A stretch of DNA of 62,323 bases, filler included, from Asterionella formosa (Eukaryota), in the NCBI GenBank assembly GCA_002256025.1. It is 10 parts of 10 records of this genome, joined end to end, with 100 filler letters (N's around TTAATTAATTAA, not from the genome) between each part and the next. Parts side by side here need not be neighbours in the genome. Positions count along the whole stretch, not along the records: positions 56,194 to 62,323 come from NKIB01012811.1; 9 more parts are not named here. One strand, 5' to 3'. Of the stretch, positions 1 to 62,323 are shown piece by piece. Positions within the stretch are counted from its first letter, which is position 1; every line of letters begins with the position of its first letter. The notes beneath the pieces were generated by a model, which made no database searches, was not told the origin of the DNA, and saw only the letters and a program-made list of their open reading frames with translations. Both the position numbers and the translations under genes were made by a program.

Positions 1-34
1 TAGACAGCATGGCTGAAACATTTGAAATCATGTT

Positions 35-340
35 TTCATGCTCCTTGTCATGCTTACACTTTGCTGCTGAAATGAAGGATCATCACACATCATGATGCGG
101 AAAACGAAAGTGATAATACAACACAATGATACTTTCGGCTAAGAAGGAGTGAATAGCTACGGAGAAGGGCAGGATCAATTGATGGTAAGTCAAGAGCAAA
201 TGCCTTTCATGTTCCTTGTCATGCATACACTTCCTGAAATAAAGGATCTCAAGCAACACATGATGCGAAAAACTGAAGTGACAATACAACACAATGATAC
301 ACCATGCGGCTAAGAAGGAGTGAATATGACGGAGAGGGGC
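35..340 (+). repeat. Degenerate tandem duplication (~35-170 vs ~206-340)
   Basis: Shared blocks ttcatg.tccttgtcatgc, aatacaacacaatgatac, cggctaagaaggagtgaata. Confidence 0.8.
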
Positions 341-689
341 GAAATCAACAAGCTGTGCATAGTATCACGGCATGTCAAGATCAAATGCCGCCCCAGGATG
401 ATCAATTGTTGGGATTACGGAATGACTCATCCCCTTTCAGTGATTCAATAGCTCCATTTCGATTTGGTGGCCAACCATCGATGCGGACAAAAGAAATCGT
501 TAAGTGCTATCATCTTTGGATCAATCCACAATTTTGCTTCTTTCAGGATAATGGCAAACAAACAGTATTTGTAAGTTACAAACAGCAGCATTTGAGCCCA
601 TTTATTGATCCTCGGTACTTGCTAATTCAATGCTCAATTGACACATTATATTACAGAAATATGCATCCTCAGTTAATTCCTCAATTTGT

Positions 690-1300
690 GGTAAGTGAAG
701 ATCGAAGCGAAATGCATGCTGTGCGTTGTGTAAGAAAAACATGAACGGCTAACAATGAATTGCTTCTCTTTGCTAGTATGGCTGATTGGAACAACGAAAC
801 GGACCACCAAGTGAAACTTACAACTTGTGGAGAACGCATATATGACGAAGTAACTTCTGCGACTTGGTTTGAAAATGCATTCAGCAATTCTCCTGCATCA
901 GAAAATGGAGTGTTGAAGACAGGGTGTTTATTTCTTACCCTAGAAGTTTTCAGTGATGGTTTACCTATAAATAAACAAATGAAATATTCCGAGCATCCGT
1001 TTTGTTGACAATGTTAAACTTAACGTTAGAAGGAAGGAAAAAAGTTGATGGATGGCAATTGGTATCTCGTTTGCCAGACATTGAAGTCAGTGATCTGGAG
1101 AAACAATTTGTCCTTATGTAGACTCAAATTAAACCATTCTGTTACAGGATTTCTATTGTCGTCTTTCGAAGAGCGATCCAAACAAGCAAGTCATACGATA
1201 TTTGGGTTCATGGTCTTGGTATGAAAAAATTTTATTTCCAGATTGGAATGATCATTGGTGATACAGAAGAGCACAACAAAATTTGTGGTTTCAGGGGTGC
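690..1300 (+). pseudogene. Plavaka-like transposase remnant, frameshifted
   Basis: Across frames, in the expected order: IYDEVTSATWF, LTLEVFSDG, LLTMLNL..EGRKKVDGWQLVSRLP, RLKLNH, MIIGDTEEHNKICG, resembling conserved Plavaka blocks; stops and frameshifts present. Confidence 0.65.
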
Positions 1301-1352
1301 GTCAAAAGCATTTGGTGATGATGCAAGCGCAAAAAGCATATCGTATTGCGCC

Positions 1353-1663
1353 TAAAAGGTAAAGTAATACGAAAAGAATTTCTGTAGCATAAACGGAGTA
1401 AAAATAATCACGGTTTGGGGGGAAATTATGCATAGAAAAATATGCACTGTAAACCACCGCTATACAACAATCTTAATGACTTTGAAAATTTAAAACTTTA
1501 TGGCTTTTTACACTGAATCAAAACTGATTACTTATTCGTTGAGTAAAGTGCTGCATCGTCGAACATACTCTTCGTACTTTCATCAGGTTTCGATTGTTAA
1601 TTTACTTAAATATTTTCAGTCGGAAGATGAAGTAAATAATGGTGGCCTACAGATTTTAAGTGG
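1353..1663 (+). mobile_element. 3' terminal region of a DNA transposon, homologous to 45221-45543 (end ...ttttaagtgg|TA)
   Basis: ~310-bp diverged match to the sequence downstream of the DDE_1 ORF in another contig; both copies stop matching at aagtgg-tac. Confidence 0.7.
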
Positions 1664-1680
1664 TACTCTGATATCATGTG

Positions 1681-3781
1681 CCGTAAAACCTGGTGTCTTG
1701 TATCCCTCAATCATGTACACAGCCACATCTGATTGTACTTAGTGCGGAGTACAAGACATGGAACTTTTTTGATTGTCAAACTTTATGAAAGAACCAACTT
1801 CACCACCATTTTCTCCGTAGTCTAAAACATAAATAGCAACATTAAGAGATATATTGTTTAGTGCTCAATTTAATTTCTATTTTTTGAGCACTGGCGCGCC
1901 CGAATTTCGTCATGACTTCAACAGAAATTTCTAGAATGTATACAATTTGCACCTGATTCTTTGATGTTAATAAATTGTGCAGGTTGTACAAATCTGATCG
2001 TGATAGAAATTGAGGTTAGCCAACCAAATCATTTTCTACGGAATCATCATCATCATCATCATGACGACGAAAAAATATCCAAAGTAGATCCGGAGCTGGA
2101 AGTCCATGCTGGATTGTGCAATGGTTGTGGTTCTGGCAGAGGTGGTGGAGATTCCCCTGGTGCAGGAAGAAGGTTTGATTCAGAGGCAGGTGTTGATGAA
2201 AAGAATCGCTCACCCTGGCTGCTCTCCAAAAAGGGCTGCTGAGTTTGAAGGATTGAAGATTCTTTTCGACCAGTTGAGGCTTCAAGATAGGGCCTGTACC
2301 ACCAGGATGCTCAGTGTTGAGCTTAAGTGGCAACCTGGGAACGAAAATGTGTTGCTGAGGGCACTTGAAAAACAGATCAAGCGCTCCTGGCTTGCCCATA
2401 AGGACATTGTCATTAGGCGTGTGACTCGTGTCGCCCAAAATACAAGGCTGGACCAGGAGACAGATCAAGTTTTTTTGCTGCGTTCGAATTTCATGCTGGA
2501 AATATTGTCAATATTGATGAAAAAAACATCAATTTTGACATGCTTGGATCAAGGACTTTGGCAACCCGAGGCGAAAGGACCATTGGGCTTGCCTTCGAAC
2601 AACAGGAAATTCGAACCGTTGCACTGTGTTGTTGTTAGGGGTGACAATGAGTGGTGAGAAGTTGCCACCATTCATTGTATTTACAGGAGCAAGGCATGGA
2701 CGTATTGCCAGGCAATTGGGATTACTAGACAACAATCATCAACTTTTTCCGGTTGGTATTAAATATGCTTGTCAACCCAAAGCTTGGGTTGATACAGACA
2801 TATTTTTATGATGGATCGAAATATGCTTGTCAACCCAAGCAAAGCTTGGGTTGGTACAGACATATTTTTATGATGGATCGAAAAAGTTTGGCAACCATTT
2901 GCGTTGGGAAAAGGCGGCGAGCCTACTTCTCACCTTCTTAAGGATGATTTCACTGTTCAAAAGGTAGGACTTCGTGTTGATGCAATCAAAAATTGCGGCA
3001 CTGCTGAGGTTGATTTCGTACTCCCAGGCTAGTACACATCTAGGACTTCAAGTGTTTGATTTACTAGGAGTTAATAAGCCCTTCAAGGACTACATGAGAG
3101 GATATTGGGAAGACTTCATGGTTGCCAATGTGCACCACATTGCACAATGGGTAGAAATGGCATGGGCTAGAGTCTCAATTGGAACAGTCACCAATACTAC
3201 CTGGAAGAGCATTGGATTTGAGGGCTTTGCTGCTGTTAACTAGTCAAGTAGGATCGGATTATTTGATAATAGAATTTAACATTTAATTTTAGTGAAACAA
3301 TTATTATCGTCAATTAGATTCAGGATGGCAAACTCTAGCAATAGGCAAATAAATTAAGCTGATGACTACAAAAAGCCCAAAACGAAGAAGTGATTCTAAC
3401 AATGTTGAAAATGCTAAAATCTAACACGATTATAAATATTCTAGTGTAGATTGGTTGAAGGAATTGAAAACTTGTCTAGTTTTCGAAACATATATTCCTG
3501 AATCTGGATGTCCTCAAGAAGCCAGAATGAACAAACTCCAAGGTTATTGTGGCTTTTTGCCCTTTTGGCAGCATTTTCACTAGAGTCATAGAGTTCAATA
3601 ACTTGAGCAAACTTGTTGACAAACTTGTCACTTGTTTTCTTCAAAGCTGCAATATTCTTGCCAAGGAAACCAACTGTGCACAGTTCTGTCCCATCACACA
3701 GGAAATATTTGGGAGTGTTGTGCCAGATGTACAAAGGGGGGTACAGGTATCTGGGGGGATACGAGACACCAGGTTTTACGG
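1681..3781 (+). mobile_element. pogo-like (Tc1/mariner superfamily) DNA transposon with 26-bp TIRs
   Basis: CCGTAAAACCTGGTGTCTTGTATCCC (1681-1706) vs its inverse at 3756-3781 (25/26); right end followed by TA, left end preceded by TG. Confidence 0.9.
2106..3243 (+). pseudogene. DDE_1/pogo transposase, fragmented
   Basis: GVTMSGEKLPPFIVFTG, QPKAWVD, LQVFDLLGVNKPFKDYMR, WVEMAW; several frameshifts and an internal ~60-bp duplication at 2760-2880. Confidence 0.85.
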
Positions 3782-4895
3782 TACTCCGGTATCTGGTACC
3801 GTGCCACGCCCAGCAAGAGTGTAGTTTGATGGTACGTGTATTATTACATACGAGGAGAACCGGTATGTTGGTTGTTCTACACCAGCGTGCCGCGGTGATA
3901 ACGAGGACCTGGAACCAGGTAAAGTGGCTAGTACAAACAACTGTACCGACGCCTGACAGCAAGTTGCGTTACGGTAGTTGTGCTCGAACTAAACATTTAG
4001 CTATCTTTATCCTTAATTAAATTGTTTCAGTTATGCAAAATGACCGCAACTTGCAGTACTGCCCTCTACATGTTACATTTCGTCAGAGGAGGGACCTGCT
4101 TCAGTACACACATACGCTATGTAGAGCAATCATCGGTGAGATCTACATACATCGTACATGACATGGAGCTCAGCAAAGCACTTAATTCGTTGTGTGAGAG
4201 GTCCAATAAGTGCGATACTGGAATATTTGTTGTTCCAAGATTCGTGGTCTCGTTATCACGTATGTGTGGGAGTGTGGTACCTGGTACCGATATTTCGTTG
4301 TTTGAAACTTCACTCCCCTGTTGATTGTGCTGTAGTACTGTACAATTAAAGTATAATAACGTCTGAGGACCGGATAAAAAAAATGCGTCTGAATTGAAAA
4401 GATTTATTTCATCATGTGCTGCTTTTAAGTACGTACGTTCGTACTCCTGTACTTTTTACTGAGAGTACAGCCACGGTACCCGAATACCGGTACTTGTGAT
4501 GCACCCATGAATTGAAAGTTTATACCCGGTACTATAGATAGCTGGCCCAGCTGTAGTTATGTATGTAAATATGCATTCATGAGATATCCACATCTGCTTC
4601 ATTTTCCATTAAAGCAACATATCTAGCATGCCTACCTATATCTTTTATTCCGGTAGTATAACTATATACGGGTATATATATACTTACCATTGATTCTGTT
4701 CGGTTGCTGCTGTGTCCTTCTGTCACCTTCAATTTCAGTTCCTTTGCTTCATCACCGGCATGCGATCATGATGCATTGCGTACTAGTATCATTTTCTGAT
4801 ATACTAAAAATATTATCATTCATTTGAAAATTCATTTCCTATACTCAACTCGGTATTGAACATTTAAAAACATAAAGCCAACCCGAACAAGCACA

Positions 4896-6156
4896 ATGGC
4901 ATCATCGACCACTCCCGTTCGCAAGGACGCCGCCGGCACCGGAAGTATGAAGGATGTGGAGATGGCCCCCTTGGTTCATCAGGAGCCGCCACCCCCAGAG
5001 ACTCCCACGTCGGCTGCAGCTGCTCAGGACGCAGCGGAAAAGGCGGCCTTGGCCAAGGTATTGTCCGCCTGTGGCATGTATTCCTTCTGTTCTGTCAGTA
5101 TGGTTCTTACCAACAAGTCATTGGCAAGTAGGTGAGTGGACAGCAGAGCAGTCGGAGTGACGGGAATAAAAGCACAACAAGCAATGACTGTTGTCGGACA
5201 TTTCTGATTTGACGACCATTGCTAGTATTTCACATCATGCAATCGCTCACACCCGTTTGCAGTTACAACCATCTTATTGATGGAGACTTGAATATCTTGT
5301 TGGTTGTTGTACAGGCCGTTGTCGCCATTCTTTGTGTGGAAATTTGCAAGTATATGAGGTGGGTCGAGTATCCTAATTTCAACATGCGGACTGCTAGGTA
5401 CGTTACACGGCAGGATTACATTGCACGGTGGTTAATGTTCAGGACATGCATAAATATACAGTAGCACTAATAATGCAGCACCCATTGATATGCAAACAGA
5501 CTTTGGGCTCCTGTCAATATCCTCTTTTGCCTCATGCTCTTTACAGGCATGGCCTCCCTGCAGTACAACTCTGTTCCCATGGTTACCATCTTCAAAAATA
5601 TTACCAACATTGTTGTTACCATTGGAGACTACTACTGCTTTGGAACGACAGCTGAAGGTTTGGTCATACTGGCATTTGCCATTATGCTTGCCGGAGCCGT
5701 TGCTGCTGCTTGGAATGACCTTTACATTAGCACCCTTGGCATTTTTTGGATGGCCATGAATTGCATCTCCACAGCTGGATACATTCTGTACATGAAGTTT
5801 GCCACCAAGAACGTCAAGCTTTCCAAATTCGGAATGGTCTTTTATAACAATGTCTTGTGTACCTTCTTTCTGCTCCCCTGTGCTATTTTCATGGGACAAA
5901 TTACCATCTTCCTCAAGACACCAGCAATCCACACTACTGACTATTTGCTCAAGAACTTTTTTGCAGGATTTGTTGGATTCTTTTTGAACTTTGCATCCTT
6001 GACGTGTGTGGCTGCTACTGGTCCAACAACCTATGCCATTATTGGATCCTTGAACAAGGTACCTGTTGCCATTTTGGGATATATTCTATTTGATAATGTC
6101 ATTACCAACCAGACATGGTTCTTCATTGCGGTTAGTATGAGTGGAGGATTTCTATA
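4896..6156 (+). CDS. Golgi nucleotide-sugar transporter, GDP-mannose (GONST/VRG4-like); exons 4896-5131, 5263-5397, 5500->6156; 3' end lost at linker
   Basis: Spliced reading gives YSFCSVSMVLTNK, WAPVNILF, TIFKNITN, MVFYNN, PTTYAIIGSLNKVP (GXLNK motif); GT-AG introns keep frame. Confidence 0.9.
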
Positions 6157-6256
6157 NNNNNNNNNNNNNNNNNNNNNNNNNNNNNNNNNNNNNNNNNNNN
6201 TTAATTAATTAANNNNNNNNNNNNNNNNNNNNNNNNNNNNNNNNNNNNNNNNNNNN
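6157..6256. other. Artificial contig linker (N44-TTAATTAATTAA-N44). The same linker occurs at 12404-12503, 18648-18747, 24891-24990, 31134-31233, 37376-37475, 43617-43716, 49853-49952 and 56094-56193
   Basis: Identical 100-nt N-flanked six-frame stop linker recurs every ~6.24 kb; genes are cut off at the linkers. Confidence 0.97.
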
Positions 6257-6257
6257 C

Positions 6258-7922
6258 TTGGCTGTGAATGACAACAACCAGGTGACAATTGCTGCAGAAG
6301 GAGGTATCACTAGGATTCTGTCTACTATGGAGATTCATTCATCAAATGCAAATGTTCAACACTATGGTTGTTTAGCACTTGGCAACTTGGCTGTAAAAAA
6401 AAGCATCCAGGTGACAATTGCTAAAGAAGGAGGTGTCACAACAATTCTGTCTGCTATGAAGAAGCATCCATCCAATGTTAATGTTCAACTCTATGGTTGT
6501 GCAGCACTTTGGAAATTGGCTGTGAATGAGAACAACCAGGTGATAATTGCTGAAGTTGAAGGTATCACAAGGATTCTGTGTGCTATGAATTATCATTCAT
6601 CTAATTCAAATATTCAACACTATGGTTGCGGAGCACTTGGGAACTTGGCTGCAGATGACAACAACAAGGTGGCTATTGCTGCAGCAGGAGGTATCACTTT
6701 GATTCTCTCTGCCATGGAGAATCATTCATTCAATGCAACTATGCAGCACTGTGGTTGCGCAGCACTTTGGAACTTGGCCATGAATGACAACAACCAGGTT
6801 GCAATTGCTGAAGCAGGAGGTATCACTACAATTCTGTCTACTTTGAAGAATCATTTACCCAATGCTGATGTTCAACACTATGGTTGTGGAGTTCTTGGGA
6901 ACTTGGCTGTGAACAACAAAAACATGGTGATGATTGCTGAAGCAAAAGGTATTGCTACAATTCTGGTTGCTATGAATATGCATTCTTCTAATGCTAATGT
7001 GCAGCACTATGGTTGTGGAGTACTTGGGAACTTGGCTGTTAATGACAACAACAAGGTGATGATTGCTGCAGCAGAAGGTATCACTACAATTCTGTCTGCT
7101 ATGAATATTCATTCATCCAATTCTAATGTGCAGCACTATGGTTGTTTAGCCCTTGGGAACTTGGCTTCAAATGACAACAACTTGATGATTATTGCTGCAG
7201 AAGAAGGTATCACTACAATTCTATCTGCTATGAATAATCATTCCTCTAATTCAAATGTACAGCACTATGGTTGTGGAGCATTTGGGAACTTGGCTGTCAA
7301 TGACAACAACAGGGTGGTGATTGCTAAAGCAGAAGGTATCACTACAATTCTGTCTGCTATGAAGAAGCATTTATCCAATGCTGATGTACAAAACTATGGT
7401 TGTTTAGCTCTTGGGAACTTGGCTGTGAACTTTAACAACCAGATGACAATTGCTGCAGCAGGAGGTATCACTACAATTCTATCTGCTATGAAGAAGCATT
7501 CATCCAATGCTAATGTTCAACAATATGGTTGTGGAGCACTTGGGAACTTGGCTGTGAATGACAATAATCAGGTGTCGATTGCCGCAGCAAGAGGCATCTC
7601 TTTGATTTTGTCTGCAATGGAGAGTCATTCATGCAATGCTAATGTGCAATACTGTGGCTTTGGAGCACTTAAAAACTTGGCTGTGAATAACTGTTTCAGT
7701 GTGGCAATTGTTGCAGCAGGAGGTATTACTACAATTCAGTCTGCTATGAAGAATCACTCTTTAATTGCTGGTTTTCAAGATAAAGGTCATGATGCACTTA
7801 GGAACTTGGATTGTAATACTGATAACAAGGTGACAATTGCCAAAACTAGTGGAATAGTTGCAACGATTCTTGGAATAGTGGCAATGATGCTTCTATGCAA
7901 AATCATTCATGGTTTGTATTAG
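6258..7922 (+). CDS. Armadillo (ARM) tandem-repeat protein, 5' truncated; ~12 repeats of 44 aa with a hydrophobic C-terminus
   Basis: Repeat consensus LGNLAVNDNNQVxIAxAGGITTILSAMxxHSSNANVQHYGCGA at a 132-bp period, uninterrupted ORF. Confidence 0.9.
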   Translation: MAVNDNNQVTIAAEGGITRILSTMEIHSSNANVQHYGCLALGNLAVKKSIQVTIAKEGGVTTILSAMKKHPSNVNVQLYGCAALWKLAVNENNQVIIAEVEGITRILCAMNYHSSNSNIQHYGCGALGNLAADDNNKVAIAAAGGITLILSAMENHSFNATMQHCGCAALWNLAMNDNNQVAIAEAGGITTILSTLKNHLPNADVQHYGCGVLGNLAVNNKNMVMIAEAKGIATILVAMNMHSSNANVQHYGCGVLGNLAVNDNNKVMIAAAEGITTILSAMNIHSSNSNVQHYGCLALGNLASNDNNLMIIAAEEGITTILSAMNNHSSNSNVQHYGCGAFGNLAVNDNNRVVIAKAEGITTILSAMKKHLSNADVQNYGCLALGNLAVNFNNQMTIAAAGGITTILSAMKKHSSNANVQQYGCGALGNLAVNDNNQVSIAAARGISLILSAMESHSCNANVQYCGFGALKNLAVNNCFSVAIVAAGGITTIQSAMKNHSLIAGFQDKGHDALRNLDCNTDNKVTIAKTSGIVATILGIVAMMLLCKIIHGLY

Positions 7923-8530
7923 CAAGAAACATGGTAATGAGTTCCTGTTTCATGTATTTGGCAATATCATGTGCCACCTTCATTGTTTCAAATTTGATTT
8001 TCAAAGGATGCACAACATTTGTCATCAAAATCATCACTAGTACTCATCATGTCATTCTTTAGTCTGCATTCCCCACACTTTAACCTATCAGCAGCAACAC
8101 CTGGGACAGATGCATCTCCCTTTTTTCATAATATTTGTCCAACAACAGTGTGCCTTCCTATCCACGATTGATGCTCATGTGATAAGCATTCAACAAGATC
8201 TCCATTAGCAATGGTCAAGACTGCAATGGCAATGGTAGGGTCACTTTGTATAGTACATGAAAAGCTGGTTTGTTGTATGTAGATATAGGTTTCAGTGGAC
8301 AGTATAAAAATAAGGACACAAGAGGAGGAGGAGAGTAGAATGTGAGTCAATTAACAAACCTGACAAACTCAATAGGAGTTTGGAAGGAGGGATGTTAAAA
8401 GAGTGAGGATATATAATTTATTAAAGATTAATATAGAGTAGAAGAAGTGGTAGTGATTAGAATCTGACAGACAGAGGGTTCAAGAGGAAACATGATGAAA
8501 AGACAAATGATCATGATGAAAATGTTTGTG

Positions 8531-8860
8531 AAGAACCTGTGTTTTGGTGGCAATATGATGGAAATTATGTGTCAATTTGCCAGCATGTACTATGATTTGC
8601 GCTGCTGAGTTATCTTCACCAATTGGGACAGGATTATAATATTAGAGACACATACCTTCCATGTAGATGCACAACCAAAGAACATGTTTTAATAAGGTGA
8701 TAGCAGTATCCAGTTCAGCTTCTGTGGTATTATAAGCAGAAGTACTCTGCTTGCGACATCAAGCAATCACAGCAGTACCATTTATTAAAATGACACTGCC
8801 AGAACAAGCAAGGTGATCAAATACAGCACCACAAAAGTTAGTATCAGCAAGCCCTGTAGT
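8531..8860 (-). pseudogene. Ty1/copia RNase H domain remnant (not in the ORF track)
   Basis: Manual translation: GLADTNFCG..D..SGSVILINGTAVIA*CRKQSTSAYNTTEAELD...PVPIGEDNSAA...GKLTHNFHHIATK, matching copia RNase H motifs, with two stops. Confidence 0.85.
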
Positions 8861-9229
8861 ATCAGGTGTGAGACCTAGAGTGGGTCTGGGACCTGAAACA
8901 TGTAATTGCTCATGCAAATTGTGAGAGATGGATGAAGCTGGAGTGTTGGTTGGAGCAACAATAGAGCTGATAGGTAGGACAGGAGATTGCCAAAAAGTAT
9001 GTGCGTTGTCAAATTAATGAGCTTCGACACTGATTACAGTGGGTTCTTCTAGCCAGCAGGGGGCTGTCTGACTTATATGAAACAGAGATGATGTATCTCC
9101 TAGAAACTCTTCTGTTCAAAGCTTGCGGGATATCTGTGTAGCTAGCAACAAAGAAGGTACTTAGCAATCTGCAGTACAGAAATGAAGTTTAGCCATGCAT
9201 CTTGCAATCAGGGATCAGACACGACAGTA

Positions 9230-11007
9230 CTGCAAGGAGGTGGCGTAAAAATCATCTGCACACCAAAATTTCATTCCAGATACCTTGAACAAGGTTCAGA
9301 CCAAGATTTGGGTCACTGGACGTGAATGCATTTCAAAGGGAATGATGATTACAATTTAGTGGTAATTACGGCATATCAAGTCAGTCAGAAACTCATGCTG
9401 GGTTGGGGACGGAGACAGCCTACATGCAGCAATGGAGGAAACTTTGACGTATCCATAATGAAACTTGCAATCCACGAAGTAAATTTTGGGTGGATTTAAG
9501 CCGTCAAATTCAACTTTTATCATCGCACAGTGGTGAAATTATTCTCATGATGGATGCAAATGCTGACTATGCTGACGATGAATTTTCTTTGTTCTTGGAA
9601 TCAACTGAAGATTTGCATCAGACATCATCTCCACCTGCAACATACCAAAGAGGTAACCAGAAAATGGACTATATTCTTGGAACGGCTAAGATTTCAGCAA
9701 CTGTTTCCAAAGGAGATTTGAAAACGTTTGACGATAGGTTAGAATTTTCAGACCACAGGGTTAAAGTAACTGACTTAAAAGAGAGGGAGATTTTGATGAC
9801 AAAGATGATGACCCGACTGTAAGGAAACACAGAGGCTTGCGCACCAAAAATAAAGAACAAACCAAAGAATACTTGGAAATAGTGCATACTCAATTTACGG
9901 AACATAATATTTACAACAGATGCATGAAGTTAAAAGAGTCTGCCCCAACAATGACAGTTCAAGCGATCAAACAAGCAGCCAACCAGATAGACAATCAGAT
10001 TACAATCGCAGCTTTACATGCAGAAAAAAACGTCACAGAGAAACTTTGGTTATGGGTGGTCTACTGAGCTAGCATCAGTAGGAAAGGAAGTTACCTCTTG
10101 GAAAACTGCTTGAAATATTTTAAAGCAGGTAAAGATCCTTTTTAGTACAATACACTGAATCATACGGATTGACAAAACCGGTTTCAGATTTTTCCTTCCT
10201 ACAAAATATACTGGAGGATGCGTGGCTGAAGTTGAACTTAGTTGAGATAAATCGAGATCTCTCCGTAAATCATACTTGCTGAGATGGATTCATGAAGAGA
10301 AGTCACATGGAAATAAGAAATCAAATCCGGAAAAATTACGTAGCGGAATATATGACCAAGCTTTGGCCTAAATAAAGGAGGTATGCAAAAGGGGAAATTC
10401 GCAGTACCAGTCTGAACAGAATTGAGAAACCGATACATGACCACGAAACTGGTGAAATAATAGACTTTCAAACAATCACAGATCTGAGCGAAATGCTTAG
10501 TCAATTACTTCAACGAAAAATACAACACTTTGCTCAAGCCAGCAGTGAAATTCCTTTTGTCTAAGGTCAACTCAGCAGCAGGGAACAAACATTTGAATTT
10601 CATCATTTTCTGACACAATTCTCAAGGACACCACGGACTTAATGGACCTTGATTGAAATGCAGGAATTGTAGCATATATTCAAGAAATGTCATACCCTAA
10701 AACCGAGGATGGAACAGATTTGGTCTCATATATTCATTGAAGATTATAAATCTGGATTTCATAAGGTTTCAGAGAAGACATTATCTTCTCCAAGTGGAAG
10801 ACCCTTAGGCCATTACCGGGCAGGATTGACATCTGATTCGATTTGCTTTGTCTACTCTACTTTGAAGACGTTACCATTTGAATTTGGGTTTATTGCTCTG
10901 GTCCGATGGACAAATGCTTTACCAGTGATGTTAGAGAAGGCTGCTGGTACACCGCGCTTGGATAAATTCAGGGTTATTCAGTTATTGGAAGCGGATTTAT
11001 GGTTTTA
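9230..11007 (+). mobile_element. Degenerate non-LTR retrotransposon ORF2 (AP endonuclease plus start of RT), interrupted at 11008
   Basis: IILMMDAN, TYQRGNQKMDYILG, FSDHR (APE); SSPSGRPLGHY, MLEKAAGTPRLDKFRVIQLLEADL (pre-RT/RT start). Confidence 0.85.
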
Positions 11008-12403
11008 CATCTGCAAATAAAAACTATCATATTTCCATGATGCATCATAGGATTGTGATCATCTGATCATAATTATTCGTTATATCATCTAATAATTTTG
11101 ATCAATGCCTTTGTAATTTAAATAGTAACCCTTTTGACTACATATGTTGAATTATTATATGAATTGTTTCTATTTGATTCCTGTATTCGAATTTCTTGGT
11201 AGGATAATGTACCAGTTCAAGTTATGTAATTTGGCTTGTCATTTCCATCCGTCATCACTCCGATTTTTGCAACAACAACGAAATACTAGCGATGACAAGC
11301 AGAATGAATGTTTGCGATAATGTCTTCAATTTGTTGGTCAAGTGATCTTTATATCTTTGAGTAATCGTCATGTGCAGTGAAACTTTGTTCATAATCATTC
11401 AATTAAGAGTTTACAGGAGAGAAGAAACCATTCGAACTCGTAATGTTTCCGCACACAGCGCACAAAGTATATCCGTTTCGTTCACTTCAGCATGACAATC
11501 TCGCCAATCAACCCGTAAACAAACACATTCTACTTGCTCTCATTGACATTTTCAATTCTCACATGATACTACATCTACTATTGAGATTCAGTAAAGAAGG
11601 AGATACGAAAATGTGCGTAACAGACTACTATCCACATAGCTATAGTTATAGAATGATTCTGATTAGAATTTCATTTTCATATCGCTCGCTCGTTTCTGCA
11701 TTTGGTATACTGTACTTGAATTAACTATTGAACTTGTCCGCATCTTTGAGACCATCAAGCAAGAGAGCGAAAGCAAGTGGCTCTTTTCATTGTTGTTTGC
11801 TCGTAGGAAGAATTTGATATCTGTATCGTCATTTGCTTGTTGGAATTGTCCGTTGCCTCAAACCTGCTTGGCGTGTGCGTACACACACTGTCGACTTGTT
11901 TTCATTGGTATGTTGTTCTTGTATTCACTGTTTATATCCGTTTCGTTCACTTCAGCATGACAATCTCGCCAATCAACCCGTAAACAAACACATTCTACTT
12001 GTTCTCGTTGACATTTTCAATTCTCACATGATACTACATCTACTATTGAGATTCAGTAAAGAAGGAGATACGAAAATGTGCGTAACAGACTACTATCCAC
12101 ATGGCTATAGTTATAGAATGATTCTGATTAGAACGCATTTCATTTTCATATCACTTGCTCGTTTCTGCATTTGGCATACTGTACTTGAATTAACTATTGA
12201 ACTTGTCCGCATCTTTGATACCATCAAGAGAGCGAAAGCAAGTGGCTCTTTTCATTGTTGTTTGCTTGTAGGAAACATTTGATATCTGTATCGTCATTTG
12301 CTTGTTGGAATTGTCCGTTGCCTCAAACCTGCTTGGCGTGTGCGTACACACACTGTCGACTTGTTTTCATTGGTATGTTGTTCTTGTATTCACTGTTGAA
12401 CTT
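11008..12403 (+). mobile_element. AT-rich non-coding interspersed repeat, copy 1, with an internal ~465-bp tandem duplication (11468-11932 / 11933-~12398)
   Basis: Closely matches 40629-~41570 from the first bases (c(a/g)tctgcaaataaaaactatcatatttcc); cuts the LINE ORF. Confidence 0.85.
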
Positions 12404-13043
12404 NNNNNNNNNNNNNNNNNNNNNNNNNNNNNNNNNNNNNNNNNNNNTTAATTAATTAANNNNNNNNNNNNNNNNNNNNNNNNNNNNNNNNNNNNNNNNN
12501 NNNACCTGGTACCTGGTACTGTACTTGAACTGCGTACAACACTGCACCTGTCGCGGGAAGTACGTATCGTTTGGCTTTGGCGATAAAAGTCGTTGGAATG
12601 GGAGGACCGTGCTGATCGGTCACACATTATGAAATGATTTCAGAATATGTGTATCGTCCACAAATCATCGTTATTTTCAAAATATTGCTTTCTATTCCTC
12701 AAACTATAATCCCATCGTCGCAGAATTTTGGGAGAAAACAAAAAGCAGTGCAGTATCCCAATCGCAATTACTTACGGTAAGACGGCGATGCTTGGAAAAT
12801 TTTTGTTGTTATAATCACTTGTGCAAGAGTAATCGGTAATGTCCAAGGAAAAGGTCAAGGCATTTTACAAGAAAGAAGAAATACGATGCTCAATCAAATA
12901 CAATTTATCCATTGGATACGGGCGAGTACTGATTGCTCGTCAACAGCCAATTTTGTGAAATGCATCATTCTCACAATCATCAATTTATATATTAGCAGTT
13001 CCATCTCATCATCGCCTGTTAAATAAGTGACCATACACGCGAA

Positions 13044-16000
13044 ATGGTAAGGTTCGCAGTTCTCCTCTTTTCTTTGGGGAACTGCCGAGCGTCATTGTAT
13101 CAACCAAGTAAAGCCCCAACACCGCTAACAACAAAGAATGTCAAAGTGCCTTTTCTTGTTTCAATCTTGGATTTGGCCAACACTCTTTCTTCTGGAACTA
13201 CTTTCCCTCTTAGTGTCCCTGTAACCAATCCTCCATTTACATCGTCGGCGAGTACAACAATCTCCGCGACTTCTGCACCAATGACTAGTAATCCAAACGA
13301 GCGCCCATCAGACTCCTCGACTTCTGCACCGATGACTACCGGTCCTCGAGCAGATTTTATGTTTCCCACGAATGAGGACACTTCAACTACTCCTACTATT
13401 AGGTGGACGGTGGTCCCATCTACCGACCCCAGTTCCACACCTTCTCCTACTAAACTTAGTTTGGCCCCCTCCACTGATTCCAGCTTACTTCAGACAAATA
13501 AAATTTTGGACCCTACAGCTTCTCCCATTTCAGAATCAATATTAACATTGACCCCAACAAAAGAGCCAACATCATCTCCTACTGATCATCCGACGTTGGC
13601 ACCGACTACTGTGGCCACAGCTTCTCCTACTGATTATCCTATAATGACACCTACTGCTAAACCTACGGCTTCTCCTACTTTTAAGCCTACGCCGGCACCA
13701 TCTGTTGACCCCAGTTGTCCTCCTACCGATGCGCCATCTTTGGAGCCGACTGTGGATCCCACAGCTTCTCCAACTGTTGCACCCACATCGACCCCGACGA
13801 AAAAGCCAACATCATCTCCTACTGATCATCCGACGTTGGCACCGACAACTGAGCCCACAGCTTCCCCTACTCATCATCCCACGATGAAACCGACTGCGGA
13901 GCCGACAGCCCCTCCTACTGATCATCCTACGTCGACCCCTACTGCCGACCCAACAGCTGCTCCTACTGATCATCCTACGTTGAACCCGACGGTCGATCCA
14001 ACAGCCTCTCCTACTGATCATCCGACGTTGGAACCTACTGCCCACCCAACAGCTTCACCGACTATGCATCCTACGTCGGCCCCTACTGCCGACCCAACAG
14101 CTGCTCCTACTGATTATCCATCGTCTAGCCCGACTGCTGACCCAACAGCATCTCCAACGGATTCTCCTACATTGAAACCGACTGCCAACCCCACTGCTTC
14201 ACCTACTATGCAACCTACATATATTCCCACTTTACGTCCTACAGCTTTTCCTACACCTGAACCTACGGTCTTGATACCAACAGCGCCTACAACGGCACCT
14301 ACAAACGCTGTAGTGTATGCTTTACAAGCCAATGTATCAATAATTATGGCCCTCGTGGGGGCTGAATTGGGTGATAGCTTCACGGAGACATTTCTCAATA
14401 CCAGTCAAGCATTTTTGAGAAATTGGTTGCGCCTCCAAGTGCCTCCGGTGTCGAACGTAAGAGTTACGGTGCTGAATCAATTGTTAACTCAGTCGACACT
14501 GCGTCGACGAATAGCGCAGGCCAATGACATCATAATAAGTATGATGGTAACTGGAGAAGCAGTAGTAGACAATTTGGATTTGACAACAATGTGCAACAAT
14601 ATTTTTGACTACAAGGGATATATCCTTGTTGAGCGGCTTCAGGCTACTAACAACACCTCCTTTAGTCAAGTGATCACACTGAAGTCGTTAACAAGGACAG
14701 CAGACCCGTCAGCTTCTCCTAGCGCTTCACCTTCTGTTGAACCGACAGTTAAGCCCACTTCAGCTTCTCCTACTCCTGATCCTACATTGGCCCCTTCTAA
14801 TAAACCCACTGCTTCTCCTACTCCTGATCCAACCATGACCCCAACTACAGAACCCACAGCACCTCCAACTGATTATCCTACAAAACCCCCGACTATAGTC
14901 CCCACCGCTTCATCTACTGAGCATCCGTCATTGGAACCTACGTTAGAACCAACTGCGGAACCTACAGCTTCTCCTACACAGTATCCTACGTTGGAACCGA
15001 CCACGGAACTCACAAATCTTCCTACTGAGAATCCTACATTGGAACCTACGTTGCAACCAACTGCGGACCCCACAGCTTCTCCTTCTGAACATCCTACATT
15101 GGAACCGACTGAAGGCCCTACAACTGCACATACTGATTATCCTACATTGACCCCATCTGTGGTCCCTACAACTGCTCCTATTGATTATCCTACATTCACC
15201 CCATCTGTGGGCCCTACAACTGCTCCTATTGATTATCCTACATTCACCCCATCTGCGTTTACTGTTGAACCTGCATTGACCAAAGTGTATTCTTTACAAG
15301 GCAATGTATCTGTCACTATGGCCCATGTGGTGGATGAAATGGATGTCAGCTCTATGGAGACATTTCGAAATACCACGGAAGCTTTTTTGGGCAACTGGTT
15401 ACGCCTCCAAGTACCTCCTGTCTCACACGTGAAAGTTTCAGTGTTGAATCAATCATTATCAAAGTCGACACTTCGACGACGACTAGCTCAGGGTACTGAT
15501 ATTATAATAAGTATGCTTGTAAGGGGAGATGCAAAAGTGGGGGATTTGGATTTAGTAGCAATGTGCAATACCATCTTTGATGACAATGGGACTGTCCTTG
15601 TCGTAAGGCTTCAGGCGACCAAAGACACTGCATTTAGTCAAGTGGTGACTGTCAAGTCAACAAACTATACATTGCGTGAAGACGGGGGATCGAAAAATTC
15701 ACCTGTGGAAGGTGGATCTGCAGGCACTGGCAGATCGAACTCCCAAGCCAACTTGAGCATCTACATCTGGATCGCAATATCTGTGGGCGGTGCTTTCGTT
15801 TTGGTTGCCTCTTTTGGTACCATGCGATTCATCTACAAAAAGCGTAATGAGGAACAGGAGTATGATGGAGAAGACGATGACGACGAAGAAGAAGAACAGA
15901 TGAACATTTGGCAATCCTCTGTGGTTCCAATGGTACTTACACCAAATGTTGATTTTGAGAGTAACACTTCAGTAGTCGAAAAGGTGAAACCAATTCGTCT

Positions 16001-16136
16001 GAGGAGTCGTCGGGCGATGGAGCCATTGTTTGAAGATGAAACCCTCGCTTCCGGAATAACGAATGGGGCAGATACAAACTGTGGATGCAAGATGTTGGGA
16101 TGTACATGTGGATTAAAGCTTGCCGAATCAATGTAA
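13044..16136 (+). CDS. Mucin-like type I membrane protein: signal peptide, two Pro/Thr (xPT) repeat tracts, two copies of a ~125-aa globular domain, TM helix, acidic tail
   Basis: 1030-aa ORF; N-terminal MVRFAVLLFSLGNCRA; PTASPTDHPT repeats; TM IYIWIAISVGGAFVLVASFG followed by KKR. Confidence 0.9.
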   Translation: MVRFAVLLFSLGNCRASLYQPSKAPTPLTTKNVKVPFLVSILDLANTLSSGTTFPLSVPVTNPPFTSSASTTISATSAPMTSNPNERPSDSSTSAPMTTGPRADFMFPTNEDTSTTPTIRWTVVPSTDPSSTPSPTKLSLAPSTDSSLLQTNKILDPTASPISESILTLTPTKEPTSSPTDHPTLAPTTVATASPTDYPIMTPTAKPTASPTFKPTPAPSVDPSCPPTDAPSLEPTVDPTASPTVAPTSTPTKKPTSSPTDHPTLAPTTEPTASPTHHPTMKPTAEPTAPPTDHPTSTPTADPTAAPTDHPTLNPTVDPTASPTDHPTLEPTAHPTASPTMHPTSAPTADPTAAPTDYPSSSPTADPTASPTDSPTLKPTANPTASPTMQPTYIPTLRPTAFPTPEPTVLIPTAPTTAPTNAVVYALQANVSIIMALVGAELGDSFTETFLNTSQAFLRNWLRLQVPPVSNVRVTVLNQLLTQSTLRRRIAQANDIIISMMVTGEAVVDNLDLTTMCNNIFDYKGYILVERLQATNNTSFSQVITLKSLTRTADPSASPSASPSVEPTVKPTSASPTPDPTLAPSNKPTASPTPDPTMTPTTEPTAPPTDYPTKPPTIVPTASSTEHPSLEPTLEPTAEPTASPTQYPTLEPTTELTNLPTENPTLEPTLQPTADPTASPSEHPTLEPTEGPTTAHTDYPTLTPSVVPTTAPIDYPTFTPSVGPTTAPIDYPTFTPSAFTVEPALTKVYSLQGNVSVTMAHVVDEMDVSSMETFRNTTEAFLGNWLRLQVPPVSHVKVSVLNQSLSKSTLRRRLAQGTDIIISMLVRGDAKVGDLDLVAMCNTIFDDNGTVLVVRLQATKDTAFSQVVTVKSTNYTLREDGGSKNSPVEGGSAGTGRSNSQANLSIYIWIAISVGGAFVLVASFGTMRFIYKKRNEEQEYDGEDDDDEEEEQMNIWQSSVVPMVLTPNVDFESNTSVVEKVKPIRLRSRRAMEPLFEDETLASGITNGADTNCGCKMLGCTCGLKLAESM

Positions 16137-16199
16137 ATTGTTATTTTCGCTGTTTGATGAGGCTTTGGTTTGTCTTTGTCGAACGGGCTTCTTCATTCA

Positions 16200-16511
16200 G
16201 CTCTGACCAAAGATACTTCCTTTAGATAGATAAGTGGTGACTGTCCAGTCAAGAAACTATAACCAGTTGAAGACGGAACAAAAGTGGAAGGTGGAACTGA
16301 GCAGCAGGCAATGGCAGATCGAACTCCCACGCCACCTTGAGCATCTCTATATCTGGATTGCAATTTCTGTGAGTGATATTGCCGTTTTTGTTGCCCCTCT
16401 GGTATCACGCGTTTCATCTATGAAGACAAAATGAAGAACAAGAAGGAGAGCAAAACACAGGCACTCCCTCCCATTGGTCCCTAACCGTACTGATACCAAA
16501 TGTTGATTTTG
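16200..16511 (+). pseudogene. Degenerate duplicate of the 3' part (~15615-15957) of the upstream membrane-protein gene
   Basis: Shared gtggtgactgtc.agtcaa.aaactata, ggcagatcgaactccca, atctggat.gcaat.tctgtg, accaaatgttgattttg, with frameshifts. Confidence 0.8.
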
Positions 16512-18084
16512 TGGGTGGGCGCGCTTTCAAACTATAATACCGGTATGTAGTATTGCATGATGCGTGTGTATCATGACATAAATTCTTGCTTGTCCACTAA
16601 ACTAGCGGTAATTAGTTGAACATAGTAGCGCACTCCAGTTCTAGTTGTACATGTACATGGGTATGTATTCGTGAAAACCAGGGTCAACAGTTTGAGTCGT
16701 CAGCAAGAACTGAAAGAAAAGAAAAAAAAGAGAGTCACTATGAAAATTCCTGTAGGATAGGGTGTGTTGTGCATGCAAACTAGGATGATGTGGTTGTATG
16801 TCAAGCATCAACAGGAGGGGAACGGTGTCAGAATGTGTCTGTTATGCTGTTGATGTTGACAGGTGTCTGAAGACTAGTATGTAGTCTCATGAATATCTGA
16901 ATGGAAATAGACAGTGTTAATATAGCAGATTAATAATATGCAACAAGTGGTGTGAGTAAGATCTGGACCAGTCATTCCAGGGCAGAACTGGAGCATGGTA
17001 GGATGAAGCCCCACTAATTTTAACTTGGATGCACATGTGTGTAGAGCAGCTCAATGCCAACTGCATGTACATATTATTGACAAAAAGCAAAACCAATTTC
17101 AGCTTCAAGTATTAATGCATCACTGTGCATTTCTATTGGTTTAAAATATGGCTCATGCTGCTGGCAGCATAATGCCTACCAGCAGTGCACTGGTAGGAAT
17201 TTAAAAGGTGTACACAAGTTTGCCTTATGTCTGTGTACTGTACTTGACAGTCATACAGAATTAAATACCAGTCCCTGATGGTTGCAACAATGATATAAAT
17301 ACACAAAGAGCATTTAGGGGATTAGCATACAAATCTCAAGTCTGAAGAACAAAACATCGTGATGACACTGCCCCAGTGTCTATTATTCATCAAGTGAATT
17401 TAAAATACATTTAAACTAGCCTTAAATTGCACTTGTGCCTCGAAGTTCCTTGGTGAGGCTGTAGACTTCTCAGGTTTCAAGGGCCGGCAATCATCAATTC
17501 CATTTGAAGGCTTATTGTCTTGAAATGGACTAATTGCTTGCTGAGGCCTAGCTTTTAACATTGACATTGGAAAGAAACAGACCAAGGGTTGAGTCAAGTC
17601 TTTATTAGCAAATCCATTCCATAAAGTTTGAGAAGGGCATCGCACAATTCTGTTTAGTCTTCTTTGCATCTAACAAAGGTTGTTGTATATATTGATTCTT
17701 TACATTTAAGAGACTAGTGTATTTTGGGCCAGCTTGTCTGGACTGATAATTCTTTCCTGCAAGTTAATTTCCATTTTGGATGTGATGTGTTCTGCCAGTA
17801 TAAGTCGATTTTCATTTGCCATTGTTTCATATAAAGCGCCTGCTATGACCAGTGAAGATGAACCGAAAGGTGCAAGTATCAGCTTCAAGACCAGATGTGT
17901 GTTGGCTAACTTATTCATATTCTCATTAGCGAGAAAGAAAAGTGATTCCAGATTCTCAATACTGAGTATGCTGTGAAAGGCGGCCATTGTCATTACACCC
18001 TTGTTAATGTACCTTCAGATCAGTTTAGCTTCCACTGCTACCGGAATGCACTCATTTTTTCCTTGTGATTGTTGGTGGCTAATT

Positions 18085-18466
18085 TTCTTCAAACCCTGCC
18101 AATCTTGAGCTAATGATGTCCAAAACACAGACATTGTTCGAGTAAAATATAAATGTACATCGCTCAATGGAGCTTTCACTAATATACACCCTTTCCATAT
18201 GCTTAGATACAGTCATTTAACCAAAACAAGGGGTATGGGTCAACGTTATATATTGTCATGATATAGGAACTGGCGAGAAGCTGCAGAAAGGAACTTCGGT
18301 TTTTATACTATGCTGAAAATAGTGGATTTTACTGCGCCAACTTAAAACCGAAGCTCCTTTCTGCCCTTTGTCTCACCAGAAGTTATATTCTGGGGCTATA
18401 TGAAGATTAGCTATGTACTTAACACTTCTTCAAACACTGCCAATCTTGAGCTAATGTTGTCCAAAA
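18085..18466. repeat. 41-bp direct repeats (18085-18125, 18426-18466) enclosing a 21-bp inverted repeat (18283-18303 / 18344-18364)
   Basis: Direct repeat has 2 mismatches; inverted repeat gcagaaaggaacttcggtttt vs aaaaccgaagctcctttctgc (20/21). Confidence 0.85.
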
Positions 18467-18947
18467 ATTCGACAATATCGGCCTTTTCAACGTTCTCCAA
18501 AATGTCGGAATCAGAATCAGTAATCACGGAAACATCGTCAATGGAATAGGAGTCTAAAGAGTCAATTTTTTGTAATAAAATCGCGTGTACAAAAAATCCA
18601 TTTTAGAACATTTAATGGACAGAGTGCGCTGCTTCTCCTTTCATGATNNNNNNNNNNNNNNNNNNNNNNNNNNNNNNNNNNNNNNNNNNNNTTAATTAAT
18701 TAANNNNNNNNNNNNNNNNNNNNNNNNNNNNNNNNNNNNNNNNNNNNCCAAATCAATGTGCTTCACCTACATATTCAAACACAAAAATTATCATCGAATA
18801 TAGAAACATTGCTGCAACTGGATTGTTAACTTAGGAGCTGTCTCGTTCGTATAATTTGTCACTGACGCAGAGTGCTGTAACTATCTGTAGAAAAAATCCA
18901 TGACCCAACTTTATCGTATTCATACGTTATACACTTTCTAGCCAAGT

Positions 18948-21900
18948 ATGAAGGCGAAACTAGAAAGGACTACTATAGTACTACAGCGACAATCTCGAAA
19001 ATCGTCGTACATAAGCTACGGAGACTTCCGGGTCCCGACAGTTAAAAAAAAGACCAAAACCCGCTCTCCCCATGACGAAAGCGGAGACGAAGCTGCAGAA
19101 ACAAAGCAGCGGCAACAGGAAGATCACAGTTGAGATACTCGAGAGGCAGCAGGGCTCAAAGGGGCAGAAGACAGCATCAAAGGAGGACAAGGAGGCATCT
19201 AATGCCGAATCAGTGGATAGAACTTCAAACAAAAGCAGCAGAGGAGAAAATGGAAGAAACGATGGTGCCACTTAAGCGCTAGAATCGACGACAGTACAAG
19301 AGTTCATCAACAACCCTGGGAGCACCAGAGAGAACAGCAGTGACAGTGGCCAAAGGTAGTGATAGTAGTGTAGGGGAGACAGGACAAACACAGCTGCCTT
19401 ATAAACATGATGATGAAACTCACCAAGAAATCAGAGCCATGGAAATTGATAAAGAATTGGAAGCAGCTGCTGCAACCTACATCAAACAATCAGATCAAGC
19501 AGAGTCTCACATGGAAAACATGGAACTAGAGGATTATCCACCACTTCCAAACCTTTCATTGGGCAAACCTCCGCTAAAAATGACAGCATCAGAACAAGGG
19601 AATACCACTGACAATCATCTCCATAATTTCAAGTCAGTACACCGGGAAAAGGAAATAGTTGGGATTCCATTCCAGGCGTGGAAATGCTAGTTCAGAGGAA
19701 TAATTCCACGACACTCCAACTTAAAGGTGCAAACGGAAAATTTCATGGAAAAGTTAGGCACTTTACTAAAGCTGATGGTAAAAGAAGACAGCTCTTTCAG
19801 TTTACTCTCCCTTGATATGGGAACCAAGGCAACACCACCAGCAGAAGTCATTTGTCTCTCACATACTGATCAACAAAAGTTCATCAAGATAGCGGAGGGA
19901 GCAAAGCGAACATATATAGATGCATACCTTCATGTAAAATCGACATTTTCCTACCAAAAGCTTAAGAGAAAGCTACTGCAACACTTGCAAGAGCAAAGAA
20001 TCATGTACATTGATGAATACACAATGCAGAGCTTGGATGAAGTCCAGGTTGGCTGGTTATTTGGTAAAAGCAGCTTTGCGGTATCAGCAGAAGGCACCAA
20101 GAAGTGGCTGGAAACTCTCCTTGGACAGACACTAGCTGATGCATTGGACTTTCAGGTTCGAAGCCAGGGAATGAAGATTTCCCAGTATGGGATTGAAACA
20201 AAAACCTTTGCATATGTGATAAGTGCTAGTAGGGAAACCTCCCAAGATACTTATCAGGCTATGACAAAAATACTTCCAATACAATCTGACTACACGGTGG
20301 GTTTTGTTGGGTACCAAGCGCAAAATTTTGCGGCAACTCAGGACATTGAAGGAGTAAATCAGTACTACATTAAACAAAAATGGTTAACAACCACGCTAAG
20401 GACTAAATTGATGGCAGATTTCCAGGACATTGATAGCTCATTAATTCTTCAGGGCGAAACAACAACATTCCGCCAATTCATGATGAGAGCTGTTGACTCA
20501 ACAGGAAACTGTCTTGTGTGTATCGATTGGAAAACGGCCAAAAGCCGACTTGGACAGCAGTCAGTTTGACACAGATATGGACAACATAATCAATCAAATT
20601 AATGCAGTGGACAGAGGCAAGTCGAGGCATTCAAAGGCTCAGAGCGCCCGCCAATCAGTAATTGATCGAGAGCTCAGGACAGAAAATAAAGGTATCAAGA
20701 CCCAAGGATATACAAGATCCCAGCAGGCAAACAGCAATCCAGAGTCAAAAACCCTCCAGAAACAGATGCAGATGCGTACAAAAGCAGACAAAACATCTCA
20801 ATCATTGAAATGATAGAGTCAACCAGCACAGACCTCTGGGCATCATCTGCTTCAGAGAACGAGCAAAGAAAAACAAATGCAACATTAATGGCACATCAAA
20901 AACACAGACAGGAGTCCTCAATGGCACCACTAGCCAATTCAAAAAAAAATGTCATCATGGCAAATCTCATCCACACTAAGAATAAAGGTAGACACCACCA
21001 AAAAACAACAGGAGCACATTGCGGCGCTTGAAACAGACAGAGACAAAAGGAACAGCAGAGTACAACATAAAATAACAGCAACCACAAGAACAGCAGACAT
21101 CGAGTCTCAAACAACATGGGGAGACAAGCCCAAACAAATTGATGACGCCATACTTTCAAAACATAAACAGATTACATATACAGAGGACAGCGTCGGATCT
21201 TACATTCAATTTGGAGGCCATGAAAGCATTGGATGTTAGCTTATTTGGATGGGCGGAAACAAATACAAACTAGAACAAACCAGATATGCAAAGAGAGTTC
21301 AGAGATAGTAGTGCCGCAGCAAGAGTCTTCAACACAGGTAAATCTGCATTCTCCTCAAGTGATATTCCCTCAGAATCAAAGTACAAACCAGGAGGAAAAC
21401 CATCCATCACAGTGACAGGCAAATGGTGTGGGAGGGCAGAGAAAGCAGCTGGCCAGGATCCATTGGGGATGGGCAGATTGAGCTATATGATATTAAAGGG
21501 CAAACTAGGCACAGAGCTAGTTACAATCACAGCCTTTAGAGTATCTCAGGTCTCCATGCCTAAACACAGGGATGGTACTACCTGCCTACCACCAAGAGCA
21601 CATGATCATGTCAAAGAATAGTAAAGAAAATCCGAATCCAAGGAAACAATTCATAATAGATATTATACTAGTATTCATCCAAAGTCATCAAGAAATGGGA
21701 AGGGAAATGCTTCCGATGCTAGATGCAAATGAAGAAATGGGCTCAGCATCCAAAGGTATCACTTCAATAGCACATGAATGTTCTTTATGCGATCTTCTAG
21801 CCACGATCCATCCAGACAAACCACAGCCAGTCACATTCAACAGAGGCTCCAAGACCATAGACTACATTCTGGGAAGCAAACAGTGCGCAGATGCAGTTGT

Positions 21901-24890
21901 ACAAGCCGGAGTGCTTCCTTTCTATCACAGGAGGATTCAGGCGGATCATCGAGCTCTATACGTGGACTTTGATACAACAGTACTTTTGGGGGGAAATCAA
22001 TTGGAGGTAGCAGCAGCAAAAAATAGAATGTTTCTGTCAATGCAGCACTCTACAGACTGCCAAAAGTATCTGCAAGCAGTAAAAGCCTACTGGAGAAATC
22101 ACAACATACATGAGAGAGTAGGGAAACTACATGAAGAAATGCAGAGCATTGGAGGAGCAGCAGTCAAGATAGAATGGGAAAGAATAGACATCGACATAGG
22201 GAGGGCGATGAAGATGGGGGAGAAGGCGTTGAAAAGGACAACCGGAAAATATGCCTGGTCTATAGCACTCAGAAAGGCATTATATGCAAGAAAATACTGG
22301 AAGAAGAGACTCAAGCTATGTTAATATGGGGTCAAGGAGAGTGACACTCTTACAACCATAAGGAAGATAGCAGGGATAAATCACAAGGGCATGGGAACAT
22401 GGGCAGATCTAATGCAACTACAGCTCTTATTCAAAACGAGCGAAGTTCATCTAAAGGATATACAACAGACATCAGTTGAGTACAGAACCTCGGAACTTCA
22501 GGAACAAATAAACAAACTCAAAGGAAGATCTTCTAGGGAAGCAAAACAAACCATCAGCAGATTAAAATCCACACTAAGATCAGAATAAAGGAAAGAGGGC
22601 TTTAGACGGTTGAATGGAGTTTTCAATCCAAGATAGGGAGGAGGAGCACTCTCCAAACTATTAATCCCGGTATGAGGGGAAACAGAGGATCATCAAATAA
22701 CATGGAAGACAGAATTCGAGGCAGAGGGCCTAGAAACTGCACTACTTGAACAATGCCACAGTCAACATAGGAGAGCATCGGAAACTCAGTTTGGCTATGG
22801 GCCTAGCTATACAGGAGCTACTAGGATTCGATGGCCTCACCAAGACTTTGGACCAGTTACTCAGGGGCACTATGATTGAGAACTATGATCAAGCGTGTTT
22901 TCCAGGAGTGAGAGCTTTTGTGGAGGCAATGATAATCCCCAAGGAGATAAGAAATTTAAGCAAAATGAACACTGTCATAACCAAGGAGGATTTCATTAAG
23001 GGAATCTCAGCATGGAAGGAAATGACATCAACCTCACCTAGTGGCAGAGACTTAGGGCACTACAAAGCTGCACTAAAAGACCAAGAACTAACGTTAGCAT
23101 GCTCACAAAGAGTTCTCCAAATGCTATTATCAAATGAATCATTGGCATTGGAACTCCTTAGGATACCCCAAAATGTCAACCCTAGCCTCTCCAGAAAATG
23201 AACCAAATACAGGAGTGTACGAAACTTCACCAGGACTATTTGAGGCTCTAGAAATAAGTTCGGGGCGAGAACCAACAAAGCAAATCATCACATATAGAGC
23301 GCCACATCTCAGCAACAAATCATTGGGAGTGTTGACAAGCCTGACAGGCAAATGGAACAATGAGGTGGCTAGACTACAATACAAAAGTAATGAACATGCA
23401 GGGAAATAACTCTCAAATTACAGGCGCACAGAACCATCTGGGCGGCACAGCTGACCTACTTACTTCCAATAACAGGATTGAACCAACTTCAATTAGAAAA
23501 AATCCAACAAAGGGCAAGACAGGCCAGTTTAGCAAGGACGGGATACAACCAAAATTTTCCCAACAAGGCATCAGTATATGGTCCAATAGCAAGGGGCGCG
23601 TTGAGCATGGTAGATCTCACGTCAGAACAGGGAATTAGAGCAGCAAAAGGATACCTGTACCACAAATACATTGACGATGAGGTCGCAAAACTGATGGACA
23701 TATCGCTCTGCACAGCGCAACTGGAATCAGGTTACGAGGAACAATTGCTACTCCATCCAAGAATCAAAGTAAAATACTTAACCAATTCCTGGATAAAAAA
23801 CCTACAGGACTTCTTGGGAAGTCACAAGATGCAAATTGAAATTAGCAACCCCTGGTCACCTCATACATCTTGCAAACACAACGCCATGATAATGCCAGAG
23901 ATGATAAAACATGGAGTAAGCCCCTACAAACAATTTCATATAAATGCTTGCAGAATGTATCTTCAAGTTTCTATGCTCTCCAACATAGCAACGGCAGACG
24001 GCACAGGTATAAGACCAGAAATAATGGAATGCCTCTGAATCAGCCATCATCGCAAAACGAGATGGATATGGCCAAATCAACCGGAGCCAACGGACCTGCA
24101 AAAACAAGACTGGAAAGCGGCGATGTCAAAAAAAATTCTAACACCAGGATAAAACAAAATGTTACAGCTCAAACAACGGCTAGGCAACGGGCACTCGGAA
24201 CCATCAATGGAATGGGGTCAACGTCTTCACTTGCCAACCAAAACTCTATGGATCTTCTCAAATGAAAAGAAGCTGTGGAAAATCTACAGCAACATCTCAA
24301 GACAACCAACCAGACTAAAATTTGACATGAAAACGACCGGACAGAGTACATCAGGGAGCCCACCACAGGACAGCAGACCATGTGATCTACTCGACACAGG
24401 CAGGGTACAGCACAGACAAAGTGATGAAAGGATGCCCCCATCAGAGCCTGTTACCTTTCCCATGCTATCACGCCAGACTTCTAAAACATCTCCATTTTGC
24501 ACCAATGGGATCCAACCGCCTCATAAGACATCTTCGCCTGGGCCTGCGCATCAATATAGCGAAAGATGGCTCTCTGTTCCTTTGGATGGTGCATGCGATT
24601 GACTTGGACTGGAGGAACGATTAGGGAAACTATAGCCCTCTGCTCAGGTCCAGTAGATGGAGACAAGAGAGCAAACAGCTCCACTAGAGCAGAGCTATTT
24701 GGGATTGCGTTGCTCGAGTCTCCTCTTCATATCATCCTTCATAGAATTCCACAAATTGGATACCTGGAGCGACAGTGCGGCCTCTTTGGCCAGACTTCAC
24801 TTTCTTTCCTGGCTGGTCGAGGCATCCAGGGAGACCACAGGCAAATGCGGATATAGTTTCCACTATAGCGGAACTCATTTAAACACTTCC
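18948..24890 (+). mobile_element. Decayed non-LTR retrotransposon (diatom Ambal-like layout): ORF1-like region, APE, internally deleted RT, RNase H
   Basis: APE: MLDANE, TFNRGSKTIDYILGS, ADHRALYVDF; TSTSPSGRDLGHYK; KSLGV; VYGPIARGAL; INACRMYLQV; RNase H: IAKDGS, SFGW, CSGPVDG, SSTRAELFG; many stops and frameshifts. Confidence 0.88.
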
Positions 24891-25384
24891 NNNNNNNNNN
24901 NNNNNNNNNNNNNNNNNNNNNNNNNNNNNNNNNNTTAATTAATTAANNNNNNNNNNNNNNNNNNNNNNNNNNNNNNNNNNNNNNNNNNNNGGTACGGGTG
25001 GTACCTGGTACTCAACTACCGGTAGGAGTGCCAGATGCCCTGGTAACTTAAGGTCCGATAGTGCACATTTTATGTGCGCCTTTTCAGTTTCGACTACCTC
25101 CAAATGATTTGTCCCATGCCTGCCAGATGAGATTGGCCAGCTTTTGATGGAAATAGTATTCCTTAAGTAATTTAGGAAAACATTACATGTATTGACCAAT
25201 GACAATTTGCAGAATCAGCCTCTCACCACAACTCGGATTTGCTGACTGATGACCTAGTTCAGCAAACCATCTTCAAGCTTTGGAATACACATAGGAATCA
25301 TCTCTTTCTATGTTTAGAACCTGCTGACAATGAATAGGATTGGTTGACAACGAATAGAATTTGCTGATGATGACTAGTATGATT

Positions 25385-25930
25385 AAGGCAAAGAAACAGA
25401 TTCACAAATTGAAAATGCTTGTGGACTCAGAATCAGAGCAAAAGGAAAGGGGGGACAGAAAGCAACCAGTGAGGTGGTATTCAGAATTGAAGGAGAAGAA
25501 GGAAAGTGAAGTGAAGTGAAAGCAATGACCAGTGCGACAACATTCAGAGTTGGAGTAGAAAGTGGCAGAACAAAGGAAGAAGAAGTGAAAGCAAACATTG
25601 AGAGGAAACAGGAACATTGTGTAACTATAGAAAAATGGAAATCATTTCTAATTATAGCAATTAAATTAAAACTGATTTTAACTTATTTTGATCAGTGATT
25701 TTGATTAGAATTACGATCATGGTAAGAAAGATATGCAACAAAAGTATTCACATATCATAGGATCATGTTTAGCTAAAATATGGTGCAATGACTATTCTGG
25801 AACAATCATTGGCCATAATTTAAAATAAAGATGTTGCAATAATCATGATGTTTGTTTGATGCATTGGAATCATTTTTGACAAGTTACAAAAACTAATGGA
25901 TCTGTGAGTAAGCATAGCTATTGATACATC

Positions 25931-25964
<34 letters not shown>

Positions 25965-26530
25965 GAAAACTTTGTAAACGAATACATATATATTCATACT
26001 TGGTGTACATTGACATAACTAGGCGAGACTCTTACTATCGTCTGCAAATAAAAATTATCGTATTTATAAGATCAGGGGTATGGTACGATAACTGGCATAG
26101 AATTTTTCTTCGCATGTTTTAAATTTCGTTATACTTCGTATGATAGATGCCTACTATGAAAGTGAACAGGTTAAGCAAACTTATAATAAACAAAATACCA
26201 TATAATTATCAAAACATTATCCTATGATGTACATTCTTTGATCATATATTTATCCTTACATGATGGTAATTTGAATCGAAATAGCTGTTGAAAATAGGCT
26301 GAAATATGGAATGTAGTTTTACTGTTGTATCACGAAATGATATTTATGTTTCTACATTTTGTGCGCAAAACAGCCAATGTTCCCCTTTCCTATTGTCTCA
26401 ATGCTCTTGATGCATGCCTCCCGTCTCCCTTTCACTCTGATTCTAAAACTCATCTAACTGTCTTCTGTCTCCCCATTTCCTTGTGCTCCGATTCTGAATT
26501 CGCATGCGCTATTCCGTTGTTTTGCTTATC
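25385..26530. repeat. Diverged long inverted repeat (~25385-25790 vs ~26200-26530) around a (TA)n tract at 25933-25961
   Basis: tcagaatcagagcaaaaggaaagggggga vs reverse complement tcagaatcggagcacaaggaaatggggaga; catatcataggatcatgttt vs aaacattatcctatgatg. Confidence 0.7.
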
Positions 26531-28088
26531 CATATTGATATATAATAATCTATACTATTTATCGTACTAACAATGAGAAGATATTGCTCGTTAGTCATTT
26601 TTTAATGCATCGATCAATACTGCAGTCTCATTTTATCATGCTTCACTTACCAGAAATCGATGAACTTTTCGCATAACTCTGTAAAATAATGTGTAAGTCG
26701 AATATCGCATAAGTACACATCAATAAAACATTCCACCCATGTTATTTATAACTTACAACAAAAAGGTTTTTGATTAAATTTATCCTGAAATATTAATGCG
26801 GCAGTGATGTTCTAACAGTTGTGCATTGATCCAAAAAGAGCATTTACCAATTTTGTTTTGTCGACATTGGTGGGGTCCCACCTAATGCAAAATGCGCTTT
26901 TGAATTGCTAGGGAAGGAAGCAATCATTTAGCATTTGTGAACCCAACAATCGACCACCTTGGCATCATGTTCTCTTGACATAGCATGGCTAGATTCAATT
27001 CACTTTTCCATTTCAATCATTCTAAGCCGAAAGTTTTATCATCATTGTGATGTAGCATCGTTCTTTCAGTTTTCCTTGTCACATGGCAGAGATGATCTTG
27101 TATTTCAGGATGTGTTACTGGTATGCATAACTAGGAAACTCGCCTAGATGGCGCATCTTTGCATATAATGTCATGCATCAATATACTTGAGACAGAATTA
27201 GAATAAATACAAGGAATTATGAGTTCATTGTTTTCCATGACTTCATGTACTACTGTTTTTGAAAATTTTCTGTATCAATGCTAGCGAATAATTTAAGCCC
27301 CCACTTGGCAGAATTCATAACGCATTGTACATACTGTATAAATCATCTAATGATTTGACCGTATTTACAGGTAAATAAGCAGACTCCCAATGAGTTGTGG
27401 GCTACTGCATATTTAGTAACGGTAATTACTTCTAGCTACGCAACATCACGGTAGGACCATACAGGTTAGTAGAGCTAGAAACAGAGTATCCCACGCTTAT
27501 GATCATTTGATCCAACAATAGATTGTTCTATTTATGATCTTTTAATCTTCAACTTAACTCATCCACATATTTAGATCATATGTATCATAGGATGAACTAA
27601 GTAATCTCACATTATTGAGTGCAGATCGTACTTTCAGATCAGAACTAATACTACTAGCAAGGAAAATTTGAAACCGGCAGCCAACGTACGGTATCTGCTT
27701 TCATGAAGCATAAAATTACCTTTAGTTATGTGAATTTCAATGTAAATAGTACATTTGCAGATGTGTCGACTAGTACTAGTAGTGTAAGTTTCCCGTCCAA
27801 GCATACACAGTGTACACTATATTATAGCCAAGGCTGCATTGTTTCAATTGTATACAACGTCGTCTTTTTAAGATCATCGTTCTAGTAGGCATCAACGATC
27901 CACAATGCCACCAAAGAGAACGGACAGTACATTTAAAAGCAAGAAGTGTTTAGCTATTGATACTATCAACAATAGCAACTTCCAAAAGGTCTTGAAAAGC
28001 AGAAAACAAAACAAAACAAGACCAAGAATCTACAAAACATTCACATGGAGGTCTTCATGATATAAGTCGGTACCCCATCAAGTGCCAA

Positions 28089-28779
28089 NNNNNNNNNNNN
28101 NNNNNNNNNNNNNNNNNNNNNNNNNNNNNNNNNNNNNNNNNNNNNNNNNNNNNNNNNNNNNNNNNNNNNNNNNNNNNNNNNNNNNNNNNNNNNNNNNNNN
28201 NNNNNNNNNNNNNNNNNNNNNNNNNNNNNNNNNNNNNNNNNNNNNNNNNNNNNNNNNNNNNNNNNNNNNNNNNNNNNNNNNNNNNNNNNNNNNNNNNNNN
28301 NNNNNNNNNNNNNNNNNNNNNNNNNNNNNNNNNNNNNNNNNNNNNNNNNNNNNNNNNNNNNNNNNNNNNNNNNNNNNNNNNNNNNNNNNNNNNNNNNNNN
28401 NNNNNNNNNNNNNNNNNNNNNNNNNNNNNNNNNNNNNNNNNNNNNNNNNNNNNNNNNNNNNNNNNNNNNNNNNNNNNNNNNNNNNNNNNNNNNNNNNNNN
28501 NNNNNNNNNNNNNNNNNNNNNNNNNNNNNNNNNNNNNNNNNNNNNNNNNNNNNNNNNNNNNNNNNNNNNNNNNNNNNNNNNNNNNNNNNNNNNNNNNNNN
28601 NNNNNNNNNNNNNNNNNNNNNNNNNNNNNNNNNNNNNNNNNNNNNNNNNNNNNNNNNNNNNNNNNNNNNNNNNNNNNNNNNNNNNNNNNNNNNNNNNNNN
28701 NNNNNNNNNNNNNNNNNNNNNNNNNNNNNNNNNNNNNNNNNNNNNNNNNNNNNNNNNNNNNNNNNNNNNNNNNNNNNNN
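28089..28779. other. Internal scaffold gap (691 N)
   Basis: N run without the TTAATTAATTAA linker. Confidence 0.95.
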
Positions 28780-29494
28780 TAAATAAGGAGATCAATTTTG
28801 AGTTTGGAGAGAATAATGCAAAGTAAGCAAGACTATCTAACTTGTGCTTTGGGCTGCCCCTCTATTGTCCCAGTCATTGTCATTTTCTTTTTTCAGCCAT
28901 TTGCCTCGTTTTGATGTTTCCTTGTTTAGACGAAATAATTAATTAATCATGCCATTAACAAGTCGTGATACTGTCGATTCAAAGAGAGAGTTGATGACGT
29001 TCTCTATTTAGCCGTTTTGAGCGCCTGTCCTGTGTCACGTTGTCCATTTCAGCAAAATTACCGTAATAGCTAACTTGCAGAATTATAGCACGTCACTTTA
29101 TCTATGTCTAGAAAGTTATTGGGTTATTGGCGCCACCTCGAAAAAATGTAAAAGTGGGTCCAAGACACTGAACGAAGTTATACCGGAACAGAGGGAAGAC
29201 CAACTAGTTCCTCTGCTTTGCAGGTCAGCATCCGCAGGCCCGCCCGCTCGAAAAGCTGGGTCATTGTGCCATCAATAGTGATTCCAATTCCAAATTGATT
29301 CATGTGTATCTCTTCTGATTTTTCATTCAATAGACCACCCCACCGCCTGGTTGTTTGGAATTAATTGTAACTTTGAACTGATTTAGCCTAAAATTTTGAG
29401 ACCTCGTCTGTAAATAAAAAACCCGTTAGGCCTAACAGTTTTGCTGTAAGACCCACTGCCCCAAAAATTCTCAGTATGACGTACCTTTTTTGAG

Positions 29495-29595
29495 TGATCA
29501 TACAAAAAAACTGATTGATAATACAAAAGTACTGATTGATCATACAGAAATACTGATTGATCATACAAAAAACTGATTGATTGATTGATTGATTA
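29495..29595. repeat. Short ~21-bp tandem array (actgattgatcatacaaaaa) grading into (gatt)n
   Basis: About four units visible directly. Confidence 0.8.
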
Positions 29596-30184
29596 CTATT
29601 GTTGCATTGATCTAATGTATGCTTAGCATAGATCACATGCATATTATGTAATATCTAATCGAATGCATTTGTAACATTAATAATGAAGCACATTCAGTAT
29701 ACACTCATCATATATATCAATGAGTTTCAAATCAATAGATCATACAATATGCTTATGATCAATACAGCACTCTCACTCTTATTATCAACTAATGTTTTGG
29801 TGTTCGATCTAAAGATAGTAATCATGAGATCATATCAGTTATTCATTCGGTCTAACCTTTGGAATGCTAATATCAAATAGAATTTTTAGCTTTGGATCTA
29901 ACGTTCATTACTACTGATCTAACTTATTTCTCTCATTGATCAAACTCATTATCATGTTCAATCAATGATGAACACAAATCGAATTAAATGGATTGCTGTT
30001 TAATAGTCAAATATTCTACTTCTGGTCACCCATACTTTCCACTGTGCATCCTCTATCAGAACGAGCACACAGTGGTCTTCAACACCTTCATTTTCACTTC
30101 CGGTAGCTATGTTTAGATCATTGCCTTTTCAAAATGAAATGAGAGAGTAAACGAAATTGATGATGCCTTATTCGAACCTCTACC

Positions 30185-30630
30185 ATTGCGAATGGCAGCA
30201 AGTCACATTCTCCAATGTTCTTGTACGACTTTCCTGTAAGAGATAATAACAACAATGTTAGCAAAACTGTTGCATCAAGTAAGCAAGGCAGGCATCTAAA
30301 CGTAGATATGTGCAACGAAACCATCACATGAACAATCCATCACTCCCATTTCCGTATGAGCAGGCAATGTGCATATTACCTACCTGTGCTCTCATGGTCG
30401 ATTGTTGCTTCCATTAAGAATGGTAGCAAGCCACATTCTCCAAGGTTCCTGTATGATTTTGAGAAGATAATATCACTGTTAGCAAAAGTGTTGCAACGAT
30501 TAAAGCATCTCCAGCCACACATGTGCCACTAACTGATGACATGAACAATCTTTATAGTAACTTCACGTCGTTCTAATCAACATAACGAGCATCAAATGAG
30601 AGTATAGTAACTTACCTATGCTCTCACTGT
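30185..30630. repeat. Degenerate ~230-bp tandem duplication
   Basis: aatgg.agcaag.cacattctccaa.gttc.tgta.ga and tgttagcaaaa.tgttgca occur at ~30191 and ~30419. Confidence 0.7.
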
Positions 30631-31233
30631 TGATTGATGGGTAACAGGGTAGCGTTGTTAACCCTCACATCTGCATATATGGAAGGGAAGGATGTTATAA
30701 ATTTCGAAATCCCAATTAATGGACACAGACACTACAAACCCTCTGCAGCATTGTGCACAAAACATATTAAGTGCGGTTTCTTACCTCGTAATTAGGTTGA
30801 TTTTTGTCGTTCATCCTGAGGAAGTATAGAAACTTTGAGTGGCAGCACCGAACACAAACAGTGTTACAATCTTATAGTTTGCTTCCGGTCTCACATGGTA
30901 CCGATCATAAGCCCCTTGGTAGCCACAGTGGAAAAGCAAAACAATCATATAACTTACCTCTTCCCACCGGCAGGTTTGATACCGGTAGAAGGCTCTCGAT
31001 CACCATTCCCTCATCAGTTTCTTATGTGGACTAGAACGCATTACCGGTATGAATTTTTTAACAATATCTCAACATTTCCTCTTCTTCAAAAAGTGTGTAT
31101 AACATACATCTCTGTATGTCTTGTAACTTTTTTNNNNNNNNNNNNNNNNNNNNNNNNNNNNNNNNNNNNNNNNNNNNTTAATTAATTAANNNNNNNNNNN
31201 NNNNNNNNNNNNNNNNNNNNNNNNNNNNNNNNN

Positions 31234-31344
31234 CAGATAGACTCCTACTGCGGCCAAGGTGCAAGCTGTGCCAACACTGCGAATTGACGCCATCATGGTA
31301 GAATGCACTTCAGGCCACGAAATGTGGGGACTTGAAACATCCAT
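31234..31344 (-). CDS. N-terminal 37 aa of a membrane protein, possibly auxin-efflux/PILS (Mem_trans) family; rest lost at linker
   Basis: MDVSSPHISWPEVHSTMMASIRSVGTACTLAAVGVYL; hydrophobic first helix resembling AEC-family starts; family call from recall only. Confidence 0.45.
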
Positions 31345-34300
31345 TTTATGATATTCCGTTTCCAGATCAGATCAGATCAGATCAGATCAGATTGTGCTTA
31401 TTGTTCAACAAAAGGAGGCTATAGTGTGAGATGAATGCAATTGAAGTTGGCTATGAGCCTAACGAGAGCTGCAGAATAAGTAGTCAGCTTCCTTGGACAC
31501 GGCCATCGGTGAACTCAGTGGGAAAGTCGCAATCAAAGAGGTTGGGGATGATGGAAAGTGCTGCAAGAAATTTGTGCGTGGCTGGAACAAGATGCGTATT
31601 GTTGTTGCTGTGTGTAGACTTAGTAATATGGAGCACTGAATTTCACGAAGCCTACAAAATGTAAAACCGGTACGCATATCATCACATCTTGCGCATCTGG
31701 ATCAGTCGTGTCTATAACTTGTTCACGACTACCGGTATACCGGTGACCGGTAAGCATTTGTCCATATTTCGTATTCATAGAAAAATAGCTCGTTGACGAG
31801 TCTCAAAGCTGTATTCGTATACCGGTAACTGGTTTTGCAAGGTGAAGATCAATATAGTACTAGGTTATGTAGGCCTTGTTGTATGGATTTTCATTTGCAT
31901 TCAATAATTGAGAGTAAAGAATGCTGACTTAGATGTATATATTGCCCACAGCTCATTTCCCCACAAAAGGTATATTAAATCTATCTGTTGTTCGTGTTCA
32001 TGATCACTGATTTTGTTGCTTGCTTCTTGTTTGCTGCATTGTATTCTTGTTCACTATGTCAGATCATAGACATAGATAGCCTTGCAGAAAGTTGTGTCAA
32101 AATCAAGGGCACTGATGGAGTCCACTTTATGTACCATAACAACATCCTTGGTGTCCATTCTGTCATCTTTTTGTTCAAGATCTTTCCAAATCTTGAAGAA
32201 TGCACAGATATATTGTCTGGCTCGACTTGAAAAATGTCTTATTCTTTTTGCTGTTCACACTTTGTCCCATGACATGATACTCTCTTGCACCACATACCTG
32301 AAGATCTTGTTCCCTTTTTCCTCCTTAAAAGTTCTTGGCGCAACCCCAAGAATAGTCAATTCCCTGTCATGCAAGCTCACAGTGACATTTTGGTGTTGTG
32401 GTCAAAAAGTACCCATTTCGCTTCCCCTTGAGACTGCAATACATTTGTTTGCTTGAAGATTTCAATTTGTTTGTTGATTGAAGTCAGGTTGGATTCAAAT
32501 GAGGAGGGGATGCAGAGTTTCTTGGCTTCAGCGGAATCCAAATATGTTGTTGCTTTTTCCTGGATGTTGCTTTTTCACCACATTTCTTCTTCTATTCAGA
32601 TGAATTCACACAAGTGAGAAGCTTGCTTGGGAACTGCTAATACTGCATTTACTAAAACGTAGATATAATCTTAGTCTACTTTTGCCCTTCCTTTGATACT
32701 GATATTGGAATACAATCACATACAATGTTCCAAAATATTTTTGATTCATCTAACTCATAAGGTAAGGCAAATATATTTTTTGTGATGCAAACTCAATGAA
32801 TGCAGGGTCTCTAAAATAATTTGATCTTTATTCAGTGTGAGCAATCTCCTTGTGCAGAAACTCATTGCAAACCACCCGGGTCTGTAGTATTTGAGCCTCA
32901 CATTTGCTCAATTGCTGTGTTTGCAAATTTTTATATGTTTTACAAATAGCTTTAGTTGGACCTGGTTCTATTCAGCTGGACTTTGTTGCCAACAACCTCG
33001 TTAAAAATTATACCATAAAATACTAAAATTTAAACATGTGGTTTCCATTATTGTTTTTATTGTATGTTATGCAGAAAAATCATACAATTTGATGAAAGGT
33101 GCAAGTGATTCTTGAGGTTGCTGATTCGCCCTCCTTCCATGATAATTGCCTTGAGCTTTGCTTCTGCGTTCATCAGCTATGATTCAACTGTAATTAACTC
33201 GTTCTGCTAGAATTTCCAGTGCTAATTGTATTTCTGTTTGATCATTGCTGCTCAGAAGGCCATTGTCTATAAAGAATAAAAGAATATTGAGCCTATAGAT
33301 CTTTGCTGCTGAACTTCTCATTTGTCTTAGCCCTTCTTAACTGTCATTCTGTAATCACTGGATTTGCTACAATATTGAAAAAATAGGTGAGATTCTTATA
33401 TTGCCATTCTGGCTCGTCATCCGGCTCTTAAGAGTTCATACCGATTCGTGATTGCCCCTTTATGCCTTCTTAATTTTCATTTCAACGTGCACTGTCTTTA
33501 TTTAAACTATTGACAATGGGATCATCATAAATGGTTGATTTTGAATGTAGATGGTTTCACCCATTGGCCTCAGCACTGCAGTGTAAAGTTCTTGAAAATC
33601 TGTTTGCATCAGATTTTTTATCACAATACTTAATAGATTTATTTGGGTTAGGGTCTACAATTCCGGCTGACTTATTCATCGCATTCTGTGCATCGAGGTA
33701 CCAGTTAGAAATGGCTTTGAGCCACCTAACGATATAATATTCACAGTGTATACATAGATTTTCTCTAATTTTCCATTTATGACTATTTTTAGCACGACAA
33801 AGTTGCGCCGGATGCAACATATCAAGTCTTCTAGTAGGTCTTGTGATTTAGATAATCAGATAAATATGTCGGAAAGTAGCGGTTGGCCCAAAAGTGGCAA
33901 AGACAAATTATACCGTTGAGCCTGCATCTCCCGGAGATACACATATACATTGTGTAGGAAATTTTATATCTCATATATATATATATATTTAGTTGCGTTT
34001 AACCGCCATGGACCATCTACTATAGCAGTAAATGAATCAACTGGTCACTCTTAGTAAATGAATGCAATATTTCTTGAAGGCCAAAAAGTGGAGCCATATT
34101 TTTATGTCAAAGACCTTTTTTTCACAGCAGAAATTGCTTCCGACATACCACAAAATGAAGCAAATCACAGTGATCTCATAAACAACTATAAAACATACAG
34201 CAAGAATACAGCCTCAACCATACAAAAGTAGAAGGTGATACCTAATTCTTTGGATAAAAATATAGTGTCATATATTTAAGAAAATATAAATATGGAATTA

Positions 34301-35570
34301 GAAACTTTGAAAGGCAAATAACAATGGCAAACTACCACATGGTGCAATATCGAATATTATTACATCGAATGCGGCTACACTGGCTTGGCTAAAGAACTAT
34401 GGTCCAGTACCATTTGCAGAAGCTAAATAAGGCGGGAAAGGCAACTTATTCACTAGTACCATTACATGCTGGTACTATGAAACTAAATGATTCAAAGTCG
34501 TTGGCAGGAATACCTCATCAATTTCTACCCTGATGACAAATTCAAGTTTCAATATTCAACTCGAGAAATGCAAGAGAGACTTACTCATGCAAAAGGAAAG
34601 GCGCCTTGCTGCCTGCATTTGCTGTTGAAAAGGATGACATGGCTGATCTGCTGGTGTTGAAATTTTGGGATGAATCCTTTGCCCATATTGCCACAAACCA
34701 AAAAGCTGCTGCTGAACAAGGTTGGTTCCATTGAACTACAACTTGTAGCTCCATCTGGAAATTCAACTGACAAGCAAGTAACTCGAATCTACCTTATCTT
34801 CAACATCTGCTGGTATATCCTTGGCATACAAGACATCCCGAGGTAGATTGGCAAGCTTTTTAGCCTCACCGCATGTATTCTTCTTACTCATTCTGACAAG
34901 CAATTCAAGTATATGGATGCGAAATTGGCAAGTTAAGTGAAAAATAATTCATCAAATATTGGCAGGCTGTAATTTTGAGGATCACATATATTCCTATACA
35001 ATTATGTATATTGACATAGTAGCACGGATTCGTTATACTCGGGTGCAATTCAGGCTACTCTAAGTATAGTGGTGCAAATGCCAATGGGCAGTTGAATTTA
35101 CGAAAAGTTTTTCCAGTTTCATCCCGTTTTGGGAAAGTCCCAGTAGTCTACAGGCGCGTTTATATATATATATATAGATACATAATGATGACATTTTATA
35201 TTCAGGGCATGTACAAGTCCCAACATTTTGAAATGTCACCCGATTTACATGCTTTAACATTAACCAGTATGGGAGTACCGCGGTTCCAGGTACTTTGTTT
35301 TAGGGAGTACCTGGTGCCCTGGTACCAGGGTACTCGGAGTACTTATGTTCTAACGCTGTGACCATCATCATACCACCCACAAAATATTCCGCTGCATTGT
35401 CGTCATTGCATGTTTGCCCGGTGTACATACAAAAGATGTTATCATAATATATGATACTATCAAATGTACACCTATCCCGTATATATTGTACATAAAATAG
35501 CAAGAATGACGATGGGCTGATTCGTTCCGATAGATTCTTCTCCACTATCTTTTCACATCCATTACAACAG

Positions 35571-36599
35571 ATGACTACGCTTGACTACATTTCCAGTTCC
35601 ATTCTTTCCTTTATACGGGTCATCGACTCTCTGGGAGCTGAATCATGGTCAGCTACAGCCGTTGTTTTAACATCTCTGGGCTTGTTATTAGCCACCAAAC
35701 TCATTTTTCACAAGCAACATGGGATTGATTGGTACTGTTTCTTGCATGCCATTGTTTCTGCCATTGGCGCTTGCATGTGTGTGTGGCTCAACTTATTTGC
35801 GGCGGAGACAATGACAGGTGTGGCCGGTACGTATGGACCTTTTCTGTTTCGCTGAGGTGTTGTATGTTGCATAAAGGATACAGTGACTGCAATCACACGT
35901 TTCAATGTCAGTCCTTCTATTGAGAATGTTCAATTTGCAAACACTCACCCCAAATCGCAATACAGAGCCACTTCGATCCGTCACCTGCCAAGGTCCCCTC
36001 ACGTCTCTGCATCGAATTATACCCATGATTACCATGGGCTATAGTGTTTTGGATTTACTGGACGGTGTCTCTCTGGGTGTGGATTTTCTTGCCCATGGTG
36101 CGGCGACCTTGACAATTATGGGATTCTTTATTTACAAAGACATTCCGCATGTCATTGTACCCATGTTGTTAATGGAGGTATGTTTGGTCAGTTGACATTT
36201 AAACTAGTTGTTGGACACACGAAGACACTCACCCTTCTCCAATCATGTTAGTTTTCTACCATGTTCCTGACTGTTGTGCGAGCTGACTTTTTCCCCGACT
36301 ACCTGTCCCTATTGAATCAGCTTTGCTTTGTATTTTTCTTTTTTCTATTTCGGATTATCTTAGTTCCCATTATTTGGTACAATTTGGTGGTCACCATATG
36401 GAATGAGCAAGGCTCTGCAGAGTACAAGTCATGCTTTCCATCCTACTTTTTGCCTGTTGTACTTGTTTTCGGGACTTTCTTTAATTTACTCAATGTTTAT
36501 TGGATGTATAAAATATTGAGAAAGTTACATCGTAAAATAACTAAAAGGGAGGGAATCAAGCAAAACAATGAGTTGGGGGAAACGAAAAAGAATAAATAA
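35571..36599 (+). CDS. TLC (TRAM/LAG1/CLN8)-domain membrane protein; exons 35571-35826, 35966-36177, 36252-36599
   Basis: In-frame GT-AG introns; FLHAIVS, GYSVLDL, FLAHG, LLMEFSTMFL, FFFFLFRII, LLNVYWMYKI; C-terminal KKNK. Confidence 0.88.
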
Positions 36600-37155
36600 G
36601 TTGTTGATAATTTTTAAAACACCTTTGACACTTCGGGATCGATCGAGGACTTAAAGATGTAAATGCAACCTTTACGTGCAGTAGAAATAATCGATACAGC
36701 TTCATGTATCTTTCTGGCCACGCTACACTGTTGGGGATAGCTCCAATTATTCAGAGAAAAATCCTTGTTAGTGCTTAGTAAACAGTAGGCTGTGGCGATG
36801 GAGGAACTAACACAGCCGAATTTTGACGAGGAATTGCATGTCTTCAGCGCTGGGATTTTGTCCGAATAATAATCGAAATAGACCAAAGTCGAACAAAAGG
36901 CAACTCAAATCCAGAATAGTGTGCTGACGAACTGTCTTTGCTAGAGTGAATATGTTTAGACTGCAAATTAACTAGAAATATGTTGTGCCATTGTAAAGTA
37001 TGCTAACTACTATAGAGCTATATCCAAGTGGCCGAGGGGTGAGGAGGCCTATGGATTGGAAATGGTGCTCAGTATCAACTTGAGAAGGAAAGTCAGACGC
37101 AGGTTGTTCATTATCTATGCGTGTTTGCGAATGGAACACAACACGAATTTGTGCT

Positions 37156-37374
37156 TTATTCGAGAGGAATTTCGTCGTCTCTTCTGGCCTTCTTTCTCTT
37201 TTTGGTAAAACCTCGCCTCCGGCTAAATGCAGCCTTGACAGTCGCTTTTTTTCCCTTTTCCTCCTCCTCCTCCTGAACCTCGTCCACGTCACCTTCTAAG
37301 ACCATCTTTTCTTGCTGGTCTTCTGCCTCCCTCACCACCGCAACAAGCTCGGCTTGTATGGATGGATAAAAAAT
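37156..37374 (-). CDS. C-terminal fragment of an unknown protein (acidic then basic tail)
   Basis: Open frame from the contig edge: IFYPSIQAELVAVVREAEDQQEK...EEEEEKGKK...KKRKKARRDDEIPLE*. Confidence 0.5.
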   Translation of the reverse strand: MFYPSIQAELVAVVREAEDQQEKMVLEGDVDEVQEEEEEKGKKATVKAAFSRRRGFTKKRKKARRDDEIPLE

Positions 37375-37475
37375 GNNNNNNNNNNNNNNNNNNNNNNNNN
37401 NNNNNNNNNNNNNNNNNNNTTAATTAATTAANNNNNNNNNNNNNNNNNNNNNNNNNNNNNNNNNNNNNNNNNNNN

Positions 37476-38175
37476 TTCCAATCAACTCAAGACCAAAGAC
37501 ATGATTCACTGTTACAGTGGGAGCTGAGGACGGTGACACTGTTGGTTGGGCATCCAAAGTTGGGAAGAACAGCAGCTCTGCCTCACGCTCTGCAACGATC
37601 CTCGGGGCGCGTCGTGTTTCTCCAACAGTGCGGACCACATGAGTCTGACCGAGTTCTGTGTACCCAAGCCACCTTGTTTCCACCTGGCATGCGTTTTGGG
37701 CCCACACACATTGACCGCAAAGCGTCTCTGTATTGCATGTGCCTGGTGTACTTAAGGAAGGACAGATTTGATCACAGCCCAATGGCACAGTCGTTGGAAC
37801 ATTAGTAGGATTTGCGGTTGGACTTGTTGTCGGTGCTACCGTTGATGGGTTTAGTGTTGTGGGTGCTACCGTTGTTGGGTTTAGTGTTGTGGGTGCTACC
37901 GTTGTTGGGTTTAGTGTTGTGGGTGCTACTGTTGTTGGGTTTAGCGTTGTGGGTGTTAGTGTTGTGGGTGCTACCGTTGTCGGTTTCAGTGTTGTGGGTG
38001 CTACCGTTGTCGGTTTCAGTGTTTTGGGTGCTACCGTTGTTGGTTTTAGTGTTGTGGGTGCTATTGTTGTCGTTGCGGCGAACGCGCTGGTTAGTAAGCA
38101 CAGAGTTATCGCAATACCCAGCCGATAGGCAGGGTATTGCAATGAAGAAGTAGTAAAGGGGTGAATAATTGGCAT
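37476..38175 (-). CDS. Secreted Thr/Pro-rich protein with 10-aa repeats (TTVAPTTLNP/KP) and a small Cys-rich module; 3' truncated
   Basis: Hydrophobic leader LGIAITLCLLTSAFA; 30-bp tandem repeats at ~37825-38070; CDQICP..C....CGQCVW....C. Confidence 0.75.
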
Positions 38176-40628
38176 TGTTCACGTTTTTAATTGCGAGCAA
38201 TTTATGAGTAGAATCTAATTTCAAAGCAATTTTCTAACCAGTGCATCATCTACTTGTACAACGTGTCAAAAAATCTACTTTGTTATAATAGTTCGGGCCC
38301 TTTCCACTGATATTTAATCCTGGGCTAGAAATGCCGGTATGAAACTATCCTTTGCTCGAAATGCATTTTCATTTTTTGGACATTATTTCAAACGTTACTT
38401 AAGCCATTATTTCTTTTAGGAGTCATTATAAATATCTCAACTTACAACAGTCATTTCACGAGCCTCCGGACATATTTATAGATCCCTTCGCGAGAACTGC
38501 AAAATGTCTTGTGTTCAGAACCTGTACAAAGCGGATCCAAAGGTAATTTTGAATTTGTCTTACATGAATCAGTCTCCCGATTTACATTCATGTACGTCAA
38601 AATGCATGCACTTTAAAATCGCGTATTCAATTTAATATCTAGGACACTTTTGTCCCATCACTTGTGATTCATCTATTTTTGATTGTGATTGCTACTGCTC
38701 TAATAAAAGTACAAATTCGTTCAAATCATATTTCGGTCATATTCATTTACCGGTACGACCCTAGCTTAAAATCTATTGTTCATTGAGCAATTCCCGCTCG
38801 AGCTATTGTCTTGCCATTCGGGTATTTTTAAGTAATTTTTAGTCTTTAAGTAATTTGTTAAGTAATTTTTATTTCGGGGCAATATTGGGCACATCGATTC
38901 TTTAAGCAATTCTGCCATTCTGATACTTTTTCAAGTAATTTTATTTAAGGGCAATATACGGAACATCGAATTTTTCGGCATTAAAATTGCCGATTTTGCA
39001 AGACACCCAGAATAATGGTAATATGCATAGGGATGATACAACAAGCGATGAACATTGAACGTGATGTTTGGAGAAAACAAAGTATGAAATGCGATGAAAT
39101 AGAAAAAATTGTTTGGGGTTAGAAATGAAGTTAAAAATAGAAATTTCAATGGAGACGTGCATTATTGTAGTACTTACACAGGCAAAATTGACTTTCCATC
39201 ACCACACAATCGAATTCCGAAAGAAGAAGAAAAGCTGAACCCAATTTAGACCTGCATCGTTATGTAGCATAAATGGTCTGGTTGCTGCAACCATGCGCAT
39301 CGCTGTAGTAGCCTGACACCAGTAGCAGTATTTCCGCCACAGTCATTGCTCTCCGCCCACCAAACAAGCAACCCTGATCATTCCATTCTGAGCAAGCGTG
39401 ATTGCCACGCTGCTCCAGCACTATTGACTCTCTCTCTATCTGAGTATTCATGTAGCTTCTGATACGAACTCGTAGTAGAAATGTAGCAAAAAGTGTTGGT
39501 ATAAGAAAAGCATTGCTGGGCTTCAATATTGACATCATGGTAAACGACTATAAAAATCAACAAATACGATCAACAACAATACGTCGTCAAAGAGTAGCAG
39601 TCATCGATAAATACATTGTTTCTTATGTTAATAGATACATTCGAAACAAAACGACAGTGCGGAACGACAAACAACGATGGAAGCGATCAAAACGGACCAT
39701 GGAAGCAATCAAATCGGAAATTCGACAATTATAATTGTGAGGACGAAATCGGGCATACGTTATGTAAAATCAATCAATATGTGAACAAAATAATATAACA
39801 TTCTGGTCTCGTAAAAATGATACCAATTCTACAGCGATAATTTTATAACGTGTTCAAAGTAAGCGTTAAAGTTTAGCTTAAACCATGCATGGTTGTTTTT
39901 AGTACCACGTACGTATGTAGGCTAGATGACTATCAGTAGAATATCCGTTAAGCATCAGTTCGTTCTACCGGACAAAGTACCAGGATTCTGTGTATAGCCG
40001 GTATTTGAGAAAATGATCGAATTGTTGTTCATGAAGACGAATACGGTGAAGCTAGTGATTTTCGGTTGAAGTGAAGTGAAGACCGCCTTCACGGCGTTAT
40101 ACCGGACGATTGTCTGGTACATATCTAGTTCTAGCTTGAAGTAGCTCTCTACCTAAGGCTAATTTTTTAAATGGAATCCTTATTGAGCGAAAATGTCGTG
40201 CCTTTTTGTCAGTACAAGTTGTGATCCATACGTAGCTGGTACACGAAGTCGTGGAAAACAATGGACTTATGGTGCATTGAATATTTTCGAATTATCTATA
40301 TACAGCCAAACATGATCATGTCAACAATACCAGACGTGCCATATTGAGAGTGCATTTGAATTTAATAAAGGAACAACACTTGATTTATTTATATATTTAC
40401 AAATTTATAACTATATAAATGGCAAATATATTTGAAATCGTTCTTTCATATTAACAAACAATGCCTGCTTCATGAGAAGAAATATCGTACTACAGCATAT
40501 GACAAGGAAAAATTATGCAATAACAAAAAAACTTTGTGGCTTCGACACATTGCGCCTTCGAAGGGCGGATGAGTATGTTTAAGGTAATGAATCCATCAAT
40601 GTGGATCTTGGATGGCTATTGTTGGGTG

Positions 40629-41820
40629 CGTCTGCAAATAAAAACTATCATATTTCCATGATGCATCATAGGATTGTGATCATCTGATCATAATTTTTCG
40701 TTATATCATCTAATAATTTTGATAAATGCCCTTGTAATTTAAATAGTAACCCCTTTTGACTAAATATATTTAATTAATATATGTATTGTTTCTATTAGAT
40801 TCCTGTTATTTGAATTTCTTGGTAGTATAATGTATCAGCCAAAGTAAAGTAATTTGACTCAACATCTCCATCCGTCATCACTCCGATTTTTGCAACAACA
40901 ACGAAATACTAGCGATGACAAGTGGAATGATTGTTTGCGATAACGTCTTCAATTGTTGTTCAAGTGATCGTTATATCATTGAGTAATCGTCATGTACAGT
41001 GAACCTTTGTTCAAAATCATTCAATTAAGAGTTTGTTAGAGAGAAGAAATCATTCAAACTCAGAATGGTTCCGCACACAGCGCACATAGTAAATCCGTTT
41101 CGTCGACCACCATCATTAAAATCTCGCCAATCAATCCGTAAACAAACACATTTTACTTGTTCTCGTTGACATTTTCAATTCTCACATGATACTACAACTA
41201 TTATTGAGATTCAGCATAGAAGGAGATACGAAAATGTGCGTAACAGACTACTGTCCACATAGCTATAGTTATAGAATGATTCTGATTACAATTTCATTTT
41301 CATATCGCTCGCTCGTTTCTGCATTTGGTATACCGTACTTGAATTAACTATTGAACTTGTCCGCATCTTTGATACCATCAAGAGAGCGAAAGCAAGTGGC
41401 TCTTTTCATTGTTGTTTGCTTGTAGGAAATATTTGATATCTGTATTGTCATTTGCTTGTTGGAACTGTCTGTTGCCTCAAACCTGCTTGGCATGTGCGTG
41501 CACACACTGTCAACTTGTTTTCATTGGTATGTTGTTCTTTTATTCACTATTGAACTTGTCCACATCTTTGTTACCATAAGCCAATAGAGCGACAAGTGGG
41601 CGGGTCTCTTAATTGTTGTTTGCTTCTGGAAAAGTCGGTGTCCGTGTTATCCTCATCAATAGAGGGACAATCGTCCTTCATCATTGCGGTTTGCTGCTGG
41701 AAAAATTGGTACCTGTGTATCGTCATTTGTTCGGTGGAACCACTATCTGTTGCCTCAAACCTGATTAACGTGTGTGTACATGTGTTTGTGCACTTTCGAC
41801 TTGTGTACATTACAAGAGCG
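40629..41820 (+). mobile_element. AT-rich non-coding interspersed repeat, copy 2; 3' limit uncertain and may extend to ~43100
   Basis: High similarity to 11008-11930, followed by a diverged internal repeat at ~41580-41820. Confidence 0.8.
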
Positions 41821-43716
41821 ACTTAGCTACGAAACTGCGTGTTATAATATCATACTCCGTAGAACGATGCAGAATACTACAGTTCCCAATCATCTCATCA
41901 TGATTGATAAGATGAAAATGTGATATCACAATAGGGTTACATCGATGCATACATCATCAAAGTATGATACGTAATATTGAATAAAGTATATCACATAGAT
42001 ATGATGCATTGATCATAGAACTGTGATGATTTTTTAAAATGTTTATGATATAATTTTCATCAAAATATGATCATGTTAAAATACAATTACAATAAAATAC
42101 GATAAAATATGTACGCAAGTGTTATCAAAACATCATAGAAAATAAAAATAAAAAAATCACAAAAAAGTATGTTACTTAATATATATATTCGTCTTTTAAT
42201 GTATACAGTAAAAGCCAACAGTTAATATGATAGAATTATATGGTGGATAGAAAAAAAGCATATTGATGCATTGATATGTACATCACTATTATATGATTTG
42301 TTATATGGATTGATGCATATCACATACCGGTATCCTCAACAACCAGCAGCCATTACGTTCATTGTCATGTCATTTTTTATTGTTATAGCTGTATATATGC
42401 CGGCATGTGTATTGTGTAAACACTACACTGGCGGAACATGCATATTACACTGTGCTCTTTACAACAATTACTACACTCGGTTACCCTCATACCAGTTGCA
42501 CATCCACAAGCGCCGCAAAAACTCCGCGTTTACCTTCCACTGTTTTAGCTATATCATAGTCTTCTGGCCCTTTGACAACTTTCCAAATGGCATTTCATGG
42601 ATTTCATGCAAAGGAACAGTCAAACAAGAAACGTGACTTACTTCCGTTGTTTACACTACACGACTTTATGTTTTCGGAAAAGAAGATGAAGAAACTTATG
42701 AAATCAATCGAAGATTTGCTCCTTTGAATACACTCAAGAACCAGATGAATTTGAACAGATTCATAACACTACAGAAAAAATAATGAAGTATGCCGATTCA
42801 GTAGTGGCAGAGATTGAAAAGAAGGAAAGATTGCTTTCAAAGAGGAAACCCAAACAGTTGTTCTTCACGGATGAAGACTCTATTCCTACAGAGTCACAGT
42901 TCCATCCAGTGTCGTATTTTGCTCCTCATTCTCCTGATTCGCTGATAATGAAGAAGAACTCAGTGATTCTCATTCATTTGATGAACAAATTCATGCAATG
43001 AATGAAAATACCGGCGGAAATGTGGGAGACATCACTTCTGAAGCCACTACATATAATATTTTACGCTGTCTAGATATGATACCATACATCTAAGACGCCG
43101 TTTACGGCACTTGTTCGAATTTATGTCTAAAGTGACGTATTTATGCTACTTTTTTAAAATATTATGTTACTTTTTTGAAATATTATGTTACTTTTTCCCT
43201 AATTTCTTCGGGTTAAACAAAATAAATTTCACTTATCGAATAATTATGTGATCAAACCATTAATTATGTGTGTTGGTGACAATATATGTTGACCAACTAG
43301 CCATAGCAACAGTATAAAAGCAAAATTATGCTGCTCCGCCGCAATATTATGCTGCTTTCACCATATAATGAACGAAAGAGTCGCCAATTTCGATTCACTT
43401 ATTAATTTTTCCGCTCCGACATCTTTGATCTGAACTGGCAAAGAATAACACATGCAAGAGGAAGATTCACACTGTAGAATTCAGCACACGTAGTAGTAGT
43501 AGTTGATGTTGTAGACACATTGTTTAGTCATTGTTGATTGTAGAGATTACAATAGCCTGCCAGATTAGAAATAAAGCACCGTTGGTACTCGTTGAGCATC
43601 GTTTAGCATTACATGTNNNNNNNNNNNNNNNNNNNNNNNNNNNNNNNNNNNNNNNNNNNNTTAATTAATTAANNNNNNNNNNNNNNNNNNNNNNNNNNNN
43701 NNNNNNNNNNNNNNNN

Positions 43717-45126
43717 TGGTGGCGAAAAATTTCTTTGCATTGCAGGTGGCCGTCCTCAAATCCGGGCCTCGACCAAAGATGCACACTTTACTGTCCTAGG
43801 ATTCACTGCAGCCAATGGTCAACCAATCATGTGCGCAATTATTTTTGCCGCAAAAGCCCTGGAAGACGAATGGGTGCTTGGCCTAGATCCGTTTGCTGCT
43901 TGGGAAGGAGAAGATGAAAACATACATGGCAACAGCGGAAAGGGAAAACGATATCCACAAGGACCAGTCTGTGATGTGGAAGGAAAACAGTTGCCTACAT
44001 ACTGCTGTGTGTCGGAAAACGGCTCAATCACTGCAGAGCTTCTGGTTGGCATGCTAAAGCACATGGATGACTCTGGCATCTTTCTTCGAAACAACGGGCC
44101 CCCACCATTCCTAATACTCGATGGACATGGGTCTCGATTTGACATTTTGTTCCTTGATACATAAACAACCCAGTACACAATTGGACAGTCTGTATTGGTG
44201 TTCCTTATGGTACAAGCTACTGGCAGGTTGGAGACAGTAGTGAGCAAAACGGTTGTTTCAAAATGAACATCACAAAAGCAAAACGCAAATTTCTCACCTT
44301 AAAAGCAGATCACAGGCAAGAGCTTACAACTAACAAGGTCGACATTGTTGGACTGGTGAATACGGCATGGGAAAATTCCTTTGCAAATATTGCCACAAAC
44401 AAGAAAGAAATTTATGAACGAGGATGATATCCCCTGAACTATAATGTCTTGCTTCACCCTGAAATTCAACTAACCCAACCACAACAGAACATCAATGCGC
44501 CCACAGAGACTGCCACTCTCCCTCCTGATGAATTAAACCTCCAAACTGGCTTTGCCGGAACAATTGTTGGAAGAATTAACGAGTTTTGCAAACGCGAGGA
44601 TGTGCGAAATGGAATCGACCGGGAGGCCCAAGCTAAAAAGAGAAAGGAGACAGCGGATTCACACATTGAGGGACACAAGAAGAGGATAACAGCAGGACTA
44701 CTGGCCTCTGCACAAACCTTTGCTCTTGGGCCAAATATTCTTGCTGCTACACTGGAACGGAAGCGAATTTCAGACATTGTCATTAGTACAAAAGAAACAA
44801 AAAGGCAACAAGAATTCAATACACTTCGCGGAAAAGTACTTACATTGAAGGAACAGAACAAAACAAAAGAACAGATGTCTGTGCCAGAATTGAAATTAAT
44901 GGTGCGTTGGTACAAACGATCAGGTGATTTGCCGGTTCCACAAACAAGGCAAGCTCTGATTACAAGATTCGACAACACCAATCACCATGGTGACCAGCAG
45001 CCGCCATTCCCTCTCCATACACCTCCTATTGCTGTGGTTGTTGTTACTGCACCTCCTCCTCTTGCTATTCCCTCTCCTTCTACAACTGCTACTGCCGAGG
45101 ATCCACCATTCCGTGATGAAGTTTGA
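43717..45126 (+). pseudogene. DDE_1 (pogo/CENP-B-like) transposase, 5' truncated; element probably ends at 45543|TA
   Basis: HFTVLGFTAANGQPIMCAII, SENGSIT, PFLILDGHGSRF, IGVPYGTSYWQVGDSSEQNGCFK; frameshift at ~44160 and a stop at ~44425. Confidence 0.85.
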
Positions 45127-45543
45127 GACTCCGCCAGCAAGTAATTGGATGCAAAGAAGCTCGAGATTTATATAATGCATCAGAAGAATTCTCCGACGAT
45201 GATGCTGCCCTGCAAAAGTGTAAAACGTAAAGTAATAAGAAAATAATTTTTGTAGTATTAACGGAGTAAAAATAAACACGGTTTGGGGGAAAAATATATA
45301 CATGTACAGATAGAAAAATATGCACTGTAAGCCACCGCTATGCAATAATATTGCTTGTGACTTTGGAAAAATTATTTCTTCATGGCTAGATACACAGAAT
45401 CAAAACTGATTCCTTAATAGTATAGCAGAGAGCATTGTCTAACATAAGCTTTGTACTTGCGTCAAGTTTTGATTGTTGAATTACATAAATATTTTTGGTC
45501 GAAAGATAGAGTGTAAAAACGATGGCTTACAGTTTTTAAGTGG

Positions 45544-45926
45544 TACCAGGTTTTCATCGCACCTTTCTAATAACACGCATGACAAGTGCTTTAACACATG
45601 ACCTAATCCGTCATCGAAAATGTATATAAATGTATAGGGTAAGTTTAGAAGTCACCGCATCATATGATATACGACGATCAATATAATGATTTGAACCTTC
45701 ACCTCATTTGCGACAATATAGTATATCTTGTCTTGGTATTGACTTCTACGGAGATGGCAAATTATTTAGGCACACAGCATCATCATGCAAATTGCGTTAT
45801 GTATGATTACGGGTATAACAGGTAGGGAGTACATACCAAGTTTTCATCGCACCTTTCTAATAACACGCATGACAAGTGCTTTAACACATGATCTAATCCG
45901 TCCTCGAAAATGTATATAAACGTATA
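45544..45926 (+). repeat. ~93-bp direct repeat (45544-45636, 45834-45926)
   Basis: ttttcatcgcacctttctaataacacgcatgacaagtgctttaacacatga... occurs twice, nearly identical. Confidence 0.9.
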
Positions 45927-47635
45927 AAAATTTATCAAGAAAAAAAGTATAAACTGCCGTGACCCATTGAAATCACTTTTGAGCTGTTTTATTATCATTG
46001 TATCTTCTGATGAAATTGTTCAATCAGAATTCTAACATGACCGCTTGATTGATCGATGCTGCTCTGACACTATCGAACAAACGGATCCGCAATTTCGGTA
46101 GAATTTACCATTAGTCGGAGGAGTCAAACAAACACCCTAACTCAATGGGTCATGGCAGTTTTTTACTCAACGGGCCAACACCCCGACGGGTAGGGCAGAC
46201 CGCGTACTGGTCAAGACTGGGGCTGCACACAGGTTTTTAGTGAGTGAAAGTCTCACACTACCTCGCCCAGGTGGAGGGGCGGGGTGCCTCACCGGACACT
46301 GGGACATGATTGGATGACGGGGTGCCTAAAAAACATTCCTGAACACGTGAACTGGTGGGAGGAGTTCGAATCCTCCCATGATGCCCCCCAAGCACCCCAC
46401 ATTGATGGGGTAGGCGGGCAAAGCGGCCGGATAGGTTTTCTCCTGACGCCTTGGAACAGCCCAAAAAAATGGCAGTTTTTTATTGGTACCTGGTAATTAA
46501 TTACCTACGAACTTCATCTTTGTTGCTTTTCGGCTAAACTCATGACAATATCAATCTACCGTTACTCCTACTGTACAGGAAACAAGGAAAAAATGCAAGC
46601 AAGCAAAGATACCGTACTGGTAGTATGGCTGTGGTACGCCATCTACCGTATATGTATGTATTAGGTATCATGATGTTTGCGATGCATATGACAGGATATA
46701 GAAAATCTTATAGTATACCGTAGTCCCTGAACTATGTAGAATAATGTACCCTGGTAATGATAGGCAATCAGGAGAAAGACGGTGTAATTGTCAGGTACAC
46801 ATAGTACATTGGCATGTAGCTCCTACTGGCAAGCGATGGAAGTAGTGATTCCAACTACTGTAATATACTCACTGCCTGATCAAGGACGGGGTCACACAAA
46901 ACCTCGTGGGGAGTAATCCGCCTTTGTGTGATAGACTAGGACTACCTCCAGGTTTAGGTCTATCGGGTACGTAGCCATATGGAGGGACTGCATCTATACG
47001 TACGTTGTGATGTGGGTAGCAGGAGTCGTACGGCGAATGCGATGCTGCAGGAGCATAATAAACCTGCACGGATCCATGCACCAACCAGGAGTAACGCACC
47101 CGGAGGGTACAGGAAGCTATTTTCCAGCAGCAATGGACCACCTGACCCTCATGGAAGAGGCCTAGAGTAATCTAGATCCTGACTGGCTCTCTGTGTAGGG
47201 AACGAACCTATAACCCGGTTAGTTCCCGAGGGGATTGCCTTGTATCCCCTCCATGGGTGGGGGTTACTATGGAGGAACCCGGTGAGGGATATCCAAGTGT
47301 AACCCGGATTAGTGGTTACTTGGAAGGGGAAGCACATGGGGACCACCACTGGGCAACCTGGAGAGCTAACTCCAATGTTACCCATACACGCATGGACAAC
47401 ATTCAAGGGAGGGTGCATTGTTTATGACACGACAATCAACCCCTCGGGTGAGGGGGGTCCAAATCCACGGACCCTATCGTATTTTCCATCATGTAGCAGC
47501 ATCGTTCGTTCGTTTGTAAATTTTATAAGAGGATTGCAATAACAAAACATAAAGGAATAAAGACCCAAAGTTCACCTGTGTTTATAAAGCTGGCTAACAC
47601 GTTATCTCGAACACACAGGTGAGTACTAGCCCAAT

Positions 47636-49102
47636 ATGGTTCTATCTTTTCGCAACCATGCAGTCCACGCCGATGTAGCCGTGGAAGATAATGCCGAAAG
47701 CATTTCTCCCGAGCTCAATCAGATGGTCCTCGATCTTCTCCTAGTCGATCTTAGACATGCAGATGACCCCGATGAAGACGGGCATACTGATGCTGTTGCA
47801 ATGAGAAAAATCCTCACCACCATGAAAGTGACTGGGATGGACAACCTGCGCAACGTCCTTAACGTTCACCAAATCCAAAGCCCAGCATTTATCAATTCAG
47901 TCCAACCTGCTCTCGACTGGCTTACTGTCCTAGCTAAGTGGCAGCTCTTGGACATCGAGGAGACCCCGGAGGACTTTGATGAGATGAAACATGAGGTGGC
48001 AGCTCGCTATACCCATGTAGCTCACAACTGGTCTACCCCAGCGGCTCTCACGCACTGGGGGCCCGGGAACAAATCAGTCCAACGTGTCTTCACTACACCT
48101 GTCCAGCAGCTCAGACAATTTTCCGGCGACCATGGAGATTGGCTGGAATGGAGCCAGCAGAGTATCGGGCATTTTGCAACCTCGAACCTCATCAAGGTAA
48201 TCAAATCCCGGAACTATGCCCTCAAGAACCCCGACGAAAACGGCCTTGTCTGGGGCATGCTGGTTGCCTCCACCTCAACTACAGCGGTTGCTAGATTGGC
48301 ACTCACTACCAAGGAGGAGCATGATGGACATGAAGCTTGGCACAAACTCCGTGGTTATTACGAAGGGGAAGAACTGGTCATTCACTGGATTAAAAAGTAC
48401 AACAAGGTGCTGGACAATCTCCGCCTTACTGAAGGAGGATCTCTACGCGAGTTTCATAATTCGTTCACCGATTGTATGTGTAAACTTACACAGTACATGA
48501 AAATTGTTACGGAAAAGAAACTCAAAGCAGATGAAATCCCCGACAGTTACAATTGGTGGAAGTTGTACACTGCAAAGTTGACTGACCCCAAGTATAACAC
48601 GAAGGACGTCAAGGAAAGTCTCGAGAGGTACAAGGAGGAGGGATACCTTGATGGGATCTACCACCTACTCTTGGGAATGGTGGGACCCGATGCCGACAAT
48701 GAGATCTACAGGGGTAGGAAGATTGCTCCCAAGCCCAAGCATGAAACTCATCATGAGGTGCCCAAGAATTCTAAGGAAATGGGGAACGCAGGCAAGGAAA
48801 AAGGGGGACAAACTGAAGATACCCTAAAGGCATTTAAGACCCGGATGTTTAACCAACTCCAGGGAGACGAAGAGTCCTTAAAAATCTTTAGGGAACTTCT
48901 TGAGAAGGACAAGAACACCCTAGGAAAGAAAGGGGGTGGAAATGGTTCCTACAAAGGAAACAAACGCAAGAAAGTTGAAAAGACTGATGCACGCCGTGTC
49001 CGAGCTAAGAAGATTAAGTCTTCCACGCGCAAGGCCGAGAAAACAAACAGTGACGACGACAGTAATCACTCGATGGCTCAAGCTGCCGATAGGCTAGGCT
49101 AA
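47636..49102 (+). CDS. gag: Gag-like protein of the LTR retrotransposon
   Basis: Intact 488-aa ORF; FSGDHGDWLEW and DGHEAWHKLRGYYEG are copia-gag-like; basic C-terminus, no CCHC knuckle. Confidence 0.75.
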   Translation: MVLSFRNHAVHADVAVEDNAESISPELNQMVLDLLLVDLRHADDPDEDGHTDAVAMRKILTTMKVTGMDNLRNVLNVHQIQSPAFINSVQPALDWLTVLAKWQLLDIEETPEDFDEMKHEVAARYTHVAHNWSTPAALTHWGPGNKSVQRVFTTPVQQLRQFSGDHGDWLEWSQQSIGHFATSNLIKVIKSRNYALKNPDENGLVWGMLVASTSTTAVARLALTTKEEHDGHEAWHKLRGYYEGEELVIHWIKKYNKVLDNLRLTEGGSLREFHNSFTDCMCKLTQYMKIVTEKKLKADEIPDSYNWWKLYTAKLTDPKYNTKDVKESLERYKEEGYLDGIYHLLLGMVGPDADNEIYRGRKIAPKPKHETHHEVPKNSKEMGNAGKEKGGQTEDTLKAFKTRMFNQLQGDEESLKIFRELLEKDKNTLGKKGGGNGSYKGNKRKKVEKTDARRVRAKKIKSSTRKAEKTNSDDDSNHSMAQAADRLG

Positions 49103-49291
49103 AACCCTACCCATGCTGGAAGCATCATTCTTAGACATTAGGCATCAGAGAGACCCATATGGTACACCAACTTAGGAATTTAGGAACAACTTAGCGCGAT
49201 AAAATAGCAACAAATTAACGAAAGTTTTTGTAGGTGTTTACTTGTCTTGCTAACCGTTGTTGCTTCAATTCCAGGTATCAAACGTCAAAAC

Positions 49292-49852
49292 ATGCTCAAA
49301 GCATCCAAGTACGGCGCAACTGGGAAATCTGGCCCACCCAATCTAGACCCATTCCCACGCCCTATAAATAACACCTTACGCATTGCCAAATTCCCTGAGG
49401 GACCATACACGGTCATTGACACTGGAACCGACCAGGGATGGGCTGGAAATGGATGGAAGATTATCAAACGGCATGGGAAGTCAAAGACTACTGGAGAGGG
49501 AGATAAGACCTATCCAGTAGTCGACGTCCTTGCTACCCTAGTTGACCCTACAACCCGGAAAGACTTAGCCGTCCTTCGCATGAATCAAGTGATGTTCAGG
49601 AGCGACTCACGTGAATCACTCTTACCACCAGATCAGATGTCTTGGCATGGACTGAGCTGCGACACTACACCAATTAAGTTTGGGGGTAAACAGCAGATCT
49701 TAGGCGGAGACTTTACTCTCCCACTTTGGTGGGATGGAAAAACCACGTTCTTCACTCACAAGAAGACCACCAAAGACCATTTGCAAGCATTGAGGATCTG
49801 GACCCTCACGGGAGCTGTGGACTATAACCCTTCAGCCTGGTTGAAACCTGAC
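49292..49852 (+). CDS. pol: Pol N-terminus (aspartic protease region), truncated at linker
   Basis: VIDTGTDQ (D-T-G), ESLLPPDQM.WHG..CDTTP..FGGKQ.I, typical of diatom copia-like pol. Confidence 0.75.
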
Positions 49853-49970
49853 NNNNNNNNNNNNNNNNNNNNNNNNNNNNNNNNNNNNNNNNNNNNTTAA
49901 TTAATTAANNNNNNNNNNNNNNNNNNNNNNNNNNNNNNNNNNNNNNNNNNNNTTGTTTTTGTTGTGGTTT

Positions 49971-50047
<77 letters not shown>
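49971..50047. repeat. (TTG)n microsatellite
   Basis: Direct reading. Confidence 0.97.
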
Positions 50048-50048
<1 letters not shown>

Positions 50049-50174
50049 GTACTTGGAGTATATATTTACAACTCTCTATTATATATATATGCATACTGGT
50101 GTGTAGTTGGATGACAACAAGACAGCAGCATCGCTCAAATTGCGGGTCTATATTATATATATGCATACTGGTGT

Positions 50175-50696
50175 GTAGTTCTTGGATGACAACAAGACAG
50201 CAGCATCGCTCAAATTGCGGGAACAACTAACTCATTCCCAAATAAGAATCATGATATTTCATTTATAAAAGTAGTCTAATAGAAATATTTTACTTTTTTT
50301 ATAATGGTTTTGTCATCCTATGTCACAGTAGATGGTTGACAGCATTTAGTAATTCCCAAAAACCGATAGCATCATTTTGCGTCAGTTGACCAAAACCAAA
50401 ACCAAAACCAATCCAAAAATAAGTTTTTGGGTTTTGGTTTGGGTCAACGGTTAGCAACGGCCTTAGCCACAACAACGTCCACTGATGGTCTACTACCTGG
50501 TACCTGGTACAGTACTGGTACCAGAATAAAAACCTAAACGTAATGCGTTTGGGTAACTTATTGGGATATGGGCACGGAATCCCCTAAACGTAATGCGTTT
50601 GCGTTGGGTTTTTCACTCCCGTTAGCATCGGTTTTTAGGGTTACCGAAACCAAAACACTGTTTGGTTTGCGTTTTGGTCCACCGTTAGCAACGGCC
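50175..50696 (-). mobile_element. PIF/Harbinger-type MITE ends (termini at 50462 and 50696, each followed by TTA)
   Basis: gttagcaacggcc|tta occurs twice; the same terminus occurs inverted at 55674; TTA/TAA flanks are a Harbinger hallmark. Confidence 0.7.
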
Positions 50697-50977
50697 TTAC
50701 TGTCTATTTCCGTTTAGACATTTCTCAGACTAAATCTAGGCTTCGGACACCTGTCGACATCAACAGCCTAACAGACACATTCTGACTTAACTGATGACCG
50801 ACATAATAACGCAATAATGTCTGGATGGAAATCCAAGACTGCTTGTTCTATCTGGCTGCTAGAAAGGATAACGAACCTGAGCCTTGCCAACCCTAGCTTG
50901 CTTCATCCAAAACATCTTTAACAAGTAATCCTCGCGTCCATAAAAAATACGGGATAAATAGGCATTAACGAAGCGTC

Positions 50978-52840
50978 ATGTCGGGATGGGAAGACTTGTT
51001 CAATCTGGCTGCTGGAAAGGGCAACGACGCTGATCCACTTCCAGTCCTAGCTTCTTCCAAGTTATCGTTATCAAGCGATTCCTCGCGTCGGTCGGTAAAA
51101 CGAAAGAAAACGATCTGCATCCGTCAAGAAGTCGCAAACTCTCTGACCAGTCAACATGTGCTCGCCGATAGAATGACTATTCCAGATTCAACGACATCCT
51201 TTCCCACCTGGTGTCTACTCGGTACAGGCATGCTCAAGAATATTTGCCCTGGATGGAGAGGCAGCGGTCAACGCTGCAAGGGCTGCCAAAAATCTCCGCT
51301 TTTTCATCGACTGGCACCGCAAGCTCGGAAAACGGGCTTTCACTTATTGGCCTTCTGCTTTCTAAGGAATATTCGATGTGCTGCCCTCCTTACAGCAACG
51401 AAAGAAATAGGGGGCTTGTTGCAAGTCGCGCATTCAGAAGCGCTTGCAATCTCCCGCTTGACTTGGTTTGCAGTCAGTCGTGGAGAAGCGGAAATATTGA
51501 AAGAAAAGTCCGATACAATTCTGAATCTCACAGAAAGTGAGGTTTCATCCAAAGATCAATTAATTCGTATGATTATCGCGTGTGATGCTCTGTATCTAAG
51601 AATCTACTATCTACAAAATTCTGGTCATCTCAAGAGCAATGACCAGCTTCCACATCCCACTGATTATTTTGGAGGTCTATATTTGACAATGAGCATTGAC
51701 TTCCTGGAAAGGTTCGACACAGTGTGCCACTTAGTGATAGACGATGAGGAAGTGGTGGGTAGGTTTGGTTTAGAGTGCAGCAAAGTACCGAAGCATCCCC
51801 TTTCATTCCTCCATCAACAGCGACTCATTGAGACGCATTCATTATTCCACGATGCGATTAGCAAAACATTTCAGATCGAGCCAACAACCCACTCATTGTC
51901 AAGTCTAGCATACCACGAAACTCCGGCCCCTTCGATTATTGGGGAATGGAGGGACTCTTGTCGTGATGTGCTGTGCAATCTATATTCTTATGCCACTCTT
52001 TCGACCGACGCTATAGCTCAACTAAAAGCTGTACTGGTTGCTCGCAATATTCATTCCATAATTGAACTAGGTGCTGGAACTGGATACATGGCCAAGGTCC
52101 TTGCTGATCATGGACTCGTAGTGGATGCTTTTGATATTAATCCGCCCAACCACTCCATGAATGAGTATCACGGGCAGACTGATACGTTTTATCCAGTGAA
52201 GGCAGGGACTGTTGATTGTTTGCGAGGGAGGAAAATTGTCAATGAAGCATTACTATTATGTTATCCACCGCCTCAGTCCGAGATGGCCCATGATGCACTG
52301 AAAGCATATGCCGAGAGTGGTGGTCAATGCTTGATTCATGTTGGGGAAATTGCGGGGTTAACTGGGTCTGCGTCCTTTGAAGCTATGTTAAAGAACAATT
52401 TTGAATGCATACTTCGTAGGCCGTGCTTAACTTGGGGTACAGATGCCGCTAGCTTGACGATATGGGTCAAGCCAAAAACACCCCTTCCCGTTTTAAGCTT
52501 GCTTCTTCCGTGTTGCAAATGTGGCGAGCGTGAAGCCACTCGACGATTGCGATTAGCAAGGCATGTCGTCTATTGCAATAAGAAATGTTTCCGGAAACAT
52601 GCACAAACATTGAAGAAGCACTTTCTCATGGGAATGATCGCTACTGATGTCGACTTGCTAGATTTTGACAGTCCAAATCATTTTTCCCCGTTGTCAGGTG
52701 GTGTGACAGGAATGTCGCGAATCCTTAGCGATGGGAACTCGCAACGCTGTGCTGCCGCTTCGTCGCCACGACTCTTGTCCAACAACTGGAAGAAGAAACG
52801 AAGCCGATCGAAAACAGAAAATAAAATGAATAAGAAGTAA
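50978..52840 (+). CDS. Class I SAM-dependent methyltransferase-like protein with a C-terminal MYND-like zinc finger
   Basis: 620-aa ORF; motif I IIELGAGTGY, VDAFD, LLLCYPP, LIHVGE; CCKC...YCNKKCFRKH; basic NLS-like tail. Confidence 0.8.
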   Translation: MSGWEDLFNLAAGKGNDADPLPVLASSKLSLSSDSSRRSVKRKKTICIRQEVANSLTSQHVLADRMTIPDSTTSFPTWCLLGTGMLKNICPGWRGSGQRCKGCQKSPLFHRLAPQARKTGFHLLAFCFLRNIRCAALLTATKEIGGLLQVAHSEALAISRLTWFAVSRGEAEILKEKSDTILNLTESEVSSKDQLIRMIIACDALYLRIYYLQNSGHLKSNDQLPHPTDYFGGLYLTMSIDFLERFDTVCHLVIDDEEVVGRFGLECSKVPKHPLSFLHQQRLIETHSLFHDAISKTFQIEPTTHSLSSLAYHETPAPSIIGEWRDSCRDVLCNLYSYATLSTDAIAQLKAVLVARNIHSIIELGAGTGYMAKVLADHGLVVDAFDINPPNHSMNEYHGQTDTFYPVKAGTVDCLRGRKIVNEALLLCYPPPQSEMAHDALKAYAESGGQCLIHVGEIAGLTGSASFEAMLKNNFECILRRPCLTWGTDAASLTIWVKPKTPLPVLSLLLPCCKCGEREATRRLRLARHVVYCNKKCFRKHAQTLKKHFLMGMIATDVDLLDFDSPNHFSPLSGGVTGMSRILSDGNSQRCAAASSPRLLSNNWKKKRSRSKTENKMNKK

Positions 52841-53002
52841 TTTTTCCTGAGTTTGTCCACATCATCTGCTCGCTATTTGCATTATTTTGTATGTACAACA
52901 TGGGAGTCTACTTACACTAGCAATTTAGAGAAAGGCACTGGATGACAATGCGTACCTTCCGCCAGCAAACGTGCAACCCGTATCGGTGTCCACATCGAAA
53001 TA

Positions 53003-54977
53003 TTAAACTTCCGCGGCTCGGCTCAAGAATCTCCACAGGTCATCACGTCCCAATTTTGTCTCGGCAGAAGTTAAAATGACTGGAGCATTTCCAACCTTGC
53101 ATTGCTTCATTGTATCCCGAACCTTTTGCATCACTTCCTGTGTCACTTTCCCGGCATTTCCTTTGCTGGCACCCTTTACATTCTTGTCAGCCTTGGTGAG
53201 GACAACAACATATGTCACTCTCCGAGGCAATACTTCGCCCACAAGCTTCATAATCTTTGAATCTTCCTCTGTCGGTCCGTGCCTCGCATCCACCAAATGA
53301 AAAAGGACACGTAGTGTTTTGCGTGTTGTGATGTACTGTGACATGAACTCGGACCAGTCTCGACGAATGTGATCAGGGACCTTGGCAAACCCAAAACCAG
53401 GTAAGTCGACAATATTGAAGGAATCTGGATCCTTTTCTCCGACAATGACATCGCCATATTTGATTTCCCTTTCTCGATCTGGTTTGTCATTAACCGCAAA
53501 AAAGTTGAATTGTTGTGTCTTTCCAGGCGTCTTGCTGGTATAAGCGAGGGACTTACGGTTTGTGACCTTCGCGGAAATGGTTAGTGCCATTTTGCATTTG
53601 GAAGAAATTGTCTGGCGTCAGCCTCAATTCACCGACCCTTATGCACACAACACGCTATGGAGAACGTACCATATTGACAAGACTCGACTTGCCGACATTG
53701 GATCGACCAATGAATGCTGCTTCACCTCGATCCGCGTCAGGACACCCCTCCATATGTACAGCTCCAGTTAGAAACACAACTCTCCTTACCAAAGAGTTAC
53801 TCAAGGCTTCATATGTTCGATCATCGTTGAGGGCTGGAAAGGTGGTCATGGCATTTAAAACGGCATATACCAAGTTGCACGGCAGGTCGACATCAACTCC
53901 TTCACAAGGAACGACGGAACCATCTCTTCTCCCTGATTCACATTGAGCGGCACCTTGAATGATGCGGGTCCAAGGCAAATTCAATTGTTCGGCAGTGATG
54001 CCAGCACTTCGGACAATGGGTCCCAATTCAGCCATGCAGGCACAGGCCTTGACGGCCAATGATGGTTCGCCTTCGTAGAAATGGCGAGAAGCGATGGATG
54101 CCAAGGAAAGAGCTCTGTGTGTAATACGGGCCTTGTTTTCGTCATTGTCCATTGGAGTTCCCTATCAAGCAAAATAAAAGATATGTTAGCAGATACCAAC
54201 AACCACGCACCCAACGAGCAACCGAAGATTTACCTGTAAAGGAAGAGACAATTCATCTTCTAGCACTTCCAATGCATCTGTCACGTTATGAACCCTCAAC
54301 AAACCCCGGATGATGGCAGCACTCTCCATAGGCAACATGCCAATCCGATGATTGGTGTGTCGTTCATCCATGGCCCGCCTTGCCAAATTATGCTCTTGCA
54401 AATGAAGGGCAGCCACAGCCAATCTTGCCAAGAGGCTGCCTCTGTATCCATATGCAAATCTTTCATCCACTTCTTCTAACAGAAAGCGTGCAATCGCCCT
54501 GATGTCATGTATATCATGAAGGTTTTGAGCACGTTTGATAGCCTTGAGGACATCATCGGCAGTTGACGTTTCCTTGGAAAGGCTTGGGATTCTGGTCGAA
54601 TGCAAGTCAAACCTTCCCTCATTAGGAGCTGCCAAAACTTTGGCACGGTCTTCGAAATTATGTCTACGGTGATTTTTGTTCTTTCTTTGATCTTTTCTCT
54701 CTCGTTCTAGCGCTTTGCGTTCAGGGCGAGTGAGTTTTCGTTCATTATTGCTATCATCATCATCATCGTTGTCGTCGTCTCTACCTTGAAGTTCCTCTAT
54801 GATGAGATTAGACGCTGCATTCGAAAATAGAGTAGTACCAGTAACTGGGATAAGGCAAGAATAAAGTCGTGACGGTGTCACGAATTGCGGACCATGAAAG
54901 GCTTGAGTATGAATGATACTGGAAAAAATCACTCCAATTGTAGTAGCCATTGACGATAAGGATAATGAAGGCTTCAT
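53003..54977 (-). CDS. engB: EngB/YihA/YsxC-family GTPase with a long N-terminal extension, probably plastid-targeted; exons 54977-54234, 54161-53670, 53566-53003
   Basis: G1 GRSNVGKSS, SKTPGKT, G3 DLPG, LVDARH, G4 TKAD, G5 TSA; in-frame GT-AG introns; leader ...IIHTQAF-HGP. Confidence 0.9.
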
Positions 54978-55508
54978 AGCTTGCCTTCGTGTTTCGAATG
55001 ATAGGCTGCTGCTGCTGCTCCTGCTCGTTCTCCTCGCCCGAAGCGTCACCTTTTGATCTCAACTTTATCGACAAAAGAGAACAAGGCTGCCATCACTTCA
55101 TCTGATTTCATCAGAAAAAACATCTCATGATGTTGGGAAGTAAAGCATGTACCAGTATTATAGTCTAGGTCTCTGCATGCCGGTATTTGTCTGTAACATG
55201 ATACAGCAGACCATAGGTCTCCTCATTTGATTGGCTGATGGGGATCGACAATTTGGGCCAGTGATGGTGTATGTAGGAGCCATCATCATAAACCGGTGGT
55301 CTAGTCAGTCGTAAGGAGTAGTAAGCATGTGCCATTCGAAGTACATATGTAGGGTAGCTACCAGGTATCACGCGTTAGATGACCATGCCATGATACACCC
55401 AAAACACCATGAGTCTACGGTAGTCTACCAGAACCTGGTAGATTATACCACATATCCAATCGTAGAGTTCACAAAACAGAGTACCTGGTACCTGGTGCTC
55501 CGTACATA

Positions 55509-55598
55509 CCGTATACTTCATTGTCCTGGACCCCCCAATGTACACTGCCGTGACTGAATTTGACTGATTTTACTTAAGGGGGGCCCAGGACAATGAAG
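55509..55598 (+). mobile_element. Isolated pogo-like terminus (TA|CCGTA...) with an internal 21-bp inverted repeat
   Basis: cttcattgtcctggacccccc (55516-55536) vs ggggggcccaggacaatgaag (55578-55598); same CCGTA start and inner inverted copy as the element at 1681. Confidence 0.55.
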
Positions 55599-55673
55599 AG
55601 ATTTCCCTTATAATGGACCTAAGTAAATTTCTTTAGTTCTACAGGATAGCGCACATTTTTCTAAGATGTATTA

Positions 55674-55955
55674 GGCCGTTGCTAACCGTTGACCCAAACC
55701 AAAACCCAAAAACTTTTTTTTTGGATTGGTTTTGGTTTTGGTCAACTGACGAAAAAACGATGCTATCGGTTTTTGGGAAGTCCTAAATGCTGTCAACCAC
55801 CCATCTACTGTGACGTAGGATGACAAAACCATTATAAAAAAAGTAAAATATTTCTATTAGACTAGTTATATAAATGAAATATTATGATTCCCATTTGGGA
55901 ATTAGTTAGTTTTTCCCGCAATTTGAGCGATGTTGCTGTCTTGTCATTGAACTAC
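55674..55955 (+). mobile_element. Harbinger-type MITE fragment, inverted copy of 50175-50462
   Basis: tta|ggccgttgctaaccgttgacccaaacc...; ~280-bp reverse-complement match. Confidence 0.8.
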
Positions 55956-56002
55956 CTGGTACCTGGTACCTGGTACCTGGTACCGGTACCATGGTACCTG
56001 GT
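55953..56002. repeat. (TACCTGG)n heptamer tract
   Basis: tacctggtacctggtacctggtacctggtaccggtaccatggtacctggt. Confidence 0.9.
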
Positions 56003-56211
56003 AGTACACAACGGTAAATGTACCAACAATCCTTTGCTGGCCTCATCCTGTGGTGCGATCCACAAAAAATCTTTTCCTTGACACGAAATATACNNNNNNN
56101 NNNNNNNNNNNNNNNNNNNNNNNNNNNNNNNNNNNNNTTAATTAATTAANNNNNNNNNNNNNNNNNNNNNNNNNNNNNNNNNNNNNNNNNNNNACGTATT
56201 CATTAACAGCA

Positions 56212-57071
56212 TCAAAACACTTTTGACTTGTTGCTTGACTTGGTCAATGCATCCAACTGGTTCAAGCTCCTTCGTTTTGGAGCAGGATACTTTTCGGTCG
56301 CGACATCTTGTCTCTTGATCTCACGAGCACTCCACCATCCCTTCCCATACCAATGACAAAGCTGGGTGTTTTTTGGAATTTCTTCGAGAGTGATGAACTC
56401 CAATCCTCCCACCTTACCATTTCGGAGGCCAAAGTATTGAAATGTGGATCTGTACACAGCAAACGATGAGATTCGGTCGGGACAGTAATGGTTCCCTACC
56501 TACAAAACACCGAACTTACGCGAATATATAAAAATATATGCAATTATTCTTACCTCATATTCTGTCTCTCGCTGGGGCCTGGACAAGCAGCATACTGTAA
56601 AATATCTCCGGTCCCTTTGGGATTCAAGACTCCGTTATAATTGTCCGTCTTCAAGGTTCTTGTATATGGAATAAGGTTACGACCTGTCTTTCGATTGGGT
56701 GGATAATATGATATGCTACGATCTTCCTTGTTCGAAGTTGGACATTTGCCTCGGTAGCCCCAAAAGACCATGCGATAATCCTTGGGTAACGCCCAGTTGG
56801 CAACTAGAGTCTTTCCCGCAAATGGGTGGGACACGACCTTTACAGCAGCATCACCAGACTTTAAGTGAGCCTCGCAGTATGGAATTGGAATTGGCTCCCC
56901 TTCGCGAGATTCAACCATGGAAAGGCAACGAAAACCGGAACGTTTGTGAGCCCAGCATTGTATGCATTCGTTTGCTCGAGCGCGTCCTTGAGTGCTGATT
57001 CGAGGAATTGACTTTTTCTTAATGGTTCCCTTTTCAGTTCTTACTTGTTTATTTGCAGGGTTTTTACACAT
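56212..57071 (-). CDS. Divergent SET-domain-like protein with an N-terminal Cys/His module; exons 57071-56554 and 56449-56212; start uncertain
   Basis: Intron 56553-56450 (GTAAG...CAG) keeps frame; GKTLVA, LQYAACP, LEFITLEEIPKNTQLCHWYGKGWW resembles the SET C-terminal ELxxxYG motif; C..SG.RC...YCEAH. Confidence 0.65.
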
Positions 57072-57275
57072 GCTTGGATAAAATTAGGAACTAGTGATGC
57101 TGACTGGAGGAAGACTTGTTGTTGAAAGGAATTACAGCATCCAATACATGAAGATGCAATTTGTAGTGTTGTTCTGTGTCTATGCGTTATGATCTTTTTT
57201 TTAAACCAATGCTTGATGTACTCCCCCCATTCATGCATGATGTGCCCGGTGTATCGTAGTTGCAACCAAACTTCT

Positions 57276-60200
57276 TATTCACACCCTGAATTTTAGGTCA
57301 AACCGACACCTAAAAATTGGTCAGTACAAAATGTACACACGAGAATGACTTCTACCTCGGGCAGACCACACCCATCCATACAACCCTAATACAGAAAGCA
57401 CTGATATTATGCTTCACCTCGTGAAATTTCAATATATAGCTAATATAGTACCGGTATGTCTACTTCAATAATTGGATAGCATTTATATGAATTTTTAAGA
57501 TAATTAATTCACCTAAACCTCTTGACCAACTCCATGTTCAAAGGCATTGCTTGTCAGAAATCTGATTGGTACTGAAGAAATGCGGCTTTGCACCAACACG
57601 AACCTTGTTAGGCATGATTCTGAGATAGGCAGGCCACTTTGTGCGCTCTAGATGCCGGCGTCGGTCCTTTGGAGTAAATGTAGGAACTCCCAATGAACTA
57701 GCCACAATATCAAATGCTTTCCTACAATGCAAATCTGACATCTCCTGATGTAGCAACCCTTTTTCATGTGCAGCCAAATCTAACCTCCTCATGAGAAGCA
57801 TGAATTCCTCTAGCCTTCGCCTCCCATCTGTCAAAAAATCAACATCCATGGGCTTCAAAAACTTCATGGCACACTGCCCTGACACTGTATCCTTTGTGTG
57901 CCATAGTTTGTATGCAACAAGGAGGCCGCATTTTAGGAATTTCCAGTTGGGAGGAATAACCCGTCTAATCTTTCCCTTGTGAATCCAAATTTTTTGTTCA
58001 CCCATCAATTCAGTATGATCTGTACCATTGCCAGTAGCTGACCATGGCATATTGTTTGCTGTTGTTGGTATCCTTTGATCTAGCTCCTCAACAAACTTTT
58101 TTCGACTTTCTTCCAAAATGGACTTCATTCTTGTCTCTGATAATGTCCCACCCATGGTATGGTCATCCAACATTTTTTCGACACCTTCTAACACTCCTGG
58201 CTGTATTTCTGAAACAATGGTCTTGATCTGCTCAATTGCAGAAAGCTGGACAACATGAGGCGGAACTCCAGTCAGCTTCATAACACACTTCTGTGCAATG
58301 CTATCATTTTCCCAAGGATACACTACTCTGGCTGACAGAATCCCGCAATTCAATAAATTCTTGTTTCCTGAAAATAGGCGACATTGCAAGTGGTGAATTG
58401 GTGTGGAATTCATTTGCAGCATCAAAATGGTGAAGCATTGATGCTATTCCAAACCGTAGTGTCTTTCTGATGCACACTAAATCCTGTAGTTCTCCAAAAC
58501 ATGCTTTCAACATGGTAGAAACCTTTTGATTCAAATCCATCTGTTTTTTTCTCACAATAGCCACTGCCTCGGGAACACCAACAGTACTATGATAAAAGAA
58601 ATCCGGTGCAGAAGCGCCAAACTTAGCAGATAGTACATTCATACCACTCAAAATTCGACCTACATACTGGTCACCAGCACGCCGCTCATACAGCATATAA
58701 ACATCATGTACACCTCCCAAAGTCCACCCACCCCGGTTATTGACTGAAACACTTGAAGGAGCTGCAGTTGTACCACTAGAAGCATATGTACCTGCACCTT
58801 TCCAAATGGAATGTACACCTAGTATGTCATTAGGTTCATAGCCAAGTTCAAGTAGCTCATCCTTGTGCTTTTCTAGCACACAAAGTAGGATAGCCCCAAA
58901 TCGTTCCTCTTGCTTGGGACCTGGGAATAGCATACCATTCCCATCCTGGAAGAGCTTTGGGAAGCACAACAGGTACTCTGTAACAGCAGTCACACAGCAC
59001 ACATGATAATTGTCAGGGTTTGTGTAAATATGGCGGGGATGCCAGTTCCTTGATCCTGCAGGGTCATTCTTAACATGTGAAAATGAAATTCCAAATGCAT
59101 CAGCCCTCCACATAAGATGCTTCAAGCACAAACAGGTATTTACTCCCCTACACATCAAATTCCAAGTCAATGACATGAAAGCACGACCAAAAATACCCTC
59201 ATGTGACCTCTCCTCAAGTAGCCATATCATCGATTTTTCATAAACCTCGAAAGTAACTTCTTGTTTGCCCATTTCCACAGAACCAAGGCCTTCCTGTGCA
59301 GCCATTGACACAACGCGTACAACTCCTTCCATGTACTTGTCCACATTCTCTGAAAAATCGTCACTTGCCCTGAACTTGTGGCGCTTGAACAGATTATTCA
59401 AGATTGATCGCTTGTTCATATAAACTTTTCCCTTCAAAGGCACACCATTATTCTTCAAATTCGAGCTCAAGTATGTTGTGTAGTGCTTATAGACCATACC
59501 ACTAAAATCAAAGGGTGCAGGACTATTCTCCTTGTCCAACCATTCCCTAATAACAACTCTTGCAGCAGCTTCCCTCTTCTTCTGTGAAATTCCTTGGTCG
59601 TCTGTGATTGCTACATGAATCTGGCCAGATAATATTGGGTTGATCAAACTCATCTGTCTATCCCTTGTTTCCTTGTCAGATTCATTCTTGTGCCCAAGTA
59701 ACAACCACATTATTAGTTTCACAACTTCATTCCGATTATTGTCTCTGGTTGATTGTGCTCTATTTAGCTTTGGACATTCATCAGGTAACATCTTCTTCTT
59801 CGTTTCTTCCACCAAGCGATCATGCTCACTTTGTTTTCTTGTTGTTGTTGTAGTGCCAGTTTCATATCCTACTTGCTGCTCAAACCAATCTCCTCCTCCC
59901 ACAAAATATTCGAAGTCATCCTTGCCTTCAAATGATCTTCCATATTGCATGAAGCATCCAAGACAAGTCAAAAGGCTTGAATTTGAATTCGTCTCTCCGC
60001 AAAGGGGATGTATCGCTCCATCACAGGAAACACATCGGTGGCTGATTGCAGCATGAGGAAATTCGCCACTTTCTTTACGCATCATCTTACAGGCATTGCC
60101 TAGGCAGCATGGAGCGAAGTTGGGCGTAGAGTCCATTCTTTAATCAACAATCTGAAAGCTTTGAAAGAGTAACGATAATTTCTGATCTTATATTTCAATC

Positions 60201-60540
60201 AAAAAATTGAATCATCAGTACTCTATATATACAGAATCATAGCACCTACTAAAGTGCGGCTCATGGTGACTTCATGACACTCCCAGCACCTACGGGAGGC
60301 GATCCATCAACTATTTTACTCTGCGCAAATGTATCGAAAGCAGCGAGTCATTGTTAGGTTTTTCCGCACCTAAAATTCCAAGAACTGAAAAGGAAGTTTA
60401 AGTTGTCTGTAGCCTTGTACCGGGGTTCGTCTGTAGGACGAGAAAATATTCTCAATCAGCCATTTCCTGAATTTTAGGTGCGGAATAACCTAAAATGACC
60501 CTCAGGGGCAGTTAATTTAACCTAAAATTCCCCACCTTCT
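57276..60540 (-). mobile_element. Crypton (tyrosine-recombinase DNA transposon), 3265 bp, bounded by CTTCT direct repeats (57271-57275, 60536-60540)
   Basis: YR ORF; subterminal inverted arms gaattttaggt (57288-57298) and acctaaaattc (60520-60530); empty target site visible at 60762-60780. Confidence 0.88.
57538..60136 (-). pseudogene. Crypton tyrosine recombinase with an N-terminal Cys-rich finger; one ancestral ORF split by a frameshift near 58325
   Basis: WNLMCR (R), HVKND (K), HSIWKG (HxxR with R->W), RGGW, DVY (Y), GDQYVGR; second frame continues TGVPPHV...PPNWKF...YKLWH. Confidence 0.88.
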
Positions 60541-60931
60541 GTGCCCCCATCAAGTGCAAGCTCCGATGGTTATTCGCCTGTTTTAATATACCGGTAGCCG
60601 GGTTCACCAGCAGAGTAGCCGCCCGTGGCTTGTAGTAAGTTGGAAATTTAGGATCAGAAAATATTTGTTTTGCATACATAAACATAGAGTCGTTTTATTC
60701 GATGAAATGCTTTATGTTCTCCCCCCACTCATGCATTATGTGCCCAGTGTATCGTAGTTGTAACCAAACTTCTGTGCCCCTATCAAGCGCAAGCTCCGAT
60801 GGTAATTCTCCTGCTTTAATATAGCCGGGTGCACCAGCAGAGTAGCCGCCAGTGGCTTGTATTATGTTGGAAATTTAGGATCACAAAATATTTGTTTTGC
60901 ATACATATACTTAGAGTCGTTTTATTCGATG
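60536..60931 (+). repeat. ~230-bp tandem duplication of the Crypton target region
   Basis: 60536-60702 matches 60769-60931; the intervening 60705-60773 matches 57207-57275 on the far side of the Crypton. Confidence 0.9.
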
Positions 60932-62323
60932 TTCATTTCGGCATCAGTGAATGTGTATGAATATACCAGTCATCAACAATGAATCATCTCTTAGCAACAC
61001 ATGCATGCCATTTACGCTCAGCCACAACCTTGCACTCGATCACCTCTCTCACCATGAGGAATACCTCCATTTGTCATTGTTTGATCCTCATCATCTAAGC
61101 CTTGCTATATGATCAACCAGCATTGTCTCCTTCCTGATTGGAAGGTTGTGGGAAGAAGAAGTCGAAATCAAAATTGGAAGTGGTTAAGTGAGACCATTGA
61201 TCAGAGTGTCTTGGAAGGGAGGATTAATTGATTTTTTGTGTCGACAATAGAATGCCTTTGTCGATCAAGGATGCATGGATGAAATTTCTGATGCATGTTA
61301 TGGGAGATGCATGATCTTTGTTATTGTGTCTTGGAATAGGAATATGTATCCATTCAAACTTATATTCTGCACTTGAGTGTCTGAAGACACATATATACCA
61401 CTACACTTCTGTTCATGAACTTCTTTGGAGGAGAGAAAAGAAGCTGGATGACTGTATCTCAAACACAATGTATTTCGGTCTTCATACTTTCATACGTTGA
61501 TATACTTTAGCAAAGTGCAAGAAGGTTGACTCAGGCATGCATTGTACTGCTACACCACACGTGTTTTGTAATGGAGCTATATCATCAAACTTAGCTAGTA
61601 CTCTTTCCACTTACTACTGTGTGTTATTGATTATATTCTAGCATGTATTATCTTCCCTAGTTTTGAGTTTCATCATACTTCTAATGGTCCATTCCTCCAC
61701 CTTAGACCAAATGTCCTGTTAATTTCGCTTAGTAGCTAATAGCAAGTCAATTGCTAGTGCTTATGGTCACACCAATGCAAAAAATCGGTAAATACTCAAA
61801 GGAAATAAGTGCCCTCACAGATCCATCGACTCATTCTATTGGTCCAAATGTTTACAATGCTCTAAGTGGTGATGGATCTGTGAGATTACAGCAAGGAACA
61901 ATGAAAAGCGACAGTCGGTTAAGGCCATTATCAAGGTAAAACAACATGTATTTTTGCATCATAATTATTTCAGTAGAAGGGTTAGGGTTATTGTTTGTAC
62001 TAGGTCTGCATGAGCCTGCCCGATATTCTCAAACTTTGCACTTAGCCATTTTATAAAATTATTGCGAACAGAATGGTGTAGGTGAACCTGACCTCGTTTT
62101 ATTTTTTTGCGCATTTTTTGTAGCATCATGTCCCGATTGGAATCTTTGCTCAGGACCCCCTTTTTTCGTTGACCCTTCACTAAACACTGACCAATGAGAC
62201 ATAACACGAAGGATTTGACGCCAGAACAGCGACAATGCATTGTCGATTGCTTGCTTCATGACCTCAAAAGGGAGGCTGATGAGACCGTTGGCATGGATGG
62301 CCAGCTCGCCATAAATCCGGGTG

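Follow-up and report, generated by a model that had tools for sequence, protein, structure and literature searches.

The closest described relatives of the element reported here are the CryptonS transposons of oomycetes and Phaeodactylum tricornutum (PMC3212892), and the likeness is broad: in both cases the element is about 3 kb long, encodes a single tyrosine recombinase that has a long C-terminal region and lacks a GCR1_C domain, ends in a 5-bp terminal direct repeat without terminal inverted repeats, has gene-less derivatives and resides in a stramenopile host. The same paper (Kojima and Jurka 2011) sets out the Crypton model with its 5-6 bp repeats and gives the CryptonS terminal repeat as 5 or 6 bp, mostly but not always TATGG. 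While the first-pass annotation of our locus held that Crypton ends are hard to define, the 2011 table gives defined termini of 5-7 bp for most CryptonS families. Another point of comparison is CryptonF-1_cRei of Chlamydomonas reinhardtii, which, like our element, has a 5-bp terminal motif approximating its target (CACCG and CAYCG, respectively) and which excises cleanly, leaving only the target (PMC9977147). It differs in being active, as observed in mutation-accumulation lines, and in belonging to the CryptonF group, in which GCR1_C is present (PMC3212892); the portion of PMC9977147 that deals with it gives no circle or junction. Further afield, the Starship Hephaestus (10.64898/2026.09.21.753150) is likewise a eukaryotic tyrosine-recombinase element with short flanking microhomology and a joined-end form, but it is a giant cargo element with a recombinase of another family, and its circle is documented both by reads and by the integration of a circle made synthetically, whereas our joined end was read in contigs. 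For Cryptons, a circular intermediate has been proposed since 2003 and was still hypothetical in a 2026 preprint.

Here we confirm that positions 57276-60540 of the window (the whole stretch of 62,323 nucleotides analysed, filler included) hold a CryptonS-type tyrosine-recombinase DNA transposon, as a dead copy, in the diatom Asterionella formosa. It is a decayed, once autonomous jumping gene of an already known type, and the limits and 5-bp CTTCT repeat given for it in the first-pass annotation are correct to the letter (Table 1). It departs from the CryptonS families of PMC3212892 in its core, CTTCT as against TATGG, TTACTG, TAATG or CTGTAAG (a set that was already variable), and in the Cys-rich N-terminus of its recombinase; TTTTAGG motifs, a strict A before the core, a hotspot in a repeat and a head-to-tail junction are not described for CryptonS in the available portion of that paper. 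To our explanation as a whole, a decayed CryptonS-type element on one homologue whose family would move by conservative site-specific recombination at a short core, we give a probability of roughly 85%.

That Cryptons have short terminal repeats and excise cleanly has been published before, and existing knowledge is not overturned, an active system being known in Chlamydomonas. What is new is an empty allele on a separate contig, a verbatim end-to-end junction, a pattern of flanking bases that suggests a 5-bp exchange at A-CTTCT targets, and the repeat hotspot. In the literature searched, which did not extend to Goodwin 2003, Repbase or bioRxiv supplements, neither this family nor head-to-tail dimers of Cryptons nor a demonstrated Crypton circle came up; the first two of these sources may already contain such data. 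The portions of the literature covered also contain no reconstituted Crypton transposition. The Crypton model could be tested directly on what the sequence of this family supplies: a donor junction that occurs naturally, many natural targets for which a preference was measured, a precise empty allele, minimal cis ends (about 130 and 235 bp, as in the gene-less derivatives) and related recombinases that are intact, for example P0001-P0003 of 875-898 aa. As a eukaryotic enzyme that recognises a 6-bp target and excises cleanly, such a recombinase could find use as a tool.

Table 1. Features of the element and its target (positions along the window).
Feature	Position	Strand	Remarks
Unit A, left half of the interrupted target	57208..57270	+	91% to 60706-60773; within the 97% match to C2285
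Left crossover core CTTCT	57271..57275	+	Preferred A precedes
CryptonS-type element	57276..60540	-	3265 bp with one core counted; both boundaries common to copies
Left subterminal inverted motif pair (GAATTTTAGGT, 9 bp, ACCTAAAAATT)	57288..57318	.	Read from sequence; candidate accessory binding site
Recombinase C-terminal third, now out of frame	57538..58443	-	63% to residues 636-882 of intact relative P0001
Tyrosine recombinase ORF, N-terminal 610 aa	58304..60136	-	Cys-rich N-terminus, core-binding and catalytic domains; 32-protein alignment, fold
Small 4-bp duplication causing the frameshift	58328..58334	.	Missing from 6/6 other genomic copies spanning the site
Right subterminal inverted repeat	60347..60499	.	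25-nt core arms 60354-60378 and 60469-60493
Right terminal arm ACCTAAAATTCCCCAC	60520..60535	.	Adjoins core; conserved in right ends, mirrored by hotspot target
Right crossover core CTTCT	60536..60540	+	Sequence, other right ends
Unit A, right half	60541..60705	+	89% to unit B; 60536-60689 is 96% to the empty allele
Unit B, tandem paralogous duplicate	60706..60931	+	Uninterrupted CTTCT; X1 contig spans to 60909

CTTCT was read directly at 57271-57275, 60536-60540 and 60769-60773. Among 102 same-genome loci found by BLAST, it occupies exactly the same place in 24 of 28 distinct left ends (the other four are altered or truncated) and in 25 of 30 distinct right ends (the other five differ at one base), the outer flanks being unrelated, so that these shared boundaries are not due to chance. 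Elsewhere in the genome, some 30 left and 30 right ends terminate exactly where those of the window copy do, and no genomic copy compared extends beyond 57271 or 60540; the alignment of other termini that the first-pass annotation had proposed as a check thus agrees with it. Seven of the eight complete copies, the window copy counted, read CTTCT...CTTCT and one reads CTTTT...CTTCT. The family is dispersed and multicopy, with a precise empty site. CTTCT is its short terminal direct repeat; terminal inverted or long direct repeats are absent, and the sole inverted match between the two ends is a subterminal one of 15 nt. Gene-less derivatives of 1.7-1.8 kb have only the terminal 130 and 235 bp in common with the full element. 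The 13 long genomic copies examined include no intact autonomous one, and the right end of a 77%-identical sister family was not found. One left and one right end both read CTTCG (C13926, C2921) and overlap at only 79%; they are not demonstrable as one insertion, and core variants were therefore left out of cut placement.

One split gene fills 57538-60136. Judged from its sequence, the window copy is dead: R330, K356, H442, W471 and Y480 are present, the catalytic Arg at 445 is changed to Trp (codon 58802-58804), and the reading frame is broken once, by a duplication that is also absent from most of the depth in four runs. The catalytic R, K, H, R, W and Y columns are conserved in relatives (32-protein alignment), and the residues are complete in two further copies (L002, L003). 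The 32 aligned proteins gave no Pfam integrase match and a PDB sequence search with the recombinase no match, so its identity rests on fold and motifs; the best Foldseek matches are Ndc10 (E 2.9e-4), XerH (8e-4) and Cre (2.3e-3), with low TM-scores of about 0.3 by query. As in other Cryptons, there is an R-H-R-Y tetrad (columns R330, H442, R445, Y480), no Pfam match to a reverse transcriptase or DDE transposase in the element, short direct repeats and dispersed copies, and the initial assignment to the Cryptons is upheld by the tyrosine-recombinase fold and by the named relatives, which are diatom (Fragilaria) and oomycete proteins. Within the Cryptons, the GCR1_C DNA-binding domain that marks CryptonF is missing, with no match in the window ORFs, the 32 aligned proteins or nine full-length relatives, while the C-terminal region shows conservation in stramenopile relatives and the terminal direct repeat is 5 bp, as in CryptonS. 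The protein is 27-32% identical to all nine Phytophthora, Aphanomyces and Achlya proteins tested, which are unnamed proteins and not confirmed Repbase CryptonS, and its C-terminal frame weakly matches six of these nine (E 2e-12 to 6e-4), the other three more weakly still or not at all. GCR1_C clusters appeared in an atlas search only as lower-ranked look-alikes. In RNA run X13, the end-to-middle depth pattern over the element was the same as in DNA runs, which gives no evidence of expression.

The element had been credited with its own empty site 230 bp away. An uninterrupted CTTCT does lie in the neighbouring unit, whose alignment with the joined flanks covers some 230 bp (68 bp at 91%, 169 bp at 89%), but by these identities unit B is a paralogue. 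The allele that is truly empty lies on a contig of its own, C2285, which is 97% identical over 56194-57275, has one CTTCT and continues at 96% to 60689. Run X5, which may be the assembly's own source and is thus not independent, contains the precise skip from 57270 to 60536, with five shared letters, at a depth of 410, next to 830-930 in the nearby flank. The element would sit on one of two homologous chromosomes. Element, flanks and duplicate lie in one contig (C12811), as first described, and misassembly of the tandem duplication is ruled out: a contig of the independent lake run X1 spans 60512-60909 with one difference, and the left junction is present in X1 and X7.

The bases beside the core bear on how the family may move. 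The base before it is A in 30 of 34 left ends and C or T in all 31 right ends, never A; the position after it holds T in 30 of 31 left ends and varies among right ends. Core-adjacent bases thus stay element-derived and targets read A-CTTCT, and strand exchange therefore looks confined to 5 bp, although biased mismatch repair or replicative resolution could yield the same counts. Tyrosine recombinases usually exchange 6-8 bp, more than is proposed here. In our reading, the family would use a Cre/Xer-like tyrosine recombinase of its own and move by conservative site-specific recombination. A donor site, in which a single CTTCT links the right end to the left end, would recombine with a genomic (A)CTTCT, one core would remain at each end, and reversal would restore the site exactly, with a free circle as the proposed intermediate.

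Because one core is left per end, the 5-bp repeat would be the crossover core and not a target-site duplication. Two CTTCT at the filled site and one at the empty site would also be seen if the repeat were an ordinary duplication from staggered cuts at a sequence-specific target, with transposition by cut-and-paste or copy-paste and no joined-end donor. Nevertheless, we regard such a duplication as very improbable: the only enzyme is a tyrosine recombinase, terminal inverted repeats are absent, active Cryptons excise cleanly (PMC9977147), and the two ends are found joined across one core that they share. This junction, cccac-CTTCT-tattcac, occurs verbatim in three contigs (C6769, C7226, C12225; three exact matches against none for a control pattern), all short (504-816 bp) and without host flank. 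It is letter for letter, with one core, what excision predicts, and 8 of 78 metagenome loci of relatives (6 distinct elements) are also assembled head to tail, so the contigs could be free extrachromosomal circles of an actively excising gene-less derivative, that is, a sequenced Crypton intermediate. We consider this rather unlikely. Such circles need a chromosomal donor with the same right end, but the right-end variant of C6769 and C7226 is separated by at least 10 of some 340 bases from each flanked right end among the 33 aligned and is found nowhere else in the assembly, one junction contig (C7226) runs into a second copy that breaks off at element position ~305, and two of the metagenome cases are chromosomal arrays, their tandem copies being 97.9% and 99.3% identical. 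Moreover, Starships gave 36 junction reads against 6,959 end reads (10.64898/2026.09.21.753150), and if Cryptons are similar, circles are probably too rare to assemble. The first-pass annotation thus predicted a sequence that exists, but its origin in a circle is not what the private variants favour; they point to a chromosomal head-to-tail dimer, probably made by the same reaction. The back-joint from 60540 to 57276, which that annotation suggested searching for, is not among the 15 joints listed of 19 in the contigs of four runs, a weak test.

The element ends contain seven occurrences of a TTAGG/CCTAA motif, and each arm of the right subterminal inverted repeat is a TAGGT-N8-ACCTA pair. Two of these seven repeats had been taken for inverted arms placed asymmetrically around the crossover core, a reading that we do not retain. 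The two 11-bp stretches lie 5 and 12 bp from the core and 22 bp apart, whereas in standard recombinase sites the spacer is 6-8 bp (PMC3212892). A lox-like symmetric arrangement was rejected, with no 14-bp symmetry centred on the core and a best register of 8/14 that is off-centre. Given this spacing, the lack of core-centred symmetry and the repetition in both ends, the motifs look like accessory binding sites, and not lox-like core arms; the TTTTAGG motifs would be bound by the recombinase or an accessory protein. The element resembles Cre-lox, Xer-dif and Tn916/Tn1549-type integrases in catalytic fold, residue set and short-core crossover, but its donor junction has no symmetric 11-13 bp arms around the core. 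This arrangement may be nearer to that of integrases using separate arm-type sites. That the junction contigs are a sequenced free circle and that the family also has such an integrase-like design (5-bp core, arm-type TTTTAGG sites, mirrored-half-site targeting) is an unlikely combination, in our view; if true, the design would be new for Cryptons.

The right subterminal repeat folds far better than shuffles (z about -6), and is less variable than its loop (2.9% vs 5.2%). It could therefore be the hairpin substrate of a family working on folded single strands, like integron cassettes, with one strand alone exchanged and replication finishing the rest, which could explain both the never-swapped flanking bases and rising Crypton copy number. 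However, both strands fold equally (z -6.0 and -5.5), 31 copies show no compensatory change, and one pair is lost through the commonest subfamily change, so that a strand-specific hairpin is unsupported; the hairpin also stops 36 bp short of the core, which is not inside it, and we find the idea quite unlikely. About a fifth to a quarter of the sampled insertions share a single site, the hotspot, within another repeat of high copy number (strictly 7 of 36 left ends, 11 if variants are allowed, and 8 of 30 right ends), a site with 185 exact empty instances among ~43,000 ACTTCT, the genome figure being scaled from the window; the excess has p 1.8e-7 with 500 sites allowed. With 12 insertions at GGTACTTCT and a 30% share assumed, the strict excess is only p 0.04. 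The hotspot would be only apparent if one or a few insertions had multiplied as the host repeat transposed with the Crypton inside. The site lies ~40 bp inside the end of a host repeat with at least 185 copies, so the host end is intact, and some hotspot copies are close tree neighbours (L078 and L080; L063 and L066). Still, hotspot copies are scattered over both end trees, in the autonomous and several gene-less clades and interleaved with non-hotspot copies, and host variants differ from case to case, which makes such multiplication unlikely. A Crypton preferring another transposon's end would exemplify harmless-site targeting. The host repeat was compared with Replitrons (PMC10288648, the available portion of which reports none from diatoms) and assigned no class. 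The 14 bp downstream of the hotspot site mirror the element's right-end arm, in a register picked after the hotspot was seen, and the hotspot would be favoured by offering a mirrored half-site. At the window's own target the mirrored arm is absent (4/14 against a background mean of 3.6), so the mirror is not required.

The element is real and well-bounded, and the first-pass annotation's coordinates and flanking letters were confirmed by sequence inspection, with CTTCT at all three places named there. A genome search with the region returned 49 matches, which begin near the left boundary and end at the right one, while searches with the ends alone found at least 40 places per end (the best 40 of 107 and of 87 candidates were scored). 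Across 102 fetched loci, left ends read flank-CTTCT-TATT(C/G)ACA in 24 of 28 distinct cases and right ends CA(C/G)-CTTCT-flank in 25 of 30 (the other five being one-base differences), with unrelated outer flanks; a larger locus set gave 33/37 and 26/31. The eight copies with both ends have CTTCT at each, save one with left CTTTT, and several are gene-less derivatives of 1.7-1.8 kb with which the window copy shares only its first 130 and last 235 bp. As other copies stop at the same CTTCT boundaries amid unrelated flanks, the claimed ends are exact to the base.

Features of the element and its surroundings (window positions)
Feature	Position	Remark
Single contig (C12811 of this assembly, G000)	56194-62323	
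Artificial N-TTAATTAATTAA-N linker (example)	56094-56193	about every 6.2 kb, separating unrelated contigs
CTTCT copies	57271-57275, 60536-60540, 60769-60773	
Inverted motif pair (TTAGG/CCTAA)	57288-57318	left end
Two inverted motif pairs, jointly a 25-nt inverted repeat	60354-60378 and 60469-60493	right end
Single motif		right end, 11 bp from right core
Private 3-4 bp insertions	57381, 57955, 58328, 58680, 58820, 60457	
Probably spliced host gene (-)	56212-57083	unknown family; starts ~200 bp from element left end
Spliced gene (-)	53655-55058	P-loop GTPase motif GRSNVGKSS; presumably EngB/YihA-like
Two short inverted-repeat pairs and GTACCTG heptamer run	55516-55598, 55688-55746, 55955-56003	heptamer run widespread in this genome
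Dispersed repeat family	from ~60820	~25 genomic matches; depth raised up to 61200; first part included in the tandem duplication, its start duplicated at ~60595-60704

The joined flanks match the adjacent unit (60706-60931) at 91% over 68 bp and 89% over 169 bp. This tandem duplication is real rather than misassembled, because a contig from the lake sequencing run X1 covers 60512-60909 with one difference; the left junction is present in runs X1 and X7. The adjacent unit had been taken for the element's own empty site, but it is a paralogue, and the sequence comparison instead identifies contig C2285 as the real empty allele: it is 97% identical across 56194-57275, carries one CTTCT without footprint, continues at 96% identity up to 60689 and then enters other repeated sequence. 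Run X5, perhaps the source of the assembly, joins 57270 directly to 60536, with an overlap of five letters, at a depth of 410, against 830-930 in the adjacent flank, compatible with a heterozygous insertion. The C2285 state is compatible with either a pre-insertion or a post-excision allele.

Two overlapping minus-strand frames of 610 and 301 aa correspond to one protein of 875-909 aa in relatives (67% identical). The reading frame is interrupted by a 4-bp duplication near 58328-58334, absent from other copies; none of 13 long genomic copies is intact. An alignment of 32 proteins conserves R330, K356, H442, R445, W471 and Y480; residue 445 is W in the window copy, and the loci L002 and L003 retain all six. 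Pfam and PDB sequence searches gave no recombinase match, and the predicted structure (pLDDT 78.5) matches Ndc10 (E 2.9e-4), XerH (8e-4) and Cre (2.3e-3), with a TM of about 0.3 by query. Named relatives include Fragilaria proteins (52-71% identity) and many from Phytophthora, Aphanomyces, Achlya and Lagenidium. These relatives, together with the freshwater origin of the sequencing runs that contain the sequence, point to a freshwater diatom as host. Given these diatom and oomycete relatives, the absence of GCR1_C from all those tested and weak matches of the C-terminal frame to 6/9 oomycete proteins, the element is compatible with CryptonS as defined in PMC3212892, although CTTCT is not among the termini given in its supplement 1. 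The fold matches and conserved catalytic residues uphold the proposed Crypton identity; all testable CryptonS features were found, and the element works like a CryptonS element. Some relatives of the recombinase (P0117, P0145) have an OTU-like peptidase domain in their C-terminal part, whereas a C48 peptidase is mentioned in PMC3212892.

The bases flanking the core are informative about the crossover. Left ends are preceded by A in 30/34 cases and by C in four, one of which is the end-to-end junction discussed below; the background before CTTCT is A in 36/171 sites. In right ends, excluding any whose second base past the core is A, the core is preceded by C in 28/31, T in 3/31 and A in none. 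On its other side the core is followed by T in 30/31 left ends and by varying bases in right ends. Unbiased exchange including the flanking base would put the target's base in about half of the ends, so that 0/31 has a chance of ~2e-8. The absence of the target base from these positions points to strand exchange confined to the five bases of CTTCT, or to strongly biased repair. If exchange does lie within the five bases, the A before target cores would be a recognition preference.

The proposal that inverted arms surround the crossover core was not supported. Seven copies of TTAGG/CCTAA lie no more than 190 bp from the ends, and when the ends are joined, the closest motifs are 22 bp apart with no symmetry centred on the core, in contrast to the recombinase sites quoted in PMC3212892, where arms of 11-13 bp flank 6-8 bp. 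The motifs are better read as candidate accessory binding sites. A single-strand hairpin role for the right inverted repeat was considered and is unsupported: folding is strong and equal on both strands, and 31 copies lack compensatory changes.

The predicted circle junction (right end, CTTCT, left end) does exist, exactly, in contigs C6769, C7226 and C12225. All three belong to the gene-less subfamily, and C12225 (504 bp) is contained identically in the other two; the left-end copy of C7226 is truncated after ~305 bp. A free circle would have to derive from a flanked copy sharing its right end, but the junction's right-end variant occurs in C6769 and C7226 only, and the closest of 33 aligned flanked right ends differs at no fewer than 10 of ~340 bases. 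From these comparisons a chromosomal head-to-tail dimer is favoured over a free circle by about 3 to 1 or better. Such a dimer could arise from a circle integrating at a resident end or from end-to-end recombination of sister chromatids, and both routes would use the same core chemistry. No element back-joint was seen among 15 of 19 joints in four runs. Among metagenome loci of relatives, 8/78 (6 distinct elements) show a head-to-tail assembly, and two of these consist of tandem copies that differ in sequence.

There is also an insertion hotspot. A single site, ~40 bp inside the end of an unclassified repeat of roughly 2.15 kb, takes 7/36 left ends (11 with variants) and 8/30 right ends; 185 exact empty sites exist. 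Against about 43,000 ACTTCT expected in the genome (scaled from 36 in the window), the excess has p 1.8e-7 with 500 host sites allowed; GGTACTTCT occurs 1,100 times in the genome. Some cases could be copies carried by the host repeat, but their dispersal through both end trees, among autonomous and gene-less copies alike, argues for repeated insertion. Directly downstream of the hotspot core, 8-10 of 14 bp agree with the right-end arm read as its reverse complement, and in 7/8 cases this stretch finishes with TTTTAGG; background sites have a mean score of 3.6 (80 sites, maximum 8). Other targets average 4.6 over 22 sites (p 0.009, one-sided, with the register selected post hoc), and as the element's own target scores 4, a mirrored half-site would at most help insertion. 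The high-copy host repeat (C57, C388 and C4620 of G000; loci L140, L141 and L138; at least 185 sites) starts RGCAATTCCCGCTCC and ends ...GTATTGCCTTCAG; it has no long terminal inverted repeat, its first 33 bp recur inverted ~200 bp inside the far end, and we guess its layout to be Helentron-like.

Short terminal direct repeats, defined ends and a circle model are described for Cryptons in PMC3212892; CryptonF-1_cRei, an active element, combines 5-bp motif targeting with clean excision (PMC9977147 and preprint), and a 2026 preprint (10.64898/2026.09.21.753150) reports circles as demonstrated for Starships and hypothesised for Cryptons. In the literature outside Goodwin 2003 and Repbase, our searches turned up no description of this family, nor of dimeric Cryptons or a comparable hotspot. 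The present case is of value for its natural substrates, which are unusually complete as a set, rather than as a new system.

Several further observations concern the wider family. Loci L106, L146 and L147 have both ends and lengths of 3.2, 5.3 and 8.6 kb, L106 without a long ORF, and are possible nested insertions or cargo. A 77% identical sister family (L142 and L143, in C7924 and C12877 of G000) keeps CTTCT at its left end, 3 bp nearer the first motif; its right end was looked for and not found. Distant metagenome relatives show repeated inverted motifs near their ends (L193:170-282; L164:149-320; L166:3330 and 6625; L201, L204), those of L193 being TAGG...CCTA pairs resembling those of the present family, and L166 and L167 have a 21-bp direct repeat on both flanks. 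The inspected private insertions of the window copy are small tandem duplications, and other copies bear different ones, which suggests that micro-duplication is a common mutational process in this genome.

Follow-up and report, generated by a model that had tools for sequence, protein, structure and literature searches.

Subterminal half-sites and phased dyads as a putative recombination locus in a Crypton-type element of Asterionella formosa

The element and its recombinase

The window considered here, a stretch of 62,323 nucleotides made up of ten parts of ten records of the Asterionella formosa assembly GCA_002256025.1, carries a multi-copy Crypton-type element of 3260 bp at positions 57276–60535 on the minus strand, within the part that derives from NKIB01012811.1. 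Its limits were drawn from contigs (Logan) of four public runs, three of DNA and one metatranscriptome, aligned to the window at 85% likeness. Contig loose ends are found at 57270 and 60540, before the former in runs X1, X5 and X12 and behind the latter in X5 and X7, and at these points the contigs diverge into mutually different flanks, with an agreement of 0.50–0.58. One X5 contig joins 57270 directly to 60536, skipping 3265 letters, with five letters that fit either side. From the heterogeneous flanks and this five-letter joint it therefore follows that the element comprises 57276–60535 and lies, in many copies at different places, between 5-bp terminal direct repeats, CTTCT, at 57271–57275 (left) and 60536–60540 (right), which would represent the crossover or target core. 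The joint has the appearance of an empty site, although it may instead derive from an uninterrupted paralogous stretch at 60706–60931 that resembles both element flanks by blastn. No second copy of the element was found when blastn was run over all 62,323 nt of the window.

Summed contig depth over the body of the element exceeds that of the left flank several-fold in all four runs, and depth in the end bins, 57182–57463 and 60284–60565, exceeds that of the body several-fold, again in four of four; in X1 the site-bearing end bins reach 542–874, compared with 13–146 in the body. The excess is compatible with short derivatives reduced to the site-bearing ends, but these figures are sums over contigs, not copy numbers, and give only a hint. 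RNA contigs of X12 also match the element, and these fix neither a transcript start nor transcription itself.

The element holds a single recombinase gene, the product of which is, on structural modelling, a Cre-like tyrosine recombinase. In the window this gene takes the form of two overlapping minus-strand ORFs, 58304–60136 (N-terminal piece, 610 aa) and, in another frame, 57538–58425 (C-terminal piece, 295 aa), which are pieces of one ~900-aa protein split by a frameshift. The first piece combines a zinc-finger-like N-terminus with a Cre-like core-binding and catalytic fold, and the second is 63% identical to residues 636–882 of P0001, an 898-aa relative. The nearest relatives are proteins of 875–909 aa from Fragilaria crotonensis and freshwater metagenomes, which point to a freshwater diatom as the probable host. 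Four letters at 58328, which cause the frameshift, are missing from most contig depth in the public runs; the frameshift is therefore private to the window copy or to a minority of copies. This copy also has W at residue 445 in place of the second catalytic Arg (R445W), a column that is conserved in 17 of 19 aligned relatives, the other catalytic columns being R330 (18/19), K356, H442, W471 and Y480 (19/19 each). With both the frameshift and R445W the enzyme of the window copy is dead, and the copy could therefore move only in trans. Other ORFs within 57276–60535 are a few of 60–138 aa on the opposite strand.

The AlphaFold (AF2) model of the recombinase (pLDDT 72.5) has its best fold match in Cre (1pvp_B; E 3.9e-4, prob 1.00, TM 0.51 on the target), with both domains aligned; XerH, Ndc10, lambda Int and Tn1549 Int rank next. 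Pfam returned a sub-threshold zinc-finger match alone for the two ORF pieces (PF23663, E 0.0011, at the N-terminus), with no GCR1_C domain, reverse transcriptase or DDE transposase in either of them, and no match for the flanking ORF at 56550–57071. No meaningful match came from searching PDB sequences with a profile (best E 0.19). The C-terminal region of the recombinase is conserved among relatives; the model of this domain (pLDDT 69.4) has no Foldseek match at E ≤ 0.001, and VIA-align gave generic helical-hairpin matches only, the best with a Z of 7.9 over 78 residues, neither search pointing to a DNA-binding fold.

Gene content, multi-copy behaviour and the direct repeats at its termini identify the element as a Crypton. 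A tyrosine recombinase with its catalytic residues is found in the family, the window copy being defective (W445, frameshift); the CTTCT repeats fall within the 4–6 bp of terminal direct repeats that correspond to the target core; and long direct repeats are absent from within the element. Cryptons are also expected to be free of terminal inverted repeats, and here a short, subterminal one is present, which departs from that expectation without excluding the element from the class.

Motif copies at the ends of the element

The region upstream of the recombinase gene had been singled out in the initial annotation for two inverted copies, each of them a dyad in itself, that enclose a 90-bp segment, with a third dyad at the opposite end of the element and a half-site nearby; all of these features were recovered. 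A repeat search identified an inverted repeat with 25-nt arms, 60354–60378 and 60469–60493, that are 96% complementary and 90 nt apart, and with blastn the repeat extends to 60347–60378 versus 60499–60469 (93.75% over 32 columns, one mismatch and one gap). An inverted repeat of this kind, 25 nt with at most one mismatch and a loop of 20–300 nt, occurs once in the 62,323-nt window and in 0/200 dinucleotide shuffles.

The distal dyad, R1 (60350–60377), has one arm at 60350–60359, with two mismatches to the motif AATTTTAGGT, and another at 60368–60377 that matches it exactly, around the spacer TTTTCCGC; its inner palindrome, TTAGGT-TTTTCCGC-ACCTAA, occupies 60354–60373. The proximal dyad, R2 (60470–60497), reads AATTTTAGGT-GCGGAATA-ACCTAAAATG and includes the palindrome ATTTTAGGT-GCGGAATA-ACCTAAAAT at 60471–60496, with no mismatches between its arms. 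When the two spacers are compared, 7/8 letters agree in inverted and 0/8 in direct orientation. The 90-nt segment between the dyads, 60379–60468, lies 243–332 nt upstream of the ATG at 60136 (minus strand), in accordance with the placement given in the initial annotation. Four letters at 60457 are missing from most contig depth, so that in most copies the segment measures 86 nt.

At the 3' end of the element, dyad L (57289–57317) reads AATTTTAGGT-N9-ACCTAAAAAT, with 10-nt arms and one mismatch. In a shorter form, TTTTAGGT-CAAACCGAC-ACCTAAAA, it spans 57291–57315 and has a 9-nt spacer; its outer arm, 57289–57298, lies 13 nt from the element terminus. At the 5' end, the half-site R3 (60520–60529, minus strand) is 6 nt from the terminus, the half-site sequence over 60520–60530 being ACCTAAAATTC. 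R3 and the outer arm of L constitute the arms of a 15-nt subterminal inverted repeat, 57288–57302 and 60516–60530, which are 93% complementary and lie 12 and 5 nt from the ends.

The element thus holds seven copies of a 9–10-nt motif, AATTTTAGGT, the R1 and R2 palindromes among them. Matches to AATTTTAGGT with at most one mismatch are no more numerous in the window than chance would give (8 found, 7.4 expected), but six of the eight, including all four exact ones, fall in 57289–57317 and 60368–60529. By simple arithmetic, the chance of six of eight matches falling within ~190 of 62,323 nt is ~2e-14.

In gene orientation, R3 begins 6 nt from the 5' end, R2 follows 32 nt on (start to start), R1 lies 120 nt further, and the recombinase ATG 214 nt past R1; the R2-to-R1 distance is 116 in most copies, owing to the missing letters at 60457. 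With the ends joined in a circle or tandem, R3 and L's outer arm would point away from one another on either side of 24 nt in which CTTCT lies, a gap that becomes 28 nt if the motif is taken as the homologous 9-mer.

Layout and crossover in related elements

A protein-based scan of metagenome contigs yielded 70 loci, mostly with 22–41% protein identity to the window's recombinase. The close relatives L001, L002 and L042, with DNA identities of 97%, 91–93% and 96%, respectively, cover the coding sequence only. Searches for the dyad pattern in viral contigs (2 loci) and genome contigs (48 loci) gave unrelated matches, none of which aligns to the element. Several of the metagenome loci have, 5' of the recombinase gene, a cluster of a family-specific 9-nt word ending in GGAC, whose copies retain this order and spacing. 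In L055, with the motif TCTTAGGAC, a (−) half-site at 98 and a (+) half-site at 135 are followed by a first dyad at 167/180 and a second at 262/275; in L011, with TTCCTGGAC, the corresponding positions are 216, 253, 285/298 and 379/391. L008, with TTTTAGGAC, has a (−) half-site at 88, a (+) half-site at 125 and a dyad at 156/170, and in place of a second dyad it has (+) copies at 271 and 282. L008, L009, L012 and the L039 family match the layout with some degenerate arms.

The layout was tested in 71 sequences, many of which are fragments without the upstream region, so that the denominators understate its frequency; the test was chosen after the pattern had been noticed, and the regular expressions used for display were fitted family by family. 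A (+) half-site 29–35 nt upstream of a dyad was present in 9/71 sequences compared with 2/355 shuffles, although two of the nine, L044 and L054 (low-complexity, other strand), are probably spurious. The full layout, in which a second dyad follows 60–150 nt further, was found in four of the 71 and in none of 355 shuffles. Its spacings are 32/120 in the window, 32/94 in L011, 33/97 in L012 and 32/95 in L055, or 32–33 bp and then 94–97 bp in the relatives. A looser test, in which a dyad arm had to recur at least four times within 300 nt, was passed by 25/71 loci and 14/213 shuffles, and is too unspecific to be used alone.

The motif itself differs among families, as seen from TCTTAGGAC, TTCCTGGAC, TTTTAGGAC, CTCTAGGAC and TCTCCGGAC, and the proteins of the site-bearing families are 28–44% identical, with the exception of L008 and L009, which are 80% identical and have a motif in common. 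The layout is kept while the motif varies with the protein, as would be expected for sites that are read by the element's own protein. The initial annotation had counted a motif not conserved in related Cryptons among the points that would speak against it; what is conserved is the arrangement of half-site, dyad and dyad, with a motif that is particular to each family.

Complete units, recognised by a terminal overlap or a tandem period, are available for seven families. Exact terminal overlaps, of 33 nt in L006, 522 in L009, 120 in L012 and 123 in L055, mark circular or tandem units, and tandem periods of 3245, 3084 and 2260 are seen in L039–41, L014 and L032, respectively. A GGAC-type array is present in four of the seven (L009, L012, L039–41 and L055), whilst L014 has a putative cluster of another word, and L006 and L032 have no array. 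Three tandem junctions of the L039 family have the sequence GTCCAGAGA-GATT-GTTAGACAT-TTTCCGGAC, two other copies are unrelated on the 5' side as far as GATT, and in one the 3' flank that follows GATT is unrelated; the 4-nt core therefore sits between the (−) and (+) half-sites. L011 and L015, nearly the same in sequence from dyad 1 on, diverge halfway through the gap that separates the outward-facing half-sites, a gap of 28 nt in L055, L011 and L008. Judged from such junctions, the crossover is placed between outward-facing half-sites in the window's family and in two more.

In L008, L009 and L011 the half-site gap is itself occupied by an inverted pair, with ~10-nt arms around CAATTAA or CGAATAA (ATTCCGxCTA-CAATTAA-TTxxCCxGAAT), which, from its symmetry, looks like a canonical core site flanked by stronger outer sites. 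The sites keep a constant distance from the crossover, whereas the first in-frame ATG may lie inside the array (L011) or as far as ~1 kb beyond the last dyad (L012). Fixed spacing to the crossover and variable spacing to the ATG therefore favour a role in recombination over one in transcription.

A putative recombination locus and its alternatives

The seven motif copies probably make up the cis-acting recombination locus of the Crypton, composed of putative recombinase-binding core and accessory sites. As a core-plus-accessory organisation would require, at least three motif copies stand at fixed distances from the mapped crossover, beside the recombinase gene. Across the joined ends the order would be dyad L, the 24-nt stretch with CTTCT, R3, R2 (32 bp on), R1 (120 bp further) and the gene. 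Each motif copy would be bound by the element's own recombinase, or by an extra domain of it, and strand exchange for excision and integration would take place at CTTCT, between the two outward-facing half-sites, with R2, R1 and the inner arm of L serving as accessory sites that build a defined synaptic complex. Occupancy of the sites just 5' of the gene could, in addition, damp its transcription. By analogy with lambda attP, the repeated sites could equally well be read by a separate domain. Several points tell against the array model: outward-facing half-sites beside a crossover are not the canonical core geometry of tyrosine recombinases; the inverted agreement of the R1 and R2 spacers exceeds what simple binding sites need; the full layout was met in only 4/71 loci; and the half-site gap of the window's family has no inner symmetry, which is a weakness of the model for this element in particular. 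The suggestion in the initial annotation that the repeats are recombinase binding sites finds support on comparative grounds, in that the layout recurs and the sites bracket the crossover, and its fallback, accessory binding sites, comes near to the present reading.

With so few structural hallmarks, Cryptons are difficult to delimit, and their cis-requirements have stayed obscure. If the proposed locus is real, its half-sites near the ends and its two phased dyads, kept in a fixed layout across recombinases only ~30–40% identical while the motif changes, would constitute the first set of cis-acting sites to be defined for these elements, the annotation of Cryptons and their short derivatives would become easier, and eukaryotic tyrosine-recombinase transposons would share the core-plus-accessory logic of bacterial and phage systems. 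The matched pairs of recombinase and site are directly testable at the bench.

The other proposal of the initial annotation, an invertible switch in which the recombinase flips 60379–60468 between R1 and R2 and so turns its own expression on or off, is not supported and very unlikely. Its appeal lies in the two sites being inverted around a segment a short way upstream of the ATG, with spacers that agree in this orientation; moreover, a true tyrosine-recombinase core can consist of a 9-bp motif arranged as a dyad about a short spacer, as described for IR1–IR2 of Tn4430 in the relevant part of PMC2847244. Contigs and same-family relatives were compared for the orientation of the segment, as had been suggested, and only one orientation was encountered. 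No strand change occurs among the 15 joints listed of 22 from the four runs (hundreds to thousands of contig pieces, 3585 of them from X5), though contigs miss rare variants, and the variants seen are deletions, 60380 to 60461 and 60400 to 60502 (in the latter, 10 different letters are interposed). A subfamily that diverges at 60421 is colinear with the window by eye, the inter-dyad segment has the same orientation in L039, L041, L052 and both L040 copies (one of them cut by a contig end), and the segments of L011 and L015 are colinear. Judged by their spacers, the dyads are direct in L055 (ACAG/GCAG) and L011 (AGCC/TCC), and inverted only in the window and perhaps, weakly, in L012. The R1 and R2 dyad centres are only ~120 bp apart, close to the lower limit for Cre. 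True invertible switches have both orientations present in populations; in fimS, where FimB and FimE act, two inverted recombinase sites likewise surround a short segment upstream of a gene, but the element differs in showing no second orientation in contigs and no conservation of the inverted arrangement in relatives. It is no less improbable that R1 and R2, beyond being docking sites, are competent crossovers at which the segment of 86–90 bp is flipped here and deleted in families with direct dyads; if they were, a self-regulating or self-limiting switch would be built into a eukaryotic transposon.

A different reaction at the dyads also appears unlikely, if less so, namely that they are separate crossover sites that resolve tandem arrays or circle multimers in the manner of the Tn4430 IRS, cer or dif. 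Tandem or circular units are indeed common among the relatives, and in geometry the dyads conform to a canonical core site. Copies, however, leave their flanks at CTTCT or GATT and not within the dyads, the deletions in 60380–60502 do not run from dyad to dyad, and spacers of 3–5 nt in relatives, like spacers that differ within one element, would hinder homologous exchange between dyads. Comparably doubtful is a purely transcriptional function, in which the motif copies would be promoter or 5'-UTR operators for a host factor or for the zinc-finger region of the element, with no part in recombination. Most copies do lie between the 5' end and the ATG, and the weak PF23663 match at the N-terminus could supply such a region, yet one dyad is at the 3' end, terminal half-sites bracket the crossover in three families, and it is the spacing to the crossover, not to the ATG, that is fixed; variation of the motif with the recombinase family would, furthermore, be unexpected of a host-factor site. 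A simple fold-back or recent inverted duplication devoid of sequence-specific function, such as a hairpin that the single-stranded DNA or the transcript would form, is very improbable. As single-stranded DNA, 60340–60505 is predicted to form a long hairpin of −33.8 kcal/mol (z −7.3, matched by 0/200 shuffles), but this follows automatically, because the inverted repeat itself forces the fold. The relatives keep the sites and their spacing without an extended inverted repeat between the dyads, and AATTTTAGGT recurs at the other end of the element and as a lone half-site.

Comparison with known systems

The recombinase resembles Cre and Flp in its Cre-like fold and its R-K-H-R-W-Y residues, and the dyads, with ~10-nt arms and a short asymmetric spacer, are reminiscent of loxP and FRT. 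Each of the latter, however, suffices as a single site and has its crossover within the spacer, whereas the element has seven motif copies in a fixed layout and a mapped crossover outside the dyads. In lambda attP, a short core common to the target is accompanied by repeated sites of high affinity, which lie tens to ~150 bp away from it on each of the two arms, and lambda, like elements of the Tn916/Tn1549 type, integrates from a circular form by means of a heterobivalent integrase. Although the fold matches of the Crypton recombinase model include lambda Int and Tn1549 Int, the Crypton has no recognisable arm-binding domain or sites for a host bending factor, and its host is a eukaryote.

With Cryptons as described so far, the element shares a tyrosine recombinase as its sole gene, direct repeats of 4–6 bp that match the target, and a circular-intermediate model (PMC3212892, PMC9977147 and PMC13465315, in the portions cited). 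The donor/target-core model of Goodwin, with which the element boundaries agree, is given as confirmed for an active Chlamydomonas Crypton, CryptonF-1_cRei, in the cited section of PMC9977147. CryptonS elements, of oomycetes and diatoms, have terminal direct repeats of 5–6 bp, with TATGG termini in most, according to the cited section of PMC3212892; the direct repeats here agree in length, and the termini are CTTCT. A conserved C-terminal region and the absence of a GCR1_C domain are expected of the CryptonS subgroup; both were observed, and the element is at most a possible member. The passages cited describe Cryptons as lacking terminal inverted repeats or structural hallmarks (PMC3212892, PMC13465315), with direct repeats of 4–6 bp as their only one (PMC3212892, PMC13465315, PMC12130899), in contrast to the 15-nt subterminal inverted repeat and the internal dyads at fixed spacing found here. 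The combination of subterminal inverted half-sites with a phased dyad array seems undescribed: a full-text search of the literature returned no account of such arrays in Cryptons, Goodwin et al. 2003 and the supplementary element lists of Kojima and Jurka 2011, which may bear on the question, being outside its scope.

By analogy, the closest worked-out parallel is the IRS of Tn4430. As set out in the cited part of PMC2847244, this site holds four copies of a 9-bp TnpI motif, of which an inverted pair with a 4-bp spacer and a 6-bp stagger serves as the core, and two accessory sites (DR1/DR2), although dispensable, impose the synapse's architecture and direction. Tn4430 belongs to the bacterial Tn3 family and the reaction is cointegrate resolution rather than excision and integration; in place of dyads, its accessory motifs form two direct repeats to one side, and its crossover lies inside the inverted pair, whereas that of the Crypton would fall between outward-facing half-sites. 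Both have a repeated 9-bp motif beside the recombinase gene with further copies at set distances (PMC2847244, same part), and dyads with a 4-bp spacer occur also in L055 and L011.

Insertion site and flanking sequence

The Crypton-type element (57276–60535, minus strand) lies in a target that is present twice in the window. Its left flank (57208–57275) is 91% identical to 60706–60773, and its right flank (60536–60704) is 89% identical to 60769–60931, as judged by sequence comparison within the window. The insertion site is thus duplicated, and since both flanks resemble 60706–60931, the target is also present in uninterrupted form, ~170 bp past the right end of the element. Read on the minus strand, each target copy resembles a coding fragment (…LQLRYTGHIMHEWGE…). 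Two minus-strand ORFs of 81 and 173 aa are found downstream of the element, at 56212–57071, and may be part of a gene or repeat that was interrupted by the Crypton; a Pfam scan of the 173-aa ORF, the one of the two that was scanned, gave no match at E ≤ 0.1.

Beyond the duplicated target, contig depth (summed over contigs, and not a measure of copy number) is raised across 60848–61100, reaching 104–230 in one public sequencing run (X1) vs 17 on the left flank. As several runs also show separate loose contig ends within this region (61061 and 61095), a further repeat family probably abuts there.

Element ends, relatives and recombinase

In all four sequencing runs, summed contig depth at both element ends (57182–57463 and 60284–60565) is several-fold greater than in the element body, a hint that there are many short, non-autonomous derivatives in which just the ends with the sites are retained. 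Reports of non-autonomous Cryptons are rare (PMC3212892).

Among related Crypton loci on metagenome contigs, the presumed crossover core, ATTCCGxCTA-CAATTAA/CGAATAA-TTxxCCxGAAT, lies between the outward-facing outer half-sites and is conserved across families that differ in their outer motif (L008, 88–133; L009, 368–413; L011, 216–261). Many of these related contigs came out of assembly as units of about 2.3–3.5 kb that are either circular or repeated head to tail, with terminal overlaps in L006, L009, L012 and L055, and tandem periods in L014, L032 and L039–L041, including 1.8 units of 3245 bp in L039. Cryptons may thus commonly occur in nature as tandem arrays or free circles.

Recombinases of this family share a C-terminal domain of about 250 aa that is conserved among them and is encoded here at 57538–58425 on the minus strand. 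A structural model of this domain is confident in part (residues 145–280, pLDDT 73–96), and structure comparison of the modelled domain found no clear structural relative.

Elsewhere in the window, 44-nt N runs occur in pairs about every 6243 nt between 6157 and 56193, together with a single 691-nt run at 28089–28779; these look like masking, not biology.
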